In this document: positions 1 through 64,000 of the stretch, piece by piece
Position numbering within the stretch: the stretch's first letter is position 1
Layout of the letters: each line of letters opens with the position of its first letter
Assembly: GCA_964291675.2 (NCBI GenBank)
Contig: OZ219865.1
Span: forward strand, 192,001-256,000
Direction: 5' to 3'
Source: Alphaproteobacteria bacterium
GTDB taxonomy: Bacteria > Pseudomonadota > Alphaproteobacteria > MPNO01
Length of the DNA: 64,000 bases
The notes under the pieces: model-generated
Databases searched by the model: none
Told to the model about the DNA's origin: nothing
Seen by the model: the letters and a program-made list of their open reading frames with translations, nothing else
Made by a program: the position numbers and the translations under genes

Positions 1-272
1 CACCGTAGCAGGCCCTCATTTTGTCGATTTCAGTCAGATAACGCGCCGCGATATCGTTCGGCCCGCCATCGGTCGTCATCGCAAGCAGCCTGCGCCTCAA
101 CTCGGCGCAAGGTACCGACACTATGTTGTATGACCCCCTCCAGCTATCAGAGGGCACTTGCTTGGTTACCACGCGCTTGATCGTGATCTGTGAAGTGAAG
201 TCTTGACCGTCTTCGAACTCAAATTGAATCAACAGCATGAGACCGTCCGCGTCGGGATTCTCAGCAACTGCC
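1..272 (-). pseudogene. Detached 3' part of the HNH-NACHT gene, beyond the IS256 insertion
   Basis: Removing the IS and one TSD copy restores the frame ...LAQAV-AENPDADGLMLLIQFEFEDG...LTEIDKMRACYG, open to the window edge. Confidence 0.85.
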
Positions 273-1722
273 GGTCGTGTCCCCAGACGTGGTGTAGGAG
301 CTCTGGCCTTGGTTTGTAGCTGTGGGTAAGCAGCGCGCCGCCGCGACCGCCGCGAGTCTGGCGGCGGCGGGCTGCTTATCCACAGCGGAGGCCATCGCGG
401 TTCCGGTTTAGGGTTGGGTCGTGCAACGCCAACCCGAACCTGAGGAGGAACCGCGATGACCGACGACATGATGGCCCTGCGCGGGCTTTTGGAGAAGAGT
501 TCCGACGCCGATCTGCTGCGCGAGATGATCGGCTTCTCGGCCGAGCGTCTGATGGCGCTGGAGGTGGAAGGGCTGACCGGCGCCGCCCATGGCGAGCGCA
601 CGCCGGAGCGGATCACGCAGCGCAACGGCTACCGCGAGCGGGCCTGGGAGACCCGCGCCGGCACGGTGGCGCTGAGGATCCCGAAGCTCAGGACGGGGAG
701 CTACTTCCCCGGCTTCCTGGAACCGCGCCGGATGGCCGAGAAGGCACTCACGGCGGTGATCCAGGAGGCCTACATCCAGGGCGTGTCGACGCGCTCGGTC
801 GACGACCTGGTGCAGGCGATGGGGATGTCGGGCATCTCCAAGAGCCAGGTGTCCAGGCTGTGCGCCGAGATCGACGACAAGATCGAGAGCTTCCTCGACC
901 GGCCGCTGGAGGGCGAGTGGCCCTATCTGTGGCTGGATGCGACCTATATCAAGATGCGCGAGATCGGGCGCATCGTCCCGGTCGCGGTGACCGTCGCGGT
1001 GGCGGTCAACGACCAGGGCCGGCGCGAGGTGCTCGGCATGGCGATCGGCCACTCCGAGGCCGAGACCTTCTGGACCGCCTTCCTGCGCGCGCTGACCGGC
1101 CGCGGGCTCAAGGGCGTCAAGCTGGTGATCTCCGACGACCACAAGGGGTTGAAGGCCGCCGCGACCCGCATCCTCGGCGCCACCTGGCAGCGCTGCCGCA
1201 TCCACTTCATGCGCAACCTGCTGGCCCATGCCGGCCGTCAGGGAAGGCGCGTCGTGTCTGCCTTCGTCGCCACCGCCTTCGCCCAGGACGACGCCCAGGC
1301 CGCGAGCGCCCAGTGGCGCCTGGTCGCCGACCAGCTCAGGCCCAAGGCGCCCAAGCTCGCCACCCTCATGGACGACGCCGAGCACGACGTCCTCGCCTAC
1401 ATGACCTTCCCCAGGGAGCACCGAACCAAGCTCCACTCGACCAACCCCATCGAGCGGGTCCATGCCGAGATCAAGCGCCGAACCAACGTCGTCGGCATCT
1501 TCCCCAACGAAGACGCCGTCACCCGCCTGGTCGGCGCCATCCTGCTCGAGCAGAACGACGAGTGGGCCGTCGCAAGGAGATACATGACACTGGAATCCAT
1601 CGCTCAGACCAGCGACAATCTCACCGTCAAGCCGCCCGCCGTGGCAGCCTGACCCTACCGGCCCAACACGCCGGATACCGCGATCGGCGCCGGGCTCTTA
1701 CACCACGTGGCGGGACACGATC
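273..1722 (+). mobile_element. IS256-family insertion sequence, apparently complete (1450 bp)
   Basis: Imperfect terminal IRs (left ggtcgtgtccccagacgtggtgtaggagctc; right rev-comp gatcgtgtcccgccacgtggtgtaagagccc); 8-bp direct repeat caactgcc at 265-272 and 1723-1730. Confidence 0.95.
456..1652 (+). CDS. IS256-family (Mutator-type DDE) transposase
   Basis: Motifs [51 protein letters not shown]; RBS gaggagg upstream. Confidence 0.97.
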
Positions 1723-4700
1723 CAACTGCCTGTGCAAGGACCGAAAGGCCCGGCGGAGGTGGCACGCTCGCCAATGTACGATAAACACGTAGTCGCAGTT
1801 CGGAGTACTGATCCATCAAACTCGCTAGGCGTCTGCTCATGTCCGATGCGCCGCCTCTATCCGCTCGATCCAACACACCTCCCGCTATCAGGTCTACAAG
1901 ACGCGACGCAGCGGACATGGTTCCTCGGCCGCACACGGAATCACGCCATTCCCGGCTTGAATATAGCTGAGGCTCATTTTCTGCGAGCTGAAAGAGCGCG
2001 TCTTCTGCATCGTCTCCGGGCGCATATTGTAACGCGCCTACCACTTCTTCCAACACAGCCATTGTCCAGTGTGGTTGGGGTAGGTCTTTTAGGATGTCGA
2101 TAATCTCCGAAGGGCCATTTGTGAACGGAAGAGCCATCAGCAAATCCTGTAGCTCACGCCCCTGCATGAGAATCCAAGGTTGTTCTTCACCGGCTTCTAA
2201 CAACTCCGCAATGCCTTGCTTTACCAGTTCTACATCGATTAGCTCCCCAGAGAGGATGAGGTTGGTCAGGAGTGGCCCACGGCTCCGCCAGTCAACCATG
2301 TCGAGCAGGGCGTCAAATAAGTCTCTTCTCACGCCGTGTGGAAGGCCAGCAGCAACAGTGCCGAGGGCGACTGCACGATTCTTTGCGTCGTCCGTAGCCT
2401 TTTCAGCAATCAGCTTCTCCACGGCCGAGAAGATGGCATCGGCTTCCGCAGATGACACGTTTGGCTCTTTTTCTCTCGCTTCTCGCTTCTCGCCGATTCG
2501 AGAAAAATCCCTCGACCGTATCCACCACATGTCGTCGCGAGGTTCGTTTGTCTCTCGCCATTGACCTGCGAGTACCAATGCAGCTAGTTCGCCAAAGTCT
2601 TCATCAAACAGATAACTTTTCATCAACTCCGTTGTCTCAGGACAACGAATTGCAAGAAAGGCATTTTGGTACCAATTGATCCAAGACATTCGTGCTTCGT
2701 TTGTGGCGATACCCTCGCGGTAGCCCTCTGCGTGCGCTTGCTCCCTGAATGCTCGCCAGCGTCGCAATTCCTCGTTCAGCAGCCGCTCCAAGACTCCAAG
2801 CAGTCGCGGTGATGGCGCATGACCTGCTAGCGATGCCACCGAGGCGAGCTGCTCACGTGTTGAATCAGGCGAAGCTAGCAGCGCCTGCCCCCAGTCCTCT
2901 ACATACTTCGCAATTGTGTCGTGGGCTTCGACATTGAACGGCCGACCTCCCCTGTGAACTCCATCCCCTTGACGACGAATTAAATTCGTGAACTCACGTA
3001 TCTGGTGATTGCTCGCGTCCTTGGATCGCAAGCGGATTGCAGTAAGTAGATGCGTCGTCTTTGCGGATCCGATACGGCCCCTTATGACACTGTGGCGCTT
3101 AGCGGCCTCCTCATCATGCCTTCCATCGCGATCTTGCACCCGTTCTTCCAACTCCAACATCCGGTCAATCAACCGGCCCACCGCTTGAGGCCCGAGCAAC
3201 GACGCCGCGACATCGGCACGGTAATCGCGACGGCCCTCGGAGAGTGCAATGTCCAGAATGGCCTCATCCTCCACTGCAAACTCGGCTTCGGCCATAAGCT
3301 CGGCCGCCTGACCTGGAAGTTCGAGGCCCGCGCGCACGCGTGCAAGGATGCCTTCTGCCACGGCGCGCGGGAAGCGCTCACTCGCACCGTGAATGAGCTT
3401 TGCGACACCGTCGTTTCTTTCCGTGATTTCAGCTTCCGTAATCGCTATCGCTAGTTCAGCCTCTGTGTCGTCACCTTCCGGGCCATTGAGCAACGCGGAG
3501 ATTCGATCATAGGGCGGGAATCCCCGCGCCCGGCTCCGCTCACGTGCGGCCGCGAGCCTCTCTGCGACGCTACTTTTGGTTACGCGGTCGAATAGGTTCC
3601 TCTTTACCAATTGATCAAACACTTCGTTTTCAGCATCATGCAGCACGTCTATGATGTGTCGATCGGCCCGTCGGAACGCGAGCGCCTCGGCTACCGCTAC
3701 CCTCACTTCGGCTGCAGGATCAGTCTTGGCTACCGCCGCCGCGAGATCCAGTCCGTCCAGTCCACTGTCAAAAACTATTTCGGCAAGAATGCCTTCTCGA
3801 AGTTTTGCTGGGAGTGCTCGAATTCTGTCAGCCCCTTCGATACCTAATATTGAGGGTCGAAAGCGTCTGCTAGAACGTAGGGAGGCAATCTGGACTTGAT
3901 CGTCTACGTTCGTCATCAGTGGCCAGACGTACTCAAGGAAATCCTCGTGACCCGAAGTGAGCATGAATCTGACGGCATGATCGACCGTTCCGCGGGTATG
4001 CCAGCAATCAACAAAGCCCAGAACGTTCGATTTCACGCGCTGCCACACTGCGTCAGTGGATCGGTAGATCATTTCCGCGGAGAGGATAGGGTCCAGTTCA
4101 AGGGCAACAAGAATGGCTTCGCCGCAGGCCGCTTGCTCCGCCTCGTCTCCGCGCGCCAGTCGTTCACATGCAAATAGAATGGGTTCTTCCCACGCTCGCT
4201 GATCAAGAACGTCTGCCTTCAACTCACCGAGTGAGCGCTCATCGCTGACGCTCTGGCGCATTAGATTTTCCACGAAGTGAGAGGCATACCATTCCTGTAT
4301 TTGCTGGTGTTGGAACGAATAACCATGTGGTTTGTCGATTCTAATCAGAACATGGTGATCGACAAATATCTCAAGCACCTCACGGGGCTCGGGTCTGGCC
4401 GAAATCTGACCTTCCACAACGAAGACCTCACTGCTGTCCGAAATGGCGCTGCGTGCGGTGACCTCGACAATGGTTGTGTTCGCCGCGCGGGTCGCAGTAG
4501 CTCCTAAGTCTGCCAGGTACCGTTCGTGTAAGCCGTGCGTGACCTGTCTCAGCGCCTCAGCTTTCGGGTAGTCCCCTTCGTGAACCGCAACGAAATGTCG
4601 CAGAACCTCTTCTTTCGTCGACGGGATTGGTTTGCCTTCGGGAAGAGAGAGTAGCGCACTTAAGTACAAGGGGATCGTCACAAGTTCGCGCACGCCGGGC

Positions 4701-5731
4701 GTGCGCCACGCTTCATCTAGCAAGCGCTCGCCCGAGTCGCCACGCAACGCCCGAGCGATTTCAATCTGCTCTGTCTCGTTGAGCGATGGGAGAGATACCC
4801 GTTTGCCATCGATCGGAACATCAAGTGCTTGCTTGCGAGTCGCTATTAGCAGGTTGAGATCGGGCAGCTCCATTTTCAGCCGCCTAAGCTCGGCTGCCGC
4901 ACGTTGGCGTGAGTCGGCGTCCAGTTCGTTCCAGCCGTCTAGCAGCAGGAACACACCGGGGTTGGCTGCAATGCGTCGGAATTCGTTTTCTGCAACGCCT
5001 CGGAAGCTAGCTCGCTCCAAGATTGATTCGATCAGCGACAAGTCGCTCGTCGACCACTCGCCAAGAGGAACTACGATTGGCGATCCATACCCGTTCTCCA
5101 AGACTGCTTCAGCCAATTGAAACACCGCGGTCGTCTTGCCCATCCCGGGTTCGGCGACGACGACTAGATCGTCAAGGGTTGCAAGCGCCGCTGCCAGTCC
5201 TGATGTGCTGACTCGTTCATCAAGGCCATCCACTCGAAACGTCCTAGAGATTGCATTGGCCGACCAGGTGTCCGCGCGGCGAAAGGCTTCTAGATTTTTG
5301 ACGGCGACAACTCGCAGGACTTCATACATCTCGTCATCCCCAGGCTTGGGGATTGCACCCTCTTTCATCGGATCGAAATACGTGACACGGCGCCATGACC
5401 AAGCACTTGCGTTCCGCTTCCATTCGTGAAGTAACTCAACGGTGAACATCGGGTCTTGGCTATCCACAAGCCTGGCGTGTGTCTCACACAACCAAACTCC
5501 GTTACGTGCGGACTTTCGATCTTCTGGCGACATATCGGAATCGTATCGGGGGCCGCCAGGAGCCGCGGCGCATATGTGAGCAGCGACCCCAATATCGTTT
5601 ACGCCGTCGCCTTCTGAATTTGAACCGACGGTAGGCCGACGACACCAGGGGCAAGAACAGTGCCAGCCAGCTTGCTTTCCGATCTGGCGTCTTGTCGGCT
5701 CTGTAAAATTATCTCGCCTAGAAGTGCTCAT
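1723..5731 (-). pseudogene. HNH endonuclease-NACHT/STAND NTPase (NLR-like putative defence protein), interrupted near its C-terminus by IS256
   Basis: N-terminal CSCPWC...AAHICAAAPGGPRYD...NGVWLCETH (HNH-type); Walker A AEPGMGKTT; Walker B LLLDGWNE; PLYL and FQHQQIQEW winged-helix-like motifs; long helical C-terminal region; visibly lower GC than the backbone; start taken at MSTSRRDNF. Confidence 0.85.
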
Positions 5732-5794
5732 TCGGTATCCACTTGCTCGCACAGCACACTGTCAACTGCTCCCCAACGGGCCTTATCGGCGCCG

Positions 5795-5965
5795 TCTCGA
5801 GCTGCCGCCTAATGGATTGCCGGCGAAGCCCCGCGAGCTGATAGCGCAACTTCTCGATGAGGAGGTGGCGGTTGCGTAGGTCGGCCTCTCGGGGGGAGAA
5901 TTCGGCCTGCGCTGAGCGCACCATGCCTTGAAGCGCGGAAACATATTCGGGCAGCGCGACCATGG
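5795..5965 (-). pseudogene. Fragment of IS66-family TnpC N-terminal coiled coil
   Basis: LRNRHLLIEKLRYQLAGLRRQ resembles the IS66 TnpC leucine-zipper region; no DDE domain follows. Confidence 0.55.
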
Positions 5966-6546
5966 CGGTATAGTAGCAGACCAAACCGCCTGTTATTATA
6001 CTCAACCTATTGTATATAAATGTTTTTCATCCTACCGCAAGCGGTCGCCAGGCGTGCCTCGACGCCCGATCGCGGTAGGGACGGCCGTTGCCAGCCGCAC
6101 GGATCCGTACGTGTCCGACTAAGGCATACGGCTCCTACTGCCTGTGTGTGACGAGGGAGCGTTGCTCCGGCCACGGGTGGGTCACCTTTCAGTCTCTTGC
6201 AACTCCGGGATTGCATTGTCCAAGTTCATTTTGAAGAGCCTACACGACCTTCTTGCCTCATACGCGATCCCGCATCCAGACCGGTAGCCGTGCGTCCGTC
6301 AGCCCCGCGGCTGTCCTCGGTTTTCCCAGTGCCATCCCGGTGGCTCCCAGAGTGCCCGTAATCGCATAGCAATCAGCTGAATTCCACAACCAGGCAGTTC
6401 GAGTCGTCGCCAGTCGCGCCCGGCCGGCGTTTCGGCGTCATGACCCGGCATCTCCAATGAGGCCTCCTTCAGCGTCTTCTTGACCTCGATTGTGGGCGAC
6501 GTCGACGCCGAATCGAAACCGCCTCTCCGGTCGCCTGAGCGGCATG

Positions 6547-6750
6547 CTAACGCGCAATCCCTCTGCGATATCGGGACACCTCGGCACCGGGCTCGAAGTC
6601 CCCTTCGATCCAGCTGACGAACTTCTCGGCGTGGCGCGGACAGGCGCCCTTGCTCGCAGGCGCCAGGTTCGATGTCCCCGACTCTGCCAGGTAATCCTCA
6701 AGGGCTTCCCGGACGTGGCTCACGCAGCGGGATACCGGCTTGGCTACCAT
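6547..6750 (-). CDS. Small hypothetical protein (67 aa)
   Basis: MVAKPVSR...VREALEDYLAESGTSNLAPASKG...FVSWIEGDFEPG; protein-like composition inside an otherwise shadow ORF. Confidence 0.45.
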   Translation of the reverse strand: MVAKPVSRCVSHVREALEDYLAESGTSNLAPASKGACPRHAEKFVSWIEGDFEPGAEVSRYRRGIAR

Positions 6751-6979
6751 CGTACCCTGCCTTGGTTGACGGGACGACAGAATAGCACGACCTGCCGTGA
6801 TCCATTGCTGCGCTGACCACGTGGCAGCGGGCGTGGCGGCGCGTGGAGACGGTCGATCGGCCTCGCGGTCAGGTTTCCCGTAAGCGTTCGGCCTGACCGG
6901 CCTTGTGGCGGGTCTGTGCGAAGCCGCAGTTTCCGATGCGATGGTCCAAAGGTCGATGGTGCCCGGAATACCGCTCCGG

Positions 6980-7111
6980 GGTCTGCCGCTCGCCTTCGGC
7001 CGGTTCCTCGGGCATAACCGCCATCGCACCACGGCGGGCTACGCCTGCCTTGCCGATGCGCACCTGGTCGAAGCGGCGGAGAAGTTCGGAGCATTCATCG
7101 CCGCCGCGATG
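6980..7111 (+). pseudogene. C-terminal remnant of a tyrosine recombinase/integrase
   Basis: LPLAFGRFLGHNRHRTTAGYACLADAHLVEAAEKFG matches the LGH...TTxxY box II catalytic region; no upstream domain. Confidence 0.7.
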
Positions 7112-7192
7112 ACGAGTCAGCGCCCACGACCGATAACCCATCGACAACAGCACCGCAGCGCTCCTGGTCACGGAGCACGTCGAAAGCGCGCA

Positions 7193-7834
7193 TCAATCGG
7201 GCGCGGCCGTCTCGCCCGTGTAGAAGGCCGCCGTGCGCTGCGCCGCTGCGCGCGCAACGTCACGGTCCGTTCCCGCTGCCTCGGCCGCCCGGCCCCACGC
7301 CGCGCTGCTTCCGACGAGGAGCGCCCTTCCGTCACGGGTCGTGTGGAACGTTGCAGCGTCCAGCTTGGGTTCGTTCGGCCGCGCAAGATGCAGTTCCATC
7401 CCCAGCAGGCCCATCTCCCAACCGACGCCGACGGCACCGGGTCCGAACGTGTGCCAGTGGTCGGACATCAGCGCGGTATGCGTAATCGCAAGGCGCGAGC
7501 GGCCGGCACCATCGCTGCACAGACGCGCCTCCACCCAGCTCACGTCACCGCCGATCTCCCACGTCAGCCCGAGATGCGAGGGAGGCTCGCAGTGCATGAT
7601 CGTGCCGCCTGCGTTTCCCTCCAGCTGGTAGCGACCACCGGGTTCCAGGCGCCCGCTGACCGGCAGGAACCAGCGCGGGATTCGTTCCGCGCTCGTCACG
7701 GCGTCCCAGAGGTCCTCTGCCGTCGTCGCGTAGCTGCGGGCGAGGGTGACCGCGCGCGCGGCCTGTCCGTCACGCTCAAGGGACGACACTTCGCGCTCCA
7801 CGGCGTCGAGGAGGCATTCGACATCCAGGTCCAT
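7193..7834 (-). CDS. SRPBCC/AHSA1-like (START-fold) protein
   Basis: RSYATTAEDLWDAVTSAERIPRWF...GGRYQLEGNAGG...GAVGVGWE; RBS ggag before ATG 7834. Confidence 0.85.
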   Translation of the reverse strand: MDLDVECLLDAVEREVSSLERDGQAARAVTLARSYATTAEDLWDAVTSAERIPRWFLPVSGRLEPGGRYQLEGNAGGTIMHCEPPSHLGLTWEIGGDVSWVEARLCSDGAGRSRLAITHTALMSDHWHTFGPGAVGVGWEMGLLGMELHLARPNEPKLDAATFHTTRDGRALLVGSSAAWGRAAEAAGTDRDVARAAAQRTAAFYTGETAAPD

Positions 7835-8073
7835 GGCTTCTCCGTTTCGTCGAGCAGGGCGATTATCCATGTACATGCCACTGCGTACTGCAAATCGAGC
7901 CGCGTGGACGATGGCCTGGACCGCCCACGAGGTCGCAGACCGTCCGACAACCGCAAGTCGAGGCCCACCCAGTGGCGACAAGCCTCCTCGAAGCACGGCT
8001 CGGCGAAGTGGCGCGGCTGGACACGGTCGAGTTCATCCGGGCGCCGTTCCCGCCCGGTGTCCACCATCGGTTA

Positions 8074-8320
8074 ATGGACACTATCGGAGGAGGCTTTGCA
8101 GTGGCGCGGCGGACACGCCGTTTCTGGTCGAAGGATGAGAAGCGCCGGATTGTGGCGCAGAATTTCGCGCCGGGCGTTTCGGTGTCCCAGGTCGGGCGCC
8201 GCTACGACGTCAACGCCAACCTGATCTTCAAGTAGCGCCGCGATCCGCGCTATCGGTCGGCGGAGGACGGCGAGGACGCGCCATCCTTCCGGCCGGTGGA
8301 GATGGTGGCGGAGCCGCCAT
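8074..8320 (+). pseudogene. IS66-family TnpA (HTH) pseudogene
   Basis: RRFWSKDEKRRIV...GVSVSQVGRRYDVNANLIFK*RRDPRY...FRPVEMV; TAG at 8233-8235 where a Trp is expected. Confidence 0.75.
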
Positions 8321-8705
8321 CGGATAAGCATCCGGCCTGATCCGCTGGCCGAGCTCATGGCGAGGCACACTGCAAGCGCCACCGAAGATGCTCCCAACAA
8401 CCGCGTCGAATCCTGTCCCACCCTGAACAGCCAAGGCTTTCCCGGCCGGTTCCTTTTCTTCCGATTCTCGCAAATTTGCGCGGGAAGCCAGTTCGTTTAG
8501 ATTGATAAAATATATTCTGAGCAGTTAACAAATCGGCAACAGTGATACGTCGTGGCGTTCGCGCCGCCGCGATCCCGGTCGCCCGCCGTCGACGACCGCC
8601 GCCATCGGTCCTGCCGCCTGCGGGGACGAGCTCACGCCCCAACTGTCGGATTTTCGTTTGCCTTTGACACTGCCGAGCGAATTGCAAGGGGAGAAGTACC
8701 TGGAC

Positions 8706-9428
8706 ATGGAAACGAGGGGACGGAAGAACGCGGCCGGGGATTGGTTGCAATCGGAGATTCTGGACCGCGGCGTTTCGGCCGCGATGATCGTCATGGCCTT
8801 CGCGGGGTTTGCCGTGGGGTTCGCGGTCAGGAGCCTTCCGATCTTCGATTTCGAGACGGGAGCGTTCTGGACTGTGGTGGTTGCGGTCGCGCTTTTTCTG
8901 TCGTTCGGCATGCTCCTGGTGCGGCTCCGGCGCATCGATGCGACCTGGATCCCTGGATTGCGGGCCGAGCGCCGGGTGGGGGACGTCATCGAGCATGCCC
9001 TCGCGCGGCCGGGCTGCGCGTTCGCGCATGACGTCAAGGAAGCCCTCGGCGGTTCGGGCAATGTCGATCACGTCGTGATGACCCCGGTGGGGGTTTGGGT
9101 GGTGGAAACCAAATCGAACTGGCTCGACAAGCGACACTTTCCCCCGGCGCTGCGTCAGGTCGCCGGGAATGTGAGCCGCGTCCGCCGCCATCTCGACACG
9201 TCTCTTCCGGTTCGCGGTGCGCTGATCATCGCCGACCGCTGGGATCGTTCGCTGGAGTCGCGGCACGACTGGAACGGAGAGCCGGTGACGGCGTTCGGTC
9301 TCAAGACGTTCTGGCACCTGCTGCGCGCGGAGGGCGCGCAAGTCGGAGACGGCGGGTCCGCACAGGCTACGGCGAGGGTCGAAAAAGCCGTATGGGACCT
9401 CGGTTCCACCCGCCATCTGGGGTCATGA
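8706..9428 (+). CDS. NERD (nuclease-related domain) protein with two N-terminal TM segments
   Basis: GLRAERRVG...HDV...NVDHVVMTPVGVWVVETKS; hydrophobic stretches at the N-terminus. Confidence 0.85.
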   Translation: METRGRKNAAGDWLQSEILDRGVSAAMIVMAFAGFAVGFAVRSLPIFDFETGAFWTVVVAVALFLSFGMLLVRLRRIDATWIPGLRAERRVGDVIEHALARPGCAFAHDVKEALGGSGNVDHVVMTPVGVWVVETKSNWLDKRHFPPALRQVAGNVSRVRRHLDTSLPVRGALIIADRWDRSLESRHDWNGEPVTAFGLKTFWHLLRAEGAQVGDGGSAQATARVEKAVWDLGSTRHLGS

Positions 9429-10366
9429 ACCGGTGGCGGTGGCGGATTCGTCGACGGATGCGGCGGACGAGGCGGTTCGCGAGGATCCTGATCCTGGCCG
9501 CGATCGCGGCGGGCGCGGCTGCCGCGCTGCCGACTTTCGACCGGAGCGGCATCGGGGCCTCGTCGGGGCGGTTCATCGAGGCTGTTGAACAAGAGGTCGG
9601 TCCAGCCGCGGACCGCGTTGCGGAATGGCTGGAACGACGGGCGCGCGCGACCGGCGACCGCATCGCCGCGCTCACCGGCGAATTCGGCGACACGGCCGAA
9701 ACCGAACGGGAACACCGTGTTCGCGTCTACCGCGGCCCCCCGAACCGGTCGCGCCCGGCGTTGTCGGGCCCGGCGCGGGCTATCGACGGCGACACGCTCG
9801 ACGTGGCGAACGTGCGGGTTCGACTCCACGGCATCGACGCGCCGGAGAGCGCCCAGCGCTGCCGGACCTCCGGTCGGTACTGGCTTTGCGGGCGGGAGGC
9901 AACGCGGGCCCTGGCGGCCCGGATCGGCGGCCGACCGGTGGCATGCGCGGAGCGCGACCGGGACGGTTACGGGCGGGTCGTGGCGGTCTGCGCCGTCGAC
10001 GGGCTGGACCTCAACGAATGGATGACGGCCGAGGGCTGGGCCTTCGCCTACCGGCGCTACTCCGGCGACTATGTCGCCGCGGAGTCGCGTGCGCGCGCGG
10101 CGCGGCGGGGCATCTGGCGCGGCGAGGTCGTGGAGCCTTGGGAATGGCGCCGCGGCAAGCGTCTTCCGGGTTCCGCGCCAGCCGCGCGGCGGGACGGTGG
10201 GCGATGCCGGATCAAGGGGAACATCGGCAGGGACGGAAGGCGCATCTACCATGTGCCGGGCGGGCAATATTACGGCCGGACGCGGATCGACACGTCGCGG
10301 GGCGAGCGCTGGTTCTGCTCGGAGCGCGAAGCGCGGGCGGCGGGATGGCGGCGGTCGAACCGGTGA
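9425..10366 (+). CDS. Thermonuclease (SNase) family protein with C-terminal Cys/His domain (ExoI-like architecture)
   Basis: IDGDTLDV, VRLHGIDAPE, DRDGYGRVVA, GWAFAY, IKGNI...IYHVPG...ERWFCSE; ATGA overlap with the NERD stop. Confidence 0.9.
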   Translation: MNRWRWRIRRRMRRTRRFARILILAAIAAGAAAALPTFDRSGIGASSGRFIEAVEQEVGPAADRVAEWLERRARATGDRIAALTGEFGDTAETEREHRVRVYRGPPNRSRPALSGPARAIDGDTLDVANVRVRLHGIDAPESAQRCRTSGRYWLCGREATRALAARIGGRPVACAERDRDGYGRVVAVCAVDGLDLNEWMTAEGWAFAYRRYSGDYVAAESRARAARRGIWRGEVVEPWEWRRGKRLPGSAPAARRDGGRCRIKGNIGRDGRRIYHVPGGQYYGRTRIDTSRGERWFCSEREARAAGWRRSNR

Positions 10367-10800
10367 GGACGTCCGTCGACGGATGGCCCGATCCCCATTG
10401 GCTCCTATCCAGAGACGCGGATATCGTATGAGCGGTTTCGTCGCGATTCCCGATATCGCGACCAGTTTCCTGCCCGCTGCGCGGGTCTCCACTTGCCCGC
10501 CTTCCACGGACAAGGGTGACTTCCCTGCCAAACCGGGCGTCTCCATGCTTCACCTGCCGCCCTCCGATAGGGGGGCTGCTCCGGGTAGCAGGCCTCGGCC
10601 TTAAACCTCGCGCAGGGTTCGCCCACTCGAGTTGGCCGTGCAACCCGGCTCGCGATGACCCGCCTCGCGATGAGGCCGGCGCCGCCGATCGGCCGTCGAC
10701 GCCGATCCCCTCCACGCGTTGCGATGGCGGGCGCAGGCGCTCGCCCGCATGCGGGATCTCACGGTCCCCGCATTCGACCCTTGCCACCCGGGCGATGCAG

Positions 10801-11229
10801 TCAGTTGCCGGGGTCCAGCTTCGCGAGGACCAACCGCAAGACCTCGACAATCGTACTTTGTTCATCGACTGCGAAGGCCCTGAACACCGTGATCAGCTCA
10901 CCCTCACAGGCGTCCTCGCTCCCTTCACTCAAAACCCGCCGTTCCGATCCCGGATGCGGCGAGCTCCGCGCGATCCGATCGTCCGCCCCCTGCCGTGTGC
11001 CTTTCGGGTGCTGCCCGTTGGCGCCGTTCCGTCTCAGCCATTCCTCGATCAGACCGAACTTCCCGAGCAGGCGAAGGTTCGTCGCTGAAGGCATCGCCAC
11101 GCCTCGTTCCCATTTCCCGATCGTTTTCTCCGAGACGCCCAATTTGCTTCCGAGACTCTCCAGCGTATCCGCGCCGGCCGTTCGCCTGCGTCGAATTTCC
11201 TCGCCGAGTGCGCGATCGACCTTGCCCAT
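10801..11229 (-). CDS. XRE-family HTH transcriptional regulator
   Basis: TLESLGSKLGVSEKTIGKWERGVAMPS; RBS aaaggag before ATG 11229. Confidence 0.85.
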   Translation of the reverse strand: MGKVDRALGEEIRRRRTAGADTLESLGSKLGVSEKTIGKWERGVAMPSATNLRLLGKFGLIEEWLRRNGANGQHPKGTRQGADDRIARSSPHPGSERRVLSEGSEDACEGELITVFRAFAVDEQSTIVEVLRLVLAKLDPGN

Positions 11230-11410
11230 CGGTATTTTCTCCTTTCGAGACAAGCGATCTCGCAAGCTGGCAGCCGGTCCGGTCCTCGCGACCGGCACTC
11301 TCGGACGCCCGATCTGCGTACACAGAGCGAGCTGCGGCGCTCGCCGCCGGGAGAGCCGGTAATTCATGCGCTGTTGGTCTCTATCCCGCTGAAATTGCGC
11401 GACTATTTCG

Positions 11411-11456
11411 CAAAAGTAACCGACTGGTTACCTTCCCGGCCGAAACGTTACTTTTG
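11411..11456. promoter_or_regulatory. 46-bp inverted-repeat site between the divergent XRE and recombinase genes (operator or att site)
   Basis: caaaagtaac (11411-11420) / gttacttttg (11447-11456) perfect IR; nested gtaacc-gact-ggttac (11416-11431). Confidence 0.6.
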
Positions 11457-11567
11457 GGTGGTGGACGGTCGCGGCGTCCTCCACAAATCTTCCCCGAGGT
11501 CGCTTCGCTTCGCGAACCGCCGCCGCTTCGGCGCAGCGGCGGCGTACACACAAGGGGGAAGAATTCA

Positions 11568-12125
11568 GTGGCCTGCGATCCCGACCCGAACACCGTCCCG
11601 CCTCCGGGAGGACCGTCCCGGAAGCGCCCCGTCGCGGGCTATCTCCGCTCCGCGACCGAGCTCGAAGGAGAGACCCTCCGCGAGCAGCTCGAAGCCATCG
11701 TCCGGTACGCGCGCGCCCATGGCATGCAGCTCATTCGGGTCTATTGCGACGAGTGCGGGAGCGGCCTGCGGATCGACGGCCGCTCCGGCCTCGGGCAGAT
11801 GCTTCGCGATATCGAGAGTGGGGACGGCGACTTCGACGCCATTCTGTTGTCCGATCCCAGCCGCTGGGGCCGCTTCCATATCGCGGACGAAAGCGCCTGC
11901 CTTGAATACGCCTGCCGCGCGACAGGCATCGCGGTCCACTATTGCGCCGAGGGATCGGGCGACGACGGAACGCCGTTTTCGGGCATCGCAAAATCTCTGA
12001 AACGCCGCATGGCCGAAGAGCACGGGCGTGAAACGCTTGCCCGCGGGCACCACGCCGCCCAGACCGGGGACGGAGATGCCGCGGCGCCCGCGGGCGGAAC
12101 GGCACCGAAGGCGAAGATCCGGTGA
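11568..12125 (+). CDS. Resolvase-domain-only serine recombinase paralog lacking the catalytic Ser
   Basis: GYLRSAT versus YLRMST in the next gene; DPSRWGRF retained; GTG start after aagggggaag; GTGA overlap with the LSR. Confidence 0.8.
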   Translation: MACDPDPNTVPPPGGPSRKRPVAGYLRSATELEGETLREQLEAIVRYARAHGMQLIRVYCDECGSGLRIDGRSGLGQMLRDIESGDGDFDAILLSDPSRWGRFHIADESACLEYACRATGIAVHYCAEGSGDDGTPFSGIAKSLKRRMAEEHGRETLARGHHAAQTGDGDAAAPAGGTAPKAKIR

Positions 12126-13699
12126 CCGGCGACCCCGATCCCAAGGGCGACTCGAATCCCGAACCGGCGAGGCCCCTTCGCCGCGCCGTCGCCTACCTCC
12201 GGATGTCTACCGAGCTCCAGGAATATTCGACTGAGAACCAGCTCGCGGCCATCGAGAAATACGCCGCCGAGAACGAGATGGAGCTCGTTGCCACCTATTC
12301 GGACGAGGCGAGAAGCGGCCTGCGATACGAGAACCGGCCCGGCATGCAGCAAATGCTGGCGGATGCGCAAAGCGCGGATGCCGGTTTCGATACGATCCTC
12401 GTTTACGACATAAGCCGATGGGGCCGGTTTCAGGATCAGGACGAGGGCGCCGCCCTCGAATTCGCCTGTAGAAAGGCCAGGGTTCAGGTCCACTACTGCA
12501 TGGATCAATTCGTCAACGACGGCAGCCCGATGTCGACGGTGATGAAGAGCCTCGGGCGATATGCGGCCGCCGATTACAGCAGCAAACTCTCGGCAAAGGT
12601 GTTCGCCGGCCAGTGCCGGCTCACCGAGCGCGGCTACCGCCAGGGCGGCATGGCGGGCTACGGGCTGCGCCGGATGCGCATAGACCAGAAAGGAGAGCCG
12701 CAGGGCATTCTCGACTGGGGCCAGCGCAAGAGCCTGCAGACCGACCGGGTGATCCTCGTGCCCGGACCGGAAGAGGAAGTCGAGACCGTCCGGTGGATGT
12801 ACCGCGAGTTCATCGACGGAGGCAGGCTGGAAGGCGAGATCGCCGCGGCTCTCAACGAGAAGGGGATCGCGACGGATCTCGGCCGGCCCTGGACGCGCGG
12901 CACCGTCCACCAGGTTCTGACCAACGAGAAATACATCGGCAACAACGTCTTCAACCGGCATTCCTACAAGCTGAAGAAGACGCACAAGGACAACCCGCCC
13001 GAGGAATGGGTCCGGTTGGACGGCGCCTTCGAAGCGATCGTGGATCCGCGACTGTTCTTCACCGCCGAGGGCATGATCCGTCAGCGCAACCGCCGGTTCT
13101 CCGACGACGAGATGATCGACCGGCTGGAAAAGCTCCTGAAGAAAAAGGGCTTCCTCTCCGGTTTCATCATCGACGAGGCCGACGACATGCCGTCGAGCGG
13201 CTGTTACGCCTCGCGCTTCGGCAGCCTGACGCGCGCCTATTCGCTGGTCGGCTTCACCCCCGACCGGGACTGCCGCTACATCGAGATCAACCGGACGCTC
13301 CGCCAAATTCACGCGCGGGAGGTCGCCAGGGCGATCGCCGAAATCGAAAAGCTCGGCGGCGCCGTTTCCCAAGACGCGGCGACGGACCTCCTGACCGTGA
13401 ACGATGAGTTCACCGCTTCCATCGTCATCGCCCGCTGCCGGCACACCAAGGCCGGTTCCCGGCGCTGGAAGGTCCGCCTCGACACCGGGCTCGCCCCCGA
13501 CCTGACGGTCGCCCTCCGGATGGACGACGCCAATCAAGCCATCCTCGACTACTACCTCCTGCCGCTTTCCATTCTCGACACGAACCGCCTCGGGCTCGCC
13601 GAAGAAAACGGCCTGATGCTGGACGCCTTCCAGTTCGACACCCTGGACCGTTTCTTCGCCATGGCAGAGCGGGCCCAGATTTCGGAGATCTCACAATGA
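12122..13699 (+). CDS. Large serine recombinase (resolvase + recombinase domains)
   Basis: AYLRMSTELQ, YDISRWGRFQ, GGMAGYGL, VLTNEKYIG, FEAIVD motifs; 525 aa. Confidence 0.93.
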   Translation: MTGDPDPKGDSNPEPARPLRRAVAYLRMSTELQEYSTENQLAAIEKYAAENEMELVATYSDEARSGLRYENRPGMQQMLADAQSADAGFDTILVYDISRWGRFQDQDEGAALEFACRKARVQVHYCMDQFVNDGSPMSTVMKSLGRYAAADYSSKLSAKVFAGQCRLTERGYRQGGMAGYGLRRMRIDQKGEPQGILDWGQRKSLQTDRVILVPGPEEEVETVRWMYREFIDGGRLEGEIAAALNEKGIATDLGRPWTRGTVHQVLTNEKYIGNNVFNRHSYKLKKTHKDNPPEEWVRLDGAFEAIVDPRLFFTAEGMIRQRNRRFSDDEMIDRLEKLLKKKGFLSGFIIDEADDMPSSGCYASRFGSLTRAYSLVGFTPDRDCRYIEINRTLRQIHAREVARAIAEIEKLGGAVSQDAATDLLTVNDEFTASIVIARCRHTKAGSRRWKVRLDTGLAPDLTVALRMDDANQAILDYYLLPLSILDTNRLGLAEENGLMLDAFQFDTLDRFFAMAERAQISEISQ

Positions 13700-14586
13700 C
13701 CGACACCATTACGATCGAGAGGATCCCGATCGAGCGCATCGTCGTACTCAATCCCCGGGTCCGGGACGCGAAGAAATTCGCCGAGATCGTCGACAGCATC
13801 GGGAAGGTCGGCCTCAAGCAGCCCATCAAGGTGAGCCGCACTCGGGGCGCCGACGGCGAAGTCGCCTACAACCTGGTCTGCGGACAGGGCCGCATGGAGG
13901 CTTTTCAGGCGCTCGAACAGACGGAGATTCCGGCCATCGTTACCGACCTGTCCGAACAGGACAGCCTGGTCTCGGGCCTTGTCGAGAATGTCGCCCGGAG
14001 CAAGCCTCTTCCGGGCGACCTGTTCCGGGCGATCGGCGATCTTGTCGGACGCGGCTACTCCGACGCGAAGATCGGCGCCAAGATCGGCTATTCGGCTACC
14101 CATGTCGGGAGAATCCGCCGCCTCCTGAAAGCCGGCGAGGAACGGCTGCTGATTGCGGTGGAAACCGGAAAGATGCCGCTGCATGTCGCCGTCGCCATCG
14201 CGAAGGCAGAAGACGGCGGGGCGCAGGAGGTCCTCGACAAAGCATATAAGGGCGGCGAATTGACACTTAGCCAAATGCCGCGCGCAAAGAGTGCGATCGA
14301 GCACCGCGAACGATACGGCAAAGCGCTAAAGCGTGACACTACCGGCGATCGGAAACCGGCCTCGAAGGCGTACGATGCGCTCACCCGGAGACTGAAGGAG
14401 GCGGTCAAGAACCACGGTGCGCTGATCGAGAGCGCCGATACCGCCTCGGAACATCTGAAGATTCTCATGCAGGGCCTTCGCACGCTTCTGTCCGAACACC
14501 ATTTCCGGACCCTCCTGCGTGCCGAGCAGGTGCAGACGATGCCGGCTCCTCTGGCGCGCCTCGTCGAAGCCCGGGAGGAGACCTGA
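13696..14586 (+). CDS. ParB/RepB-like protein 1
   Basis: NPRVRD...SIGKVGLKQPIKV...LVCGQGRMEAF...LVENVAR followed by an HTH. Confidence 0.85.
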   Translation: MTDTITIERIPIERIVVLNPRVRDAKKFAEIVDSIGKVGLKQPIKVSRTRGADGEVAYNLVCGQGRMEAFQALEQTEIPAIVTDLSEQDSLVSGLVENVARSKPLPGDLFRAIGDLVGRGYSDAKIGAKIGYSATHVGRIRRLLKAGEERLLIAVETGKMPLHVAVAIAKAEDGGAQEVLDKAYKGGELTLSQMPRAKSAIEHRERYGKALKRDTTGDRKPASKAYDALTRRLKEAVKNHGALIESADTASEHLKILMQGLRTLLSEHHFRTLLRAEQVQTMPAPLARLVEAREET

Positions 14587-14587
14587 C

Positions 14588-15484
14588 ATGGCCGGCAAGG
14601 TGACTATCGGGTTCGAGCCGGAGAGCGTGACGATTCCCATAACCGACATTCTGCCGCTGAGGCTGGTCGACGATACCGCCCGCAAGCGCCACAAATTTCG
14701 TCAGATCGCCGCGTCCATCCGCGAAATCGGCATCGTGCAACCGCCCATCGTGGCACGCCGGTCCGACGGAAAGCACAAATACCTGCTTCTCGACGGCCAT
14801 CTCAGAATGGAGATTCTGAAGGACCTCGGTATCGACGAAATCGCCTGTCTGGTCTCTCTCGACGACGAGGCTGTCACTTTCAATCGCCAGGTGAACCGCC
14901 TCTCGCCGCTCCAGGAGCACAAGATGATTCTGAAGGTCATCGAGCGCGGCGTTCCCGAGGAGCGCATCGCGCAGGCGCTGAACGTCAATGTCGCGACCAT
15001 CCGCGCCAAACGGGACCTTCTCAATGGCATCTGTCCCGAGGTTGCTGCACTCCTCAAGGACAAGCACTGCCCCATCAACTCTTTCCAGGCGCTCAAGAAG
15101 GTGGAGCCCCTGCGGCAGTACGAGATCGCGAAGACGATGGTCGCGGTCAACGACTACTCGGTTGCCTACGCGAGGGCTCTCGTCTCGGCGAGCTTGCCGG
15201 ACCAACTGGTGAACCCCGGCAAGGCCAGGAAGCACAGAAAGGTCTCTCCGGAGGAAATCGATCAGATCGAACGGGAGCTGGCCAACCTCCAGGGTGACGT
15301 CGAACGGATCGAAGAGACCTTCGCAGCCGACCATCTGAATCTGGTGCTGGCCACGTCGTATGTCCGTTCGTTGCTCCGCAACGCCCAGATAACGGAATAC
15401 ATGGAGACGTATCACCGGAACCTTCTCGAGGAATTCCGGACGATCTGCGAGGCGACGGCGCCGATGGCGGAAGCCGCCGAATAG
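14588..15484 (+). CDS. ParB/RepB-like protein 2
   Basis: SIREIGIVQPPIV...LLLDGHLRME...NRLSPLQEHKMI; RepB-type helical C-terminus. Confidence 0.85.
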   Translation: MAGKVTIGFEPESVTIPITDILPLRLVDDTARKRHKFRQIAASIREIGIVQPPIVARRSDGKHKYLLLDGHLRMEILKDLGIDEIACLVSLDDEAVTFNRQVNRLSPLQEHKMILKVIERGVPEERIAQALNVNVATIRAKRDLLNGICPEVAALLKDKHCPINSFQALKKVEPLRQYEIAKTMVAVNDYSVAYARALVSASLPDQLVNPGKARKHRKVSPEEIDQIERELANLQGDVERIEETFAADHLNLVLATSYVRSLLRNAQITEYMETYHRNLLEEFRTICEATAPMAEAAE

Positions 15485-15488
15485 CACG

Positions 15489-15511
15489 GGTTCGGCGCCG
15501 GGCGCCGAACC
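15489..15511. terminator. GC-rich hairpin just after the recombinase operon
   Basis: ggttcggcgcc-g-ggcgccgaacc perfect IR; no U-tract. Confidence 0.4.
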
Positions 15512-16135
15512 GACGGTCGATCCGCCACGGCGGGGCAGGGCGATGGATCGGCCAGAATGGGGACCCGGACCCGACAAGCGCGGGGACCGCGGGAGACGCC
15601 GCACTGTGGGGCGGATCGAGCGCGGCGGTGGGGATGGCGGCGAACCCGTTCGGAGCCCACCAGGCCGGCCGTCATAGGGCCGGCCGAGAGGGCGGTCGAT
15701 CCGCGGCCGCCCTCGCCCCCGGAATCGAACACGGTCGGGAATGTCGTCCTGGCGCTGCCCGAGAGTTCGGACTGCCGCCGAAGGCAGGCAACTGGCAGCC
15801 GTTCGCCATCACCGTCCCTCCATCGGCATCTCGAAGCGGGTAGCCACGGCCGCATGGCCCAGCCCCGACTCGGCCGCCGGCACGCTTCCGGTACACCGCG
15901 CTTCCGTGCGCGACCCGCGACCTCCGACGACACGCGATGGCCCGGCCGCCGTTTGCCCCCAATATCCGACGGCCCCCTGCCCGAAGTCTCGCCCGGTCGC
16001 TTTCCACACACGCAACCGGCTTCGTCCCCCTGCCGCAGCATGAAGGAGAGAGGAGCGGGCCGGCGTCGGGGCGCGGTGAATCGGGCTCGGAGGATGTCCG
16101 GGCCGCGCCGCCTCCCCGCCATTCGGAGCATGCCC

Positions 16136-17161
16136 ATGACTTTGCCCGAGACCATCTCCGCCGACTACACGCTGCGCCCGAGCGAGCTCGCCGAGGTTCT
16201 CGCCACCCTGGTCGAGGCCCGCCAGCCGACCATGCTGTGGGGCGGGCCCGGAACCGGCAAGAGCCAGGTCTCCAACCAGACGGCCGACCGCCTCGCATAC
16301 ACCTATCTCGACATCCGCGGCCCGCTCCTCGATCCCGTGGACCTGCGCGGTATCCCCTGGCGCGACGAGTTCGGCCGCACCCGCTGGGCGCCGCCCGCCT
16401 TCCTTCCCCCGACCGACAGCACCGAGCAATACCTCATCAACCTGGAGGAGCTTCCTTCTTCCGTGCCCATGGTGCAGGTCGCCCTGTTCCAGCTCTGCCT
16501 GGAACGCCGGATCGGCGAGTACGAACTGCCTCCGGGCGCAGCGATCATCGCCTGCGGCAACCGCGAGCAGGACCGCTCGATCGTGCACCGCATGCCCGCC
16601 CCGCTCGCCAATCGCTTCGTCCATCTGGAGATCCGGGTCGACGCGAGGGACTGGCTTGCCTGGGGAGCCGCGAACGGGATCGCGCCGGAAGTGCTGTTCT
16701 TCATCGAGCTGGAACCGGACCTGCTTCACGGCTTCAATCCCCAGTCGAAGGAGCACGCCTTCCCGAGCCCCCGGAGCTGGGAGTTCGCTTCCAACATCGT
16801 CAAGAACCGCAACGGCCTCGATGCCGGTGTCGAAAGGGCGCTGTTCCGGGGCACGGTGGGCGAGGCCGCGGCGGTCGAGTTCACCTCGTTCCTGAAGGTG
16901 TGGCGCGAGCTGCCCCACCCGAGGGCCGTCCTCGACGATCCCGGCAACGCCGACATTCCGGAGAACGCCAGCACCCTGATGGCGCTCTGCGGCTCCCTCT
17001 ACCGGATGGCCTCCGACGTCAATCTGGACGCCATTGTCACCTACGCGACACGGCTTCGACGCGAAGTCGGCGAGTCGCTCGTCGGCGCCTGCGTGCGCCG
17101 CGAGCCCGCGCTCCAGCGCTCGCCCGCCTTCATCCGCTGGGCGGCGGCAAAGACGCAGTGA
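16136..17161 (+). CDS. MoxR-like AAA+ ATPase
   Basis: Walker A LWGGPGTGKS, DPVDLRGIP, Walker B YLINLEEL, ACGNR, PLANRF, FPSPRSW. Confidence 0.9.
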   Translation: MTLPETISADYTLRPSELAEVLATLVEARQPTMLWGGPGTGKSQVSNQTADRLAYTYLDIRGPLLDPVDLRGIPWRDEFGRTRWAPPAFLPPTDSTEQYLINLEELPSSVPMVQVALFQLCLERRIGEYELPPGAAIIACGNREQDRSIVHRMPAPLANRFVHLEIRVDARDWLAWGAANGIAPEVLFFIELEPDLLHGFNPQSKEHAFPSPRSWEFASNIVKNRNGLDAGVERALFRGTVGEAAAVEFTSFLKVWRELPHPRAVLDDPGNADIPENASTLMALCGSLYRMASDVNLDAIVTYATRLRREVGESLVGACVRREPALQRSPAFIRWAAAKTQ

Positions 17162-17225
17162 CGGAGGACGCCGCCGCCCTTGGCGTCCCCCCGCGAACGC
17201 TCCGCCAACCCGAGAGGAGGAACCG

Positions 17226-18125
17226 ATGGACCTCAACCGCGACGCAATGCTGGTCGGGCTGCACATCGCCGCCTGGTCCGGCCGGCTCTACGACCGCCAG
17301 GCGAGCGACCATGTCGCCGTCGCCCACGAAGCCTCGACCGCCGCCGGGCGCTACAACAAGCGCCTGCTGCCCAAGGCCGCCTTCGCCGCCCTCACCGCGA
17401 CCATGAGCGAGGCGAGGGCCAAGCACTATGCCAACTCGCTTCCCTGGGACGACAAGGGCGCGCGGCTGCTCACCGTGGCCAACTACGAGCACTACACGGA
17501 GCTCATGGACGGGTTCCGGGAGCGCGTGGTGCGCCAGCGCGCCCGCTTCATCGAGGATTACGACGACTACATCGACCAGGCCCGGCTCGACCTCGGCAAG
17601 CTCTTCCGCATCGAGGACTATCCCTCCAAGGAAGACCTCCAGGGCAAGTTCGCCATCCGCTACCGCATCACCCCGGTGCCGGACGCGGACCATTTCATCG
17701 CCCAGCTCGCCTCCGACGACACCGAGCGGGTGAAGCGCGACATCGAGAGCCACATCGAGGAGCAGCTCCACGGTGCGGTGGGCGACCTCTACCGCCGCTT
17801 CGGCGAGGCGATCGAACGGGTCTCGGAGCGGCTGCGGGAGGACGACGAGGGCAAGCCGCTGGTGTTCCGCGACACGATGATCTCGAACATCCGCGACCTA
17901 GTGGACGTGGTGCCGCGTCTCAACATATTCGGCGACGAGACCCTGGCGCAGCTCTGCGCGCAGGTGAAGGAGAAGATCGCGAGCGTCGAGCCGAACGCGC
18001 TTAGGCCATCGAAGACCTTCGACCCGGCGGCCCGGGCCCAGGTCAAGCGCGACGCCGACGCGCTCGCGGAGAAGTTCGCGGGGTATTTCGGGGCGCGGAC
18101 CGAGCCGGTGCGGGAGGCCGCCTGA
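17226..18125 (+). CDS. Hypothetical helical protein (DUF3150-like, phage/ICE type)
   Basis: RBS gaggagg; WSGRLYDR...GRYNKRLLP...SLPWDDKGARLL; lies between the AAA and VWA genes. Confidence 0.65.
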   Translation: MDLNRDAMLVGLHIAAWSGRLYDRQASDHVAVAHEASTAAGRYNKRLLPKAAFAALTATMSEARAKHYANSLPWDDKGARLLTVANYEHYTELMDGFRERVVRQRARFIEDYDDYIDQARLDLGKLFRIEDYPSKEDLQGKFAIRYRITPVPDADHFIAQLASDDTERVKRDIESHIEEQLHGAVGDLYRRFGEAIERVSERLREDDEGKPLVFRDTMISNIRDLVDVVPRLNIFGDETLAQLCAQVKEKIASVEPNALRPSKTFDPAARAQVKRDADALAEKFAGYFGARTEPVREAA

Positions 18126-19537
18126 TGGCCGCCCGCGTGCTCGGCGAGTCCGCGCTCCGCGTCAGCGACTGCGTGACGGAGCTTCTGCGCAAGCAGCCCT
18201 TCTTCGGCAGCCTGGTGCTGAGGCTCCCGCTGCGCCCCGATCCCACCCGCAAGACGCTGGCGACGGACGGGAACGAGATCCGCTATTCGCCGCAGTGGGT
18301 GGCGGAGACGGAGGCGCACCTGATCGAGACCGCGATGGCGCGGGTGGTGATGGCGTGCGCCTTGAAACACCACACCCGCCGAGGCGAGCGCGATCCCGAG
18401 CGCTGGCAGATGGCCTCGCAGCTCGTCACCCATGCGCTCATCCGCGACGCCGGGTTCACGCTGCCGCCCGACGCCGAAGCCTGGGACGACCTCAGCGTCG
18501 AGCAGGCCTACGACCGCCTGCCGACGCCCGAGAACGACGATTCCGGCGACGATGGCGACGCCCCGTCCGGTGCTGACGATGCGGGTGCCTCCGCCGCCGC
18601 GGCCCAATCCTCACCAGACGGCGATAACGATGGCGCCGGCGACCCGTCCGATTCTGGCAATGGCGAGGAACCCCGGGACGAGCACGGGGACGATGACGAC
18701 CCGGACGAAGGGAACGGGGACGGCCAGAACGAGGCCAGCCAGGACCAGGGCGAGGATGCCGGATCCGATGCGCCGCCGAGCCACGATCCGTCCGGCACCG
18801 GCGAGGTCATGGACGCGAACGCGCGCGCGGGCGACGACGGCGATTCCGGCGAGGTCCCGCTGGACGTGGCCGCCGAGGAGCAGGCCTGGGACGAGGCCAT
18901 GCACCAGGCCCTCAACATCGCCCGCGCCGAAGGCAAGGTGCCGGGTCGGGTCGAGGAAACGGTGAAGGGCGCCCATGCCAGCACGCTCGACTGGCAGACG
19001 CTGCTGCGCCGCTACATGACCGACACGGCGAAGAGCGACTATTCCTGGAGCGTGCCCAACCGGCGCTTCATCGACTCCGGCCTCTACCTGCCGTCCATCC
19101 GTTCCGAGAGCATCGCGATAATCGCCTTCATCATCGACGTCTCGAGGTCGCTCCCGACCCCGACCCTCGCCGAGTTCTGGGGGGTGCTGCGCCAGGTCGC
19201 GACGGAAATCAGGCCCGAGCGCGTCATCGTCCTCCAGGTCGACACGATCCTGCAGGACGTGGCCGAATACGCCGCCGACGAGCTTCCCGAGGAGATCGTC
19301 GTCAAGGGCCGGGGCGGCACCGACTACCGCCCGGGCTTCGCATGGCTCGACGAGCAGGGCATCCGGCCCGGGGTGTGCCTGTATTTCACGGACATGGAGT
19401 GCTCCGACTACCCGGAGACCGAACCGACCTTCCCGGTGTTGTTCTGCGATTACGGCGACAAGGCAAGCCCCTGGCGGCACCCCGCGCCCTGGGGCGAGCG
19501 CATCGACATCGCCCCGGTCCGGGGAGCCCGGCCATGA
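18125..19537 (+). CDS. DUF2201-like protein: metallopeptidase-like domain, acidic linker, VWA domain
   Basis: PFFGSL...TLATDG; MIDAS IIDVSRS; GRGGTDYRP; YFTDME; the HExxH position reads ARVVMA. Confidence 0.85.
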   Translation: MAARVLGESALRVSDCVTELLRKQPFFGSLVLRLPLRPDPTRKTLATDGNEIRYSPQWVAETEAHLIETAMARVVMACALKHHTRRGERDPERWQMASQLVTHALIRDAGFTLPPDAEAWDDLSVEQAYDRLPTPENDDSGDDGDAPSGADDAGASAAAAQSSPDGDNDGAGDPSDSGNGEEPRDEHGDDDDPDEGNGDGQNEASQDQGEDAGSDAPPSHDPSGTGEVMDANARAGDDGDSGEVPLDVAAEEQAWDEAMHQALNIARAEGKVPGRVEETVKGAHASTLDWQTLLRRYMTDTAKSDYSWSVPNRRFIDSGLYLPSIRSESIAIIAFIIDVSRSLPTPTLAEFWGVLRQVATEIRPERVIVLQVDTILQDVAEYAADELPEEIVVKGRGGTDYRPGFAWLDEQGIRPGVCLYFTDMECSDYPETEPTFPVLFCDYGDKASPWRHPAPWGERIDIAPVRGARP

Positions 19538-19824
19538 CGCGCGATCCACGGCGCCCCGGCGGAGGCGCTCCGGCGGGCGCTCGAAGCCCTCGCCCAACTG
19601 TCTTTCTGGATCTCGTGGACCGCCGACCCCGATCCCGGCCTTCGCCCCCGCCCGCATGTCAGCGTTCGCAACATGCGCGACACGGCGACGGAACTCCGCA
19701 AGGCCGCGCGCCTGCTCGACGAAGCCGCCGAACGAGCCGATGAGGAGGCGCGGCGCGACCGCGATTCACCGGCCCCGCCGCCCCTCCGCCGTTAGCGGCG
19801 CCCTCATCCGCTTCGGCGAGCGCA

Positions 19825-20087
19825 TGTTCGCCGGCGACGGGGCGGTGGCGTTCGGCAGGCCGCCGTATACGCCGGTCATGGTGAGCGGGATCGTCGCCTG
19901 GTGGCGCGCGGTCGCGGACCGGCTCGACGCGGCGATCCCGGTCCATGCCGGGCGGGCGGACGCGCTGGCCGCGCTCAAGCCTCACGATCGCGCGATGCGG
20001 GACACCGTCGAGGTCGAGCCTTGCCCGGGCGGCTATCGGCTTGTCCAACGGCCCCGTCCCGTAAGCCTGGTGTTATTTCAGCCCTGA
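19825..20087 (+). CDS. Hypothetical protein
   Basis: GC3-rich frame MFAGDGAVAFG...; start uncertain. Confidence 0.35.
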
Positions 20088-20266
20088 TCCCGTTGGTCCC
20101 GGACACGGCCCCGCACCGCCCTCCCGCCGCGGCATCCCGGCCCTGCCCGCAACGCCGCCGGGAGGCGGAGCGTGGGGCGGGGCCCGGGGCGGCGCGGACG
20201 GAGTTCCGGGAGGCGTTTCCCGAGCCCGCTTCCGTGCATTTCCACACACCACCGAGGGAGGTTCGC

Positions 20267-22705
20267 ATGAACTTCATCGCCCCCAGGGCCGAGCCGATCA
20301 TCCGGGAGATCCCGCTCTCCATGCTCGCGCTCGCGCCCGAGAACGTCCGCAAGACCCCGCCCGATCCGCAGGCCGACGCCGCGCTCAAGGCCTCGATCGC
20401 CGCTTTCGACCTGCTGGAGAACCTGGTCGTCCGCCCGGATCCCGGATCGGGGGAGCCTGCCCCGGCCCCCGAGCCGGAGGGACAGGCTATCGAACGCTAC
20501 GCCGTGATCGCCGGCGGGCGCCGCCTCAAGGCCATGCAGGAACTGGTCGAGGACGGCGTGTTCGATGCCGCCCATCCCGTGCCCTGCCAGGTCCGGTCCG
20601 GCGACGCCGCGACCGGCGAGATTTCGCTCGCCGAGAACGTGGTGCGCATCGCCATGCACCCCGCCGACCAGGTGACGGCCTTCGCCGAGCTGGTCGCGGC
20701 CGGCCAGTCGGTCGCCGCCATCGCGGCGCGCTTCGGCGCGTCGGAACGGATCGTCGAGCAGCGGCTCCGCCTTGGCAACGCCGCGCCCGAGCTGCTGGAC
20801 GCCTACCGCGGGGGCGATATCGACCTGGAGACGCTCAAGGCCTTCGCGGTGACCGCCGACCATGCCCGCCAGATGGCGGTGTGGGAGCAGGTCTCCGGCC
20901 AGGGCTACCGGCCCGCGGCCGCGCAGGTGAAGCGCATGCTGACCGAGGAGCGGGTGCCGGCGAACGTCGCCATCGCCCGCTTCGTGGGCGTCGACGCCTA
21001 CGAGGCCGCGGGCGGCGCGGTCATGCGCGACCTGTTCGCCGACGAGCACGAGCACGGCGTCTGGTTCGAGGACCCGGCGCTGCTGGAGACGCTGGCGATG
21101 GACAAGCTCCGGGCCGCCGCCGACGAGCTCGCGACCCGCTGGAAATGGGCGATCCCGATGATCGAGGCAGGGTGGGACGACACCGCCTCCTACGGCCGCA
21201 TCGAGCCGCAGCCCGGCGTTCCCACCGACGAGGAGAAGGCCGAGATCGAGAAGCTTGAGGCCCGCTACGACGAGCTCCGCGGCCTCGACGACGACGCGTG
21301 GACCGAGGCCCTGGTCGAGGAAGCCGAACGCATCGAGGCCCGGCTCGACGAGATCGGGGGCGCCGTCGAGGCCCGCGCCATGTGGCGGCGCGAGGATTTC
21401 GCGATGGCGGGGTGCATCGCCACCGTCAACGGCAACGGCTCCCTCCATGTCATCGCCGGGCTGGTCAAGCCGGAAGACATGCCGAAGCCGGCGCAGTCCG
21501 ACGACGCGGCAACGCAGACCGCCAGCGGCCTCGAACCGGACGCCGCGGCCCATGGCACGCAGGCCGCCGGCCCGGTCGTCTCCCAGCCCATGGCGGGGCC
21601 GAGGAACCGCGAGGCCGAGGCGCGCAAGGAGGCGGGCGTTGGGATCGGTCTCGCCGACGACCTGCGTTCGATCCGCACCGCGCTCATCAAGGCCCATCTC
21701 GCCGGTAACTTCGAGGCCGCCTTCGACCTCGCGCTGTTCCAGATGGTCCGTGCGGTGTTCACGCCGGGCTACCACGACCACGCCCTCGACATCGCGTTCA
21801 ACGAGACCCCGGACCGCCCCAACACCCGCAAAAACGACGCGGACTTCGCGGCCTGGTCGCCGGGCGAGGCGATGCTGGCGGACCGCTCGCGCCTGTCCTT
21901 CGACTGGCTGGAGATCGAGGACGACGGCGAGTCCTTCGCGGCCTTGAGGGCACTGCCCCAGGCGGACAAGGAGGCGCTGTTCGCGGCCAGCGTCGCGCGC
22001 ACGGTGATGGGCCAGCTCGCCTTCGAGCCCCAGGCGCGGCCCGAGCTCGAAGCTACCGTCGCCCGGCTCGACATCGACTTCGCGGCCCATGTCCGCCCGA
22101 CCGCCGACATGCTGTGGTCGCGCATCGCCAAGGCCCGGGTCCTCGACATCGCCCGCACGGTGTTCGGGCTCGCTTGGGCGTCGGCGCGGTCCAAGTACAA
22201 GAAGCCGGCCCTGGCCGAAGCCATGGAGGCCGCCTTCACTGCCGACGAGCCGCCGGTCGGCGTGAGCGCTTCGATGCACGCCGCCGCACTCGCCTGGGTC
22301 CCGCCCGGGTTCACGGCGTTCGACACCGGCCAAGCGGTCGGCGACGCCGGGGACGCGGCGACCGCGGCCGCCCAATCCGACGCGGGCCCCGCAGACGACG
22401 CGGAAGCGGCTGCCGCGGCGCCTGCCGACGGCAACGGCCATGTCGTCCCGCCGGAGCCTGAACCGGCGACCGCGGAACGCGGTGACGGCGCTCCCACCGG
22501 AGACGCCGGGCGCCAGATCGGCGGCACGAACGGCGAGGCCGAACCCGATTGCGGCACGGACGAGCCCGGGAACGGACACGCCGACGCCGCGCCGGCAACG
22601 GACGAGGCCGGACATGCCGGTCCGATCCCTCCGGTTCCGGCCAACGGGCGCGACGCCAGCCCGGACCCGATGGAGATCCCCGAGTTCCTCCGCCGCGTCC
22701 AGTAG
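20267..22705 (+). CDS. Large leading-region ParB/Spo0J-like protein (812 aa) with acidic disordered tail ending MEIPEFLRRVQ
   Basis: ENVRKT, LLENLVV, VIAGGRRLKAM (CTPase Arg motif), SLAENVVR, MHPADQ, HTH; RBS gggagg. Confidence 0.92.
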   Translation: MNFIAPRAEPIIREIPLSMLALAPENVRKTPPDPQADAALKASIAAFDLLENLVVRPDPGSGEPAPAPEPEGQAIERYAVIAGGRRLKAMQELVEDGVFDAAHPVPCQVRSGDAATGEISLAENVVRIAMHPADQVTAFAELVAAGQSVAAIAARFGASERIVEQRLRLGNAAPELLDAYRGGDIDLETLKAFAVTADHARQMAVWEQVSGQGYRPAAAQVKRMLTEERVPANVAIARFVGVDAYEAAGGAVMRDLFADEHEHGVWFEDPALLETLAMDKLRAAADELATRWKWAIPMIEAGWDDTASYGRIEPQPGVPTDEEKAEIEKLEARYDELRGLDDDAWTEALVEEAERIEARLDEIGGAVEARAMWRREDFAMAGCIATVNGNGSLHVIAGLVKPEDMPKPAQSDDAATQTASGLEPDAAAHGTQAAGPVVSQPMAGPRNREAEARKEAGVGIGLADDLRSIRTALIKAHLAGNFEAAFDLALFQMVRAVFTPGYHDHALDIAFNETPDRPNTRKNDADFAAWSPGEAMLADRSRLSFDWLEIEDDGESFAALRALPQADKEALFAASVARTVMGQLAFEPQARPELEATVARLDIDFAAHVRPTADMLWSRIAKARVLDIARTVFGLAWASARSKYKKPALAEAMEAAFTADEPPVGVSASMHAAALAWVPPGFTAFDTGQAVGDAGDAATAAAQSDAGPADDAEAAAAAPADGNGHVVPPEPEPATAERGDGAPTGDAGRQIGGTNGEAEPDCGTDEPGNGHADAAPATDEAGHAGPIPPVPANGRDASPDPMEIPEFLRRVQ

Positions 22706-22818
22706 GAAGCCGCAAGCCCGACCGGAACGCCCCGCCGGCAACTCGACGCCCCCGGCTCGCAGGCCGGGGCAGGCTGGCGGGGCGTTTCCGTTTCCGCACC
22801 CCGCATGGAGGTCCGCCC

Positions 22819-24576
22819 ATGAACCGCGCGATCCGCGCCCGTATCCACGAGAACGCCGTCAAGCGCGTCACCCGCATCTACGCCGCAACCCTCGCCGACA
22901 TCTTCGCCGAGACCCTCCAGAACAGCCGCCGCGCCGGCGCCACGCGGGTGCGCGTTTCGGTTGCCGCGCCCGCCGCCCCGCCTGGCGACACCGCCACCGC
23001 GGCCGGCGAGACGCCGCTTACCGTCACCGTTTCCGACGACGGCGCCGGCATCGCCGACCCCGCCGTCCTGCTGAGCTTCGGCGAGAACGGCTGGGACGAC
23101 GCGACGGTCCGGCGCGAGGACGCCGCCGGGTTCGGCTTCGCCAGCCTGGCGCGCCGCGACTGCGCCGTGTCCTCCCGGCCGCGTTCGCCGAACGGGGAGT
23201 TCCTGTCTGGCTGGCGCGTCGCGCTCGCGCCGGAGCATTTCCTCGGAGAGGCGGACGCCGAGGTGCAGGCCGACGAATCCGCCCCGTATCCGTACGGGAC
23301 GGCGATTTCGTTCGTGGCCACGGAGTCCGCCGCCGCGATCCGCAACGCGGCCGAGACCGCCGCCCGGCACTACCCGCTGCCGGTGACGTTCGAGGACGGC
23401 ACCGGGGACGATGCCGCCGTCCACGCGCTGCCGCGCCGCGCCTTCCTCGACGGCGCCGTCCATGCCGAACCGTGGCGGGGTCTGGTGTTCGGCGTCTTTC
23501 GCAACCGCCGCGGCGGCTACAACGACCCCCACCTCAACTTCCACGGCCTTACGCTCACGGTCGGCCTGCCCACCGTCGAGACCGTCCACGGCGCGCCCTG
23601 GACCGTCCTCGCCGACGTCGACGACTGCCCCGACCTCGAGCTGGTCCTGCCGGCCCGCAAGGAAGCGGTCGAGAACGATTTTCTCAAGGAGATGAGGGAG
23701 GCCGCCCGGCTCTCGATCTACCGCGCCATGGCCGCCGATCCGAACCCGCGTCCCGCCTTCGAGGACTGGACGCGGGCGCGCGGGGCCGGCATCGAGATCG
23801 CGCCGCCTCCCGCCATGCTGCGCCCCTGGCGGCCGGCAACGGCGGACGTCGACGACTGGCGCGACCCGCCGAAGCTCGCCCCCGCGGGCGCGGACGCCCT
23901 CGTCATGGACTGCGACACCGAGCCGCCGGAAGACCAGGCGCTGTGGCGTGCCGCCGAGCGGGCCGGGATCGCATCCCGCCTGTTCGGGACCGACCGCAGG
24001 CTCGAAGGCTATGGCTGGTACGACGCCCTCGACCGCGTGACCGGCGTCGCCATAGAAGTCACGCTGGACGGCAAGCGGTACGCGCTCGACGACACCCCGC
24101 TGCCGGAGCGGACCGGACCCACCGCCGCGCTGCTCCCGCCCCGTCCCGAGGCGGTCGGCATCGCGCTCGCGGTCCGCACGCCGGACGGGCAGTCCCGCAC
24201 CCTGGACCTGCCGGCCGACGTCGCGTTCGCGGGCGAGGCGTGGTGCGGGTTCGAAGACGCGGTGCCGCTGCTGGCCGTGGACAGCGCTCTCCAGCCGCAC
24301 GAGCTGGCCGTTCTGCTCAGGGCCGGGTTCTTCTCGCCCTCGGACGATATGGAGGCGGACAGCTGGGAGACCCAGAGGGACCGCTTCGACGAGGACGCGC
24401 TGCACCTGGCGACCCGGCTGCTGCTCGGCGACGACGAGGCCTGCCGGCTATCCATCGCCGAGACCGTCCGGCGCGAGCTGATGTGGCTCGTGCCCGGGGA
24501 CCGTGGCGTCGACATCCGCATCCGCCGGCCCGACGTGACGGTGACGCTCGCCGCCGCCGGGGAGACCGCGCCGTGA
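22819..24576 (+). CDS. GHKL (HATPase_c) ATP-binding protein
   Basis: ETLQNSRRAGA (N box), VSDDGAGI (G1), EDAAGFGFASL (G2); RBS ggagg. Confidence 0.85.
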   Translation: MNRAIRARIHENAVKRVTRIYAATLADIFAETLQNSRRAGATRVRVSVAAPAAPPGDTATAAGETPLTVTVSDDGAGIADPAVLLSFGENGWDDATVRREDAAGFGFASLARRDCAVSSRPRSPNGEFLSGWRVALAPEHFLGEADAEVQADESAPYPYGTAISFVATESAAAIRNAAETAARHYPLPVTFEDGTGDDAAVHALPRRAFLDGAVHAEPWRGLVFGVFRNRRGGYNDPHLNFHGLTLTVGLPTVETVHGAPWTVLADVDDCPDLELVLPARKEAVENDFLKEMREAARLSIYRAMAADPNPRPAFEDWTRARGAGIEIAPPPAMLRPWRPATADVDDWRDPPKLAPAGADALVMDCDTEPPEDQALWRAAERAGIASRLFGTDRRLEGYGWYDALDRVTGVAIEVTLDGKRYALDDTPLPERTGPTAALLPPRPEAVGIALAVRTPDGQSRTLDLPADVAFAGEAWCGFEDAVPLLAVDSALQPHELAVLLRAGFFSPSDDMEADSWETQRDRFDEDALHLATRLLLGDDEACRLSIAETVRRELMWLVPGDRGVDIRIRRPDVTVTLAAAGETAP

Positions 24577-25049
24577 AGCGGCGGTTCACGGTGCAGTGCG
24601 GCTACAACGCGGCCTACGCCAACACCGTCACCGTCGAGGCCCACACGCTCGAGGAAGCGCTGGAGAAAGCCGTCGCGGCGGCCAACGAGGACGCCGAGGG
24701 GTGGCGACCGACCGATCATTGCTCGGACACCTTCGTCGACGCGGTGTGCGAGGGCGTCGGCGATCCCTGGGGCGACAGCTCGCTCCCCATTCCCGGCCGG
24801 TTCTCCGAGCACGGCGAGCCGCCCGTGGTCACGCTCACCGACCCGGTTCCGCCCGGCGCCGTCGAGGTCTCGGGCGGGAAGGCGCTGGTGCGCATCGTCG
24901 GCGCGGCCGGCGCGGTCGCGTCCGAGCTCGGCGACCCGCCCCATCCTCCGGCGAACAAGCCGCTGGTGACGGTATCGGTCGATCCGGACGGGAGGCCCGA
25001 CGTCCGGGTCGAGGGCGGCGCCGCAAGGGTGCGCATCCTCGACGCCTGA
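24573..25049 (+). CDS. Hypothetical protein coupled to the GHKL gene
   Basis: GTGA overlap; RRFTVQCGYNAAYANTVTVEAHTLEEALEKA... Confidence 0.7.
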   Translation: MKRRFTVQCGYNAAYANTVTVEAHTLEEALEKAVAAANEDAEGWRPTDHCSDTFVDAVCEGVGDPWGDSSLPIPGRFSEHGEPPVVTLTDPVPPGAVEVSGGKALVRIVGAAGAVASELGDPPHPPANKPLVTVSVDPDGRPDVRVEGGAARVRILDA

Positions 25050-25194
25050 CCGGTTCCGCCGCGCCGCCGGTCCGTCTCTCCCCAATCCCCGCGCGCGCCG
25101 CCCGGAGAGGAGGCCGGCCGCCGCCCGGACGAGGAGACCGGCGGCGCGGGAGCGTCCCGGCTCCTCCCCGTCCCAACCTGCCGAGGAGGCCTCC

Positions 25195-25965
25195 ATGCCC
25201 GACGACGCACCGGGCCTCGACGACATGCCGCTCTTCGACATGATCCCGCCTCCCGCCCAAGGCGCGATCGCCGGTCCGAGGCAGGCCCCGGTCCGGGAGG
25301 CGGCCCGGCATCGCCGGCTCCGGGCCCGCTTCCTGCGCGGCGGCAGGGAGGCGGTCGACGAGAGCGAGCTGCTGGAGCTGCTGCTGTCCGGCCGCCCCGG
25401 CACGACCGACCCCGGCGAACTCGCCGCCGCCCTGCTGAAGACGTTCGGCACCGCGCCCCGCGTCCTCGCCGCCCGGCCCGACCGTCTGCGCGCCGTACCC
25501 GGCCTTTCCGAGGACGCCGTCGCCGCAATCAAGGCCGCCGAGGCGCTCGGCATCCGCATGGCGCGGGAGGACGTGCCCGACACCGTGCGTCCCTCCTTCG
25601 CCAACTACGACAAGGTCGTCGAGTACTGCCGCACGCTGGCAGGCCACCGCGAGGTCGAGGAGTTCCATCTGCTCTATCTCGACCGCAAGAACCGGCTCAT
25701 CGTCGAAGAGCTGCACCAGCACGGCTCGATCAGCCACACCCCGGTCTATCCCCGCGAGATCTGCGTGCGCTGCCTGGAGCTCCGGGCGAGCGCCCTCATC
25801 GCGATCCACAATCACCCGTCATCGGACCCGCAGCCGTCGAAGGCGGATATCGACATGACGCAGCGCATCAAGGAGGCCCTCGGGACGATCGGCGTCACGC
25901 TGCACGACCACATCGTCGTGACCCCGTCCGGCTCGGTGAGCTTCCGGCAGCGCGGGCTGCTCTGA
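25195..25965 (+). CDS. radC: RadC-family JAB/MPN domain protein
   Basis: ELLELLL, EEFHLLYLDRKNRLI, VYPREI, HNHPSSDPQPSKAD, LHDHIVV. Confidence 0.93.
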   Translation: MPDDAPGLDDMPLFDMIPPPAQGAIAGPRQAPVREAARHRRLRARFLRGGREAVDESELLELLLSGRPGTTDPGELAAALLKTFGTAPRVLAARPDRLRAVPGLSEDAVAAIKAAEALGIRMAREDVPDTVRPSFANYDKVVEYCRTLAGHREVEEFHLLYLDRKNRLIVEELHQHGSISHTPVYPREICVRCLELRASALIAIHNHPSSDPQPSKADIDMTQRIKEALGTIGVTLHDHIVVTPSGSVSFRQRGLL

Positions 25966-25978
25966 CGGGCGCCGGCCC

Positions 25979-26248
25979 CTAACGGCCGTCTTCTCCGTCC
26001 GGGCCGCCGTCCCGCCGCGACGCACCCCAGGGGTCGGGCGTGCCGTGCCCGGGCCTCGGCGGCCTCGAGAAGCACCGCATCCCGCAGAGCTCGAGATGGG
26101 ACACCACGGCATTCGCGACAGGCCGGAGCCGGTCGTGGTCGCCGGGCCGGCGCTTCTTCGGCCACAAGCGCGCCGCTTCGCGCAGCGCCATCTCGATCGT
26201 GAACTCGAGGTCGCCCCGCGAGACCGGGCGGTTGTAATCGTCGTTCAT
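25979..26248 (-). CDS. Small hypothetical protein divergent from SRAP
   Basis: MNDDYNRPVSRGDLEFTIEMALREAARLWP...VVSHLELCG. Confidence 0.6.
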   Translation of the reverse strand: MNDDYNRPVSRGDLEFTIEMALREAARLWPKKRRPGDHDRLRPVANAVVSHLELCGMRCFSRPPRPGHGTPDPWGASRRDGGPDGEDGR

Positions 26249-26267
26249 GCCGCGGACCCTGCCACAA

Positions 26268-26282
26268 GAACATTTCAAGAAC
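26268..26282. promoter_or_regulatory. Alphaproteobacterial LexA box (GAAC-N7-GAAC)
   Basis: gaac-atttcaa-gaac in the short divergent intergenic region upstream of SRAP. Confidence 0.75.
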
Positions 26283-26322
26283 AACATGACAGTCCGATGC
26301 CGCTGCGTGTAGTGTCCCGGTC

Positions 26323-27018
26323 ATGTGCGGCCGCTTCACCAACCGGCTCTCATGGAGAGAGCTGCACGAGCTGATGGACCTGGCCGGGACGCCGCTCAAC
26401 CTGCGGCCCCGCTACAACGTCGCGCCGGGCCAGGACATCGCGGTCGTCCGCGCCGAGGCAGGCGCCGGCCGCGGCCTCGCCATGCTCCGCTGGGGGCTGA
26501 TCCCGGCCTGGGCGAAGGATCCCACCATCGCCTGGAAGCTCATCAACGCGCGCTCGGAGACGGCGGCGCAGAAGCCGTCCTTCCGCGCGGCCTTCCGCCA
26601 CCGGCGCTGCCTGATCCCGGCCGACGGGTTCTACGAGTGGGAGCGTCGCGGAGGAGTCCGCCAGCCCTGGCTGTTCGGTCTCCAGGACGGCGCGCCCTTC
26701 GCCTTCGCCGGGCTGTGGGAGCAATGGCGGATCCCGGAGGGCGCGGCGCTCACCGGATCGCTCACCGAGCGCAGTCCGGGCGATTCCATCGAGACCTGCA
26801 CCATCCTCACCACCGCCGCCAACGACACGGTGGCGGCGGTGCATGGCCGCATGCCGGTGATCCTGCCGCCGGAGGCCTACGGCCCCTGGCTGGCTGGCGA
26901 TGACGTGCCGCTCGGGCCGTATCCGGCAGACGCGATGACCGCCCATCCGGTGAGCACGCTGGTCAACCGGGCGGCCAACGAAGACCCGCGCTGCGTCGAG
27001 CCGATCGCGCTGACCTGA
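26323..27018 (+). CDS. SOS response-associated peptidase (SRAP; YedK/HMCES family abasic-site protector)
   Basis: MCGRF N-terminus, RYNVAPGQ, WGLIP, INARSET, RCLIPADGFYEW, HGRMPVIL. Confidence 0.95.
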   Translation: MCGRFTNRLSWRELHELMDLAGTPLNLRPRYNVAPGQDIAVVRAEAGAGRGLAMLRWGLIPAWAKDPTIAWKLINARSETAAQKPSFRAAFRHRRCLIPADGFYEWERRGGVRQPWLFGLQDGAPFAFAGLWEQWRIPEGAALTGSLTERSPGDSIETCTILTTAANDTVAAVHGRMPVILPPEAYGPWLAGDDVPLGPYPADAMTAHPVSTLVNRAANEDPRCVEPIALT

Positions 27019-27254
27019 GCCCCGGCCGCCCGGCGGCCTGAGCCACCCCCAACCCGACAACCCCGTTCCGGAGCGGTCCCGCCGTTCCGTTCGCGCCGCC
27101 GCGCCCTTCGCCGCCCGGAGTCCGGCCAGCCGGCCGGGGGCGGTCCGGCGGGGCGGGGCGGTGGGAGGGCCGGGCGATCGGCCGCCATTGCCCCGGCAAC
27201 GACGCCCCGGCCGGAGCGATCGCTTTCGCATCTTCCACGAACAGGAGCCTGGCC

Positions 27255-27671
27255 ATGCCCGATCCCGAACCCGGCACCGCATTCGGTCCCGTGATCGACG
27301 CCTACACCCGCGCCCAGGCGATCGAGGATGGCATCCTCGTCGATGTCTCCGACTCCGCTCGGCAGGCTGGTTTCAAGATCCCCGTCGCGGTCACGCGCTC
27401 GGTCTGGGAACGGCTGGTCGCCCTGCCCGAGGGCTACCTGGGCTTCCAGGACGAGAGCGGGCGCCTCTGGGACGTCCTCTGGATGGCGCACTACTACGCG
27501 GTCCGCGCCTCGAACAGCGACCGCGTGAGGATGTGCGTGCTGGTGCGCGACATCCGCAGGGACCTGCGCGACAGCAACCGGCCGCCCCGCAGGCACTTCC
27601 CGATCGTGGCGATCGGCGCCGGCGACAGCGGTGAGGCTGTCATCACCATTATGTGGCCCGAAGACGACTGA
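27255..27671 (+). CDS. Hypothetical protein (DUF6573-like)
   Basis: VIDAYTRAQAIEDGILVDVS...GRLWDVLWM...VITIMWPEDD; RBS aggag. Confidence 0.75.
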   Translation: MPDPEPGTAFGPVIDAYTRAQAIEDGILVDVSDSARQAGFKIPVAVTRSVWERLVALPEGYLGFQDESGRLWDVLWMAHYYAVRASNSDRVRMCVLVRDIRRDLRDSNRPPRRHFPIVAIGAGDSGEAVITIMWPEDD

Positions 27672-28313
27672 GCGCGGTCAGCCCTCTCCACCCACCGCAC
27701 CATCGACGAGCTCTCCGGCGCCGCGAAGGAGAACGCCCGCATCTGGTATCGCCAGACCGGCCTGCACGACGAATGGTACGACTTCGTCTACGAGGACTTC
27801 GAGACGATCTGCCGGATGCTCGGCGTGACGCTCGCCACGATCCCCGTGCGCCTCTACGGCGGCGGAACCCGCGACAAGCCGCAGATCCATTTCAGCGGGT
27901 TCCACAGCCAAGGCGATGGCGCGAGCTTCTCCGGCCGCTACAGCTACGCCCGGGGCGCCGCCAGGGCCATCCGCGCCCACGCGCCCAAGGACACCGAACT
28001 GCACCGCATCGCGGACGACTTGCAGACCGTCCAGAGGCACAATTTCCACCAGCTTCACGCCTATATCCGCCAGAGCGGGCGCTATTGCCATGAGTACACC
28101 ATGGCGATCGAGGTCGAGCGCGACAGCCCGACCTGGCAGCCGCCGACGGACGGCGCCGAGGACGCCGTGATCGAGGCGCTGCGCGACCTGGCGCGCTGGC
28201 TCTACCGCCAGCTCCGTTCGGAGTACGAGCACCAGACGTCCGACGAAACCGTCGACGAGAACCTCGCCATCAACGAACTGACGTTCACGGCTGACGGAAC
28301 GCGATTCGGTTGA
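27672..28313 (+). pseudogene. Plasmid-type hypothetical protein, apparently 5'-truncated
   Basis: TIDELSGAAKENARIWY...FSGFHSQGDGASF...DLARWLYRQL; protein-like sequence extends 48 codons upstream of the first ATG (27816) to the previous gene's TGA. Confidence 0.6.
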
Positions 28314-28507
28314 TCCGGCCCGCCTGAACCCGCCGCCGATTTCCTGAACCCGTCCGCGCGGACACGCACGCGTCCCGCTCCGCCGCGTCGCCCGACACCT
28401 CCGAAAGGTCGGAGGGCCGGTTTCGGGCGGTCCGGCGGGCGGGGCGGGAGTCACATTCCCCGTCAAGCCAACGCCGGTCCGATGCCCTTCAGCACGGAGA
28501 CCGGCCC

Positions 28508-31500
28508 ATGCTCGACGCCCGCTCGGCGCCGGACGCCCATGCGCGTCCGCCCCTCCCCGCGCTCGCCACCGACCCGGCCGCATCGCCGGCCCGTCCGTCG
28601 CCGGGCGATGCCCTGTTCGCCGCGGCCCGGGCCCTGCTCCCCGTGCTGGAGGCCGGCCGGGCTCTCGATGCCGCGACCCTCCGGGACGCCATGACGGAGG
28701 CCTTCGGCGCATCCGACGCCGGGGGCGGCTGGGTCTGGAAGGACGCCTACGAGGCCGCCGAGGCGGCGTGCGTGCTGTTCCTCCAGCGCTACGGGCGGGG
28801 CATGCGCCGCACCTGCGGCGGCGGTTCGGGCGAGCCGCGCCGCATGCTGGCGATGCTGGAGGCGATCGCGGCGCTGGAGCCCTCGCACACCAGGCGCTCG
28901 GAGGAGCAGGTCCGGCTCCAGCAGTTCTCGACCCCGCTGCCGCTCGCCTATGCCGCATTGCAGGCCGCCGCGATCCGGCCGGATGACGTCGTGCTGGAGC
29001 CCAGCGCCGGCACCGGGATGCTGGCGGTGATGGCGGAGTGTGCGCTCGGCGACCGGGCGGCGGGCGCGCTCCATCTCAACGAGTATGCGCAGACCCGCGC
29101 CCGGCTGCTGACTCACCTGTTCCCGCAGGCCGTGGTGACCGCCTTCAACGCCGAGTCCATTGCCGACCGGCTGCGCGACGTGCGTCCGACCGTCGTGCTG
29201 ATGAACCCGCCCTTCTCGGCGACGCCCGGCGTCGACCGCAGCCGGCACGACGCCGACCTGCGCCATGTCCGCTCGGCTGCCTCGATGCTGCCGCCGGGCG
29301 GCCGGCTTGTGACGATCACCTCGGCCCATTGCGTGCTGGGCGACGCCGTCGGGCGCCTCGACCCGCCGGCCCGCTGCGTCTTCACCATGGCCATCGACGG
29401 CCGCGCCTACGCACGGCGCGGCACCGGGTTCGACACCCGCCTCACCGTGCTGGAGCGCGGCGACGGACCCTCTGTCGAGCTGGACGGGACCGCCCGCGCC
29501 GCGAACGCCGCCGAACTGCTCGAAGCCGTCATCGCGCAGTTGCCGAAGCGGCAGCCCATCGCGCCCGCGCCGGTCCCGGCCGGCCCCGCCCGCGACCTGT
29601 TCGGCAAGCCGGTCGCGCCCACGCCTGCAACGCGCCGGGGTCCGAAGTCCGTTTCAACCCCGGAGTCCCGCCAGTCCCATGACTGGGGGACGATTACTGA
29701 GCTCACGGTCGAGACCGGCCCGGTCGAACCCGCCGCCGATGCCGAGCCCCCTGCCGGCAACACCGACTCTTACGTCCCGTGGAGGCCCAGCGTCGTGCGG
29801 GTGCAGGGCGCGGTCGAGCATCCGACGCCGCTGGTCCAATCCGCCGCGATGGCGGCCGTGCCGCATCCCGAGCCGGCCTACCGCCCGTTTCTGCCCGAGC
29901 GTGTCGTCACTGAGGGCCTGCTGTCCGACGCCCAGCTCGAGAGCGTGGTCTTGGCTGGGGAGGCCCATTCACGGCATCTCGCGGCCGAGTACCGCATCGG
30001 CTCGCAGTGGGAGACCGTCCACCGCTGCCGGGAGGACGGCGACGATGACGGGGAAGAGATCGACACGTCCCTCGTCACCGCCGAGGGCGAGACCCTGTCC
30101 GAGCCGGTGCGTTTCCGCCGGGGCTGGATGCTGGGCGACGGCACCGGCTGCGGCAAGGGGCGCGAGGTCGCCGCCATCATCCTCGACAACCGGCTGCGCG
30201 GCAGGAAGAAGGCGCTCTGGCTGTCGCAGTCCGACAAGCTGGTAGAGGACGCGCGCCGCGACTGGACCGCGCTGGGCGGGCTGGAGAGCGACATCATCCC
30301 GCTCGGCAACTTCCGGCAGGGCATGGAGATCCCGCTCGACGAAGGGATTCTCTTCGCGACCTACGCCACGCTGCGCTCGCCGTCTCGCCAGGGCAAGCCT
30401 TCCCGGCTGGAGCAGATCGTCGAATGGCTGGCGGGCTCGCTCGACGAGGAGGACCGCCACAGCTTCGACGGCGCAATCGTGTTCGATGAGTCCCACGCGA
30501 TGGCGAATGCCGCCGGCTCGAAGAGCGAACGCGGCGAGACCAGGCCGTCGCAGCAGGGCCGCGCCGGGCTGCGGTTGCAGAACGCGCTGCCGGAAGCGCG
30601 GATCGCCTACGTCTCGGCCACCGGCGCCACCACGGTTCCGGGACTGGCCTATGCGGGCAGGCTCGGATTGTGGGCCGCCGGCGAGACGCCGTTCGAGAAG
30701 CGCACCGAGTTCGTCTCCGCCATGGAGGCCGGCGGGGTCGCCGCGATGGAGGTGGTCGCCCGCGATCTGAAGGCCCTCGGCCTCTACCAGGCCCGCGCGC
30801 TCTCATATGACGGGGTCGAGGTTGAAATCCTGGAGCACAAGCTGACGCCCGAGCAGCGCCGCATCTACGACGCCTATGCCGGCGCCTTCAAGGTGATCCA
30901 CGCCAACATCGAGGAAGCGCTCAAGGCGACCGGCATCGTCCAGGGCGACGACACGCTCAACAAGAACGCCAAGGCCGCGGCGCTGAGCGCCTTCGAGGGG
31001 ACCAAGCAGCGCTTCTTCGGACATCTTCTGACCGGCATGAAGTGCCCCTCGACCATCCGCGCGATCGATGCCGACCTCGACGGCGGGCGGTCGGCCGTGG
31101 TGCAGCTGGTCTCGACCGGCGAGGCGCTGATGGAGCGGCGCATCGCCGACGTTCCCGCGTCCGAGTGGGACGATCTCAACATCGACCTCACCCCGCGGGA
31201 CGCCATCCTGTCCTACCTGATGCACGCTTTCCCGGTGCAGTTGCAGGAGCCCTTCACCGACGACGGCGGCAACCTGATGAGCCGCGTCGCGAAGGACCCG
31301 GACGGCAATCCCGTCATCTGCAAGGAAGCCGAGGACCGGCGCGACGCGCTGATCGAGAAGCTGGCGGCATTGCCGCCGGTGCCGACGGCGCTGGACCAGA
31401 TCGTGCAGCGGTACGGCCACGAGGCGGTCGCCGAGGTGACCGGGCGGTCCCGGCGCGTGCTCCGGATTACGGACGCCAGGGGCGAACGCCTCGCGCTACG

Positions 31501-33007
31501 CAGCCGGCCGGCCTCCGCCAACCTCGCCGAGACCGCAGCGTTCATGGACGGCGAGAAGCGCATCCTGGTGTTTTCCATGGCCGGCGGCACCGGGCGCAGC
31601 TACCACGCCGACCTCGCCCGCGAGAACCAGCAACGCCGCGTTCACTACCTTCTCGAACCCGGCTGGCGCGCCGACCAGGCGATCCAGGGCCTCGGACGCA
31701 GCCACCGCTCCTACGAAGCCTCCGCGCCGCTGTTCCGGCCCGTCACCACCGACGTCAAGGGCGAACGCCGCTTCATCGCCACCATTGCACGGCGTCTGGA
31801 TAGTCTGGGCGCCATCACTAGGGGCCAGCGCGACAGCCAAACCGCGATGGGCGGCAGCGACGCGGCGCTGTTCCGCGAAAGCGACAACCTGGAAAGCGTC
31901 TACGCCCGGGCCGCTCTTCGCCAGTTCTACGGCGCGCTGTGGCGGGGCAGCATCGAGGGCTGGAGCCTGGATCGCTTCGAGAAGGCCACCGGACTCAAGC
32001 TCACCTGGGAGGGCAATCTCAAGGAGTACCTGCCGCCGATGCCCAGGTTCCTCAACCGGCTGCTGGCGCTCCCCATCGCCGAGCAGAACCAGCTCTTCGC
32101 CGAGCTGGAAGAGCGCATCGCGTCCAACATCGAGCAGGCGATCGAGGCCGGCAGCTACGAGGTCGGCGTCGAGACCGTGACCGCCGACTCGCTCATCGTC
32201 GCCGGCCGGGAGACGCTCTACGAGCATCCCGGCACAGGCGCGGCCACCGAGCTGGTCGAGATCGTCCGCAGGGACAAGCTGGTGCCGCTCATCGCCGACG
32301 CCGCGCTGGAGATCGGCGAAGACGATCCGGGTCCGGACGGTAAGCCGCGCCTCGCGATCAACGCCCGCTCCAAGCGCGCCGCCGTCATCCTGCCGGCTTT
32401 CTCGCGCATGATCGACAACGGCGAAGTGCAGGAGCGAGTCCGGCTTATGCGACCGGCGACCGGCGAGACCATGGCGCGGGCCGAGCTCGACGCCTCCAAC
32501 TGGCGCCGCGCCGACGAGGCTCAGTGGCGGCGCGTCTGGGATGCCGAGATCGCCGGGTTGCCGTCGCACCGGGACTCGCGCTTCTGGCTCGCCACCGGCC
32601 TCCTGCTGCCGGTCTGGGACCGTCTGCCCGCCGAGAACATGCGGGTTCGCAGGCTCACCTCGGACGACGGTATCGCCCTGATCGGGCGCGTGCTCGACGC
32701 CGAGCAGGTGCGGGCCGTGCGCCAGAGCTTCGGCCTCGACGGCGGTCCCGCCATCTCCGGCGCGGAGGCCTTCGAGGCGGTCATGGGACGGGGCAACGCG
32801 CTCGCGCTCGCCAACGGCTGGCGACTCGCGCGCAGGCGTCTCATGGGCGCCGACCGCATCGAGATCGAGGGGCCGGCCGATACCGACATGGACGCGCTGA
32901 AGCGCATGGGCTGCACGGTGGAGATCGTCTCGTTCCGGGCGCGGATATTCGCGCCGAACGCGGACACCACACAGCGCATCCTCGAACGCTGGCCGCTCGC
33001 CGCCTGA
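28508..33007 (+). CDS. N6-adenine methyltransferase-like domain fused to a strawberry-notch-type SF2 helicase (1499 aa)
   Basis: LQQFSTP, VLEPSAGTG, LMNPPF; LLSDAQLE, LGDGTGCGKGR, VFDESH, YVSATGAT, AGGTGRSYHAD, QGLGRSHR. Confidence 0.92.
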   Translation: MLDARSAPDAHARPPLPALATDPAASPARPSPGDALFAAARALLPVLEAGRALDAATLRDAMTEAFGASDAGGGWVWKDAYEAAEAACVLFLQRYGRGMRRTCGGGSGEPRRMLAMLEAIAALEPSHTRRSEEQVRLQQFSTPLPLAYAALQAAAIRPDDVVLEPSAGTGMLAVMAECALGDRAAGALHLNEYAQTRARLLTHLFPQAVVTAFNAESIADRLRDVRPTVVLMNPPFSATPGVDRSRHDADLRHVRSAASMLPPGGRLVTITSAHCVLGDAVGRLDPPARCVFTMAIDGRAYARRGTGFDTRLTVLERGDGPSVELDGTARAANAAELLEAVIAQLPKRQPIAPAPVPAGPARDLFGKPVAPTPATRRGPKSVSTPESRQSHDWGTITELTVETGPVEPAADAEPPAGNTDSYVPWRPSVVRVQGAVEHPTPLVQSAAMAAVPHPEPAYRPFLPERVVTEGLLSDAQLESVVLAGEAHSRHLAAEYRIGSQWETVHRCREDGDDDGEEIDTSLVTAEGETLSEPVRFRRGWMLGDGTGCGKGREVAAIILDNRLRGRKKALWLSQSDKLVEDARRDWTALGGLESDIIPLGNFRQGMEIPLDEGILFATYATLRSPSRQGKPSRLEQIVEWLAGSLDEEDRHSFDGAIVFDESHAMANAAGSKSERGETRPSQQGRAGLRLQNALPEARIAYVSATGATTVPGLAYAGRLGLWAAGETPFEKRTEFVSAMEAGGVAAMEVVARDLKALGLYQARALSYDGVEVEILEHKLTPEQRRIYDAYAGAFKVIHANIEEALKATGIVQGDDTLNKNAKAAALSAFEGTKQRFFGHLLTGMKCPSTIRAIDADLDGGRSAVVQLVSTGEALMERRIADVPASEWDDLNIDLTPRDAILSYLMHAFPVQLQEPFTDDGGNLMSRVAKDPDGNPVICKEAEDRRDALIEKLAALPPVPTALDQIVQRYGHEAVAEVTGRSRRVLRITDARGERLALRSRPASANLAETAAFMDGEKRILVFSMAGGTGRSYHADLARENQQRRVHYLLEPGWRADQAIQGLGRSHRSYEASAPLFRPVTTDVKGERRFIATIARRLDSLGAITRGQRDSQTAMGGSDAALFRESDNLESVYARAALRQFYGALWRGSIEGWSLDRFEKATGLKLTWEGNLKEYLPPMPRFLNRLLALPIAEQNQLFAELEERIASNIEQAIEAGSYEVGVETVTADSLIVAGRETLYEHPGTGAATELVEIVRRDKLVPLIADAALEIGEDDPGPDGKPRLAINARSKRAAVILPAFSRMIDNGEVQERVRLMRPATGETMARAELDASNWRRADEAQWRRVWDAEIAGLPSHRDSRFWLATGLLLPVWDRLPAENMRVRRLTSDDGIALIGRVLDAEQVRAVRQSFGLDGGPAISGAEAFEAVMGRGNALALANGWRLARRRLMGADRIEIEGPADTDMDALKRMGCTVEIVSFRARIFAPNADTTQRILERWPLAA

Positions 33008-33131
33008 GCGGCGTGCATGACGCGTGTGGGGACTATGTTATTCATCCCACCGGCGCCACATTTGCAAGTTTCCGGTTCTTCGGCGCGCGCTCCCGCAATT
33101 GTTCCGAAGCGCCCTATCCAGGGAGGAAGAA

Positions 33132-33758
33132 ATGAAAGAAAGCTGGCAGCCCGGCAAGACTGCCCCGAAAGACGGCTCCGTCATTCAGGCAAGATGGAAG
33201 GGCCATGAGCGCGACCCGGAAGAGATATTCTTCCACGCCGAGACCGGTGAGTGGATCGGCTGCCCGCCGCTTCCGCCGACTGCCGTAAATCCGCCGGACG
33301 AATGGCGTGCGATGGACGGGTCGAGTAGCGGACACCCTCCCTTCAACGGCGTCCGTTCAGTCGAGCACGTAGCCCCCACACGTACGCCCGGCCCGTCGCC
33401 GTCCGTTATTCCATCGTCGACGCGCCGGGGGTCCGTACCGCCGGCCCGCCGGCCGCCGGTCCAAATTCCACGGACAAGGAGAGCCGCCATGACCGCGCAG
33501 ACCCTGCCCGACGAGCCCAACTTCTGTTTCTGCCCCGCCTACGACGTCGAGACCGAGGTGCAGCAGATCAGAATCGTGATCGAGGGCCTCGCCGGGCATG
33601 TCCCGACCGCGCTCGTCACCCTCGACCTCGACGATGCGCTCAACATCTGCGACAAGCTGAACCGCCGGCTCGGGCTCGACCGCGAGGCCTGGCAAGCGAT
33701 GGTTGCCGCCTCGATGCGCGCCGAGGACGACGATCCGGAGAGCGATACCCGGCACTGA
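33132..33758 (+). CDS. Hypothetical protein(s): probably two small domains in one frame (second start 33489)
   Basis: MKESWQPGKTAPKDGSVI... after RBS ggagg; MTAQTLPDEPNF... after RBS aaggag; Pro/Arg-rich spacer with no stop. Confidence 0.55.
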   Translation: MKESWQPGKTAPKDGSVIQARWKGHERDPEEIFFHAETGEWIGCPPLPPTAVNPPDEWRAMDGSSSGHPPFNGVRSVEHVAPTRTPGPSPSVIPSSTRRGSVPPARRPPVQIPRTRRAAMTAQTLPDEPNFCFCPAYDVETEVQQIRIVIEGLAGHVPTALVTLDLDDALNICDKLNRRLGLDREAWQAMVAASMRAEDDDPESDTRH

Positions 33759-33771
33759 CGTGCCGTCCGTC

Positions 33772-33800
33772 TTGCCCGGTTATGGCGAATCCCCTATAGT
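33772..33800 (+). promoter_or_regulatory. Sigma70-like promoter of the TA operon
   Basis: ttgccc-N17-tatagt, 17 nt upstream of ATG 33818. Confidence 0.6.
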
Positions 33801-33817
33801 GCGGGGTCGACAGCGAC

Positions 33818-34174
33818 ATGTTGAAACCGGTCGAATGGGTCGGCTCCAGCAAGGCGGATCTGCAGCGCTTCCCGGACCCGGTGCAGAACCGCATGGGGTT
33901 TGCGGTCTACCGCGCCCAGCTCGGACGCCGGCACCGCGACGCCAAGCCGCTGAAGGGCTTCGGCTCTGGCGTCGTGGAGATCGTGGCGCGGCACGACGGC
34001 GACACCTTCCGGGCCGTCTACACGGTCCGGTTCGAGACCGCCGTCTACGTCCTGCACGCCTTCCAGAAGAAGGCGAGGCGGGGCATCGCGACCCCGAAGC
34101 GGGAGCTCGACCTGGTCCGCCGCCGCCTGCGCGCCGCCGAGCGGCACTACCGTGACACCCGCCGTGGAGACTGA
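33818..34174 (+). CDS. Type II TA toxin, RelE/HigB (Gp49-like) family
   Basis: WVGSSKADL, AKPLKGFGSGVVEI, FRAVY, YVLHAFQKK, TPKRELDL. Confidence 0.9.
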   Translation: MLKPVEWVGSSKADLQRFPDPVQNRMGFAVYRAQLGRRHRDAKPLKGFGSGVVEIVARHDGDTFRAVYTVRFETAVYVLHAFQKKARRGIATPKRELDLVRRRLRAAERHYRDTRRGD

Positions 34175-34178
34175 CGCC

Positions 34179-34517
34179 ATGGAACCCGACGACGACGCCG
34201 TGGAGCGCGGCAGCGGCAACGTCTTCGCCGATCTCGGCTTCCCCGACGCCGACGCCCATCTCGTCAAGGCCGAGCTGGTCGGCCGTATCGACGACATCGT
34301 GCGCGCTCGCGGCATCACCCAGACCGAGGCCGCGCGGCTGCTCGGCCTCTCACAGCCCGACGTGTCGCGGCTGCTGCGCGGCGACTTCCGCGAGTACTCG
34401 CTGGAGCGCCTGTTCCGTCTGCTCAACGCGCTGGGGCGCGATATCGACATCGTCGTCCGCCAGCCCCGTTCCGCCGACGGCGGACGGCTCCGCATCGCCG
34501 CCGCCGAGCCCGTCTGA
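34179..34517 (+). CDS. HigA-type HTH antitoxin
   Basis: GSGNVFADLG, ITQTEAARLLGLSQPDVSRLLRG, SLERL; toxin-first gene order. Confidence 0.9.
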   Translation: MEPDDDAVERGSGNVFADLGFPDADAHLVKAELVGRIDDIVRARGITQTEAARLLGLSQPDVSRLLRGDFREYSLERLFRLLNALGRDIDIVVRQPRSADGGRLRIAAAEPV

Positions 34518-34656
34518 CGCCCCGGGTCCCGGCGGGGTATCTCCGGACCGGTTGCAAGAGCCCGCTCCCGGCTGCGCTGCCGTCCGGACGCCGTCCCGCC
34601 GGGCTCCCCATTCCGACCATCCGCCTGCTGCGCCGCCGGTCCGCCGTCTTCCGCGG

Positions 34657-35037
34657 TCAGCCGTGGCGTGCGAGCCACCACCAGGCGATCCAGACCGGCA
34701 GGCTGAGCGCCACCGCCCCGACCGCGATCGCGAGCGGTCCGAGCAGACCCGCGAACACCGCCACCGGGATGGTCACGGCGCCCAGCCCGACACAAGCCGC
34801 CCACGCCCCGCGCCGGTAGCCGAGGCGCCAAAGGCGGCGGCAGCCGAGGGCCAGCGGCAGACCGCAGGCCGCGACCGGCGCAAGCGATCCCAGCGCCGCG
34901 AGCAACTCCCCGGGCCCTCCGAACGCGGCATGGGCCGAGCCGAACCGCACCGCCGCCTGCGCCACCACCCCGGCCGGCAGCCAGAGCAGCGCCAGAAGCC
35001 AGAACCCGAGCCGCGCCATCCAATTCCGCCCGTCCAT
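34657..35037 (-). CDS. Small multi-pass membrane protein
   Basis: Three to four hydrophobic segments (FWLLALLWLPAGV; VAVFAGLLGPLAIAVGAVALSLPVW). Confidence 0.65.
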   Translation of the reverse strand: MDGRNWMARLGFWLLALLWLPAGVVAQAAVRFGSAHAAFGGPGELLAALGSLAPVAACGLPLALGCRRLWRLGYRRGAWAACVGLGAVTIPVAVFAGLLGPLAIAVGAVALSLPVWIAWWWLARHG

Positions 35038-35174
35038 GCCGAACCGATGCCCCGGACGGCCGCGCGATGCAAGCCGGGTCCGGACCTTCCCTGCGCAGAG
35101 GTGGAGAGAAGCCGTGCGGGAGCGAGGCCGCTGCAGGAGAGAGAGCGGCGGAATCGCAACCGGGGAGATCGGCC

Positions 35175-35711
35175 ATGGCGACATTGCGATATGCGGGGAT
35201 CGGGGCGCGGGCGACGCCGGCCGGAGTGCTGTCCGACATGAGGGCGATCGCGGGATGGTTGGCGCGGACCGGCTGGCATCTGTCGAGCGGCGGGGCGGAC
35301 GGGGCCGATGCTGCGTTCGCGTCGGGGGCGCCGGCCGGGCATCAGTCGGTGTGGCTGCCGTGGCGGGGCTACAACGGGCATCGCGGGCCGGACTGCCGGG
35401 TGCTGTCGGCGGCGGCGATGGCGGCGTGCATCGAGATCGCGGCGTCCCTGCATCCGGCGTGGGAGCGGTGTTCGCCGGCCGTCCGGAAACTGCATGCCCG
35501 GAACGCGGCAGTGCTTCTCGGCGGGGCCCTGGATCCGCCGGTCGATGCGTGCGTGGCGTGGTCTCCGGGCGGGCGCATCGAGGGCGGCACCGGAATGGCC
35601 ATCCGCATCGCCGAGGATCGCGGCATCCCCGTGTTCAACCTGGGAGCGATGACGCCGCGGGCCGTTTGCGAGCGTCTGGCCGCGATCCGCCGCGCTGTTT
35701 CGGAATCGTAG
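35175..35711 (+). CDS. SLOG-superfamily (DprA/SMF-like Rossmann) protein
   Basis: YAGIGARATP, LSSGGADGADAAF, LHARNA, GGTGMAIRIA, IPVFNL. Confidence 0.8.
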   Translation: MATLRYAGIGARATPAGVLSDMRAIAGWLARTGWHLSSGGADGADAAFASGAPAGHQSVWLPWRGYNGHRGPDCRVLSAAAMAACIEIAASLHPAWERCSPAVRKLHARNAAVLLGGALDPPVDACVAWSPGGRIEGGTGMAIRIAEDRGIPVFNLGAMTPRAVCERLAAIRRAVSES

Positions 35712-35811
35712 AGCAGGAGGAGAGCGCCTGTCGGGCGAGTGTCCGGCAGGCCCGAGGGGGCGGTCCCCCGCGCCGACGCCGGACCGGGCAACGGCAGGAG
35801 GAGACCCCGCC

Positions 35812-36081
35812 ATGTTCAATCCCCACTTCCGCTTCGGCACCCCGACCGGCGGCGACCTTCTGACCGAGCTGGGCGTCCGTCCCGAGCTCGTCCGCGAGGT
35901 GACCGAGGACGAGCGCGCGATCCGCTGTCCCGACCGGGGCGCGGTCTATCCCGAACACCGCATGCCGAGCTTCTACCCGGACTCATTGCCGGTCCTCGGC
36001 CTGCACGAAGCCGGCCCGGCTGAGCCCTGGGGCCCGGCTCCGGCGCGTCGTCGGGCAGGCAGGAGGTCGAGGAGGGCTTGA
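35812..36081 (+). CDS. Hypothetical protein
   Basis: RBS aggagga; GC3-rich frame MFNPHFRFG... Confidence 0.5.
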   Translation: MFNPHFRFGTPTGGDLLTELGVRPELVREVTEDERAIRCPDRGAVYPEHRMPSFYPDSLPVLGLHEAGPAEPWGPAPARRRAGRRSRRA

Positions 36082-36176
36082 AGAGGATGAACGGAAGGGG
36101 GCCGGGGAGAGGAATCGACCCGGCCGCCGGTCGTTCGCAACCCATCGTCATCAACCAGACCATGAAGGAGATCGTC

Positions 36177-36635
36177 ATGGCTTTCGGACTGAACCGCGTG
36201 GACCTCATCGGCCGCCTCGGCGATGACGTCATCGTCAACCAGCTCGCCAACGGCGGGCGCGTCGCCAACCTGTCGGTCGCGACCGACGAGAGCTACTTCG
36301 ACAAGAACACGGGCCAGAAGGTCGACAAGGCCGAATGGCACCGCGTCGTCACCTTCCAGGACGGGCTGATCGACGTGCTCCAGAAGCACGCGAAGAAGGG
36401 CCGGCAGGTTTACATCTCCGGCAAGCTCCAGACCCGCCGCTGGCGCAAGGACGGCGAGGAGACCGACCGCTTCGCCGTCGAGATCCTGATCGTCCCGGGC
36501 GGCCGCTTCCAGGTCCTCGACAAGCCGAAGGCCGCCGCGCCGGATACCGACGCCCAGGCGCCCGCGAACGGCGCGGACATGCCGGCCGGCGGCGCCCCGG
36601 CGCAGACCGGCGACATCGAGGATCCGCCGTTCTAG
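36177..36635 (+). CDS. ssb: Single-stranded DNA-binding protein (leading-region copy)
   Basis: LNRVDLIGRLG, LSVATDE, EWHRVV, KGRQVYISGKLQTRRW; acidic tail DIEDPPF. Confidence 0.95.
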   Translation: MAFGLNRVDLIGRLGDDVIVNQLANGGRVANLSVATDESYFDKNTGQKVDKAEWHRVVTFQDGLIDVLQKHAKKGRQVYISGKLQTRRWRKDGEETDRFAVEILIVPGGRFQVLDKPKAAAPDTDAQAPANGADMPAGGAPAQTGDIEDPPF

Positions 36636-36670
36636 GCGGCGTCCCGCTCATCGTTCCTCCCTCCCGCCTC

Positions 36671-36705
36671 GGGGGCCGGCGCTCCGGCGTCGGTCCCCTT
36701 TTTTT
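36671..36705 (+). terminator. Intrinsic terminator after ssb
   Basis: gggggccggcgc-tccg-gcgtcggtcccc followed by T7. Confidence 0.8.
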
Positions 36706-36787
36706 GTGCCCTTCCGGGACCCCCAACCGCCGCGGGAGGGGAGAAGAGCTTCGCGGAGGGCGAACACGCCAGGGAAGGAGAGACCCG

Positions 36788-37171
36788 ATGGGATGGAAAT
36801 GCACCGCTTGCGGCGACCGCGGTCCGGAGCACAACGCGATCTGGTGCCCCTCCTGCGGCCAGGCCACCCCCACCCCGACCGACGCTGACGGCTTCACCGC
36901 AGCGGACTGGCTGGGGCAGGGCGACGCGTACGGCGATGCCATGTACGAGCGCGCGCGCAAGCGCATCCGCTTTCGGAGCATCGACCCCGAGATCACGCTC
37001 GTCTTCCGCGGCGACGACGTCATCGGCCGGGTGTTCGACATCGACCGTCGCGGCGGCGTGGGGTTCGACCTCAAGTTCGACCACCACCCCACCGTCTACG
37101 GTCTCGACGACTGGGACCAGATCGAGCACATCGTCAAGAGCGTCACCGCCACCGATCCCCACTTCGCCTGA
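36788..37171 (+). CDS. Small zinc-ribbon protein
   Basis: MGWKCTACG...WCPSCGQ; RBS aaggag. Confidence 0.7.
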   Translation: MGWKCTACGDRGPEHNAIWCPSCGQATPTPTDADGFTAADWLGQGDAYGDAMYERARKRIRFRSIDPEITLVFRGDDVIGRVFDIDRRGGVGFDLKFDHHPTVYGLDDWDQIEHIVKSVTATDPHFA

Positions 37172-37180
37172 ACCCCTCCG

Positions 37181-37216
37181 GCCGGTCCCGCAGCCCGCGG
37201 GATCGGCTTTCCTTTT
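37181..37216 (+). terminator. Intrinsic terminator
   Basis: gccggtcccgc...gcgggatcggc followed by tttcctttt. Confidence 0.7.
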
Positions 37217-37324
37217 GTCGGCTCTCCGGGTCCCCCATTGCCGGAGTGGAGGAGAGCTTCGTGGCGCGTGATTACCGCCGCGGCGAGGACGGTCAGCCGC
37301 GCCCCAACCCATCGGGAGAATGAC

Positions 37325-37540
37325 ATGAAGATCGCCGCACGCCGCCACGGACCGACCGGCCAGGACTGGGTCTCGATCGGCCTCAGCCCGCGCGAGGCCC
37401 GCGCCCTTGCCGACTGCCTCCGCGACTCGATGACCGCCCGGCCCGAGCCGGACGGGCTCGACCTGTTCGCCCACGACGCGCTCCACCGCCTCGAAACCGC
37501 GCTCGGCGACATCGAGACGCGTTCGCCCCAAGAGAGTTGA
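37325..37540 (+). CDS. Hypothetical protein (71 aa)
   Basis: RBS ggag; MKIAARRHG...LSPREARALADCL. Confidence 0.6.
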   Translation: MKIAARRHGPTGQDWVSIGLSPREARALADCLRDSMTARPEPDGLDLFAHDALHRLETALGDIETRSPQES

Positions 37541-37582
37541 GGACAGCTTCGCGAGGGCGAATATCGCCGCAGCGAGGATGCC

Positions 37583-37813
37583 ATGACCGAACGCTATACC
37601 GTGACGACCTTCGTCGGGCCGAGCTCGATACTCTGGACCGAGCGCTTCGAGACCGAGCCCGAATTCGACGACAAGCGCGCCGCCTGGGACGAAGCCAGGG
37701 CGCGGGTCGCCGAACACCCCGACGAGATCACCGTCGTCTACCTCGCCGACGGGGACGAGCGCTCCGCCGTCTGGACCAACCGCCCCGACATCGTCTTCCG
37801 CGGCGCCGCCTGA
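37583..37813 (+). CDS. Hypothetical acidic protein (76 aa)
   Basis: RBS gagga; GC3-rich frame. Confidence 0.65.
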   Translation: MTERYTVTTFVGPSSILWTERFETEPEFDDKRAAWDEARARVAEHPDEITVVYLADGDERSAVWTNRPDIVFRGAA

Positions 37814-37837
37814 TCCGCTCGGGGATCGCCACACCAT

Positions 37838-37876
37838 GGGCCGACCCCGGCATCGCCGGGGATCGGCCCTTTATTT
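37838..37876 (+). terminator. Intrinsic terminator
   Basis: gggccgaccccggc-atc-gccggggatcggccc followed by tttattt. Confidence 0.7.
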
Positions 37877-37983
37877 GCGGACGGTCCGGAGTCCTTCTTC
37901 TCCGTCTCCGCTCAGCGGGTCTCCTCCGCCGGAGTTCGGGAGAAGCGCGGGAAGGGGTGTTCGCATTTGCGAGGAGAGAGAGC

Positions 37984-38553
37984 ATGACCCGCGACACCGA
38001 GAGCGTCTTCGCCCAGGGGGCCGTCATCGTCCCCGACTTCGTCACCCCGGCCGAGGAGGAGCGCATCCTGCTGCGCATCGCCCAGGCGCCCTGGATGACC
38101 GAGCTGCGCCGGCGCGTGCAGCACTACGGCTACCGCTACGACTACCGGGGCGCCAGCCGCCCGGCCCCCGCCGCGCCGTTCCCGCGGTGGGCTGACGCGA
38201 TGGCGGATCGCCTGCGGGAGCATTTCGGCGGGGCGCTGCCGGTGCAGTGCATCGTCAACGAGTACCGCCCCGGCCAGGGGATCGGCATGCACGCCGACCA
38301 TGCGGATTTCGGGCCCGTCGTGGCGTCCCTGTCGCTTGCCGCCGACTGGCCGATGCGCTTCCGCCCGCGCTCGGTCCGCCCCTACGCCCGCGACGGGCTG
38401 CCGGGCGACGAGGTCGCGGTGCTGCCCCGCCGCTCGGTCCTCGTCCTCACAGGCGCCGCCCGCTCGGCGTGGATGCACGGCATCGACCGCGCCGACACCG
38501 CCGGTGAGTCGGCCACGCGCCTCTCCGCCACCTTCCGCACTATCGCGCAGTAG
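37984..38553 (+). CDS. AlkB-family 2OG-Fe(II) dioxygenase
   Basis: RRVQHYGYRYDY, IVNEYRPGQGIGMHAD (HxD), SLSL, WMHGI, RLSATFR. Confidence 0.92.
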   Translation: MTRDTESVFAQGAVIVPDFVTPAEEERILLRIAQAPWMTELRRRVQHYGYRYDYRGASRPAPAAPFPRWADAMADRLREHFGGALPVQCIVNEYRPGQGIGMHADHADFGPVVASLSLAADWPMRFRPRSVRPYARDGLPGDEVAVLPRRSVLVLTGAARSAWMHGIDRADTAGESATRLSATFRTIAQ

Positions 38554-38686
38554 GCCCCCGCCGGCTGCGCGCCCGCGCTGCGCGCGGGGCGCTTTGCCGG
38601 CCCGCCGAGAGCGGAGGGGCGCTTGCCCATGGTCGAAGCGCGGCAGGGCCGAGGGAAGCCGCCGCCCACGAACGGAGGATGACGGC

Positions 38687-39238
38687 ATGCGTGTCTACAA
38701 CCGCGACGAGGCTTGCGGCTTTCGGTTTACCCGGGAGATCTGGGGCGAGTTCAGCAACTTCGCGCCGCTGGCGGCGCCGATCGCCGCCGGCCCGTGGACG
38801 TTCCGAACGTCCGAGGCCCTGTACCAGGCGGCGAAGTTCGCCGCCGCGCCGGACGTGCAGCAGCGGATCGCCGACGCGCCGACGGCGCGCGAGGCCGCCG
38901 CCATCGGGCGCGGCACGGCGTCGGGCATGAACCCGGACTGGAACGCGCAGCGCGTGAACGCGATGCGCTGGGTGCTGCGCATGAAGCGCGATGCGAACGC
39001 CGCTTGGATCGACGCCGCGCTGGCGCGCAGCGGCGAGCGCGCGATCGTGGAGGTCTCGACCCGCGACGCCTGGTGGGGCGCCCAGCCTGCCGGCGACACC
39101 TACCGCGGCCAGAACGTGCTGGGCCGGCTCTGGATGGAGCTGCGCCGGCAGCTCCGCGACGGCGATCCCGCTTCGCGGGCCGCCGCGTGGACCGGCCGGA
39201 TCGAGGTCGGCCGGCTTGCCGATCCGCCCCGCGCCTGA
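38687..39238 (+). CDS. NADAR-family protein
   Basis: FSNFAP, TSEALYQAAKF, EAAAIGR, IVEVSTRDAWWG, GQNVLGRLWMELR. Confidence 0.9.
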   Translation: MRVYNRDEACGFRFTREIWGEFSNFAPLAAPIAAGPWTFRTSEALYQAAKFAAAPDVQQRIADAPTAREAAAIGRGTASGMNPDWNAQRVNAMRWVLRMKRDANAAWIDAALARSGERAIVEVSTRDAWWGAQPAGDTYRGQNVLGRLWMELRRQLRDGDPASRAAAWTGRIEVGRLADPPRA

Positions 39239-39400
39239 CCGGCGCATGGCCGCCGGCCTCGGGCCTGCCGGCCCGGCCTCGCGCCCGCGCTTCGCTCGGG
39301 GCGCTCGCCCCGCTTGCCCCGGACCCGTTCCGGGGGCTCCGCCAGGAGGCGGAGGCCGGCCGGTATGGGGCGTCCCGCAGGTCCCCGAAGGAGGTCCCCC

Positions 39401-40429
39401 ATGCACCACGGTCCGTCTCCCGCCGCCGCCGTCGCCGCGGCGCTCGCCGCGCGCGCCGAGGAGGTGTGCCGGCGCTATCTGCCGAACGGCCGCCGGCTCG
39501 GCCGCTACTGGATCTGCGGCGACCTCGACGGCGCTCGCGGCCGCTCGCTCTTCGTCCGCCTCTCCGGATCCGGCAAGCCGGGGAAGTGGACCGACGCCGC
39601 GACCGGCGAGCACGGCGACCTGCTCGATCTCATCCAGTACCGCACCAACGCGCCGACGCTGCGCGCGGCGCTCGACGAGGCGCGCGCGTTCCTCGCCCTG
39701 GAGCCTGCCCCCCCGGATCGGGGTCCGGGGCAGGCGGACCGCGTTCCGGGGGTGTCGGACGCGCCCTACGACGCGACCGAGGCGGCGCGCCGCCTGTGGC
39801 GGCGCTGCCGCGCGGTCGACGGCAGCCACGCCGAGCGCTATCTGCGGGCGCGGGGTCTGTCGCGCTGCCGCTTCGCGGCGCTGCGCTTCCATTCCGCGCT
39901 TCGCTACCGCGAAGGCTCGTCGGTGCGCCGGTTCCCGGCGCTGGTCGCCGCCGTCACCGGCGACGACGGTGCGATTACCGGGGTGCAGCGCACCTGGCTC
40001 GATCCGGACCGGCCCGCCCAGGCGGACATCGCGAACTCGCGCAAGGCGCTCGGCCGCATCTACGGCCTCGCGGTGCGCTTCGGCGTCCCCTCCGACGACG
40101 CTGCGCTCGTCGTCGGGGAGGGCATCGAGACCGTGCTCTCGCTGGTCACCGCCGTGCCGGAGATCACGGCGGCCGCCGCGCTCTCGGCCGGGAGCCTCGG
40201 CGCGTTCGCGCCTCCGCCCGGCGTCGCGCGCCTGGTGATCGCCCGCGACAGCGACGAGGACGGCGCGCTCGCGGCCGAACGCCTCGCCCGGCGCTGCGCG
40301 CGGCTCGGCATTGCCACGACTGTCGTCGTGCCTGTCGGCGACGACTTCAACGACGATCTGGTCGCGCTCGGCTCGGCGGCGCTGCGCGCCCGCTTCGCGC
40401 CGCTGTTCCCTCCCGCCGCGTGCCCCTGA
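39401..40429 (+). CDS. Plasmid-type Toprim-domain primase-like protein
   Basis: GKWTDAATGEHGDLLDLI, AERYLRARG, TGVQRTWL, VGEGIETVLS, IARDSD, DDFNDDL. Confidence 0.88.
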   Translation: MHHGPSPAAAVAAALAARAEEVCRRYLPNGRRLGRYWICGDLDGARGRSLFVRLSGSGKPGKWTDAATGEHGDLLDLIQYRTNAPTLRAALDEARAFLALEPAPPDRGPGQADRVPGVSDAPYDATEAARRLWRRCRAVDGSHAERYLRARGLSRCRFAALRFHSALRYREGSSVRRFPALVAAVTGDDGAITGVQRTWLDPDRPAQADIANSRKALGRIYGLAVRFGVPSDDAALVVGEGIETVLSLVTAVPEITAAAALSAGSLGAFAPPPGVARLVIARDSDEDGALAAERLARRCARLGIATTVVVPVGDDFNDDLVALGSAALRARFAPLFPPAACP

Positions 40430-40497
40430 TCCCGTCCAGCGGGAGGAAGAGAAGAGCGAGGGGTCGGGCGAGCCGACCCGGAGAGAGGAGGGAGGAC

Positions 40498-40833
40498 ATG
40501 CGCGCAATCGTGAACCTGCGCAGCGAGCCCTGGCTGCGCGAGAAGTTCGAATATGCGCAGGTCGTGAACAACACCGTGCTGATCGACCGCCGCACCCGCT
40601 GGGGAAATCCGTTCCGAATCGGCGGGCACGGTTCGAGAGAAGAAGCGATCGCCCGCTACCGCGCCGACCTTTGGCGCCGCATCCGCGCGGGCGAGATCGC
40701 GCTGGAAGAGCTCGCTGAGCTGGACGGGTGCTGGCTCGCCTGCTGGTGCGAGCCTCTACCCTGTCATGGCGACGTGCTGGCCAGGGCGGCGGCTTGGGCG
40801 TCGGGCGTCCTGGCGGAACGGGCAGATGCGTGA
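40498..40833 (+). CDS. DUF4326-like protein
   Basis: IDRRTRWGNPF...REEAIARY...LACWCEPLPCHGDVL. Confidence 0.85.
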   Translation: MRAIVNLRSEPWLREKFEYAQVVNNTVLIDRRTRWGNPFRIGGHGSREEAIARYRADLWRRIRAGEIALEELAELDGCWLACWCEPLPCHGDVLARAAAWASGVLAERADA

Positions 40834-40931
40834 CCCGGGTTCCGCGGTGCAGGTGGGTCGAGGGGTTTTGGGCGATGCCTTCGGCCCGGGCTATCCGCTG
40901 CAATCTCCACTCGCTGGCGCTCGCTCCGATT

Positions 40932-42786
40932 TCCGCTCCTATCCCTATCGCCTCCGGTCGCTGCGCTCCCTGCGCGCTCCGCTTGCCGCCGCCTGCGGCG
41001 GGCGCGGCCTTGCAGGCGGGTGCTCGACCGTTCGGCCTTCGGCACGCGCTGTCCGCTACGGGCCGGGAACCGTGTCCTCGCTCGCTGGCGCTCCCTGCGG
41101 GCCGCACCGCTTCCCGGCCCTCCGCTCCGGCGCTCTCACGGTCTCCGCTCCCGTCCTCGGCCGCGAAGCGGCTGGCGCCGCTTGGGGGGTGAGAAATACG
41201 CCACCCGACGTGATGTCCCATTGTGCCACGCGTGCTCCCTCCGCCAACCCGAAGGGTCCTCCGCTCCGCTCCGGCGCGAGGGGTTCCGCTAGGCAACGGA
41301 TCGGGGCGACCGTGGCTCAGGCCCAACCTCCGCTAAGGCCTTCGTCCCTCAGGCCTAAGCTCCGATAGGGCCTTGTGCCCGCACCACTCGCCCCGATCCG
41401 CCGCCAAGCTCCACCAGCCCCGCGTGGCTGCGGTCCGCGCGCGTGTCCCAACAGAACATCACATCGGGGATCGGCCTCGGACGTGAAACCGATCGCAAGG
41501 GAGATCGACATGAGCACCATCGAGAACATCGAGACCGGCGGGCAGTCCGTCACCGCGACCGTCTGCGAGAACGCGGCGCTGTTCGGCGCAGCCCCCGAGC
41601 GGGACGAGTTCGACAGCCGCGACGTCTGGGACCGCGACGATGCCAGCGACGCGGTGAGCGAGGCCTTCCGCATCCTGGCCCAGGGCGTCGCGCCCGACGG
41701 GGTCCAGCTCGCCGACGAGCGCGAGAGCCTGCTCTGGGGCTTCGTCAACTGCCTCGACAGCCAGACCCAGCGCCTCGACCGCGCCGCCGACAAGCTGATG
41801 CCCGAGATCCGCGACCTCCAGCGCGCCCAGGACGGCACCGAGATCAAATCCCGCGAGCTGGAACTGGTCACCGACCGGGCGCAGAACCTTACCGACCGCC
41901 GCGACGCCTTCGAGACCCTGCGCGACGAGGCCGCCGAGGCCTACCGGGTCGAGACCGGCAACGTCTGGCGGCCGCGGCGCGGGTCGCACGTCTCGCAGAC
42001 CGGCAAGCTGACCTCCGCCGCCATTGACGCCCGCGACTACATCCGCGCGAGGAAGGACCGCGAGACCATGGCCCATCTGCCGCAGGGCACCCTCGTCGCC
42101 ATCGCCGGCGGCAAGGACATCGCGGACCCGGCGGCGGTGATCGCCCGGCTCGACAAGGCCCGCGAGAAGTACGCCGACATGGTGCTCGTCCACGGCGGCG
42201 GCCCCGGCGTCGAGAAGATCGCGGCACGCTGGGCCGAGCGCAACGGCGTCCACCAGATCGTCTGCAAGCCGGACTGGGACCGCCACGGACGGGCCGCCCC
42301 GTTCCGCCGCAACGACGAGCTCCTCAACCTCCTGCCGAAGGGCGTCATCGCGTTCCCCGGCTCTGGCATCACCGAGAACCTCGTCGACAAGGCGCGGCAG
42401 CTCGGCATTCCGGTCCAGCGCGTCGCGGCCTGACCGCGGCGACCGGGCGGGCCGCGTCGTCATCCTCGGCAACGGGCGGTGACGGCGCGGCCCGTTTCCG
42501 CGTGCGCACATCGGTGGCCCGGCGACGCCCTCCTCGCGCGCGCTACGCGCGGCGCTCGTGCTCCGCGGCGGCTCCGCCGCTCTTCCCCCGCACCCGCAAA
42601 CGCGGTCGATGCACGACCGCGTCGAGTCCCGTGCGCCGAAGATCGTGACGGCCGTGCCGAGCGCTGCCACCGGTTTGGGCGCGTCGCTTCGCGACCGGGC
42701 TCTCCGCTCCTATCGCCGCTGCGCGGCGATACCGCTGCGATCCCTCGCGCCTCCGCGTCCTTCGGACGCTGCGCGCTCCGCTTGCC
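40932..42786. repeat. Two CGCT-rich non-coding tracts (~40900-41450 and ~42440-43000) sharing exact repeats
   Basis: ctgcgcgctccgcttgcc at 40970-40987 and 42769-42786; tccgctcctatc at 40932-40943 and 42703-42714. Confidence 0.65.
41510..42433 (+). CDS. DUF2493/YspA-type SLOG protein
   Basis: VAIAGGKD, VLVHGGGPGVEKIAARWA, PDWDRHGRAAPFRRND, IAFPGSGITENL. Confidence 0.85.
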   Translation: MSTIENIETGGQSVTATVCENAALFGAAPERDEFDSRDVWDRDDASDAVSEAFRILAQGVAPDGVQLADERESLLWGFVNCLDSQTQRLDRAADKLMPEIRDLQRAQDGTEIKSRELELVTDRAQNLTDRRDAFETLRDEAAEAYRVETGNVWRPRRGSHVSQTGKLTSAAIDARDYIRARKDRETMAHLPQGTLVAIAGGKDIADPAAVIARLDKAREKYADMVLVHGGGPGVEKIAARWAERNGVHQIVCKPDWDRHGRAAPFRRNDELLNLLPKGVIAFPGSGITENLVDKARQLGIPVQRVAA

Positions 42787-43039
42787 CGGCGGCTCGCTAC
42801 ACTCGCCGCCGCCCGGACGACCCGTTCGCGGCGAGGCTCAACCGCCTCGACCGTCGAACCGCCGTTCCCTCCGCGCGCGCTACGCGCCCCACTCGTGCGC
42901 AGCCTGCTCCGGACCACGACCCCGGCGCCGTCCGCTCAATCGCCGCGGCGGCTCCCCTCCGCCGGGTTCCCCGGCGTCGATTCCCCCATCGCGAATGCCG
43001 CCCGATGCGGTCTCTTCTGACCGCGGGGCGGCTGTTTCT

Positions 43040-43065
43040 CCACACCCCACGCAGCTTGCTGCAAG
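43040..43065 (-). other. oriT: MOB-F nic site, predicted nick between 43042 and 43041 on the - strand
   Basis: - strand reads cttgcagcaag-c-TGCGTGGGGTGT^GG; 14-nt identity to the F nic sequence, preceded by a small IR, in a non-coding gap beside the relaxase region. Confidence 0.85.
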
Positions 43066-43210
43066 AGGGCGCATGCGCGCGCGGAGCGTGCCTTTGGCGT
43101 GCCTTGTCGGCGCCATTGCGCGCCCGCGGGCGCCAGCGTCTTGTTGGAGCGAGTCGATGCTCTGGGGAACCGCCGCGAAGCTGTTGGAATCGCGTGCTTT
43201 TTTCGGGCAT

Positions 43211-43294
43211 GGTTCTCCAGGGAACCGCCCGGATCGCCCCCGAGGTTCTCCGGAGAAGCGCCGATTCCAGCCCGCGCTTCTCCGGAGAAGCGCG
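43211..43294. repeat. Three related palindromes next to oriT
   Basis: ggttctccagggaacc (43211-43226, imperfect), ttctccggagaa (43246-43257), cgcgcttctccggagaagcgcg (43273-43294, perfect 22 bp). Confidence 0.75.
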
Positions 43295-43506
43295 CTCAAG
43301 GCCGGCGCATCTCCGATCCCGGACCGCTAACGGCCGGCGTTCAGGACACGCGCGAGGACGTCATCGATGTGGGCAAGCGCGGCATGGGCGCCGCGGGGAA
43401 CAAGCCGTTCGTCGCCTCGCACCGGAGCGGCCGGGGAGGGATCCCGCTCCCGCGGGCCGCCTGACACCGGCGGGCGGACCGGTCTCCAGCCGCGGCGCCG
43501 ACAACG

Positions 43507-43899
43507 CTAATCCGCCTCCGTGTGCCCGCTTTCCCCGCCCGGACCGCCGCCGATCAGCTCGTCCTGGAGCCCGCGCGCGCCGGCGATCAGCGCGTCCAGC
43601 TCGGCCTCGCGTCCGTCGTCGAGCATGTCGGCGCGCAGTTTCGACACCAGGATGTGGGCCGCCCGGAAGGTCAGTTCGATGAGCGGCGCCACCCGGTCCG
43701 CCGCCGCGCCCGCCGGCGGGCCGTCCGCCACCGCCGCCAGCGCGGCGAAGCGGACGAACTCCGGGCCCGTCAGGCCGCGTTCCTGGGCGGCGGCCTCGAT
43801 GCGTTCCCACTCCGGATCGAGGAACCGGATCGAATGCGGGTTGCGTTTCTCCGTCCTGCCGGTCTCGTCCGGGGCCGTTTCGGGCTGTTTATCGTCCAT
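43507..43899 (-). CDS. Ribbon-helix-helix-like protein, probable relaxosome accessory factor
   Basis: PHSIRFLDPEWERIEAAAQERGLTGPEFVRFAAL; sits between the relaxase and oriT. Confidence 0.7.
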   Translation of the reverse strand: MDDKQPETAPDETGRTEKRNPHSIRFLDPEWERIEAAAQERGLTGPEFVRFAALAAVADGPPAGAAADRVAPLIELTFRAAHILVSKLRADMLDDGREAELDALIAGARGLQDELIGGGPGGESGHTEAD

Positions 43900-43980
43900 T
43901 CCGTTGTTCCCGTGGTTCCGGTTTGCCGCCAGGGGCGGCCGTTTTCGCACCTCCGCCGGAGGATCCGGCGGGCCGGCGCG

Positions 43981-46900
43981 CTACAGTCCGAGGTCCATGC
44001 CACCCCGGCCGCGCCCGGGCGCCGGCGAATCCGGCGTCTTCGAAGGGCTTTTCGCGGGCGTCTCCGCCTCCTCCCGCCCTCTGCCGGACTCCCGTTCGGC
44101 CCCGCGGTCCGGGCGCAGTCCGCGGTCCTGTTCGGCTTCTGCCCCCTTCTGCGGCGCGTCGCGCTTCATCTCGCCGACGCCTTCGAGCGCCGCGATGCGC
44201 TCGCCGGTGACGGCTTCGAGCTGCGCCTTCAGCTCTTCGGCGTTGTCCGTGACGAGCTCCGCCCGGTCCCGCGCCCGGCTGATCTCGACATAGAAGCTCT
44301 TCTGCGTGGTGAGATGCTTGTGCCTGGCCTCCATCGCGGCGATCACGTTGTCCACCGTGCGGCCCTGGAAGGCGTGGACGGTGGAGGCCCAGGCGTGGTC
44401 GAGATGGCGCAGCTGCGGGTCGCCCTTGCCCAGTTCGAGCGTCTTGCCGTCCTCCAGCCGGAACGTCACCCGCCCGTTGGCGACCCTGAGAACCTCCGCC
44501 GTGCGGCTGTTGACCAGCCCGAGCCCGGCGTCGTTGCGGGTCCAGCGGATGCGGTCGCCGGCACGCAGCTCGATGTCTTCCGCGCGAAAGACCTCGCTGC
44601 CGCCCCGGCGCCCGCCGATCTCGCCCGGCTTCCAGGCGACGGAGCCGCCCCTGCCGTCGTCGAGGAGCACCGCGCGGGCCTTGTGATCCACCGCGACCAC
44701 CTGCCGCTCGTCGCCCTTGTCGACGCCGATGCGCTTGTAGGGGCGGTGGAAGGCCACCGTATCGCCGACCGAATAGTTGCCGGCGAGCGCCTTCTCGGCG
44801 TCGGTGTAGCCCCTGGAGACCAGCCGTTCGGACTCCATGGTCGGCCCATGGATGCGGCCCTCGCGGGCGAGGCGCTCGCGGATATGACCGTTGATCGCCT
44901 GGCGCAGCTCGTGGGAGGGCGCCATCACGCCGGTATTGGCGCGCGCGTCGGCGTCGAGCCGGAGCCAGCGGGCCGCGACCGCGCCCGCGATATTGTCGGG
45001 TTTGACCTCCGCGACGTTGCTTCCGAGCTTCTCGAAGGCGCGCTCGATGTCGCCCTTGAGGCTCGCCAGGACCGCTTCCTTCAGGGCGGGATCGCGCTGG
45101 CGCATGATCTCGTCCATCGTCGCGGTCTGCATCCCGGCGGCCTGGAGCTGGGCGAAGGGTTTGCCCGCGTCCACCGCGTCGAGCTGTTTCGCGTCGCCCA
45201 CCAGCACCACGCGGGGGATGCGGAGCGCGTTGGCGATGCGCAGCAGGTCTCTTGCCTGGACGGTGGACGCCAGCGAGCCTTCGTCGACCACCAGGATGGT
45301 CTTCGCGAACGCCGCGCGCATCTCCCTGGCGCCCTTCCTCGTGAGCCTGCCCTCTGCCACGCCGGCGTTGCGGGCGAGGAAGCGCTGCAGGGTTTCTGAC
45401 TCGATGCCCGCCTCGGAGGCGAGCGTCTGCACAGCGGAGGCCGAGGGCGCGAGGCCCGTCATGCGGTATCCCTTCTTCTCCGCGAGGACCCGCGCCCGGT
45501 TCAGCATGGTGGTCTTGCCGGTGCCGGCGTAGCCCTGGACGCCGACCGTGCGGTCTTTCGCCGACAGGATCAGCTTCACCGCGTCCTTCTGCCCGGCCGT
45601 CAGCGGTCCCTTGTTGAGATGCCCCTGGACCTGCCAGCTCCGCATCGGCGCCCGGCCACGGCCCTGTCCGCCCCGCCAAAGGGCCACCGCCTCGCGCTCC
45701 TCGCCCACGGTCCGGTCGGTGGCGAGCGAGTCCTCGGCGCCGGGGATGTTCACCGTATGCAGGGTCCCGGCCTTCTCCAGCGCCGCGACTTCGCGCTCGA
45801 CGTCCCCGATCGCGACCGCACCTGGCCTATGGGCGAGCGCCGCGGCAAGCAGATCGGTGCGGGCGAACACCGCCTCCCGCTCCGACAGGTGCGCCATCGC
45901 CCAGGCGACCGCCTCCGTGGCAGGCGATGCCGATGCCGTTTCCGGGGAAGACTCTCGCTCGCTGCCGAGGGAGCGATCCGTCGACGCGACCCCCGCGCGG
46001 CTGCCGGGCTCTTCCCTGCCTTCGGTATCCGGGAGCGCCGGCGCAGCCGGCTCCGGTCCCCTGCCCGGTCGGGCCGCCTGTTCCGCCCCTGCGTCCCGCT
46101 CCGCCGAGGCCGGTCTGCCCATGGCCCCGGCCGCCAGCACGCGGGCATCGAGTCCCAGATCCGCGGCCTGCCGCTGCCAGACGCCCCTGAGTTCGTCCCG
46201 GTCGATGTCGCGCTTGCCGGCCCGGGTCATCAGCGCCGCGCGCTCGGCGAGGCGCGGATTGTCCGCCGAACTGCCGAGATTGCGTTCCGCCATCGCCGCC
46301 TCGATCTCGGCGCGGCGGCTGGAAAACGCCTCGATCGCTTCCCGCGGCACGCCGGCGATCTCGAAGCGGCCGTCCGCGTGGCTCTTCTCGATGCCGTAGC
46401 CGAGCCGCGACAGCGACGCGGCGAGCTCGCTGCGGTAGAGCATGCCGATCAGCTTCTGCTTCGCATACAGCCCCTCGTTGGCCATGGTGCGCCACTTGCC
46501 GTCCTCCCCCTTGACCATGTTGGCCAGCACCGCGTGGGTGTGGAGCTGCGGATCGAGGTTGCGCGAGGTGTCGTGCCGGAAGGTGGCGGCGACGATCTTC
46601 TGGTTGCCCACACGCGCCATCTTCCCCGTATCGGGCTCCTTCATGCGGGTCTCGGCGGCGTTCTTCTCGATCCAGGCCAGCGTCGCGGCTACCGCGTGGT
46701 CGTGGGCCTCGACGATGCGCCGGTCGCCGCCGACCAGGGCGGCGAGGGAGACCGATTTGGGCGCGCTGAAGGTGAGGTCTCGGCCGGGCCGATGCACGAT
46801 CTCCCCGTCCTTGCCGCGCTTGCCGAGCCGCCGCCCCGAGTCGTCCGGCACCCGGCCTTCGAGGACCGCGCGGAAGGTCTTCGGGTCGACGGGACCCTTC

Positions 46901-47037
46901 AGGCCGAGCTCTTCGGCCCCCCTGCCGGCCCAGGCGCTGGCCGCGCGGTGCTCGGGATCGTCCTTCGCGTAGTAGCCGTCGCGCTCGTAGTAGGACGCGC
47001 CCTGGGCGGCCGAACTCAGCGCGCCGATCGACAGCAT
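43981..47037 (-). CDS. traI: MOB-F relaxase-helicase (TrwC/TraI type)
   Basis: SYYERDGYY, DLTFSAPKSVS, FRHDTSRNLDPQLHTHAV, GYAGTGKTT, VVDEGS, LVGDAKQL, STVHAFQGRT. Confidence 0.96.
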   Translation of the reverse strand: MLSIGALSSAAQGASYYERDGYYAKDDPEHRAASAWAGRGAEELGLKGPVDPKTFRAVLEGRVPDDSGRRLGKRGKDGEIVHRPGRDLTFSAPKSVSLAALVGGDRRIVEAHDHAVAATLAWIEKNAAETRMKEPDTGKMARVGNQKIVAATFRHDTSRNLDPQLHTHAVLANMVKGEDGKWRTMANEGLYAKQKLIGMLYRSELAASLSRLGYGIEKSHADGRFEIAGVPREAIEAFSSRRAEIEAAMAERNLGSSADNPRLAERAALMTRAGKRDIDRDELRGVWQRQAADLGLDARVLAAGAMGRPASAERDAGAEQAARPGRGPEPAAPALPDTEGREEPGSRAGVASTDRSLGSERESSPETASASPATEAVAWAMAHLSEREAVFARTDLLAAALAHRPGAVAIGDVEREVAALEKAGTLHTVNIPGAEDSLATDRTVGEEREAVALWRGGQGRGRAPMRSWQVQGHLNKGPLTAGQKDAVKLILSAKDRTVGVQGYAGTGKTTMLNRARVLAEKKGYRMTGLAPSASAVQTLASEAGIESETLQRFLARNAGVAEGRLTRKGAREMRAAFAKTILVVDEGSLASTVQARDLLRIANALRIPRVVLVGDAKQLDAVDAGKPFAQLQAAGMQTATMDEIMRQRDPALKEAVLASLKGDIERAFEKLGSNVAEVKPDNIAGAVAARWLRLDADARANTGVMAPSHELRQAINGHIRERLAREGRIHGPTMESERLVSRGYTDAEKALAGNYSVGDTVAFHRPYKRIGVDKGDERQVVAVDHKARAVLLDDGRGGSVAWKPGEIGGRRGGSEVFRAEDIELRAGDRIRWTRNDAGLGLVNSRTAEVLRVANGRVTFRLEDGKTLELGKGDPQLRHLDHAWASTVHAFQGRTVDNVIAAMEARHKHLTTQKSFYVEISRARDRAELVTDNAEELKAQLEAVTGERIAALEGVGEMKRDAPQKGAEAEQDRGLRPDRGAERESGRGREEAETPAKSPSKTPDSPAPGRGRGGMDLGL

Positions 47038-47038
47038 G

Positions 47039-49216
47039 TCAGTACCACTCGCCGGGCTCCGCCCCGTCCGTATCCCCCGGCTCACCGTCCGGCGCCGGGC
47101 CGGGCTCCGGCGCCTTCGGATCGGCGGTTTCCGGCTCGGCCGCGGGCGGTTCGCCGTTCGCCTTCGGCGTCCCGCCCCTGGCGGTATCTTGCCTGCGCGC
47201 CGTGCGCTGGCGCCCCTTCTTCCCCGCAGTCCCGTTCGCGTCCGGACCGCCGTCCGTTTCCGCCCCCGCGGCCTCGCCCGGCAGCGGCGCAAGGTCCAGC
47301 TCGCGCTGAAGAAGAACGGTGTCCCCCGCGCCACCCGGCGCCTTTGCCGGACCCGTACGGGCCTCGCCGGGCGGGTCCGGGATCGCGATGCCGTCATCGT
47401 CGGCAGTTTCAGGAATTGGCGATGGCGGCGGGTTGCCCGGATCGCCGGCAGGTTTACAGGTCTCCGTCGGGCCCTCTTCGCGCGCCACGAACCGCTCCGC
47501 CGCCTTCGGCCGGGCGACGTATTTGAGGCGGATGGAGGCGACCGGGAAGGGGCCGGGGAACTTGAGATAGCCCGAGAGGTTCGGCAGCCGCATGATCTCG
47601 GAGGGGAGCGCCAGCGCGCGCAATTCGCGGCGCGGCGTCAGCGAGACGCCGTCGCGGATGGTGTTGGCGCCGTAGCTGAACCCCTCCGACACTTCCTCGA
47701 TCTCGCTGCGACCGAGGCTGTCGGCCGACCACTGCGCGGTGTCCCGGTCGGGCGCGGCCAGCACGACGCGGGTGCCGCAGAGACCTGAGATGGTCTCCGC
47801 CCCGTTGCGGCCGTAGAGATCGCGCAAGGCCGACGCCACCTGGACGCCGAGCACGAAGCAGCCGCCGAACTGGCGCGACTCGGCGAGCCCCGGCTGGAGC
47901 GAGGGCACCTGGTGGAGGGTGGGGAGCTCGTCCAGGATGACCCAGATGCGCCGCCCGTCGTCCTGGGCGAGCGAGAGCATCGCGTTGACCGCAATCTCGA
48001 GCCAGGTCGAGATCAGACCGCGCAGGCTCGCATGCTGGTCGCCCCTGGACGTGAGGAACAGGAACCCGTCCCGGTCCTCGTCGGAGATCCACTCCCGGAT
48101 CGAGAACGGCTTGCCTTGGTCCGGCAGGAACTCGAGTGCGGACAGGTTGGCCGTGAGCATGGCGCGCACCGAGAGCGCGGTCTTCGGGTTGTCGGGATCG
48201 ACGATGGACTGCGCGACCGTGCCCTCCATCGCCTCGGCGAGCGCCGTCAGGTCGGTCTTGAGCAGATGGTCGACCAGGACCCGGTTCTCGACGATCCCCT
48301 TCTGCCGGAGCACGCCGGCGCCGTTGGAGAACAATTGCCTTGCGGCGGTCACCCAGAACGGGTCCACCGTGTCCTTCTGCTGCGGGATCAGCGCGGCCGC
48401 CATCATGTCGAAGTCGCGCGGGTTCCTGGCTTCGAGGAACGGCGACCAGCGCGGAGCGCGGGCATCCAGCGGGTTCATCAGCACGTCGCGGCGTTCATCG
48501 AAGAAGGACCGGGTGTAGCTCCCCATCTTGTCGTAGAGGACGCAGCGCTCGCCGCGGGCGCGGACCTGAGAGACGAGATCGGAGATCAGCACGGTCTTGC
48601 CCGAGCCGGTGGTGCCCGAGACGATCGTGTGCTGGGTCTCGGCGCGCTCCGGATACGGGATGCCGGCGATGGACCAGGGGCGGAGACGCCGACCGCCAAG
48701 CATCCGCTCGAGCGCGCGGAGGCGGGCGGGCCGCACCCGGCGGCGCAGCTCGCCGGCCGTCACCATCTCGGCGCCCCTTATGCGCCGCTGGCGGCCGAGC
48801 TGCGCGCCGCGGACCCGGAACGCGATCAGGAACAGCCCGATCAGCCCGCCGCCCGCCGCCAGGCCCAGCCCGGCGCTTGCGAACGTCTCCTCCTTGATGC
48901 GTTCCCGCGCCTCGCGTGCCGGCACGGACACCGCGATGTCGCGGATCCGCAGCACGCGCCGCGTGCCGTCGGCGAAGCGGATTTCCTGGCCCGAGTCGGG
49001 ATCGTAGCCGAGCGCGAGCTTGACCTCGGCCAGCGTCACCATGCCGGCGGCGTACCACTCCGCCCCCGTGGTGCGGTGCCACAGCGTCCAGGCCGGCACG
49101 GCGACGGTGGTGAAGGCCGCGAACAGCATCGCCGCCCGGAACAGCTGCCCCCACATGCGGATCGAATGGAAGACGGTCTGGCCGCCCCGGAGCGTGCTGC
49201 CGCCGATGCCGCGCAT
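47039..49216 (-). CDS. traD: Type IV coupling protein TraD
   Basis: N-terminal TM segments, HTIVSGTTGSGKT, DPFW, WVILDELPTL, ESRQFGG, LPSEIMRLPNL. Confidence 0.95.
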   Translation of the reverse strand: MRGIGGSTLRGGQTVFHSIRMWGQLFRAAMLFAAFTTVAVPAWTLWHRTTGAEWYAAGMVTLAEVKLALGYDPDSGQEIRFADGTRRVLRIRDIAVSVPAREARERIKEETFASAGLGLAAGGGLIGLFLIAFRVRGAQLGRQRRIRGAEMVTAGELRRRVRPARLRALERMLGGRRLRPWSIAGIPYPERAETQHTIVSGTTGSGKTVLISDLVSQVRARGERCVLYDKMGSYTRSFFDERRDVLMNPLDARAPRWSPFLEARNPRDFDMMAAALIPQQKDTVDPFWVTAARQLFSNGAGVLRQKGIVENRVLVDHLLKTDLTALAEAMEGTVAQSIVDPDNPKTALSVRAMLTANLSALEFLPDQGKPFSIREWISDEDRDGFLFLTSRGDQHASLRGLISTWLEIAVNAMLSLAQDDGRRIWVILDELPTLHQVPSLQPGLAESRQFGGCFVLGVQVASALRDLYGRNGAETISGLCGTRVVLAAPDRDTAQWSADSLGRSEIEEVSEGFSYGANTIRDGVSLTPRRELRALALPSEIMRLPNLSGYLKFPGPFPVASIRLKYVARPKAAERFVAREEGPTETCKPAGDPGNPPPSPIPETADDDGIAIPDPPGEARTGPAKAPGGAGDTVLLQRELDLAPLPGEAAGAETDGGPDANGTAGKKGRQRTARRQDTARGGTPKANGEPPAAEPETADPKAPEPGPAPDGEPGDTDGAEPGEWY

Positions 49217-49347
49217 CACGCTCTCCCCGCCGCCGCGCGGCACGCCGCCCGGAGGCCGGGTCGGGCCGGGGGCCGGGCGAAGGAGGCCGGGCCGGAGAAA
49301 GCCGCCCGGAACTCCGCCTGTCCCAAACCGCCGTATCCCCGGAGGCC

Positions 49348-49728
49348 ATGACCATGACGGGAATATCCACGACCCCGGCGCCCGCCGCGCCCACCCGGAC
49401 CGAGCGCGCCGTCTTGCTCGGCGGCTTCGTGCTTGCGGCGCCCGCCACCGCGTGGTCCGCGGTCACGGCAGCCTGCCCCGGACCCGTTCCGGGGCCGGAC
49501 ATCGAGACGGTCGGCGCCGCGTGGCTCGCAGCGGGCGCCTGGGCCGCCCTCTCCTCGCTGGCGCTCGCGCTCCGGCGGGGTTTCCGCCACGGCGACTGGA
49601 GCCCCTTCCGCCGCTACAGGCTCCCGGACGGCCCGGATAGCGATCTCGACATCGACACGAGGACGGGCATGTACGCGTATCTGCGCGACGAGGAGGATCG
49701 GCTGCTCCACGACGATGACCGGCGCTGA
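49348..49728 (+). CDS. Small membrane protein convergent with traG; candidate entry-exclusion protein
   Basis: Two hydrophobic segments; RBS ggagg; antisense to the tra operon at the traG 3' end. Confidence 0.55.
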   Translation: MTMTGISTTPAPAAPTRTERAVLLGGFVLAAPATAWSAVTAACPGPVPGPDIETVGAAWLAAGAWAALSSLALALRRGFRHGDWSPFRRYRLPDGPDSDLDIDTRTGMYAYLRDEEDRLLHDDDRR

Positions 49729-49745
49729 ACGGCCCGCGGCCCGGA

Positions 49746-52685
49746 TCATGGAGAGGAGTCCCCCCAACCCTCCTGGCCCGGACGCCGATCCGGGCTTTCG
49801 GTCCGCGGCCGGTCCCTGCCGTCCCCGACCGGTGCGGCGTCGGGCACGGCATTCTTCGCGGTCCCGTAAAGCTTGCCGGCGAGCCAGTCGCCGACAACCG
49901 GCAGGTTCTCCGTCGCGTGGCGCTCGAAGGGCTTCTCCGTCTCGACCGCCACCCCGGCGCGGCCTTCGCGGGCGTCCTCCCGCGCGATCCCGGCGCGCGC
50001 CTCGCGCCCGGCCTCCCTCACCGTCATGTCGGCCCGGGTCTCCGCGCGCGCGCCGAGTGCGGCCTCCTCGACCGCACCCGGTTCCGGCGCCCCGGCATCC
50101 CGCGCCCGATCCCTCGCGCCCGCTGACCAGCCCCCGTAAGCCGCCGCGGTCTCTCTTCCGTAAGCTTCGCGTAGCGCGCCCGCCGCACCCTCGTATTCCA
50201 CCGCGCCGCCGACCGTTGAGGGATCGGGGCCGGCGGGGGCGGGGAACTTCTCGGCGATGAAGGCGGCGGCGTGCTCACGCAGGGCCTCGGCGTCCTCCGG
50301 GGTCTGGGGCGAGGCGATGCGCATGGCGCCGGCGGCGCCGATCGCGCGCCCGTCCGTTCCCGGCCGCTCCGAGAGCCAGGCGAAGAAGGGCTGGCCGAGC
50401 TCGCGCTCGATCGCCTGGGCGTCCGCGCGCACCCGCGCGGCCTGCTCCGACCAGCTCTCCGATTCCTGGCGCGCGAGCGAGGCGCGCTCCTGGAAGGTCC
50501 GCATGCGGGTGAGGTTGGCGCTGAGGCTCTCGTCCAGGCTCGCCGCCTCGCTCTCCCCGGTTGCGGTGGAGTAGCGCCGCGACGCCTCCGAGACGCGCGA
50601 CCAGAGGTCGGTCACCTGGTGGCTCCGGGCATAGTCCTTCACCGCATTCCAGGCGTCGCGCCCGATGGTCTGGCCGCGCCACATGGCCGAACCGTCGGCG
50701 CCGAGCCTGACGACGAAGTCCCAGCCGGCGCCGACCCTCGCCTGGCCGGTCAGCACCGCCATCTGATCCCTCGAGATCCCGGCGGTCTCCGACATCTTGT
50801 CGTAATGCGCCTCCAGCGCCTGGACCTGGGTGCTCTCGCTCTCCGTCACGCCCCGCGCATGCGCCTCCCCGGTCGAGACGTCATGGGAATAGCGCTCGAT
50901 CAGGCCCGTCGCATCGGTGACGGCGGCGTTGCGCGCCTGTCCCGCCTCCGCCGACCAGTGCCGCGAGAGCGACCGCGCCTCCGCGGCGCGGGTCTCGTGA
51001 GAGGTCGCGAGCGACTCCGACAGTCTGACCCCCGCCGCCGGGATGCGGCTGGTCGCGGCGCCCATGTCGGCGATAGGCGTGCCGTCGCCCGCCACGGTGA
51101 ACGCCGCCCCGGCGGGCGCGTAGCCGGTGTAGCGGTCGGTGTCGACATGGGCCGAGGTGCGGATCTGGCGCCCCTCCAGGGTCGCGAAGCGGTGCGTGTC
51201 GTAACCCGTGTTGGCGAGGCTGAGATTGCCGGTGGTGCCCTCATGCGCGGCGGACGAAGCGGCATCCTGCCCGACCGCGAGGACGGACGTGGCGAGGACC
51301 GTTGCTTTCGAGAGCCCGTAGGCCAGCGCCGCCGCCAGGAACGGCACCGACATCGACAGGTATCCCGACATCACCGCGACATCCGACGCCACGGCCCTGA
51401 TCCCAGCCTGCGCCACCAGCGAGATGCCGATGTCCCCGCCGGGCATCAGCGCGGCGGCCTGCATCCTTTCAGCGGCTTCCCCCATGCTGATCCGGTGCAG
51501 CACCGCGTAGAGCGGCCCCCAGGACTGGAGCCAGACCAGCCCGGTGACGTAGGAGCGGAAGATCGCGCCCCCCGCCGGGGTCAGCATCAGCAGCACCGCC
51601 ATCGGGAACGCCCCGACATAGAGGCACTCGAAGACGATCCGCAGCAGCGGCACCCAGGTCTCGGCCTGCCGCCCTATGGCGCGATAGGCCGAGACCGTCT
51701 GCGCCTCGGCACGGGCTTCCGTGTAGGCCCTGAGCGCCGCCGCGTTGCCAGCCTCCGCCGCCCATTGCTCGCCCGCGTCGTGGACGGCGTTGAGCACCAT
51801 CTGCTGGCGCATGATCTCGCCCGCCGCGCGCGACGCGCCGATCAGGAAGGTATGGGCGGCCGGGAGCGCCGCCAGAAGTTCGGCCCGCGCAAGCGCCTCG
51901 GTGCGCGCGTCCGGGAAGATGCGCCGCCCGAACACGGTGCCGGCGCGCGCAATCTCGGCGTTCCACTGCCCGTTCAGCCGTCCCGCCGCGTCGCGGCAGG
52001 TGACGACCTGGCGGTCGATCGGCGTCGCGCCGGTGCCGGACGCGGCTTGGCGCGTGGCGAACTCCACCATGCGCGCGGGCGAGGCGCCGGCCGAGGGCGA
52101 GCCCGTGGCGGTGACCAGCGACCAGATGTCGGTCGACTCGCGCAGATCGTCCGCCGAGATGTGCCCGAGCAGCAGGGCGTGGAACACGCATTGCCGGGCA
52201 TAGTTGCGGACGTTGCGCGCGAACACCGTGTCGGTGATCTCAAGCCTCGTCGTCTTGGCCGCGAGCCGCGCCCCGAAGATCAGCCCGTGGCGGCGGTACT
52301 GGAGATCGTTGGGCAGCGTAAAGGCCTGCTCGGTGAGGCGCGTCAGCCCGTCGCCGATATTGCTGGTGAGCGAGGCGAAGAGGGCGAGGCCGATGGGCAC
52401 ATTGGCCACCACGGCCGGCGCCAGTGTCGGATCGAGCCGGTCGACCACCCGCACGGTCGCCTTCGGCACGATCATCGCGCCCCAGACCGCGACGAACAGC
52501 AGCATCCACTTCGCGTTGTCCTTCCACGAGCCGCCGAAGGCAGTGCGGAACAGCACCCAGGCAAGCCCCGCGACGCCGGCGAGCTGGGCGAGGGTGATGT
52601 AGGCGCCGCCGCCGGTGATCGCGGCGACCGCGTTCAGGAGATCGACGAGGTAGGTGCCGCCGCCAAGGGTGAAGAGCTCGTACAT
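49746..52685 (-). CDS. traG: Mating-pair stabilisation protein TraG (F-type)
   Basis: YELFTLGGG...LLNAVAA, VANVPIGLA, WLQSWGPLYAVLH; follows traH. Confidence 0.93.
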   Translation of the reverse strand: MYELFTLGGGTYLVDLLNAVAAITGGGAYITLAQLAGVAGLAWVLFRTAFGGSWKDNAKWMLLFVAVWGAMIVPKATVRVVDRLDPTLAPAVVANVPIGLALFASLTSNIGDGLTRLTEQAFTLPNDLQYRRHGLIFGARLAAKTTRLEITDTVFARNVRNYARQCVFHALLLGHISADDLRESTDIWSLVTATGSPSAGASPARMVEFATRQAASGTGATPIDRQVVTCRDAAGRLNGQWNAEIARAGTVFGRRIFPDARTEALARAELLAALPAAHTFLIGASRAAGEIMRQQMVLNAVHDAGEQWAAEAGNAAALRAYTEARAEAQTVSAYRAIGRQAETWVPLLRIVFECLYVGAFPMAVLLMLTPAGGAIFRSYVTGLVWLQSWGPLYAVLHRISMGEAAERMQAAALMPGGDIGISLVAQAGIRAVASDVAVMSGYLSMSVPFLAAALAYGLSKATVLATSVLAVGQDAASSAAHEGTTGNLSLANTGYDTHRFATLEGRQIRTSAHVDTDRYTGYAPAGAAFTVAGDGTPIADMGAATSRIPAAGVRLSESLATSHETRAAEARSLSRHWSAEAGQARNAAVTDATGLIERYSHDVSTGEAHARGVTESESTQVQALEAHYDKMSETAGISRDQMAVLTGQARVGAGWDFVVRLGADGSAMWRGQTIGRDAWNAVKDYARSHQVTDLWSRVSEASRRYSTATGESEAASLDESLSANLTRMRTFQERASLARQESESWSEQAARVRADAQAIERELGQPFFAWLSERPGTDGRAIGAAGAMRIASPQTPEDAEALREHAAAFIAEKFPAPAGPDPSTVGGAVEYEGAAGALREAYGRETAAAYGGWSAGARDRARDAGAPEPGAVEEAALGARAETRADMTVREAGREARAGIAREDAREGRAGVAVETEKPFERHATENLPVVGDWLAGKLYGTAKNAVPDAAPVGDGRDRPRTESPDRRPGQEGWGDSSP

Positions 52686-52698
52686 TATATATAGGGAA

Positions 52699-54117
52699 CT
52701 ACCGCGACCCCGCCCCGGCGCCGCCGCGCGCGAAGGCCAATGCCGCACGGAGGTCCGCCGAGAGCGCCCCGGCGAGCTCGGTCTCGATCAGGCGCAGCTT
52801 CTCGACCACGGCGAGCGCGGTGTTGAGGCGCTCAAGCCCCTGGTGGCGGTGCCGGGCGAGTGCGACCCGGTTCGACCTCAACCCCTCGCGCCAGCGCCGC
52901 AACTGCTCGCCGTCGGCGATGTCCAGCGTCCCGGCGCGCTCCTCGACCGTGCGGTGCAGGTCGGTGATCCAGACCTGCATCACGTCGAGCGCCACGGCTT
53001 CCGCCAGCGCGTCCATCTCCTGGTCGATCACCGCGCCCCGGTAGGCCGCCGCCGCGTTGGCCACCCGGTAGACCGGGAGCGTCGTGAGGTTGACCAGCCC
53101 CAGCGCCGGGGCGGGCGGCGCGGTATCGGTGCGGACTGCATCGACCAGGTCGCGCAGCAGTCCCGCGACCCGTTCCCGGAAGCCCCGGTTGGCGGGGATG
53201 GTCACCGTACCGAGCGTCGGATTGAGGCAGAGGTTCGGCGTGTCGCAGCTATAGACCGGCAGCGCGCCGCCGCCCTCCATCAGGGTCTCGGTGACGCGCC
53301 GGTCCAGCGCCAGCGGCTCGAGAATCCGCACCCTGGGGCCGGAGGCGTCGCCGTCCGAGGTCGGCGCCGTCACGATCAATGTACCCGTGACCGCCATGGC
53401 GAACTCCGCCAATTGCGTGTCGCCCGAGAGGAAGGACGACGCCCGGATCGCCTTCCAGGCGTAGTTGACGTTGACCGGTACCTGGTCGGCCATCGGCCCC
53501 GAAGCGGCGGCCAGCGTCGAGTTGCGCTTCCCGTCCGCGCCGCAGCCGTGCTTCGCGGCGGCGTAATCGGAGAAGATGCCCTGGCCGGTGCCGACCGCGG
53601 CGCAGATCGCGGCCGAGGCCCGGTCGTTCTTGGACCAGAGCGCGCCGACCAGCGCCTGGGCGGTCTCGCAGCTGTTCAGGTTCTGGCTGTTGACCCACTG
53701 CGCCAGTGCCCGGAGCTTGGCCATGGTCTCGGCGATCACCGGCGAGATGGTCTCCAATGCGAGTTCGAAGGCGAAGCCGGCGGCGTTCTGCGCCACCGCG
53801 CGGCCGAAGGCGATCAACTGGTCGCTGTTGATGAACGAGAACGCGCCGGCGAAGGCGTCGATGCCGCCGCAGCCGGACCGGAAGGAGGGCAGGTTGACGG
53901 TGGCGATCTGTTCGGAGCGCACCGGCGAGCGGAGATAGAGGTTGCCGAGCGTCCAGTGGCCCGAGGCCTGGCCCTGGAAGGCGGTCGGCCCCGTGGTGTT
54001 GACCGCGGCGCCCTGCCAGAAGCGGCCCATCTCCGAGAGCACGTCGGCACTGGCGGGCGCGGCCAGCGCCAGCAGCAGGGCGGCGCAGATCGCGCCCTTC
54101 TTCAGATCAATAGTCAT
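52699..54117 (-). CDS. traH: Pilus assembly protein TraH
   Basis: Signal peptide, NTTGPTAFQGQ, LPSFRSGCGGIDAFAGAFSFIN, NSCETAQALV. Confidence 0.95.
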   Translation of the reverse strand: MTIDLKKGAICAALLLALAAPASADVLSEMGRFWQGAAVNTTGPTAFQGQASGHWTLGNLYLRSPVRSEQIATVNLPSFRSGCGGIDAFAGAFSFINSDQLIAFGRAVAQNAAGFAFELALETISPVIAETMAKLRALAQWVNSQNLNSCETAQALVGALWSKNDRASAAICAAVGTGQGIFSDYAAAKHGCGADGKRNSTLAAASGPMADQVPVNVNYAWKAIRASSFLSGDTQLAEFAMAVTGTLIVTAPTSDGDASGPRVRILEPLALDRRVTETLMEGGGALPVYSCDTPNLCLNPTLGTVTIPANRGFRERVAGLLRDLVDAVRTDTAPPAPALGLVNLTTLPVYRVANAAAAYRGAVIDQEMDALAEAVALDVMQVWITDLHRTVEERAGTLDIADGEQLRRWREGLRSNRVALARHRHQGLERLNTALAVVEKLRLIETELAGALSADLRAALAFARGGAGAGSR

Positions 54118-54931
54118 TGCCCTGCTCCAGTGCGGTGAGCGCGTAGATGCGTTCGGCCATCTGGTTCTCGGCCAGGACGCCGAAGCCGACCGGCAGGACG
54201 CGTTTCGTTTGGGTGTCGAACAGCACCAGCGCAGGAACCGGTGCGTTGCCGAGGCCGAGCCGGGACGCGCGCCCGTTGTCGGGGACGGCCTCGGGCCAGC
54301 CCTCCAGCGCCTCGCCCGTGAGCGAAACCGCCAGCACGTCGAGGCCGTGGCGCCGGGCGAAGGCGCGCAGCAGCGGGCCGAACACCTTGCATCCCGCGCA
54401 GCCCGCGTGTCCCAGGTAGATCAGCCCGTAGCGCTCGCCGAGGCGGGCGAGGGCTGCGTCGCGCGCCTGCCGGCGTCCGTCGGACCAGACCTGCTTGGCC
54501 AGCGCGCCGACCGGGCGGCGCAGCGTGTAGTCGAGCTCCGGCGTCGCCCAGACCGTGCGCCGGAACGCGTCGGAGAAGACGGCGGCGCGTTGCAGCGTCT
54601 CCTGTTGCAGGCGCAGATAGACGGTCACATTCTCAGAGGTAGGATCGAGGATCGCCTCGGCGCGCGCCTCTTCCAGCGCCTTGCGCATCGCCCCGATGCG
54701 CTCCGACGCGGATTGCGCCGGACCGGAAGAGGGAGGGGGCGGGGCCGTGGCGGGTTCGGCCCGTTCCGGCTCTTCGGCCCGGTCGCAGTAGAAGTGCCAG
54801 CCGAGCGATGCGCCGGAGTCTTCTTCGCCGCACCAGGACCGCCATTCCCCACCGGCCGCGGGCGCCTCCAGGGCCGACCACACGACCGCCGCCGCGACGG
54901 CGCGTTTCACGGCACGCAGCACGGCGCGCAT
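54107..54931 (-). CDS. traF: Pilus assembly protein TraF (thioredoxin-like)
   Basis: GWHFYCD, AILDPTSENV, PELDY, CAGC, VPALVLFD. Confidence 0.9.
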   Translation of the reverse strand: MRAVLRAVKRAVAAAVVWSALEAPAAGGEWRSWCGEEDSGASLGWHFYCDRAEEPERAEPATAPPPPSSGPAQSASERIGAMRKALEEARAEAILDPTSENVTVYLRLQQETLQRAAVFSDAFRRTVWATPELDYTLRRPVGALAKQVWSDGRRQARDAALARLGERYGLIYLGHAGCAGCKVFGPLLRAFARRHGLDVLAVSLTGEALEGWPEAVPDNGRASRLGLGNAPVPALVLFDTQTKRVLPVGFGVLAENQMAERIYALTALEQGNDY

Positions 54932-54933
54932 CG

Positions 54934-56085
54934 TCACTGGCCCCGCCGGTAGAACTCGCGGATGCGTGTGCGTATAACCGCGCCCGTGTCGCCCGCGTCG
55001 GGCAGCGAGACCGAAGGCTCGCGGGAGCCGTCCATCAGATCCTCGGTGAACTCCGAGAGGTCGAGGCGGGCGAAGTCGATGCCCTCGATCTCGGCCACGG
55101 TGAGGCCGCGGCAGCTCGACCAGCCGATGCCGAGCTGGGCCCGGCCCTGCTGCTGCAGGATGCGCCCGAGCTTCGAGCCGAACACGCACCAGGCCCGCGA
55201 GCGCCGGATGCAGGCGCCGAAGAAGGCGCGCTTCGAGCAGTAGCGCCCGAGATAGTGGGTGTTGCCGGCGTTGCGCTCCTCCGCCAGCTCGCGCTCCGAG
55301 GCCGAGCAGTTGCCCATACCCACCAGCAGTCCGCTGTTCTTGCAGCAGTTGGCGAGCCCAAACAGCTTGATGTGGCAGGCCCTGCGCTGGCCGGTGAAGA
55401 AGCGCATGTCCTGGCGGTCGAACTCGTCTCCGCCCAGCTCCAGCGCCATGTTGAGCCGGGTCGTCGCGTTCACGAAGCCGGTGTTCGCCTGCGGCTCGAC
55501 GGTCTCGCAGCCGACGCCGACGCAGTAGCTCACGGAGCCGCAGGATCCGCCGTCGTCCGCGTCCCGGAGGTCCGCGCCGCAGGCCGTGGCGCTGCCGGAG
55601 GCGAGGCCGGCCGCGCCATGCGCCGCCGACTGCGGCGAGGCCGCGACGGTCTCCGAGCGCCGAACCATCGGATCGCTCGCCGGCACGTTCGCGGCGGGCC
55701 GCGCGGTCGTGCCCTCGATCACCACGCGTCCGGCCGTGCCGCCCGGGTCGTTCGGATCGGCGAGCCGCGTCCGGCCCTCGTCCTGGAGCCGGCTCGCGCC
55801 GATGCCACGCTGCGGCAGGTTCGTGCCGGCGTAACCGGGAATGTCGGCAGCTTCCGAGGAATCACGCGCAATCGTCCGCGCCGCCTCATTGCCCGCATTG
55901 CCGATGGCGCGCGCCGCCGCCTTGGGGTCTCCTGCCCCCCCGGCTCGGAGGCCGGGGCCGGCTCCCCCCGATCCGGGGTCCGCATGTGCGGCGCCGCCGA
56001 ACACAATCCAGAGAAGAAAGCCGCAAACCGCCGTCATCAGCACCCAGCCGAACATCCGGCTCGCCCGCTCTCTCCGCGCTGTCAT
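54934..56085 (-). CDS. traN: Unusually short TraN (383 aa)
   Basis: C-terminal FFTGQRRAC...NCC...CSASE...YLGRYC...WCVFGSKLGRILQQQGRAQL...CRGLT...IDFARLDLSEF. Confidence 0.88.
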   Translation of the reverse strand: MTARRERASRMFGWVLMTAVCGFLLWIVFGGAAHADPGSGGAGPGLRAGGAGDPKAAARAIGNAGNEAARTIARDSSEAADIPGYAGTNLPQRGIGASRLQDEGRTRLADPNDPGGTAGRVVIEGTTARPAANVPASDPMVRRSETVAASPQSAAHGAAGLASGSATACGADLRDADDGGSCGSVSYCVGVGCETVEPQANTGFVNATTRLNMALELGGDEFDRQDMRFFTGQRRACHIKLFGLANCCKNSGLLVGMGNCSASERELAEERNAGNTHYLGRYCSKRAFFGACIRRSRAWCVFGSKLGRILQQQGRAQLGIGWSSCRGLTVAEIEGIDFARLDLSEFTEDLMDGSREPSVSLPDAGDTGAVIRTRIREFYRRGQ

Positions 56086-56813
56086 GGCTCCCTCCCGAGG
56101 CGTTCCAGATATGCCTTCGCGACGTCGCATCCCGAATCGCCCTCCTCGGCGACCGCCTCCAGCGCTGCGATCAGGCCGATGTTCCCGGCAATGCGATCGT
56201 GCGGCGGTGCGGGATCGTCCGCGCAGCCCCGGCTTTCGCACGGCGGCACGCCGCCCGGCACCACCGCGACGGCGGGCACCCGCTCGACGCCGAACAGCCG
56301 GAACAGGCGCGGGTCGATGGCGATCCCGGCCTCCGCCCCGCCGAGGCGCTCGCCGATCTTCTTCGCGGTCGCGGGCAGCCCGCCGTCACCGACGCCGCGC
56401 AGCACCAGCGGCGCACCCGCCTTCGCGGCCTCGCGCGCCCACTGCCGCCAGCTCGCGGCGGGCACCGACAGGCTCGTGAAGATGAGGACTTCCGCCGTGC
56501 CGGAACGCGGTCCCGAGAGTGCGCCGGCGTGGCGTTCGGCCGGAAGGGGCGCAGTCGAGCCGGGAAGGGTCTGTCGCGCGGTCCCGCCGGCCCGTTCCAG
56601 CGCGCGGTCGAGGATCGAGCGCGTCCAGGCGCCGAGCGACTCCCCGTCATCGCCGCCCGCCTTGCGCAACACGTCCTCAACCAGCCGGGCCGCGTCCGTA
56701 TCCGGGGTCGACGCACGCGGCGACTCCTCTGCCCACGCGGGACCGCAGCATCCCGCGAGACCGAGCGCGGCAGTCAGCAGGAAGGCGATTCGAACGCCAG
56801 TATTCCGGGTCAT
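56082..56813 (-). CDS. trbC: F-type pilin assembly protein TrbC
   Basis: IFTSLSVP, LVLRG, IDPRLFRLFGVERVPA, IAGNIGL. Confidence 0.9.
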   Translation of the reverse strand: MTRNTGVRIAFLLTAALGLAGCCGPAWAEESPRASTPDTDAARLVEDVLRKAGGDDGESLGAWTRSILDRALERAGGTARQTLPGSTAPLPAERHAGALSGPRSGTAEVLIFTSLSVPAASWRQWAREAAKAGAPLVLRGVGDGGLPATAKKIGERLGGAEAGIAIDPRLFRLFGVERVPAVAVVPGGVPPCESRGCADDPAPPHDRIAGNIGLIAALEAVAEEGDSGCDVAKAYLERLGREP

Positions 56814-56823
56814 TTCAAGGGTC

Positions 56824-57825
56824 TCACAAGATGCAACAGTTCTTTTTCCGCCACAGCAGGTAGCCGAAGTTCTCGCCCGCGACCGGCAGTTCGCGGAGCG
56901 TCTCCCAGAGCACCGTGGAGCGCCCCGTCGGGTTGCAACCGGTGAGGGGATCGACGGCCGGCACCGGCTGGGTCATCTGCCAGCGGTATTGCGATTTCTT
57001 CATCACCGGCATCGGATAGCGCCCGCAGAGCGCGCCCGAGCCCATCGTCCCCCAGGCGAGCCCGGCGCGGTGGAGCCGGTAGAGCAGGCGCTGGGAGGCG
57101 AGCAGCGACGCCTGCACGCCGCCAACATGGGCCGCGACATTGCCGGTCAGCGGGTACATCCCGCCCTGGCAGCCCGCGCACCAGAACAGGGGATCGAGCG
57201 GCAGCCCGGCGGAGGAGGCCGCGCAGTCGGCGGCGCAGGCGGCTTGGGCCGGCAGGTTGGCGAACAGCGCCGCCTCGGGGTTGAGCAGGAAGGTCATCTC
57301 GTCGTCGAGCCAGGCCGGATCGAGCTCCGAGGCCCAGGCGATGTCGAGACCGCCGCCCTCGAGGCAGCCGAGGTCGAGCAACACGCCGATCCAGGACAAG
57401 AGCGGATACATGTAGTAGTGCGCGTGCCAGACCGAGCCCTTAGCGCCGTCGCCGCCGGCCGCGCCAGTGCGCCCGCGCCCGGCCGGCAGGCCCGGGTCGA
57501 TGGTGAGGCCGCCGAGATTGGGGAAACACCAGGGCGCCCGCGTCGCGTCGACCAGCCGGGCCGGCTCCCAGACTCCGAGCGAGAGGCCGATACGGGGAAT
57601 GGGCGAGCCGCAGAGGCAGATCGGCGATCCGGGGTTGGGCGTGTCCAGCACGCCCGAGACACTGCCGATGGTGATCGGCCCGATCGAGATCGGGAACAGG
57701 CACTCCCAGCAGACGTCCGAGATCGGGTTCACGAACCGCCCGGTGCAGCTCTGCGCCGAGGCCGCGCCGGACCACAGCAGGGCCGCCAGGGCGAGCACGG
57801 CCGAGATGGCCAACAGGCGTATCAT
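56824..57825 (-). CDS. traU: Pilus assembly protein TraU
   Basis: CTGRFVNPISDVCWECLFP, WEPARLVD, SELDPAW, FWCAGC, YLLWRKKNCC. Confidence 0.95.
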   Translation of the reverse strand: MIRLLAISAVLALAALLWSGAASAQSCTGRFVNPISDVCWECLFPISIGPITIGSVSGVLDTPNPGSPICLCGSPIPRIGLSLGVWEPARLVDATRAPWCFPNLGGLTIDPGLPAGRGRTGAAGGDGAKGSVWHAHYYMYPLLSWIGVLLDLGCLEGGGLDIAWASELDPAWLDDEMTFLLNPEAALFANLPAQAACAADCAASSAGLPLDPLFWCAGCQGGMYPLTGNVAAHVGGVQASLLASQRLLYRLHRAGLAWGTMGSGALCGRYPMPVMKKSQYRWQMTQPVPAVDPLTGCNPTGRSTVLWETLRELPVAGENFGYLLWRKKNCCIL

Positions 57826-58277
57826 TCCGGTGCGTCCTGCCTGTCGCCGTCTTCGGCTTCCTCCGTTCCCGACGCCCGCGCCTGCCCGGAACCCGATCCG
57901 GGGGCCGATCCGGCATCCTTCGCCCCCGCCGGCCGTCCGCCGCCCAGCATGTTGACCGTGCCCTGCGCGCCGGCGACGACGATCTCGGTGATCGCCCGGT
58001 CGTTCCCTTCCTTGTCGCGGAAGCCGCGCGTCGCGACCCGGCCCTCGACCAGGACCGCATCTCCCTTGCGCAGCATCTTCGCGACCGCCTCGACGGCCGG
58101 GCCGTAGACGACCACCCGGTGCCATTCGGTCGCCTCGGCAGGCCGGCCCTCGCGGTCGGTCCATTTCTCGGTGGTGGCGAGCGAGAAGGTCGCCGCCTTG
58201 CCGCCGTTTTTCAGGTCGCGGATCTCCGGATCGCGCCCGGCATGGCCGAGCAGGGTGGCGCGGTTCATGTTCAGCAT
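57822..58277 (-). CDS. ssb: SSB paralog inside the tra operon, without a Pro-Phe C-terminal tip
   Basis: NRATLLGHAGRDPEIR, FSLATTE, TEWHRVV, KGDAVLVEGR; ends QDAPE; ATGA overlap with traU. Confidence 0.88.
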   Translation of the reverse strand: MLNMNRATLLGHAGRDPEIRDLKNGGKAATFSLATTEKWTDREGRPAEATEWHRVVVYGPAVEAVAKMLRKGDAVLVEGRVATRGFRDKEGNDRAITEIVVAGAQGTVNMLGGGRPAGAKDAGSAPGSGSGQARASGTEEAEDGDRQDAPE

Positions 58278-58280
58278 GGG

Positions 58281-58976
58281 TCAGTCCTCCTCTTCAGGCG
58301 TTGTGCCCTCCCGGTCCCCCGAACCCGTCCGGAGCAGGCTCTCGACCGGGATTTCGGTGATGCGCAGCCGCGTGCCGTCCTGCGCGACCAGGCTCGGCGT
58401 CCGGCGCAGGCCGAAACGCGCGGCGAGGCGCCCGCCCTGGTCGAAGAAGAAGGGCCGGCGGTGTTGCCGCATCAGTTCCAGCGGCCGGCCGGCGAGCAGC
58501 ACGATCTTCGCGGGGCGCGCGTGCGCGAGCGCCCAGGCGATTTCGGCCTCGCGCCTGCCGTCGACGAACAGCAGGTCGCGGACGAGCTTCATGCGCGCCA
58601 GCGGGTTCACCCAAGTCCCGGCCGCCGCGATGAGGGCGCCGTCGGCGGCGCGGACGTCGCGCACGACCGCGATGCCAGGATCGAACAGGCGGCTGCGTTC
58701 TTCCGTGGCCGGCGCGACGTCCCCCACCGGGACGGGCTCTTCCAGCTTCCGCCGCGCGCGGTCGCGGGCTTCGCCCTCCAGCCGGGCCAGCGCGCCCGAG
58801 CGCTCCAATTCGACGAGACGCGCCTCGATCTCCGCCAGCAGGTCGGCTTCGGCAATGGCCCAGCTGGCCCCGCGCACGCCGAGGTCCTTCGCGGAGGACG
58901 CGGTGGACATGGCGGCCGGCATCGCGAGCGTGCAAAGCGCGAACGCGGCGAGCCGGAGGGTGAACGCGGGATTCAT
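58281..58976 (-). CDS. traW: TraW
   Basis: AKDLGVRGASWAIAEADLL, FDPGI, VNPL, FFDQGGRL, TPSLV. Confidence 0.92.
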   Translation of the reverse strand: MNPAFTLRLAAFALCTLAMPAAMSTASSAKDLGVRGASWAIAEADLLAEIEARLVELERSGALARLEGEARDRARRKLEEPVPVGDVAPATEERSRLFDPGIAVVRDVRAADGALIAAAGTWVNPLARMKLVRDLLFVDGRREAEIAWALAHARPAKIVLLAGRPLELMRQHRRPFFFDQGGRLAARFGLRRTPSLVAQDGTRLRITEIPVESLLRTGSGDREGTTPEEED

Positions 58977-59530
58977 GGCCGCCTCCGGACCTTGGCGGGT
59001 CCCGGCCCGGCGATGTCCTCCGGCCCAACCAGCGGTCCTTCCAGGCCGATCCACGGCAGGTCGGGCAGGGCGACGGCGCGGCCGAGGATGCGGCCGCGCG
59101 GAACCAGCCCGATCTCCGCGTAACGGCTGTCGTGGGAATCCACATGCTCGGCGTGCAGGTAGTAGCGCCCCGGCGGAATCGCGCCGGGCGCGATGGCCGC
59201 GAGCGGCCGCCCGTCCAGCGCATGGGTCTTGGCCCGGCCGGCCGGAACGCCGTCGATGCGCACCGTCCGGTCCGGCCCGACCGCGACCGCCATGCCCGGC
59301 ACGCCGCGAACGGTCTTCAGATACGGAACCTTGCCGGCGATCCCGGGCGGCGGCTCGAACAGCACCCGGTCGCCGATCTCCGGGCCGGCGCCGAACAGCG
59401 GGAAGGCGGCATAGCCCCAGGCTTCGTCGGACCAGCTCGTATTGACGTGCACGCGCGAGACGGCGGCCAGCCAGAGCGCCGCCAGCGCGATCATCGCGGC
59501 AAGGCCGAGGCGGCGCCGCCGTGCGCTCAC
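58973..59530 (-). CDS. S26-family conjugative signal peptidase (TrhF-like)
   Basis: VNTSWS, YLKTVRGVPG, IPPGRYY, SHDSRY...GLV. Confidence 0.88.
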   Translation of the reverse strand: MSARRRRLGLAAMIALAALWLAAVSRVHVNTSWSDEAWGYAAFPLFGAGPEIGDRVLFEPPPGIAGKVPYLKTVRGVPGMAVAVGPDRTVRIDGVPAGRAKTHALDGRPLAAIAPGAIPPGRYYLHAEHVDSHDSRYAEIGLVPRGRILGRAVALPDLPWIGLEGPLVGPEDIAGPGPAKVRRRP

Positions 59531-59934
59531 TGTCCGTCTCCCGGCGCCGGCCCGGCCCCCGCGCCCGTCCCCACGGCGAGGATCTCCGCGAGAACCGCTT
59601 CGACCTCGGCCGTCGCGTCGGGCGCCCCGGCGGCGACGGCGCGGGCCGGCAGCAGCACCAGGCGATGCCGTTCGGCCACCCGGTCGAGCGCTGCTTCCAG
59701 CGCGGCGCCCCAGGCCCGCGCATCCTCCGCGGTCCGGCCCTCGGCGGCCGCGCGCGTCGTCCAGGCCGCAGTCATCTCCGCGAGGCGGACCGAGGCGATG
59801 CGCGGAACTTCCGGCACGCCGAACCGCACCGTGGCCGCCGCGACCGCCGCCGCCACCGCGCCCGCGAGCAACAAAGCGCAGACCGGGACCGGCCAGGCCG
59901 GCCCGTTCCGATCCCTGTCAGCCCCGCCCGGCAT
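59527..59934 (-). CDS. trbI: TrbI-like protein (F-type)
   Basis: Single TM, IASVRL, LVLLPARAVAAGAPDAT; position downstream of traC. Confidence 0.75.
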   Translation of the reverse strand: MPGGADRDRNGPAWPVPVCALLLAGAVAAAVAAATVRFGVPEVPRIASVRLAEMTAAWTTRAAAEGRTAEDARAWGAALEAALDRVAERHRLVLLPARAVAAGAPDATAEVEAVLAEILAVGTGAGAGPAPGDGQ

Positions 59935-60541
59935 CCGGGTCTTCCGGCTCGGCAGCCGCGGGCTTGCGCCGCTCCGCCTCCGGTCCCGCGAGCGCCCGGA
60001 AACGGGCGAGCCAGGCCTCGGCGGCCCTGTCGGGCGGCAACGGGCGGATGCGCCGCTTGAGCGGCGGAAACGCGACGCCCGCGCCGGCCGACCTCTGCCC
60101 GTCCAGCAGGTCGCGCCTCTCGGCCGCCGCCGCCATGCGGGTTACGAAACGGAGCAGCTCGGCCCGCTCCTCGTCGAGCGCCACCTCCAGCCCGGCGGCC
60201 TCGCGCACCGCCGCCTCGATGCCGGCGGCGAGTTTTCCGGAGCGCTGGGTGTCGGGCCAACCGTCGCGCAGCCACGCCGACGGCGCATCCGCGACCAGCG
60301 CGTGCAGCGCCAGCGTCCGCCGGTCCTCGTCCGCCAGCCCGTCGAGCGCCTCGATCTCCTCGGAGACGACCGCCGCATGGGCCGCGACCGAATGGTAGGC
60401 GCGCATGCACCCGCCCCGCCGGCAGGCGTTGGCCAGCACATGGGCCAGCGCCTCGAAGTCGATGTCGGCGGCGGTGACAGTCTCCGGATCGCCCGGCCAG
60501 GTGAGCGGCGCCTGTCCGCCGCCGGTCGGTTTCCGCGTCAT
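59918..60541 (-). CDS. YfbR-like HD-superfamily protein with degenerate HD motif
   Basis: IDFEALAHVLANACRRGG...HSVAAHA...LHALVADAPSAWLRD; family pattern is LLHDAxEAYxGD. Confidence 0.7.
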   Translation of the reverse strand: MTRKPTGGGQAPLTWPGDPETVTAADIDFEALAHVLANACRRGGCMRAYHSVAAHAAVVSEEIEALDGLADEDRRTLALHALVADAPSAWLRDGWPDTQRSGKLAAGIEAAVREAAGLEVALDEERAELLRFVTRMAAAAERRDLLDGQRSAGAGVAFPPLKRRIRPLPPDRAAEAWLARFRALAGPEAERRKPAAAEPEDPDAGRG

Positions 60542-63138
60542 GACGCAGCGGCCTCCCATTCGGATGGTTCGGTTTGTCCGGCAGCGGGGCCGGCGACTCC
60601 GCCGGACAGGGCAGCGTCCCCGGCGAGCCGGTCGATCGCCTCGACGGTGCCGAGCCCCCCGGCCTTGAGCCGCTCGACCGCCGCGAAGGCCGGTCCGCGC
60701 GACGAGAACAGCGCCACCGACCAGGCATCGAGCACGAGACGGGCGACCCGCCAGCCGTCCGGGCCGTGTAGCACCAGCTCCGCATAGCGCCCGTCGGCCG
60801 TGGTGAGAGATTTCAGCGCGCGCTCCATGCCGGGATCGCAGTGGATGCGCTTCTCGGATTTCAGCAGCTCGACCGACTCGTCCTTCTGGGCGAGGAAGAT
60901 CGTCCAGTCCGAGTTCTCCCACGCGGCGCGTGCGGCCGGGTTGGCGTAATAGTCGTTGACCGACTGCGTGCCGGTAATCAGCGCGCCGCGGTATTTGCGG
61001 GCGCGCCTGGCGGCGCCTTCAAGGAACGCCTTCGAGTCCTCGCCCGAGAGCAGGTCCCACGCCTCGTCGATGACGATCGCCTTCGCCCGCGTGCGCTCCC
61101 CGTGATACATGCGCTGGGTCGCGAGGAAGACCACCAGCATCAGCACCACCGCCTGGACGTCGCCCCGGCCCTTGAGCTCGGCGAGCTCGAACACCGTCAG
61201 GGCGTTCTCAAGGTCGGGGACGTTGCTTCCGGCGAACAGCCGGCCCATGGCCCCGCCCGGGCACCAGGGGCCGAGGGAGGTGGCCATGTCCTTCGCCCGC
61301 CGGTCGTCGCGGGCGTCCAGATGCGTCCTGACCGTGCCGAGATCGGCATCGTTGCCGGACTCGTCCCAGGCCGCCGCGATGGCCTCGGCGATCAGCGCCG
61401 CCTCGATGTCGTCGATCGAGCCCCGGCGCCGGGCCATGCGGCCGATCACGCCGGCCAGCATGGCGAAGCACTCCTCGCGGTAGTCGCCGTCATGCGCCGC
61501 CGTGCCTGAGTCGATCATCGCGAAGGGGTTGAGGCAGGCCGGGTCCTTGCCGAAGGCGATGAAGGCGCCTTCGAGGGCTTCGGCGGTATGCTGGAACGAG
61601 CGCCCGTCGTCGATCACCACGGCCTCGCCGCCGGCGCCGATCAGCCCGGTCACCAGCTCCTGCATGAGCACCGACTTGCCCGAGCCGGACTTGCCGGTGA
61701 CGGCGACGTTGTAGTTGCCGGCCTCGTTGGCGAAGGGCGACCAGCAGGCGGGCTGGCCCCGGCGCCCGATCAGGAACAGCGCCGGGGGATTGTCCGGGTT
61801 GGCGGGCTGGCCGCGCCACTCGCCGTGCCACGGCGCGAGATTGACGGCCGAGGACGTCAGCAGCGTCTTCATGCGCCCCATGCGTTCGAGGTCGGCGTCG
61901 AGGCCCCCGGCTGAGCCCATGGGCAGGCAAGCAAGCCAGGAGGGGAGCTGCATGTAGCGCTCGGCGTTCACGCGCCAGCCCTGGCCGTGGTAGATCGCGC
62001 GCACCGCCTGCTCGGCCTCGTCGAGAGTGTCGAGCGGGGCGTAGACGGCGGTCATGTAGCAGGCGCGGACCAGCTTCTCGCCGTCCTTGATCCGGTCGGT
62101 GACCGCCTGCCAGTCGCGCGCCTTCTCGGGCAGGCCGGGCAGATACTTGGCGATGCCGGTGCCGGCCTGCTGGGTCGCGCGGGCGGACTTGAGGAAGGCC
62201 TTCTCGCCCGCCGCCTCGTCGCCGGTCACGACGGTGAGGCAGGTGAGCACCGGGCAGCCCGGTTGCAGAAAGTCGCGGTGGAAGTCGCCGATCAGCGCGT
62301 TGCTGCGCCAGCCCGGCCAGACCTCGGGGAAGGCGATCGCGCTGAGCACCCGGACGGCGATATCCCCGGAGCCGCCGTCGCGGCCGCCGTCCGGATGATG
62401 GAAGGTCAGGCCGGTTGGATGCACCGAGAGCGCCCGTCCGGGGGCGATGCACTGCTCGTGCAGCGGATCGCGCGGCGCCCAGCGCCGGGGCGGGCGTTCG
62501 GTGCCGCCGTCGCGGTATCCGCCGATGTCGGGATTCGTGAGCTCCGCCGCGAGCGAGAGCAGCGCGTCGGGCTCCAGCCGGCGGGAGTGCGCCCCGGCCG
62601 AGGCGAGCGTGCCCTCCAGCGCCCGGCGGAACGCGCCGAGCGCGGTCTCCGTCGCCGGACCGGGGGCGCCCGAGAGGCAGGCGGTGACGAACACCCGGTA
62701 GTCGGAGAGGGTGAAGGGCGGCCCGCCGTCGTGGAGCCGCCGCCAGCCGCCGGAAGCCAGCAGATCGCGGCGGCCCGAGCCCATGCGGGCGAGCGCGCCG
62801 CCGGCCTGCGCCCGCGGCCCGGCCCAGGCCCGGCTTGCCGCGCCGAAGCGCGGGCTCGCCCAATGAATGACCTGGACGGTGCAGCGCTCGGGCGCGGCGT
62901 CGGCCAGCGTCCCGGCGAACGCGCCCAGTGTCTCGGCGTCGATCCCGGCGAAGGGCGGCAACTCGACGACGAATCCGGTCGAGCCCGCATTGACGTAGAG
63001 CTCGCTCGATTCGTCGAAGGCGCGCCACGGCAGCAGGGCATGGAGCGCGGCCGGCATCGCCGGGGGCGACCACGGCCCCGGCGCCTCCGGGCCCTCGAAC
63101 ATCTCCAGCAGCCGGGCGAGCGCGCCCGACGCCATCAT
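60538..63138 (-). CDS. traC: TraC (VirB4-like ATPase)
   Basis: LLPWRAFD, GNYNVAVTGKSGSGKS, VIDDGRSF, IVIDEAW, RRARKY, TGTQS. Confidence 0.96.
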   Translation of the reverse strand: MMASGALARLLEMFEGPEAPGPWSPPAMPAALHALLPWRAFDESSELYVNAGSTGFVVELPPFAGIDAETLGAFAGTLADAAPERCTVQVIHWASPRFGAASRAWAGPRAQAGGALARMGSGRRDLLASGGWRRLHDGGPPFTLSDYRVFVTACLSGAPGPATETALGAFRRALEGTLASAGAHSRRLEPDALLSLAAELTNPDIGGYRDGGTERPPRRWAPRDPLHEQCIAPGRALSVHPTGLTFHHPDGGRDGGSGDIAVRVLSAIAFPEVWPGWRSNALIGDFHRDFLQPGCPVLTCLTVVTGDEAAGEKAFLKSARATQQAGTGIAKYLPGLPEKARDWQAVTDRIKDGEKLVRACYMTAVYAPLDTLDEAEQAVRAIYHGQGWRVNAERYMQLPSWLACLPMGSAGGLDADLERMGRMKTLLTSSAVNLAPWHGEWRGQPANPDNPPALFLIGRRGQPACWSPFANEAGNYNVAVTGKSGSGKSVLMQELVTGLIGAGGEAVVIDDGRSFQHTAEALEGAFIAFGKDPACLNPFAMIDSGTAAHDGDYREECFAMLAGVIGRMARRRGSIDDIEAALIAEAIAAAWDESGNDADLGTVRTHLDARDDRRAKDMATSLGPWCPGGAMGRLFAGSNVPDLENALTVFELAELKGRGDVQAVVLMLVVFLATQRMYHGERTRAKAIVIDEAWDLLSGEDSKAFLEGAARRARKYRGALITGTQSVNDYYANPAARAAWENSDWTIFLAQKDESVELLKSEKRIHCDPGMERALKSLTTADGRYAELVLHGPDGWRVARLVLDAWSVALFSSRGPAFAAVERLKAGGLGTVEAIDRLAGDAALSGGVAGPAAGQTEPSEWEAAAS

Positions 63139-63800
63139 CGGAGCCTCCAGGTGGCGGGCTCCAGCACCGCCCGGACGTGGCCCGCCTCGCGGTAGATGCC
63201 GTTTGCGTCGACGAAGGGCGCGATCCAGATGCGTGCCACCACCTCGCCGGTGCGCAGGCCGTCCGCGGCAGCGCCGCCTTGCGCCGGGGCGGCTTCGACC
63301 GGAAGGGCCGCGGGCGGTCCGGCGGGGGCATCCGCTTCCTCGCCCGATAGCGGGTCCGGAGTCCGCACCGCCGGTGCCGCGGACGCCCGTTCGGACCCCA
63401 CGTCCGGCCGCGGCGCGCCTTCAACCGTCTCCGTTGCAAACAGCCGTGCCAGCCAGGCGAAGGGCTCGAACGCGCCGCAGTCCGAAGCGCAGGGCGGCCT
63501 CGCCGCCGTGTCGGGTTCCGTGGTCCGTACCCGCCACAGCGGCTCCACGAGCACGGCATTTCGGGTCGCGGCAGTGTCCGGCACCGCCGGATCGGCGGCG
63601 GCGACGCTGTCGCACGAGCCGCCCTCCGCCAGCGGGCACTGCCAGGACTCGCCGATATGGCCCGAGGAACAGCCGGCAAGCAGGAGCGCCGCGAACGCCG
63701 CGGCAACCGGCATCCCGGCTCGGGAGCCTGCCCCGGACTGGATCCGGGGGCCGGGACAGGTCGCCGCCCGGCGCGGGACGGGTTTCATTGCGTGCGTCAT
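63135..63800 (-). CDS. traV: TraV lipoprotein
   Basis: Lipobox LLAGC, WQCPLAEGGSC, RIWIAPFVD. Confidence 0.88.
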   Translation of the reverse strand: MTHAMKPVPRRAATCPGPRIQSGAGSRAGMPVAAAFAALLLAGCSSGHIGESWQCPLAEGGSCDSVAAADPAVPDTAATRNAVLVEPLWRVRTTEPDTAARPPCASDCGAFEPFAWLARLFATETVEGAPRPDVGSERASAAPAVRTPDPLSGEEADAPAGPPAALPVEAAPAQGGAAADGLRTGEVVARIWIAPFVDANGIYREAGHVRAVLEPATWRLR

Positions 63801-63801
63801 C

Positions 63802-64000
63802 TCACTGTCCTTTCTGCGCGGTGAGCACCGGCCCGCGGCCGTCGATGCGGGCGCCCTCCAAGAACACCAGCGTCACCTTCGTGCCGGCCTGGAGCTGGAC
63901 CACCGGCTGATACTGCTCGGCGCGGCGGATCATGTAGTCGGCGACCTTCTGACCGGCGCTCGACGCCCCCGCGCCGAGGCCCGCGCGGCCGATATCGCCC
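63802..64000 (-). CDS. traB: TraB C-terminus (partial, runs off the window)
   Basis: ...GASSAGQKVADYMIRRAEQYQPVVQLQAGTKVTLVFLEG...*. Confidence 0.88.
   Translation of the reverse strand, partial: GDIGRAGLGAGASSAGQKVADYMIRRAEQYQPVVQLQAGTKVTLVFLEGARIDGRGPVLTAQKGQ

Follow-up and report, generated by a model that had tools for sequence, protein, structure and literature searches.

Introduction

Serine integrases are major genome-engineering tools, and both their choice of site and the direction in which they act are thought to rest on a zinc-ribbon/coiled-coil module and on small directionality factors. The targets of the TnpX and TndX transposases are reported to resemble the element ends. In serine resolvase synaptosomes (res sites II-III of Tn3/gamma-delta, Sin with HU), recombinase-fold subunits build or control the complex without cutting.

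The cassette described here comes from an alphaproteobacterial contig, of which a stretch of 64,000 nt, hereafter the window, was analysed. Its recombinase has the Y-x-R-x-S N-terminal domain, helix E and PF07508 in common with large serine recombinases and integrases (phiC31, Bxb1, A118, TP901-1) and with the TnpX/TndX transposases. In contrast to serine integrases, it has no zinc ribbon or coiled coil, but a helical region, a domain that models as PD-(D/E)xK-like and a tail; it is coupled to two ParB-like genes, no small directionality-factor gene was recognised in the cassette, and in the clade of the window a dead paralog precedes it. As in the CTP-dependent clamps ParB, RepB, Noc and KorB (ParABS, repABC), both ParB-like proteins have the ParB N-domain and align in their middle region with ParB/Noc, and ParB2 possesses a full RepB-type C-terminal region. 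Unlike ParABS and repABC, however, the cassette has no ParA/RepA on its contig and no identified parS, carries G-Q-G-R and G-H-L-R in place of G-E-R-R, and has two diverged tandem ParB paralogs coupled to a recombinase.

The dead paralog is similar in concept to the resolvase regulatory subunits, as a non-cleaving subunit of recombinase fold. The latter are the same active protein at accessory sites, whereas the cassette has a separate gene for a truncated copy in which Ala is fixed and which lacks DNA-binding domains. A conserved structured, non-coding element lies at the end of the cassette, as do the bridge RNA of IS110 and the omega RNA of IS605/IS607 elements. It differs from these in having neither homology to them nor an Rfam match, and is nearly invariant, with no variable guide loops.

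With a probability of roughly 45%, we interpret the cassette as a self-contained unit of ~4.9 kb (window about 10790-15720: regulator, palindrome, operon and RNA-like element) that encodes a machine for site-specific recombination, in which ParBs assist a serine recombinase and a dead subunit regulates it, the reaction being one that we infer.

Architecture of the cassette

The reading frames of the window include four coupled genes (Table 1), and the tightly coupled module that an earlier note on this DNA had described is real. The short gene overlaps the recombinase gene by 4 nt (GTGA), the recombinase gene overlaps ParB1 by 4 nt (ATGA), and a 1-nt gap separates ParB1 from ParB2, the start of which was set by alignment. 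The last two junctions were also found in related loci with ParB genes read intact.

Table 1 Features of the cassette (window coordinates)
Feature	Position	Strand	Description
XRE-type helix-turn-helix regulator	10801..11367	-	188 aa; Pfam HTH_3
Operator-like palindrome and third half-site (candidate)	11416..11451		Pattern match; relaxed pattern in 4 related loci
Short gene (dead paralog)	11568..12125	+	185 aa; GTG start
Large serine recombinase	12122..13699	+	525 aa; Pfam Resolvase and Recombinase
ParB1	13696..14586	+	296 aa; ParB N-domain
ParB2	14588..15484	+	298 aa; degenerate ParB N-domain, RepB-type rest
Structured element, most likely RNA	15557..15720	+	Covariation and near-invariance; directly 3' of ParB2

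Nucleotide homology of the window with the related loci L023 and L024 extends over 10788-15722, beginning at 10788-10793, just past the stop of the regulator gene. This gene is divergent from the operon and lies inside the conserved unit in the window and in a subset of related loci; homologues are found upstream in 9 of 19 loci, on the same strand in one of them (L038). The divergent regulator, which the earlier note did not include, belongs to the unit. Intergenic to it and the operon is a 16-nt palindrome, GTAACC-N4-GGTTAC, accompanied by a third GTTAC half-site, with a single exact match in the window. A relaxed form of this pattern occurs upstream of the short gene in L023, L026, L038 and L040, and all three half-sites are altered together in L038. 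Palindrome and half-site look operator-like and represent a candidate protein-binding site.

The element after ParB2, which had been missed before, is a near-invariant sequence of ~170 nt with six covarying or invariant helices followed by a GC hairpin. Its 33 pairs are 97.1% paired, and compensatory cells number 101, as compared to 29 +/- 4 after shuffling and 14-18 in slid controls. Of 47 metagenome loci with 900 nt or more of upstream sequence, 43 have ParB2 just before the element, and 25 of 27 with 3500 nt or more have a full recombinase upstream. No Rfam covariance model matched window 10500-16400 at E up to 1, and complementarity to operon leaders did not go beyond that of shuffles. The element is most likely an RNA in operon sense.

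Recombinase and ParB pair

The recombinase matches PF00239 (catalytic domain, 6e-22) and, after helix E, PF07508 (residues 217-322, 1.2e-22), and Y25, R27, S29 and Q33 are invariant in 34 recombinase sequences. Its top Foldseek matches are serine integrase-DNA complexes, with the match to serine integrases extending over only about 330 columns, i.e., the N-terminal and recombinase domains. For the C-terminal 200 residues, the model shows another fold: helices at about 325-410, then an alpha/beta domain of PD-(D/E)xK-like type (about 415-500), then a tail. Pfam recovers Resolvase and Recombinase only and no CxxC pair was seen in the sequence, so that the reported lack of an evident CxxC zinc ribbon holds by Pfam, by sequence reading and by the modelled fold. 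By its catalytic and PF07508 domains, the protein is assigned to the large serine recombinases, as a member that by sequence is without zinc ribbon and coiled coil. The best structural match of the C-terminal domain is I-Ssp6803I (E 1.4e-4, TM 0.39/0.52), followed by Hjc, Eco15I/NhoI and SPARDA nuclease domains; the domain thus models, with modest TM scores, as PD-(D/E)xK-like, that is, restriction-endonuclease-like. No classical D...(D/E)xK motif or conserved nuclease triad was identified in it.

The best solved relatives of ParB1 and ParB2 are Spo0J and Noc. ParB1 has conserved N-P-R-x-R, G-Q-G-R and E-N-x-A-R motifs that are box-I-, box-II- and box-III-like, a central region that aligns with the middle part of solved ParBs, and, near its C-terminus, a conserved motif that is predicted to touch the recombinase tail. 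ParB2 combines a degenerate ParB N-domain (D-G-H-x-R) with full-length RepB-type middle and C-terminal regions. Both proteins had been described as having altered Arg motifs, and these variants are indeed conserved: G-Q-G-R of ParB1 aligns with G-E-R-R of Spo0J, with G63, G65 and R66 invariant and Q64 nearly so in 32 sequences, and G-H-L-R of ParB2 aligns with G-E-R-R of Noc, with G-H-x-R invariant in 16 sequences. Because both motifs depart from G-E-R-R, dependence on a nucleotide is no more than a possibility.

Distribution and genomic context

Among 400 evenly sampled Alphaproteobacteria, ~24 loci in 22 genomes carry the trio of recombinase, ParB1 and ParB2. Only two of these loci have the paralog, namely those with a recombinase at least 85% identical to that of the window. 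The neighbourhood survey that had been suggested earlier thus identifies the trio without paralog as the common, widespread form and the paralog as the mark of one clade. The trio was also found on plasmids of Alpha-, Beta- and Gammaproteobacteria, and in Proteobacteria it is widespread across plasmids, conjugative elements and islands.

In Agrobacterium, a discrete 3.9-kb unit is present in two distinct contexts, bounded on either side by a 19-nt direct repeat, and a related plasmid without the unit has one copy of the repeat at the same place. The target of this unit resembles the element ends, as reported for TnpX/TndX. A generic repeat scan equalled the repeat in 8 of 100 shuffles, and its weight therefore derives only from its coincidence with the homology breakpoints. 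For the window-type unit, no flanking repeats were found above chance, and the contigs of four runs contained neither a circle nor an empty-site joint as a recombination product.

It is conceivable, if unlikely, that the cassette is a maintenance module whose recombinase resolves multimers of the replicon that carries it. The ParB pair would mark or compact a centromere-like site, hitch-hike on host or plasmid segregation without a ParA of its own, and confine recombination to one molecule. Resolvase-plus-accessory stability loci exist, for example parCBA of RK2, and the trio resides on DNA that has circular forms throughout, namely large plasmids, chromids and conjugative elements. Also in line with this proposal are the match of ParB2 to the whole RepB profile (149.5 bits) and the staphylococcal-nuclease homologue that lies upstream in the window and beside another trio. 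However, none of the genome's matches to the ParA profiles PF13614 (0/3) and PF01656 (0/6) is on the contig, which extends to the whole contig the earlier statement that the window has no ParA, and no ParA is annotated beside the trio in four plasmid loci examined. Moreover, seven of seven related copies of this conjugative-element family, including one in the window's own genome, do without the trio; their homology to the window begins only at about 16085-16124, in keeping with a cassette that is a discrete unit. The cassette sits in variable cargo spots and not in backbones, the recombinase domain is of the integrase type, and no res-like or parS-like repeat set was identified for the cassette.

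Defence and toxin-antitoxin genes abound around the cassette, which lends some weight to readings other than recombination. Neighbours include a NACHT NTPase, NERD and SNase in the window, AbiEii and Fic in C58, CcdAB and a restriction enzyme in Roseomonas, and HNH and Dnd in Methylibium. In metagenome loci, about 9 of 20 downstream neighbours scanned are of defence or toxin-antitoxin type; the downstream genes there include HsdM, PLD nuclease, C5 methylase, RES, a ParB-methylase fusion, NOV_C, AbiEii, a Cas4-like nuclease, HipA and WYL. A function in defence or inter-element conflict would agree with this context and with the PD-(D/E)xK-like fold of the recombinase, and PMC10853773 describes conflict roles for the ParB/Srx superfamily. 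The ParB pair would then sense or load on invading DNA, for instance at ParB-type sites of rival plasmids or phage-plasmids, and bring the recombinase, together with its nuclease-like domain, to break or scramble that DNA, with the paralog as a check and the RNA as cofactor or decoy. We hold this to be more unlikely still. PADLOC 2.0 returned no family for paralog and recombinase and only weak MTase_II N-domain matches for the ParBs, the C-terminal domain has no identified nuclease triad, and we know of no serine recombinase that serves as a defence effector. Recombinases often adjoin defence cargo in any case, because both ride on mobile DNA.

Predicted link between recombinase and ParB pair

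A co-fold of recombinase, ParB1 and ParB2, a type of check that the earlier note had named, reached an ipSAE of 0.77, as compared to 0.31 for the best of three controls. Of 80 solved complexes with which the tool was calibrated, 58 attained this mark, as did 2 of 110 mismatched pairs; our co-fold differs from that calibration in that it relied on alignments of our own and contained three chains. At least 65% of contacts are shared between runs, and the partners have a pLDDT of 73 or more. In the predicted complex, the C-terminal domain and tail of the recombinase lie against the C-terminal regions of both ParBs, the contact on ParB2 being through C-terminal helices (recombinase residues 427-430, 460-461, 479, 481-484, 498-499, 502-503, 510, 513-521 and 523-525; ParB1 239-291; ParB2 238-261 and 290). 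The ParB1 interface takes in several conserved C-terminal positions. A physical link of the recombinase with the ParB pair is hence supported in silico. The docking domain and tail occupy the usual place of the zinc ribbon and coiled coil.

ParB-family proteins are often transcriptional regulators, and the two ParB genes might act independently of the recombinase, as KorB-like regulators or silencers of neighbours that merely travel along, with the contact an artefact of modelling. The co-fold is a prediction, and the control with ParB2 replaced still gave the value of 0.31. We nevertheless consider this proposal quite improbable, as trio gene order and the 4-nt/1-nt junctions are kept in every intact locus examined, at recombinase identities from 35% to 88%, the predicted interface falls on residues that are conserved in the recombinase tail and at the C-terminus of ParB1, and both partner-replaced controls scored 0.00.

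A conserved dead paralog

The short protein is 44% identical to recombinase residues 1-159 and has Resolvase as its sole Pfam match. Its Y-L-R-S-A-T aligns with Y-L-R-M-S-T of the recombinase, which puts Ala at the nucleophile position, and Glu stands in place of the recombinase's downstream Gln. The earlier characterisation as a catalytic-domain-only paralog with Ala therefore stands with respect to kinship and Ala, but the protein is not strictly catalytic-only: about two thirds of helix E is retained, and each end bears a variable tail. The residue at the nucleophile position is Ala in 20 of 20 loci, and Y-L-R-S-A is present in 117 of 120 homologues among the matches listed, with the canonical Ser motif in none. 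Ser one position before is conserved in the family; Cys60 and Cys63, two extra Cys beside the catalytic Asp, are invariant, together with other positions, among 30 aligned short proteins, while identity goes down to 53% across the family.

In the tree, the short-paralog family is monophyletic (SH-aLRT 100), and the recombinases that accompany it form one clade (SH-aLRT 100) nested within the trio recombinases, with 10 of 17 clade-fixed changes in the catalytic domain. The paralog is directly upstream of the recombinase and then ParB1 in 19 of 19 genome loci; ParB2 is next in 16, and the other three are two contig ends and one disrupted copy. The view of the short gene as a decaying pseudogene, left over from a truncated recombinase and evolving neutrally, would fit its tails (dN/dS about 1) and a whole-gene value of 0.48 above the 0.24 of the recombinase (0.23 in its N-domain), but deserves next to no credence given this linkage, the monophyly, the invariant Ala and Cys residues, a gene that is open with constant architecture in 20 of 20 loci, and a core with a median dN/dS of 0.39 and no pair at or above 1 (0/189). 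The dN/dS check proposed earlier thus speaks against neutral decay, and the conservation pattern indicates a family of catalytically dead serine-recombinase N-domains with a core under purifying selection.

Proposed mechanism

For the site-specific recombination machine that we favour, we infer the roles of the ParBs, the paralog and the RNA, as well as the reaction, as follows. The recombinase would be the only catalyst, as its Ser nucleophile is intact. It would have lost the zinc-ribbon/coiled-coil module for site recognition, synapsis control and directionality, and its PD-(D/E)xK-like C-terminal domain and tail would instead attach to ParB1 and ParB2 at their paired C-terminal regions. 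The ParB pair, one member with an N-domain that has ParB nucleotide-site motifs and one degenerate, could load on or bridge DNA, and could also be the switch for where and when the recombinase acts. The dead paralog, with the catalytic fold and most of helix E and without DNA-binding domains, may join the recombinase catalytic domain as a non-cleaving subunit, either as inhibitor or as controller of direction or assembly. The reaction would most likely be insertion or excision of the cassette or of its mobile carrier DNA, with resolution as the next option.

A fuller version, which we regard as doubtful when all its parts are taken jointly, is a four-part machine. In it, the recombinase without zinc ribbon would use its nuclease-fold domain and its tail as a physical link to a clamp of ParB type, heterodimeric and gated by nucleotide, by which sites are chosen or bridged, with the near-invariant RNA from the end of the operon as a cofactor and a genetically fixed dead subunit that sets direction or keeps the enzyme off.

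Implications

The combination of a recombinase, two ParBs, an RNA and a dead paralog was not found described in the full-text literature searched, nor among the papers listed under the annotation names. Both the cassette and its RNA occur commonly on plasmids, conjugative elements and islands with a cargo of defence and toxin-antitoxin genes, yet we found no study of the combination. If the proposed mechanism is true, a ParB-type clamp pair that replaces the zinc-ribbon/coiled-coil module and directionality factors would represent another way to control a serine recombinase, and would tie ParB biology to recombination. With its conserved, catalytically dead subunit, the cassette would offer a case from nature in which this enzyme class is regulated at the level of subunits.

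The four-gene operon and its short paralog

Here, we confirm that the window carries a tightly coupled module of a short resolvase-like gene, a large serine recombinase and two ParB genes (the latter three hereafter the trio). The interpretation placed on this module by the earlier note, in which the ParB pair may supply DNA bridging or directionality in an NTP-modulated system and the dead paralog would act as a dominant-negative or directionality subunit, is partly supported, namely as regards a functional paralog and a recombinase-ParB link predicted by co-folding. Gene coordinates and junctions (a GTGA overlap, an ATGA overlap and a 1-nt gap, in the order short gene, recombinase, ParB1, ParB2) are as claimed. 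The short gene is indeed a catalytic-domain paralog of the recombinase (44% identity to its residues 1-159) with Ala at the nucleophile position, the Pfam matches of the recombinase include no zinc-ribbon family, and where solved Spo0J and Noc read G-E-R-R in alignment, ParB1 has the altered Arg motif G-Q-G-R and ParB2 has G-H-L-R. The reported absence of ParA extends to the whole contig, on which neither PF13614 nor PF01656 has a match. A promoter and terminator scan gave no promoter-like sites and two terminator-like sites versus 4.0 expected.

Coordinates of the features discussed (positions in the window unless a locus is named)
Feature	Position	Strand	Remarks
IS256/Mutator-type transposase	456-1652	+
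NACHT-domain NTPase	1655-5752	-	1365 aa; GC 0.56 vs ~0.7; adjoins the transposase
NERD-domain gene	8658-9428	+	upstream of cassette
Staphylococcal-nuclease-like (SNase) gene	9500-10366	+	upstream of cassette
Homology with loci L023/L024	10788-15722		divergent HTH gene through structured block
Short gene	11568-12125	+	Pfam: Resolvase only
Recombinase	12122-13699	+	Pfam: Resolvase + Recombinase
ParB1	13696-14586	+	Pfam: ParB_N + RepB
ParB2	14588-15484	+	Pfam: ParB_N + RepB, RepB profile matched over full length
Structured block	~15557-15720	+	directly after ParB2
Conjugative-element segment	16137-33007		MoxR-like ATPase, DUF2201/VWA, long ParB, RadC, Strawberry notch
tRNA-Gly(GCC) call	34927-35014	-	ARAGORN; 88 nt
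Second copy of conjugative-element segment	L099 (G000:C2:36000-55999)		other contig of the same genome
19-nt repeat, first context	L004:4454-4472 and 8336-8354
19-nt repeat, second context	L076:4004-4022 and 7886-7904
19-nt repeat, plasmid without unit	L077:9460-9478		single copy, equivalent point, after AbiEii gene

The paralog is functional. A search limited to proteins of 101-324 residues gave 183 matches at E <= 1e-5; among the 120 listed, 117 carry Y-L-R-S-A, one Y-L-C-S-A and one Y-L-R-S-P, the remaining one is N-terminally incomplete, and the canonical Ser motif occurs in none of them. Residues Y25, L26, R27, S28, A29, C60, E62, S65, G66, R99, W100 and R102 are invariant in 30 aligned members, and two Cys adjoining the catalytic Asp are specific to this family. 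In all 19 genome loci found by a family profile search, a recombinase 73-87% identical to that of the window lies directly downstream of the short gene and is followed by ParB1; ParB2 is present in 16, and of the other three loci, two run into a contig end and one is a disrupted copy. One additional copy of the short gene precedes a recombinase with an internal deletion and a broken ParB2. In a quick maximum-likelihood tree of 65 N-domains, all 20 short proteins form one clade (SH-aLRT 100, stem 1.28), as do the 19 associated recombinases (SH-aLRT 100), which are nested among trio recombinases. Between recombinases with and without the paralog, 17 positions are fixed differently, ten of them in the catalytic domain.

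Selection on the family was assessed by Nei-Gojobori medians over non-independent pairs, with dS probably underestimated because GC3 is near 0.9. Median dN/dS was 0.39 for the core of the short protein (residues 20-155; 0/189 pairs at or above 1) and ~1 for its tails, as compared to 0.23 for the recombinase N-domain, 0.22 and 0.42 for the N- and C-terminal parts of ParB1, and 0.30 and 0.33 for those of ParB2. The core value and the conserved, monophyletic family speak against neutral decay of the paralog, which the earlier note had named as fatal to its proposal. A nested insertion, in which a second cassette split an older one and left the 5' part of the latter as the paralog, is rejected: nothing of a corresponding 3' part lies downstream, and the family shows both conservation and monophyly.

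Between loci, dS of the recombinase (~0.25-0.6) was consistently below that of the ParB genes (~0.6-1.0; 13696-15484) for the same pairs, and some groupings conflict between recombinase and short-gene trees; intra-cassette recombination, or additional constraint acting on the DNA of the recombinase gene, is possible. Three of the 120 listed short-family proteins (P0115, P0116, P0118) have an N-terminal extension of ~50 residues that is helix-turn-helix-like and has no Pfam match; these may be variants that bind DNA, or their starts may have been called too far upstream.

The trio is widespread in its paralog-less form. An even draw of 400 alphaproteobacterial genomes contains ~24 loci, in 22 genomes, at which a recombinase gene has ParB genes downstream; the paralog is present only at the two of these loci whose recombinase is at least 85% identical to that of the window. 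Full-length relatives of 50-60% identity were found by tblastn on plasmids of Agrobacterium, Sinorhizobium, Mesorhizobium, Sphingobium and Roseomonas as well as Methylibium, Burkholderia, Ralstonia, Variovorax and Pseudomonas. In four annotated plasmid loci, a gene named 'recombinase family protein' precedes two genes of ParB/RepB type, for which 'RepB C-terminal domain-containing' is the usual name; the junctions overlap, and the flanks differ from locus to locus. At plasmid trio loci, 0/67 records cover at least 80% of the short protein, which matches recombinase N-domains only.

Recombinase architecture and predicted ParB contact

The AlphaFold model of the recombinase (34-row alignment, mean pLDDT 81) comprises a catalytic domain with a long helix E, a recombinase domain, helices at 328-410 and a beta-rich domain at 415-493. 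Foldseek against the PDB aligned it to serine integrase complexes over ~330 columns only. Modelled alone (pLDDT 85), the C-terminal 201 residues best matched the homing endonuclease I-Ssp6803I (E 1.4e-4, TM 0.39/0.52), followed by Hjc, Eco15I/NhoI N-domains and SPARDA nuclease domains. The predicted domain is thus of a PD-(D/E)xK-like fold, at modest scores; no classical catalytic motif was found in it, and in the Protein Atlas it falls into unnamed or 'recombinase family' clusters only.

ParB1 and ParB2 are probably bound to the recombinase, to judge from three-chain co-folding of recombinase residues 176-525 with both proteins. Three runs scored 0.75, 0.77 and 0.77, as compared to 0.00 and 0.00 in two controls with a replaced partner and 0.31 with ParB2 replaced; the mark applied is passed by 58/80 solved complexes and 2/110 mismatched pairs, in a calibration on single pairs with the tool's own alignments. 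The runs share at least 65% of contacts, with partner pLDDT of at least 73. Predicted contacts involve recombinase residues 427-430, 460-461, 479, 481-484, 498-499, 502-503, 510, 513-521 and 523-525, with L508 and R517 included in the recombinase side of the interface, and residues 239-291 of ParB1 and 238-261 and 290 of ParB2. The ParB1 segment covers conserved C-terminal positions, of which F270, L274, E277 and P283 are invariant. As no solved recombinase-ParB complex is known to us, a score owed to a memorised structure is unlikely; the contact is a prediction.

A structured element after ParB2

Beyond the stretch delimited by the earlier note, ParB2 is directly followed by a structured block of ~170 nt. 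To judge from sequence comparisons, this block belongs to the cassette. It is single-copy in the genome, has no match in Rfam, and is >90% conserved across an alignment of 15 loci, at which ParB2 identity to the window protein is 54-90%. It follows ParB2 in 16/19 four-gene loci (one more has a partial match). In Sphingobium it also comes after trios that have no paralog, in Niveispirillum after a ParB2 that is truncated, and in Marinibacterium it lies ~1.85 kb 3' of the recombinase gene; two rearranged plasmid loci have it without the trio. It is absent from C58-type trios. A pattern scan of metagenomes yielded at least 120 stretches. Among the fetched loci, ParB2 ends just 5' of the block in 43 of the 47 with at least 900 nt upstream, ParB1 is found in 29 of the 34 with at least 1900 nt and a full recombinase in 25 of the 27 with at least 3500 nt; a separate paralog is present in none. 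The block as part of the backbone of the bordering conjugative-element family is rejected, given its absence from 7/7 trio-less copies.

Across 76 distinct sequences, chosen by a conserved pattern so that conservation is inflated, the 33 pairs of the block are 97.1% paired. Compensatory change at 12 pairs amounts to 101 cells versus 29 +/- 4 in shuffles and 14-18 with slid partners. G-U pairs are common and there are few A-C pairs, which places the structure on the sense strand of the operon, an asymmetry that favours RNA over the alternative of sense-strand single-stranded DNA, e.g., a transfer origin. Folding energy is ordinary (z -0.9 plus strand, +0.18 minus strand), and pairing of the putative RNA to short-gene or recombinase leaders was no better than in shuffles (z -1.4 to +1.7, 15 loci).

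Borders, mobility and neighbourhood

Homology of the window with the independent loci L023 and L024 runs from a divergent HTH gene through the block. Flanking repeats of this unit did not exceed shuffles, and contigs of four sequencing runs showed no informative joint, a part without coverage counting neither way. Comparison of Sphingobium plasmids made a cargo hotspot visible and did not reveal the cassette's own ends. On Agrobacterium plasmids, a 3.9-kb unit of a small divergent gene and the trio is common to two different contexts, with a 19-nt direct repeat (CCTKGANNGGRRTYGAACC) at both ends. It looks like a site-specific insertion, in two contexts only; the repeat is a candidate attachment site because it bounds the unit in both and is single at the same place in a related plasmid without the unit. 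The recombinase as core integrase of the bordering conjugative-element family is rejected, as 7/7 trio-less copies do without it.

The window begins with the IS256-type transposase and the low-GC NACHT NTPase, followed by an IS3 fragment, NERD, SNase, the cassette and the conjugative-element segment. The NTPase may be a separately acquired, NLR-like defence gene. A homologue of the SNase (53% identical) lies beside the unrelated trio locus L048. The second copy of the conjugative-element segment (L099) is without the cassette, and its homologue of the window gene at 17229-18125 is 92-94% identical. The tRNA-Gly call within the conjugative-element region is of unusual length and may be false or an attachment-site remnant. 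In 20 metagenome loci, genes 3' of the cassette include restriction-modification, toxin-antitoxin and nuclease genes, consistent with a mobile unit's cargo as well as with a role in conflict.

Placement of the cassette

Full-text literature searches gave nothing on the combination of serine recombinase, ParB/RepB and dead paralog, including by annotation names; passages of PMC10853773 and bioRxiv 10.64898/2025.12.11.693706 have no bearing on the trio. The cassette differs from serine integrases in having no zinc ribbon and from partition systems in having no ParA, and is best filed as a variant of serine-recombinase systems.

What the first reader, a model, noticed from the sequence alone, without database searches (positions are those of the whole stretch)
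20267..22705. ParB CTPase ending in an FtsZ C-terminal peptide mimic on an FtsZ-like disordered linker
Seen: after the folded ParB body (intact GGRR motif) comes a ~110-aa acidic Ala/Pro/Gly/Asp linker (~22334-22669) and then the extreme C-terminus DPMEIPEFLRRVQ* (M at 22670). Known: FtsZ ends in a disordered linker plus a conserved peptide (E. coli DYLDIPAFLRKQAD; alphaproteobacterial approximately LEIP[AS]FLRR) that docks FtsA, ZipA, MinC, SlmA, ClpX and FzlC; the I-P-x-F-L-R core is retained here. Inference: a mobile-element DNA clamp that plugs into the host divisome, either tethering the element at midcell or competing FtsZ off its anchors to delay division while incoming DNA establishes. 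I know of no description of such a system, but could not search.
Basis: partly seen in the sequence, partly recalled or inferred. Interest (0 to 1): 0.85.

Follow-up and report, generated by a model that had tools for sequence, protein, structure and literature searches.

The report
Conjugative-element DNA clamp with FtsZ-like tail
A ParB-like DNA clamp carried by a conjugative element ends in a floppy acidic linker tipped by a conserved peptide that closely copies the docking tail of the host's cell-division protein FtsZ, so the element may plug into the division or FtsZ-turnover machinery, but no binding has been shown.

Summary
Window 20267-22705 (+) encodes an 812-aa ParB-like protein. It has intact CTP-pocket motifs, a 109-aa acidic disordered linker and the tail SPDPMEIPEFLRRVQ. 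FtsZ of the same genus ends EEDLLDIPAFLRRQAN.

The protein belongs to a family that is now described: F YfjB / pED208 ParB2 / "HerB", a CTP-binding clamp of conjugative plasmids (2026 preprint). I found no paper that discusses this tail.

The tail is under selection. It is kept in 117 of 120 close homologues. Identity to the query is 0.84 in the tail, 0.33 in the linker and 0.80 in the body. A looser form, [ED]-L-P-A-F-L, recurs in 53 of 122 diverse family members.

In 12 genomes of the genus, I-P-[AED]-F-L-R-R occurs 48 times: 11 in FtsZ, 32 in HerB-like genes, 2 in a second, unrelated mobile-element protein that starts with an even closer FtsZ-tail copy, and 3 in doubtful ORFs.

Against strict mimicry, distant relatives lack the two arginines, usually carry an extra "AAE" end, and do not follow host FtsZ variants. 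Binding is untested.

Best reading (about 0.45): a docking peptide for an FtsZ-tail receptor such as FtsA or ClpX. The scan had noted FtsZ-tail copies on phage proteins before, but not on this family.

The parts
20254..20261 (+). Shine-Dalgarno-like GAGGGAGG, 6 nt before the ATG
   Evidence: Read directly from the sequence.
20267..22705 (+). Gene for the HerB/YfjB/ParB2-type ParB-like clamp, 812 aa (P0001)
   Evidence: Translation. More than 3,500 homologues and 8,177 representatives at E<=0.001. tblastn to the IncF ssb-parB2-psiB locus.
20342..20944 (+). ParB N-terminal CTP-binding domain plus HTH region (residues 26-226)
   Evidence: NCBIfam PRTRC_parB 4.4e-16 over residues 26-226, below its curated cut-off. 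phmmer hits to Noc 7ng0 and Spo0J 1vz0 over residues 77-210.
20513..20524 (+). GGRR (residues 83-86), the ParB box II arginine motif
   Evidence: Aligned to GERR of Noc. G83 and R86 are invariant and R85 is at least 90% conserved in 60 diverse homologues.
20633..20647 (+). E-N-V-V-R (residues 123-127), ParB box III
   Evidence: Aligned to ENLQR of Noc. N124 is invariant; E123 and R127 are at least 90% conserved.
20945..22330 (+). C-terminal body (residues 227-688), equivalent to HerB D3-D4, ending in W-V-P-P-G-F
   Evidence: Homology to plasmid ParB2/HerB-type proteins reaches query residue about 626-683. Helical model with pLDDT 70-94 in most blocks. W677 and G681 are invariant.
22331..22657 (+). 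Disordered acidic Ala/Gly/Pro/Asp linker (residues 689-797)
   Evidence: Composition. pLDDT below 50. Identity 0.33 against 0.80 for the body, and length 65-137 aa among 117 relatives.
22658..22702 (+). Conserved tail SPDPMEIPEFLRRVQ (residues 798-812), an FtsZ-C-terminal-peptide-like docking motif
   Evidence: Identity 0.84 over 125 sequences; P805, F807 and L808 each 0.98. Genus FtsZ ends DLLDIPAFLRRQAN.
22819..24576 (+). Downstream gene, weak HATPase_c-like, 585 aa (context; conserved neighbour only in the same-genus clade)
   Evidence: Pfam HATPase_c 5e-4, below its cut-off. Start coordinate. Found next to the clamp gene in 14 of 15 same-genus loci and in 0 of 38 distant loci.

Best explanation
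P0001 is the HerB/YfjB/ParB2-type clamp of an integrated F-type (MPF_F/MOBF) conjugative element of an alphaproteobacterium. It is a dimeric ParB-fold protein that binds CTP and DNA. In this clade the folded body is followed by a roughly 110-aa acidic, disordered tether that presents a short linear motif, [ML]-[ED]-I-P-E-F-L-R-R, at the very C-terminus. I read this motif as a copy of the FtsZ C-terminal peptide. It would let the DNA-bound clamp be grasped by one or more host proteins that normally grasp the FtsZ tail. In this genus the candidates are FtsA, which is present, the ClpX/ClpA unfoldases and FzlC-type proteins; MinC was not found. The consequence would be one of two things. Either element-coated or nucleoid-coated DNA is coupled to the FtsZ membrane anchors, or the tail competes with FtsZ for them, a reverse of SlmA, which sits on DNA and binds the FtsZ tail. 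Shown here: the fold class, the motifs, the disorder, the selection on the tail, the likeness to the host FtsZ tail, and its recurrence on a second mobile-element protein. Inferred: that any FtsZ-tail receptor binds it, and every downstream effect.
For: (1) Likeness. The tail reads D-P-M-E-I-P-E-F-L-R-R-V-Q and same-genus FtsZ reads D-L-L-D-I-P-A-F-L-R-R-Q-A-N, in both cases at the end of an acidic Ala/Pro-rich disordered linker. (2) Selection. 117 of 120 close homologues keep the tail. Identity is 0.84 in the tail, 0.33 in the linker and 0.80 in the body, and linker length varies from 65 to 137 aa. Only P805, F807 and L808 are invariant after residue 688. (3) Family level. 53 of 122 diverse HerB-like proteins carry [ILVA]-P-x-[FW]-[LM] in the last 50 residues. 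The x position is Ala in 30 of 53 and the preceding residue is Glu or Asp in 30 of 53, so the consensus E-L-P-A-F-L matches the FtsZ core. The relaxed motif is rare otherwise: 10 occurrences in 5,751 likely genes of this genome, 3 of them near a C-terminus, and 2 of those 3 are the clamps. (4) Specificity in the genus. The DNA pattern for I-P-[AED]-F-L-R-R gave 48 matches in 12 genomes and 0 for the reversed control. By coordinates and inspection these are 11 FtsZ, 28 HerB-like genes, 4 HerB-like fragments, 3 short or Arg-rich ORFs that are probably not genes, and 2 copies of a 110-aa protein. (5) Convergence. That 110-aa family (22 sequences) starts M-T-R-P-D-D-T-D-L-L-A-I-P-D-F-L-R-R. I12, P13, F15, L16 and R18 are invariant, and a divergent linker leads to a winged-helix-like domain. 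In one genome its gene lies beside a DUF7146-Toprim gene like the one in this window. (6) The likeness is at the peptide level, not a recent capture of ftsZ DNA: P, F, L, R and R all use different synonymous codons. (7) The tail occurs on elements with F-type, P-type (MPF_T/MOBQ) and MOBP transfer systems. Its two close neighbour genes are absent from all 38 distant loci, 12 of which have the motif. A host partner is therefore more likely than an element-specific one.
Against: No binding data exist. In the wider family the residue after F-[LM] is basic in only 15 of 53. Elsewhere the motif is followed by T, S, Q, D or E, and in all 12 genome-derived cases by a further 14-33 residues ending in A-A-E. 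Tails do not follow host FtsZ variants. In one host whose FtsZ ends D-I-P-R-F-L-H-R-Q the clamp has P-L-P-D-F-L-V-D, and two other hosts of that family have no motif at all. Enterobacterial and betaproteobacterial members lack the motif although their FtsZ has it. In P0001 the x position is Glu, not Ala, and the last residues (V-Q) differ from the FtsZ A-N. In the Caulobacter paper, mutating those last two residues to D-D stabilised FtsZ. The characterised member, F HerB, acts on host transcription; that paper does not mention FtsZ, and its only uses of 'division' and 'filament' are in reference titles. On a FastTree, presence or absence of the motif needs at least 15 changes, so it is gained and lost easily.
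Confidence: 0.45

Rival explanations
1. The tail is a docking motif for some other partner common to the HerB family, for example RNA polymerase or another nucleoid or transfer factor. Its likeness to the FtsZ tail is a coincidence of short hydrophobic motifs.
For: The family-wide motif is only [ILV]-P-x-F-[LM], without the FtsZ arginines, in 38 of 53 cases. It is usually internal to a longer tail ending in A-A-E. It does not covary with host FtsZ. HerB of F is reported to reprogram transcription, not division. As a single sequence the likeness is not unique: 17 other six-frame positions in the genome score as high.
Against: The family consensus E-L-P-A-F-L is the FtsZ core, residue for residue, apart from L for I. 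In the P0001 clade R809 and R810 are also conserved, at 0.96 and 0.95. A second, unrelated mobile-element protein in the same genus copies the FtsZ tail even further upstream (D-L-L-x-I-P-x-F-L-R-R). That is hard to explain unless the FtsZ peptide itself is the model.
Confidence: 0.25
2. The tail is chiefly a turnover signal. It hands the clamp to ClpXP or ClpAP so that it acts only briefly after transfer. In this clade it replaces the A-A or A-A-E end of relatives.
For: 35 of 36 genome-derived family members end in A-A or A-A-E. Betaproteobacterial ones end A-L-A-A and enterobacterial ones H-A-A or D-A-A, like the L-A-A end of the ssrA tag listed in a degron review. The P0001 clade lacks that end. 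The FtsZ C-terminus is itself listed as a ClpX recognition site in E. coli, and C-terminal changes stabilise Caulobacter FtsZ. HerB is described as acting only in the earliest post-transfer stages.
Against: In many relatives L-P-A-F-L and the A-A-E end coexist, 0-33 residues apart, so they look like two separate modules. The P0001 end (R-R-V-Q) is neither an A-A end nor the A-N end of FtsZ. No protease data exist. This rival overlaps with the best explanation if ClpX recognises the tail as an FtsZ copy.
Confidence: 0.17
3. The tail is a type IV secretion signal that lets the clamp travel with the DNA into the recipient.
For: pED208 ParB2, of the same family, is translocated by the F-type T4SS as an N-terminal Cre fusion, at the highest frequency of the six proteins tested. 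C-terminal unstructured tails are typical secretion signals (recalled).
Against: The enterobacterial ParB2-type proteins I examined have no L-P-x-F-L motif, so translocation of ParB2 should not require it; I did not read the pED208 ParB2 sequence itself. The motif occurs with F-type, P-type/MOBQ and MOBP systems alike. The tail and linker are net acidic, unlike the Arg-rich signals of VirB/D4-type systems (recalled).
Confidence: 0.08
4. The resemblance is chance and the tail has no function.
For: The single-sequence score is not exceptional.
Against: Strong conservation against a diverging linker in 125 sequences, and recurrence in 53 of 122 diverse relatives.
Confidence: 0.03

Closest known systems
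HerB (F plasmid YfjB; pED208 ParB2), the leading-region ParB-like protein of conjugative plasmids (bioRxiv 2026, PMC13370423; mBio 2021, PMC8406263)
   Same: ParB N-terminal CTP-binding domain and HTH, followed by a large helical C-terminal half. tblastn of P0001 hits at least 5,000 plasmid records. In IncF plasmids the hit is the gene between ssb and psiB, covering query residues 12-626 at 28-31% identity. The gene sits on a conjugative element with SSB, RadC, SRAP, methylase-helicase and Toprim genes. The paper describes a flexible C-terminal extension after D4.
   Different: P0001 has a 109-aa acidic linker and the I-P-E-F-L-R-R end. The enterobacterial proteins stop about 25 residues after the W-V-P-G-W-M end of the body, with an A-A end and no such motif. 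The paper does not mention FtsZ or a function for the tail. The element here is integrated in a 1.15-Mb contig and carries a serine recombinase. The genes next to P0001 differ: DUF2201 and a HATPase-like gene instead of ssb and psiB.
FtsZ C-terminal linker plus conserved C-terminal peptide
   Same: A long, acidic, Ala/Pro-rich disordered linker ending in [DE]-I-P-x-F-L-R-R a few residues before the stop. The peptide is conserved while the linker is not.
   Different: It is attached to a DNA clamp, not a tubulin-like GTPase. The x position is Glu rather than Ala, the two residues before the acidic one differ (P-M against L-L), and the end is V-Q rather than Q-A-N. There is no homology at the DNA level.
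Noc (a ParB-family CTP-dependent nucleoid occlusion protein) and SlmA (a DNA-bound FtsZ-tail binder)
   Same: Noc is the closest solved relative of the N-terminal domain by sequence (7ng0, E 3e-5). Both are DNA-bound proteins that link the nucleoid to division. The title and opening lines of PMC4117426 describe SlmA as a DNA-activated antagonist of FtsZ assembly; that it binds the FtsZ tail is recalled.
   Different: Noc acts through an N-terminal membrane helix (recalled). SlmA binds the FtsZ tail, whereas P0001 would display a copy of it, the opposite polarity. No effect on division is shown for P0001.
Possibly the same kind as earlier scan notes e1-6098000 and e1-6103855.
   Same: A conserved FtsZ-tail-like peptide joined by a divergent disordered linker to a probable nucleic-acid-binding domain. 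It occurs on related elements of the same genus.
   Different: The peptide is N-terminal, the linker is basic, and the domain is a small winged-helix-like fold. The fold matches are weak: best Foldseek E 0.05 and none at or below 0.001. It is unrelated in sequence to P0001 and absent from this genome.

Membership tests
HerB / YfjB / ParB2 family | ParB-type N-terminal domain with CTP-pocket motifs (boxes II and III) | tested here: met
   GGRR (83-86) and E-N-x-x-R (123-127) align to GERR and ENLQR of Noc. NCBIfam ParB-family hits cover residues 26-226, all below their curated cut-offs. The local Pfam copy gave no hit at E<=0.01, although the protein database lists PF02195 for it.
HerB / YfjB / ParB2 family | Homology through the non-ParB C-terminal half (D3-D4) to the plasmid ssb-parB2-psiB gene product | tested here: met
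   tblastn covers query 12-626 of IncF plasmid genes annotated between ssb and psiB, with E 1e-35 to 1e-41. 300 records cover at least 80% of the query.
HerB / YfjB / ParB2 family | Carried by a conjugative element among establishment genes | tested here: met
   TrwC relaxase; TraC, TraG_N, TraH, TraN and TraU (F-type T4SS); SSB, Toprim/DUF7146, RadC, SRAP and a methylase-Strawberry-notch helicase lie in the window. Whether the gene lies in the leading region relative to oriT was not determined.
HerB / YfjB / ParB2 family | D4-mediated dimer, CTP binding, chromosomal foci, zygotic induction | not testable with these tools
   These properties are known from the paper. Here I only obtained a low-confidence monomer model (pTM 0.34).
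FtsZ C-terminal peptide class of docking motifs | Core [DE]-[ILV]-P-x-F-[LM]-[RK] within a few residues of the C-terminus, after a long disordered linker | tested here: met
   M-E-I-P-E-F-L-R-R-V-Q* follows a 109-aa linker with pLDDT below 50. Compared with FtsZ of 11 relatives and 20 further genomes.
FtsZ C-terminal peptide class of docking motifs | Peptide conserved while the linker diverges | tested here: met
FtsZ C-terminal peptide class of docking motifs | Follows the host's own FtsZ peptide where that varies | tested here: not met
   In 20 genomes with both genes, FtsZ is nearly constant. Where it varies (I-P-R-F-L-G/H-R), the clamp tails do not follow. The test has little power within one phylum.
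FtsZ C-terminal peptide class of docking motifs | Binds FtsA, ZipA, MinC, SlmA, ClpX or a comparable FtsZ-tail receptor | not testable with these tools
   This needs a binding assay. FtsA is present in the genus. MinC_C was not found in the 4 genus genomes searched.
ssrA-like C-terminal degron (A-A end) | Protein ends in a hydrophobic residue followed by A-A | tested here: not met
   P0001 ends R-R-V-Q. Relatives end A-L-A-A, H-A-A or A-A-E.
VirB/D4-type C-terminal secretion signal | Net positive, Arg-rich C-terminal 20-30 residues (recalled definition) | tested here: not met
   The last 15 residues carry 3 acidic and 2 basic residues, and the linker has 21 acidic against 3 basic.

The most novel reading that the evidence does not exclude
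Conjugative elements and phages of Alphaproteobacteria repeatedly graft a copy of the FtsZ docking peptide onto their DNA-binding proteins through a disordered tether. Here these are the HerB-type CTP clamp and a small winged-helix-like protein. The incoming or resident element DNA would then be physically coupled to FtsA or other FtsZ-tail receptors, or would titrate them. That would be a mobile-element 'reverse SlmA' that times or blocks host division, or places the element at the septum, during establishment.
Probability: 0.3. Interest if true: 0.85.

Novelty: new variant of a known kind. Interest (0 to 1): 0.66.

Why it matters
HerB-type clamps sit on thousands of conjugative plasmids: at least 5,000 PLSDB records matched. 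They have only just been given a function, reprogramming of the recipient. Their C-terminal tails are unresolved and undiscussed. This work shows that the tails carry short, selected docking motifs that differ between clades, one of them a near-copy of the FtsZ tail. That gives a concrete, cheap hypothesis for how such clamps connect to host machinery. If the FtsZ-tail reading holds, it would be the first case I could find in print of a mobile element displaying the FtsZ peptide rather than binding it. It would link plasmid or ICE establishment to cell division or to Clp-dependent timing. If it fails, the tail is still a handle for finding the real partner of an abundant plasmid protein.

Tried and rejected
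1. A structure-prediction job for FtsA (residues 1-395, same-genus, 19-row alignment) with the tail (residues 771-812, 32-row alignment) returned no verdict: scores 0.00 and 0.01 against a mark of 0.32, and the controls were not run. It counts neither for nor against binding.

I used the genome search instead.

3. The listing of cluster members on 10 distant representatives gave no organism names, so the hosts of many representatives remain unknown.

4. Covariation of clamp tails with host FtsZ tails had too little FtsZ variation within the phylum to be informative. Where FtsZ varies, the tails do not track it.

5. I tested whether an element-encoded neighbour is the partner. The DUF2201 and HATPase-like neighbours occur only in the same-genus clade, in 11 and 14 of 15 loci, and in 0 of 38 distant loci, 12 of which carry the motif. 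Rejected for these two genes.

6. Capture of the ftsZ 3' end as DNA is rejected, because the synonymous codons differ.

7. The tail does not fold back on the body in the monomer model; it has no confident contacts and pLDDT is below 50.

8. Similarity score alone, by BLOSUM scan, is not unique in the genome. I therefore based significance on conservation.

9. The host's own FtsZ and FtsA could not be used. ftsZ, ftsA and murC are missing from this 93.7%-complete assembly, so same-genus genes were used instead.

10. Supplementary files and figures of the HerB preprint, including its homologue tree and extended data, could not be seen. They may already show alphaproteobacterial homologues or their tails.
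Full report
**What is there.** The ORF at 20267-22705 (+) begins at an ATG 6 nt after GAGGGAGG and encodes 812 aa (P0001). Residues 77-210 align to the ParB-family proteins Noc (7ng0, 7nfu) and Spo0J (1vz0). IAGGRRLKA lies opposite IAGERRWRA, and LAENVVRIAMHP lies opposite LIENLQREELTP. NCBIfam gives only sub-threshold ParB-family hits, the best being PRTRC_parB at 4.4e-16 over residues 26-226. The local Pfam copy gives none, although the protein database lists PF02195 for the protein.

In a 60-sequence alignment of relatives at 32-56% identity, G83, R86 and N124 are invariant, and R85, E123 and R127 are at least 90% conserved. The CTP-pocket motifs are therefore intact. CTP binding or hydrolysis itself is inferred.

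The folded body ends at W-V-P-P-G-F (677-682). Residues 689-797 are 68% Ala/Gly/Pro/Asp, with 21 acidic and 3 basic residues. An AlphaFold2 model from a 32-row alignment has pLDDT below 50 for 681-812, with one 3-residue helix at 806-808 (overall pTM is only 0.34). The protein ends SPDPMEIPEFLRRVQ.

**The family.** P0001 has thousands of homologues. There are 3,527 with E<=0.001 among the 8,000 scored candidates, and 8,177 representatives at 50% clustering. tblastn against PLSDB reached the 5,000-record limit, mostly Escherichia and Klebsiella conjugative plasmids. In IncF plasmids the matching gene lies between ssb and psiB.

This is the gene called parB2 in pED208, whose product is translocated through the F-type T4SS (PMC8406263; passages read). 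In F it is yfjB, renamed HerB in a July 2026 preprint (PMC13370423; I read the abstract, sections 6 and 10, and term searches). HerB is described there as a dimeric protein that binds CTPγS. It has a ParB-like D1, an HTH D2 and new D3 and D4 domains. It is induced in fresh transconjugants, binds the host chromosome and reprograms transcription. Its C-terminal extension (637-652) is unresolved. The text does not mention FtsZ.

So the body of P0001 belongs to a known kind. The window fits this picture. It carries a serine recombinase, a RepB/ParB gene, a DUF2201 metallopeptidase/VWA gene, RadC, SRAP, a methylase-Strawberry-notch helicase, SSB, DUF7146-Toprim, a TrwC relaxase and F-type TraC, TraG, TraH, TraN and TraU. 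A second copy, 78% identical and with the same tail, lies on the other contig. Homologues were found in 10 of the 11 other same-genus genomes, with up to 9 matches per genome, and in 0 of 9 genomes of other genera among the relatives.

**Is the tail selected?** Yes. Of the 120 closest homologues (at least 71% identity), 117 end in IP[EG]FLRR[VI] followed by nothing, Q, H or R. The other three have unrelated ends. Over 125 aligned sequences, mean identity to P0001 is 0.80 in the body, 0.33 in the linker and 0.84 in the tail. P805, F807 and L808 are each at 0.98, R809 at 0.96 and R810 at 0.95. Linker length runs from 65 to 137 aa. In a 32-row alignment that includes six rows at 47-56% identity, the only invariant columns after residue 688 are P805, F807 and L808.

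**How far does the motif reach?** I took P0001 plus the 150 representatives at 50% clustering. Of these 151 rows, 107 have a recognisable body end and 44 do not. Among the 107, 50 (P0001 included) end in an acidic linker plus [ILVMFA]-P-x-[FWY]-[LMIF] within the last 30 residues. Another 46 stop within 45 residues of the body end, and 11 have a linker without the motif.

In a set of 122 full-length rows (86 representatives and 36 genome-derived genes), 53 carry the motif in the last 50 residues. The hydrophobic position is Leu in 39. The x position is Ala in 30. The residue before is Glu or Asp in 30. The residue after is basic in only 15. On a FastTree of the body, presence or absence needs at least 15 changes; the tree has 57 of 119 branches starred and no bootstrap. 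The form that is basic and then ends is concentrated in the clade around P0001.

In the 36 genome-derived relatives, at about 30% identity, 35 end in A-A or A-A-E. Twelve of them have [DE]-L-P-x-F-L 14-33 residues before that end. Named examples are an Agrobacterium tumefaciens pAt plasmid (MPF_T/MOBQ) and a Roseovarius plasmid (MOBP). Enterobacterial members have no such motif.

**Comparison with FtsZ.** The assembly lacks ftsZ, ftsA and murC, through an assembly gap at 93.7% completeness. All 20 relatives searched have FtsZ, and the same-genus proteins end EEDLLDIPAFLRRQAN or close variants. P0001 shares D, I, P, F, L, R and R in register, with M for L and E for D as conservative changes.

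In 20 genomes that hold both a HerB-like gene and ftsZ, FtsZ ends [DE]-I-P-A-F-L-R-R-Q in most Alphaproteobacteria. It ends I-P-A-F-L-R-K-Q-A-D in the other classes sampled, and I-P-R-F-L-[GH]-R-Q-N-N-Q in one family. The clamp tails do not follow these differences. The family consensus E-L-P-A-F-L nevertheless equals the FtsZ core.

Codon usage shows that the likeness is not a recent DNA capture. As a single sequence the likeness is unremarkable: 19 of 7.1 million six-frame positions score at least as high, though only the two clamp tails among them lie next to a stop. The relaxed motif [ED][ILV]PxF[LM] occurs 10 times in 5,751 likely genes. Three of those are near a C-terminus, and two of the three are the clamps.

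**An independent second case.** A degenerate DNA pattern for I-P-[AED]-F-L-R-R found 48 sites in 12 genomes of the genus, and none with the reversed control. By coordinates and inspection they fall into five groups:
- 11 are ftsZ.
- 28 are HerB-like genes. For three of these the site lies just beyond the matched stretch.
- 4 are HerB-like fragments.
- 3 lie in short or Arg-rich ORFs that I take for non-genes.
- 2 lie at the start of a 110-aa protein, MTRPDDTDLLAIPDFLRR....

The family of that protein (22 sequences, 51-97% identity) keeps I12, P13, F15, L16 and R18 invariant and D8, L9 and L10 at 90% or more. After these come a divergent basic linker and a conserved domain. The domain is modelled with pLDDT 88-95 as three helices and a hairpin. 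It resembles winged-helix domains only weakly: best Foldseek E is 0.05, and none is at or below 0.001. In one genome the gene lies beside a DUF7146-Toprim gene like the one at window 39314-40429, with an IS110 transposase gene between them. The protein is absent from this genome.

Two unrelated mobile-element proteins in one genus therefore display FtsZ-tail-like peptides on disordered tethers. This is the strongest argument that the FtsZ peptide itself is the model. Earlier notes of this scan report similar copies on phage proteins. I did not test those notes.

**Rivals.** (a) Another partner: favoured by the missing arginines and the lack of covariation in distant relatives. (b) A turnover signal: the near-universal A-A or A-A-E ends recall the ssrA L-A-A end. 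The FtsZ C-terminus is a Clp recognition site in E. coli, according to a review table, and C-terminal changes stabilise FtsZ in Caulobacter. This rival overlaps with mimicry. (c) A T4SS signal: ParB2 is translocated, but the enterobacterial ParB2-type proteins I examined lack the motif. The motif also occurs with three different transfer-system types, and the tail is acidic. (d) The two adjacent genes as partners: rejected.

**In print?** Four full-text searches and a term search inside the HerB preprint found no description of an FtsZ-like peptide on a ParB-like or HerB protein, or of any natural protein displaying a copy of the FtsZ tail. Supplements and figures were not available.

**Verdict.** The family is known. 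The tail is a real, selected docking motif that appears undescribed. The FtsZ-tail reading is the best single explanation, at about 0.45, but it rests on sequence likeness and convergence only.

Noticed in passing
G004:C2:808302 region (L134:2223-2555, - strand) and G007:C212 (L133:2472-2804, + strand): A 110-aa protein family of 22 sequences starts with an invariant FtsZ-tail-like peptide (D-L-L-[AD]-I-P-x-F-L-[RQ]-R). A divergent basic linker follows, then a conserved winged-helix-like domain. In L134 the gene lies beside a DUF7146-Toprim gene, with an IS110 transposase gene between them. The family is absent from this window's genome.
   Followed up: partly
Loci L018-L053 (HerB-like genes of other Pseudomonadota): 35 of 36 genome-derived HerB-like proteins end in A-A or A-A-E. 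Betaproteobacterial ones end A-L-A-A, enterobacterial ones H-A-A or D-A-A, and most alphaproteobacterial ones [VILM]-A-A-E. This looks like a second conserved terminal signal, possibly an ssrA-like degron.
   Followed up: partly
L047 (G372:C11, HerB-like gene): This family member ends in ...E-S-N-D-I-P-Y. That resembles the acidic D-D-D-I-P-F tip of SSB quoted in an earlier scan note. It hints that different clades of this clamp carry different host-hub peptides.
   Followed up: no
L022 (G277:C203, HerB-like gene): The tail carries two copies of the motif in tandem (A-L-P-A-F-L ... P-L-P-P-F-L) before the A-A-E end.
   Followed up: no
Whole genome G000: ftsZ, ftsA and murC are all missing from the 2-contig, 4.8-Mb assembly (93.7% complete), while all 20 relatives searched have ftsZ. 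The division and cell-wall gene cluster probably fell into an assembly gap.
   Followed up: partly
Same-genus genomes G005 and G011: There are up to 9 matches to P0001 per genome, at 54-83% identity. The element family is unusually prolific in this genus and was not found in the 9 genomes searched from neighbouring genera.
   Followed up: no
Window 22643-22654 (residues N793-D796): A small conserved N-G-x-D motif (0.93-0.96 identity) sits 8 residues upstream of the tail, inside the otherwise variable linker.
   Followed up: no
Window 15557-18125: Two ORFs upstream of the DUF2201 gene (15557-17161 and 17034-18125) have no Pfam hit. Together with DUF2201 they precede the clamp gene.
   Followed up: no
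Window 1-6000: A Mutator-family transposase gene lies at 456-1652, and a stretch of lower G+C (0.56-0.57, against about 0.72 elsewhere) lies at 2001-6000.
   Followed up: no
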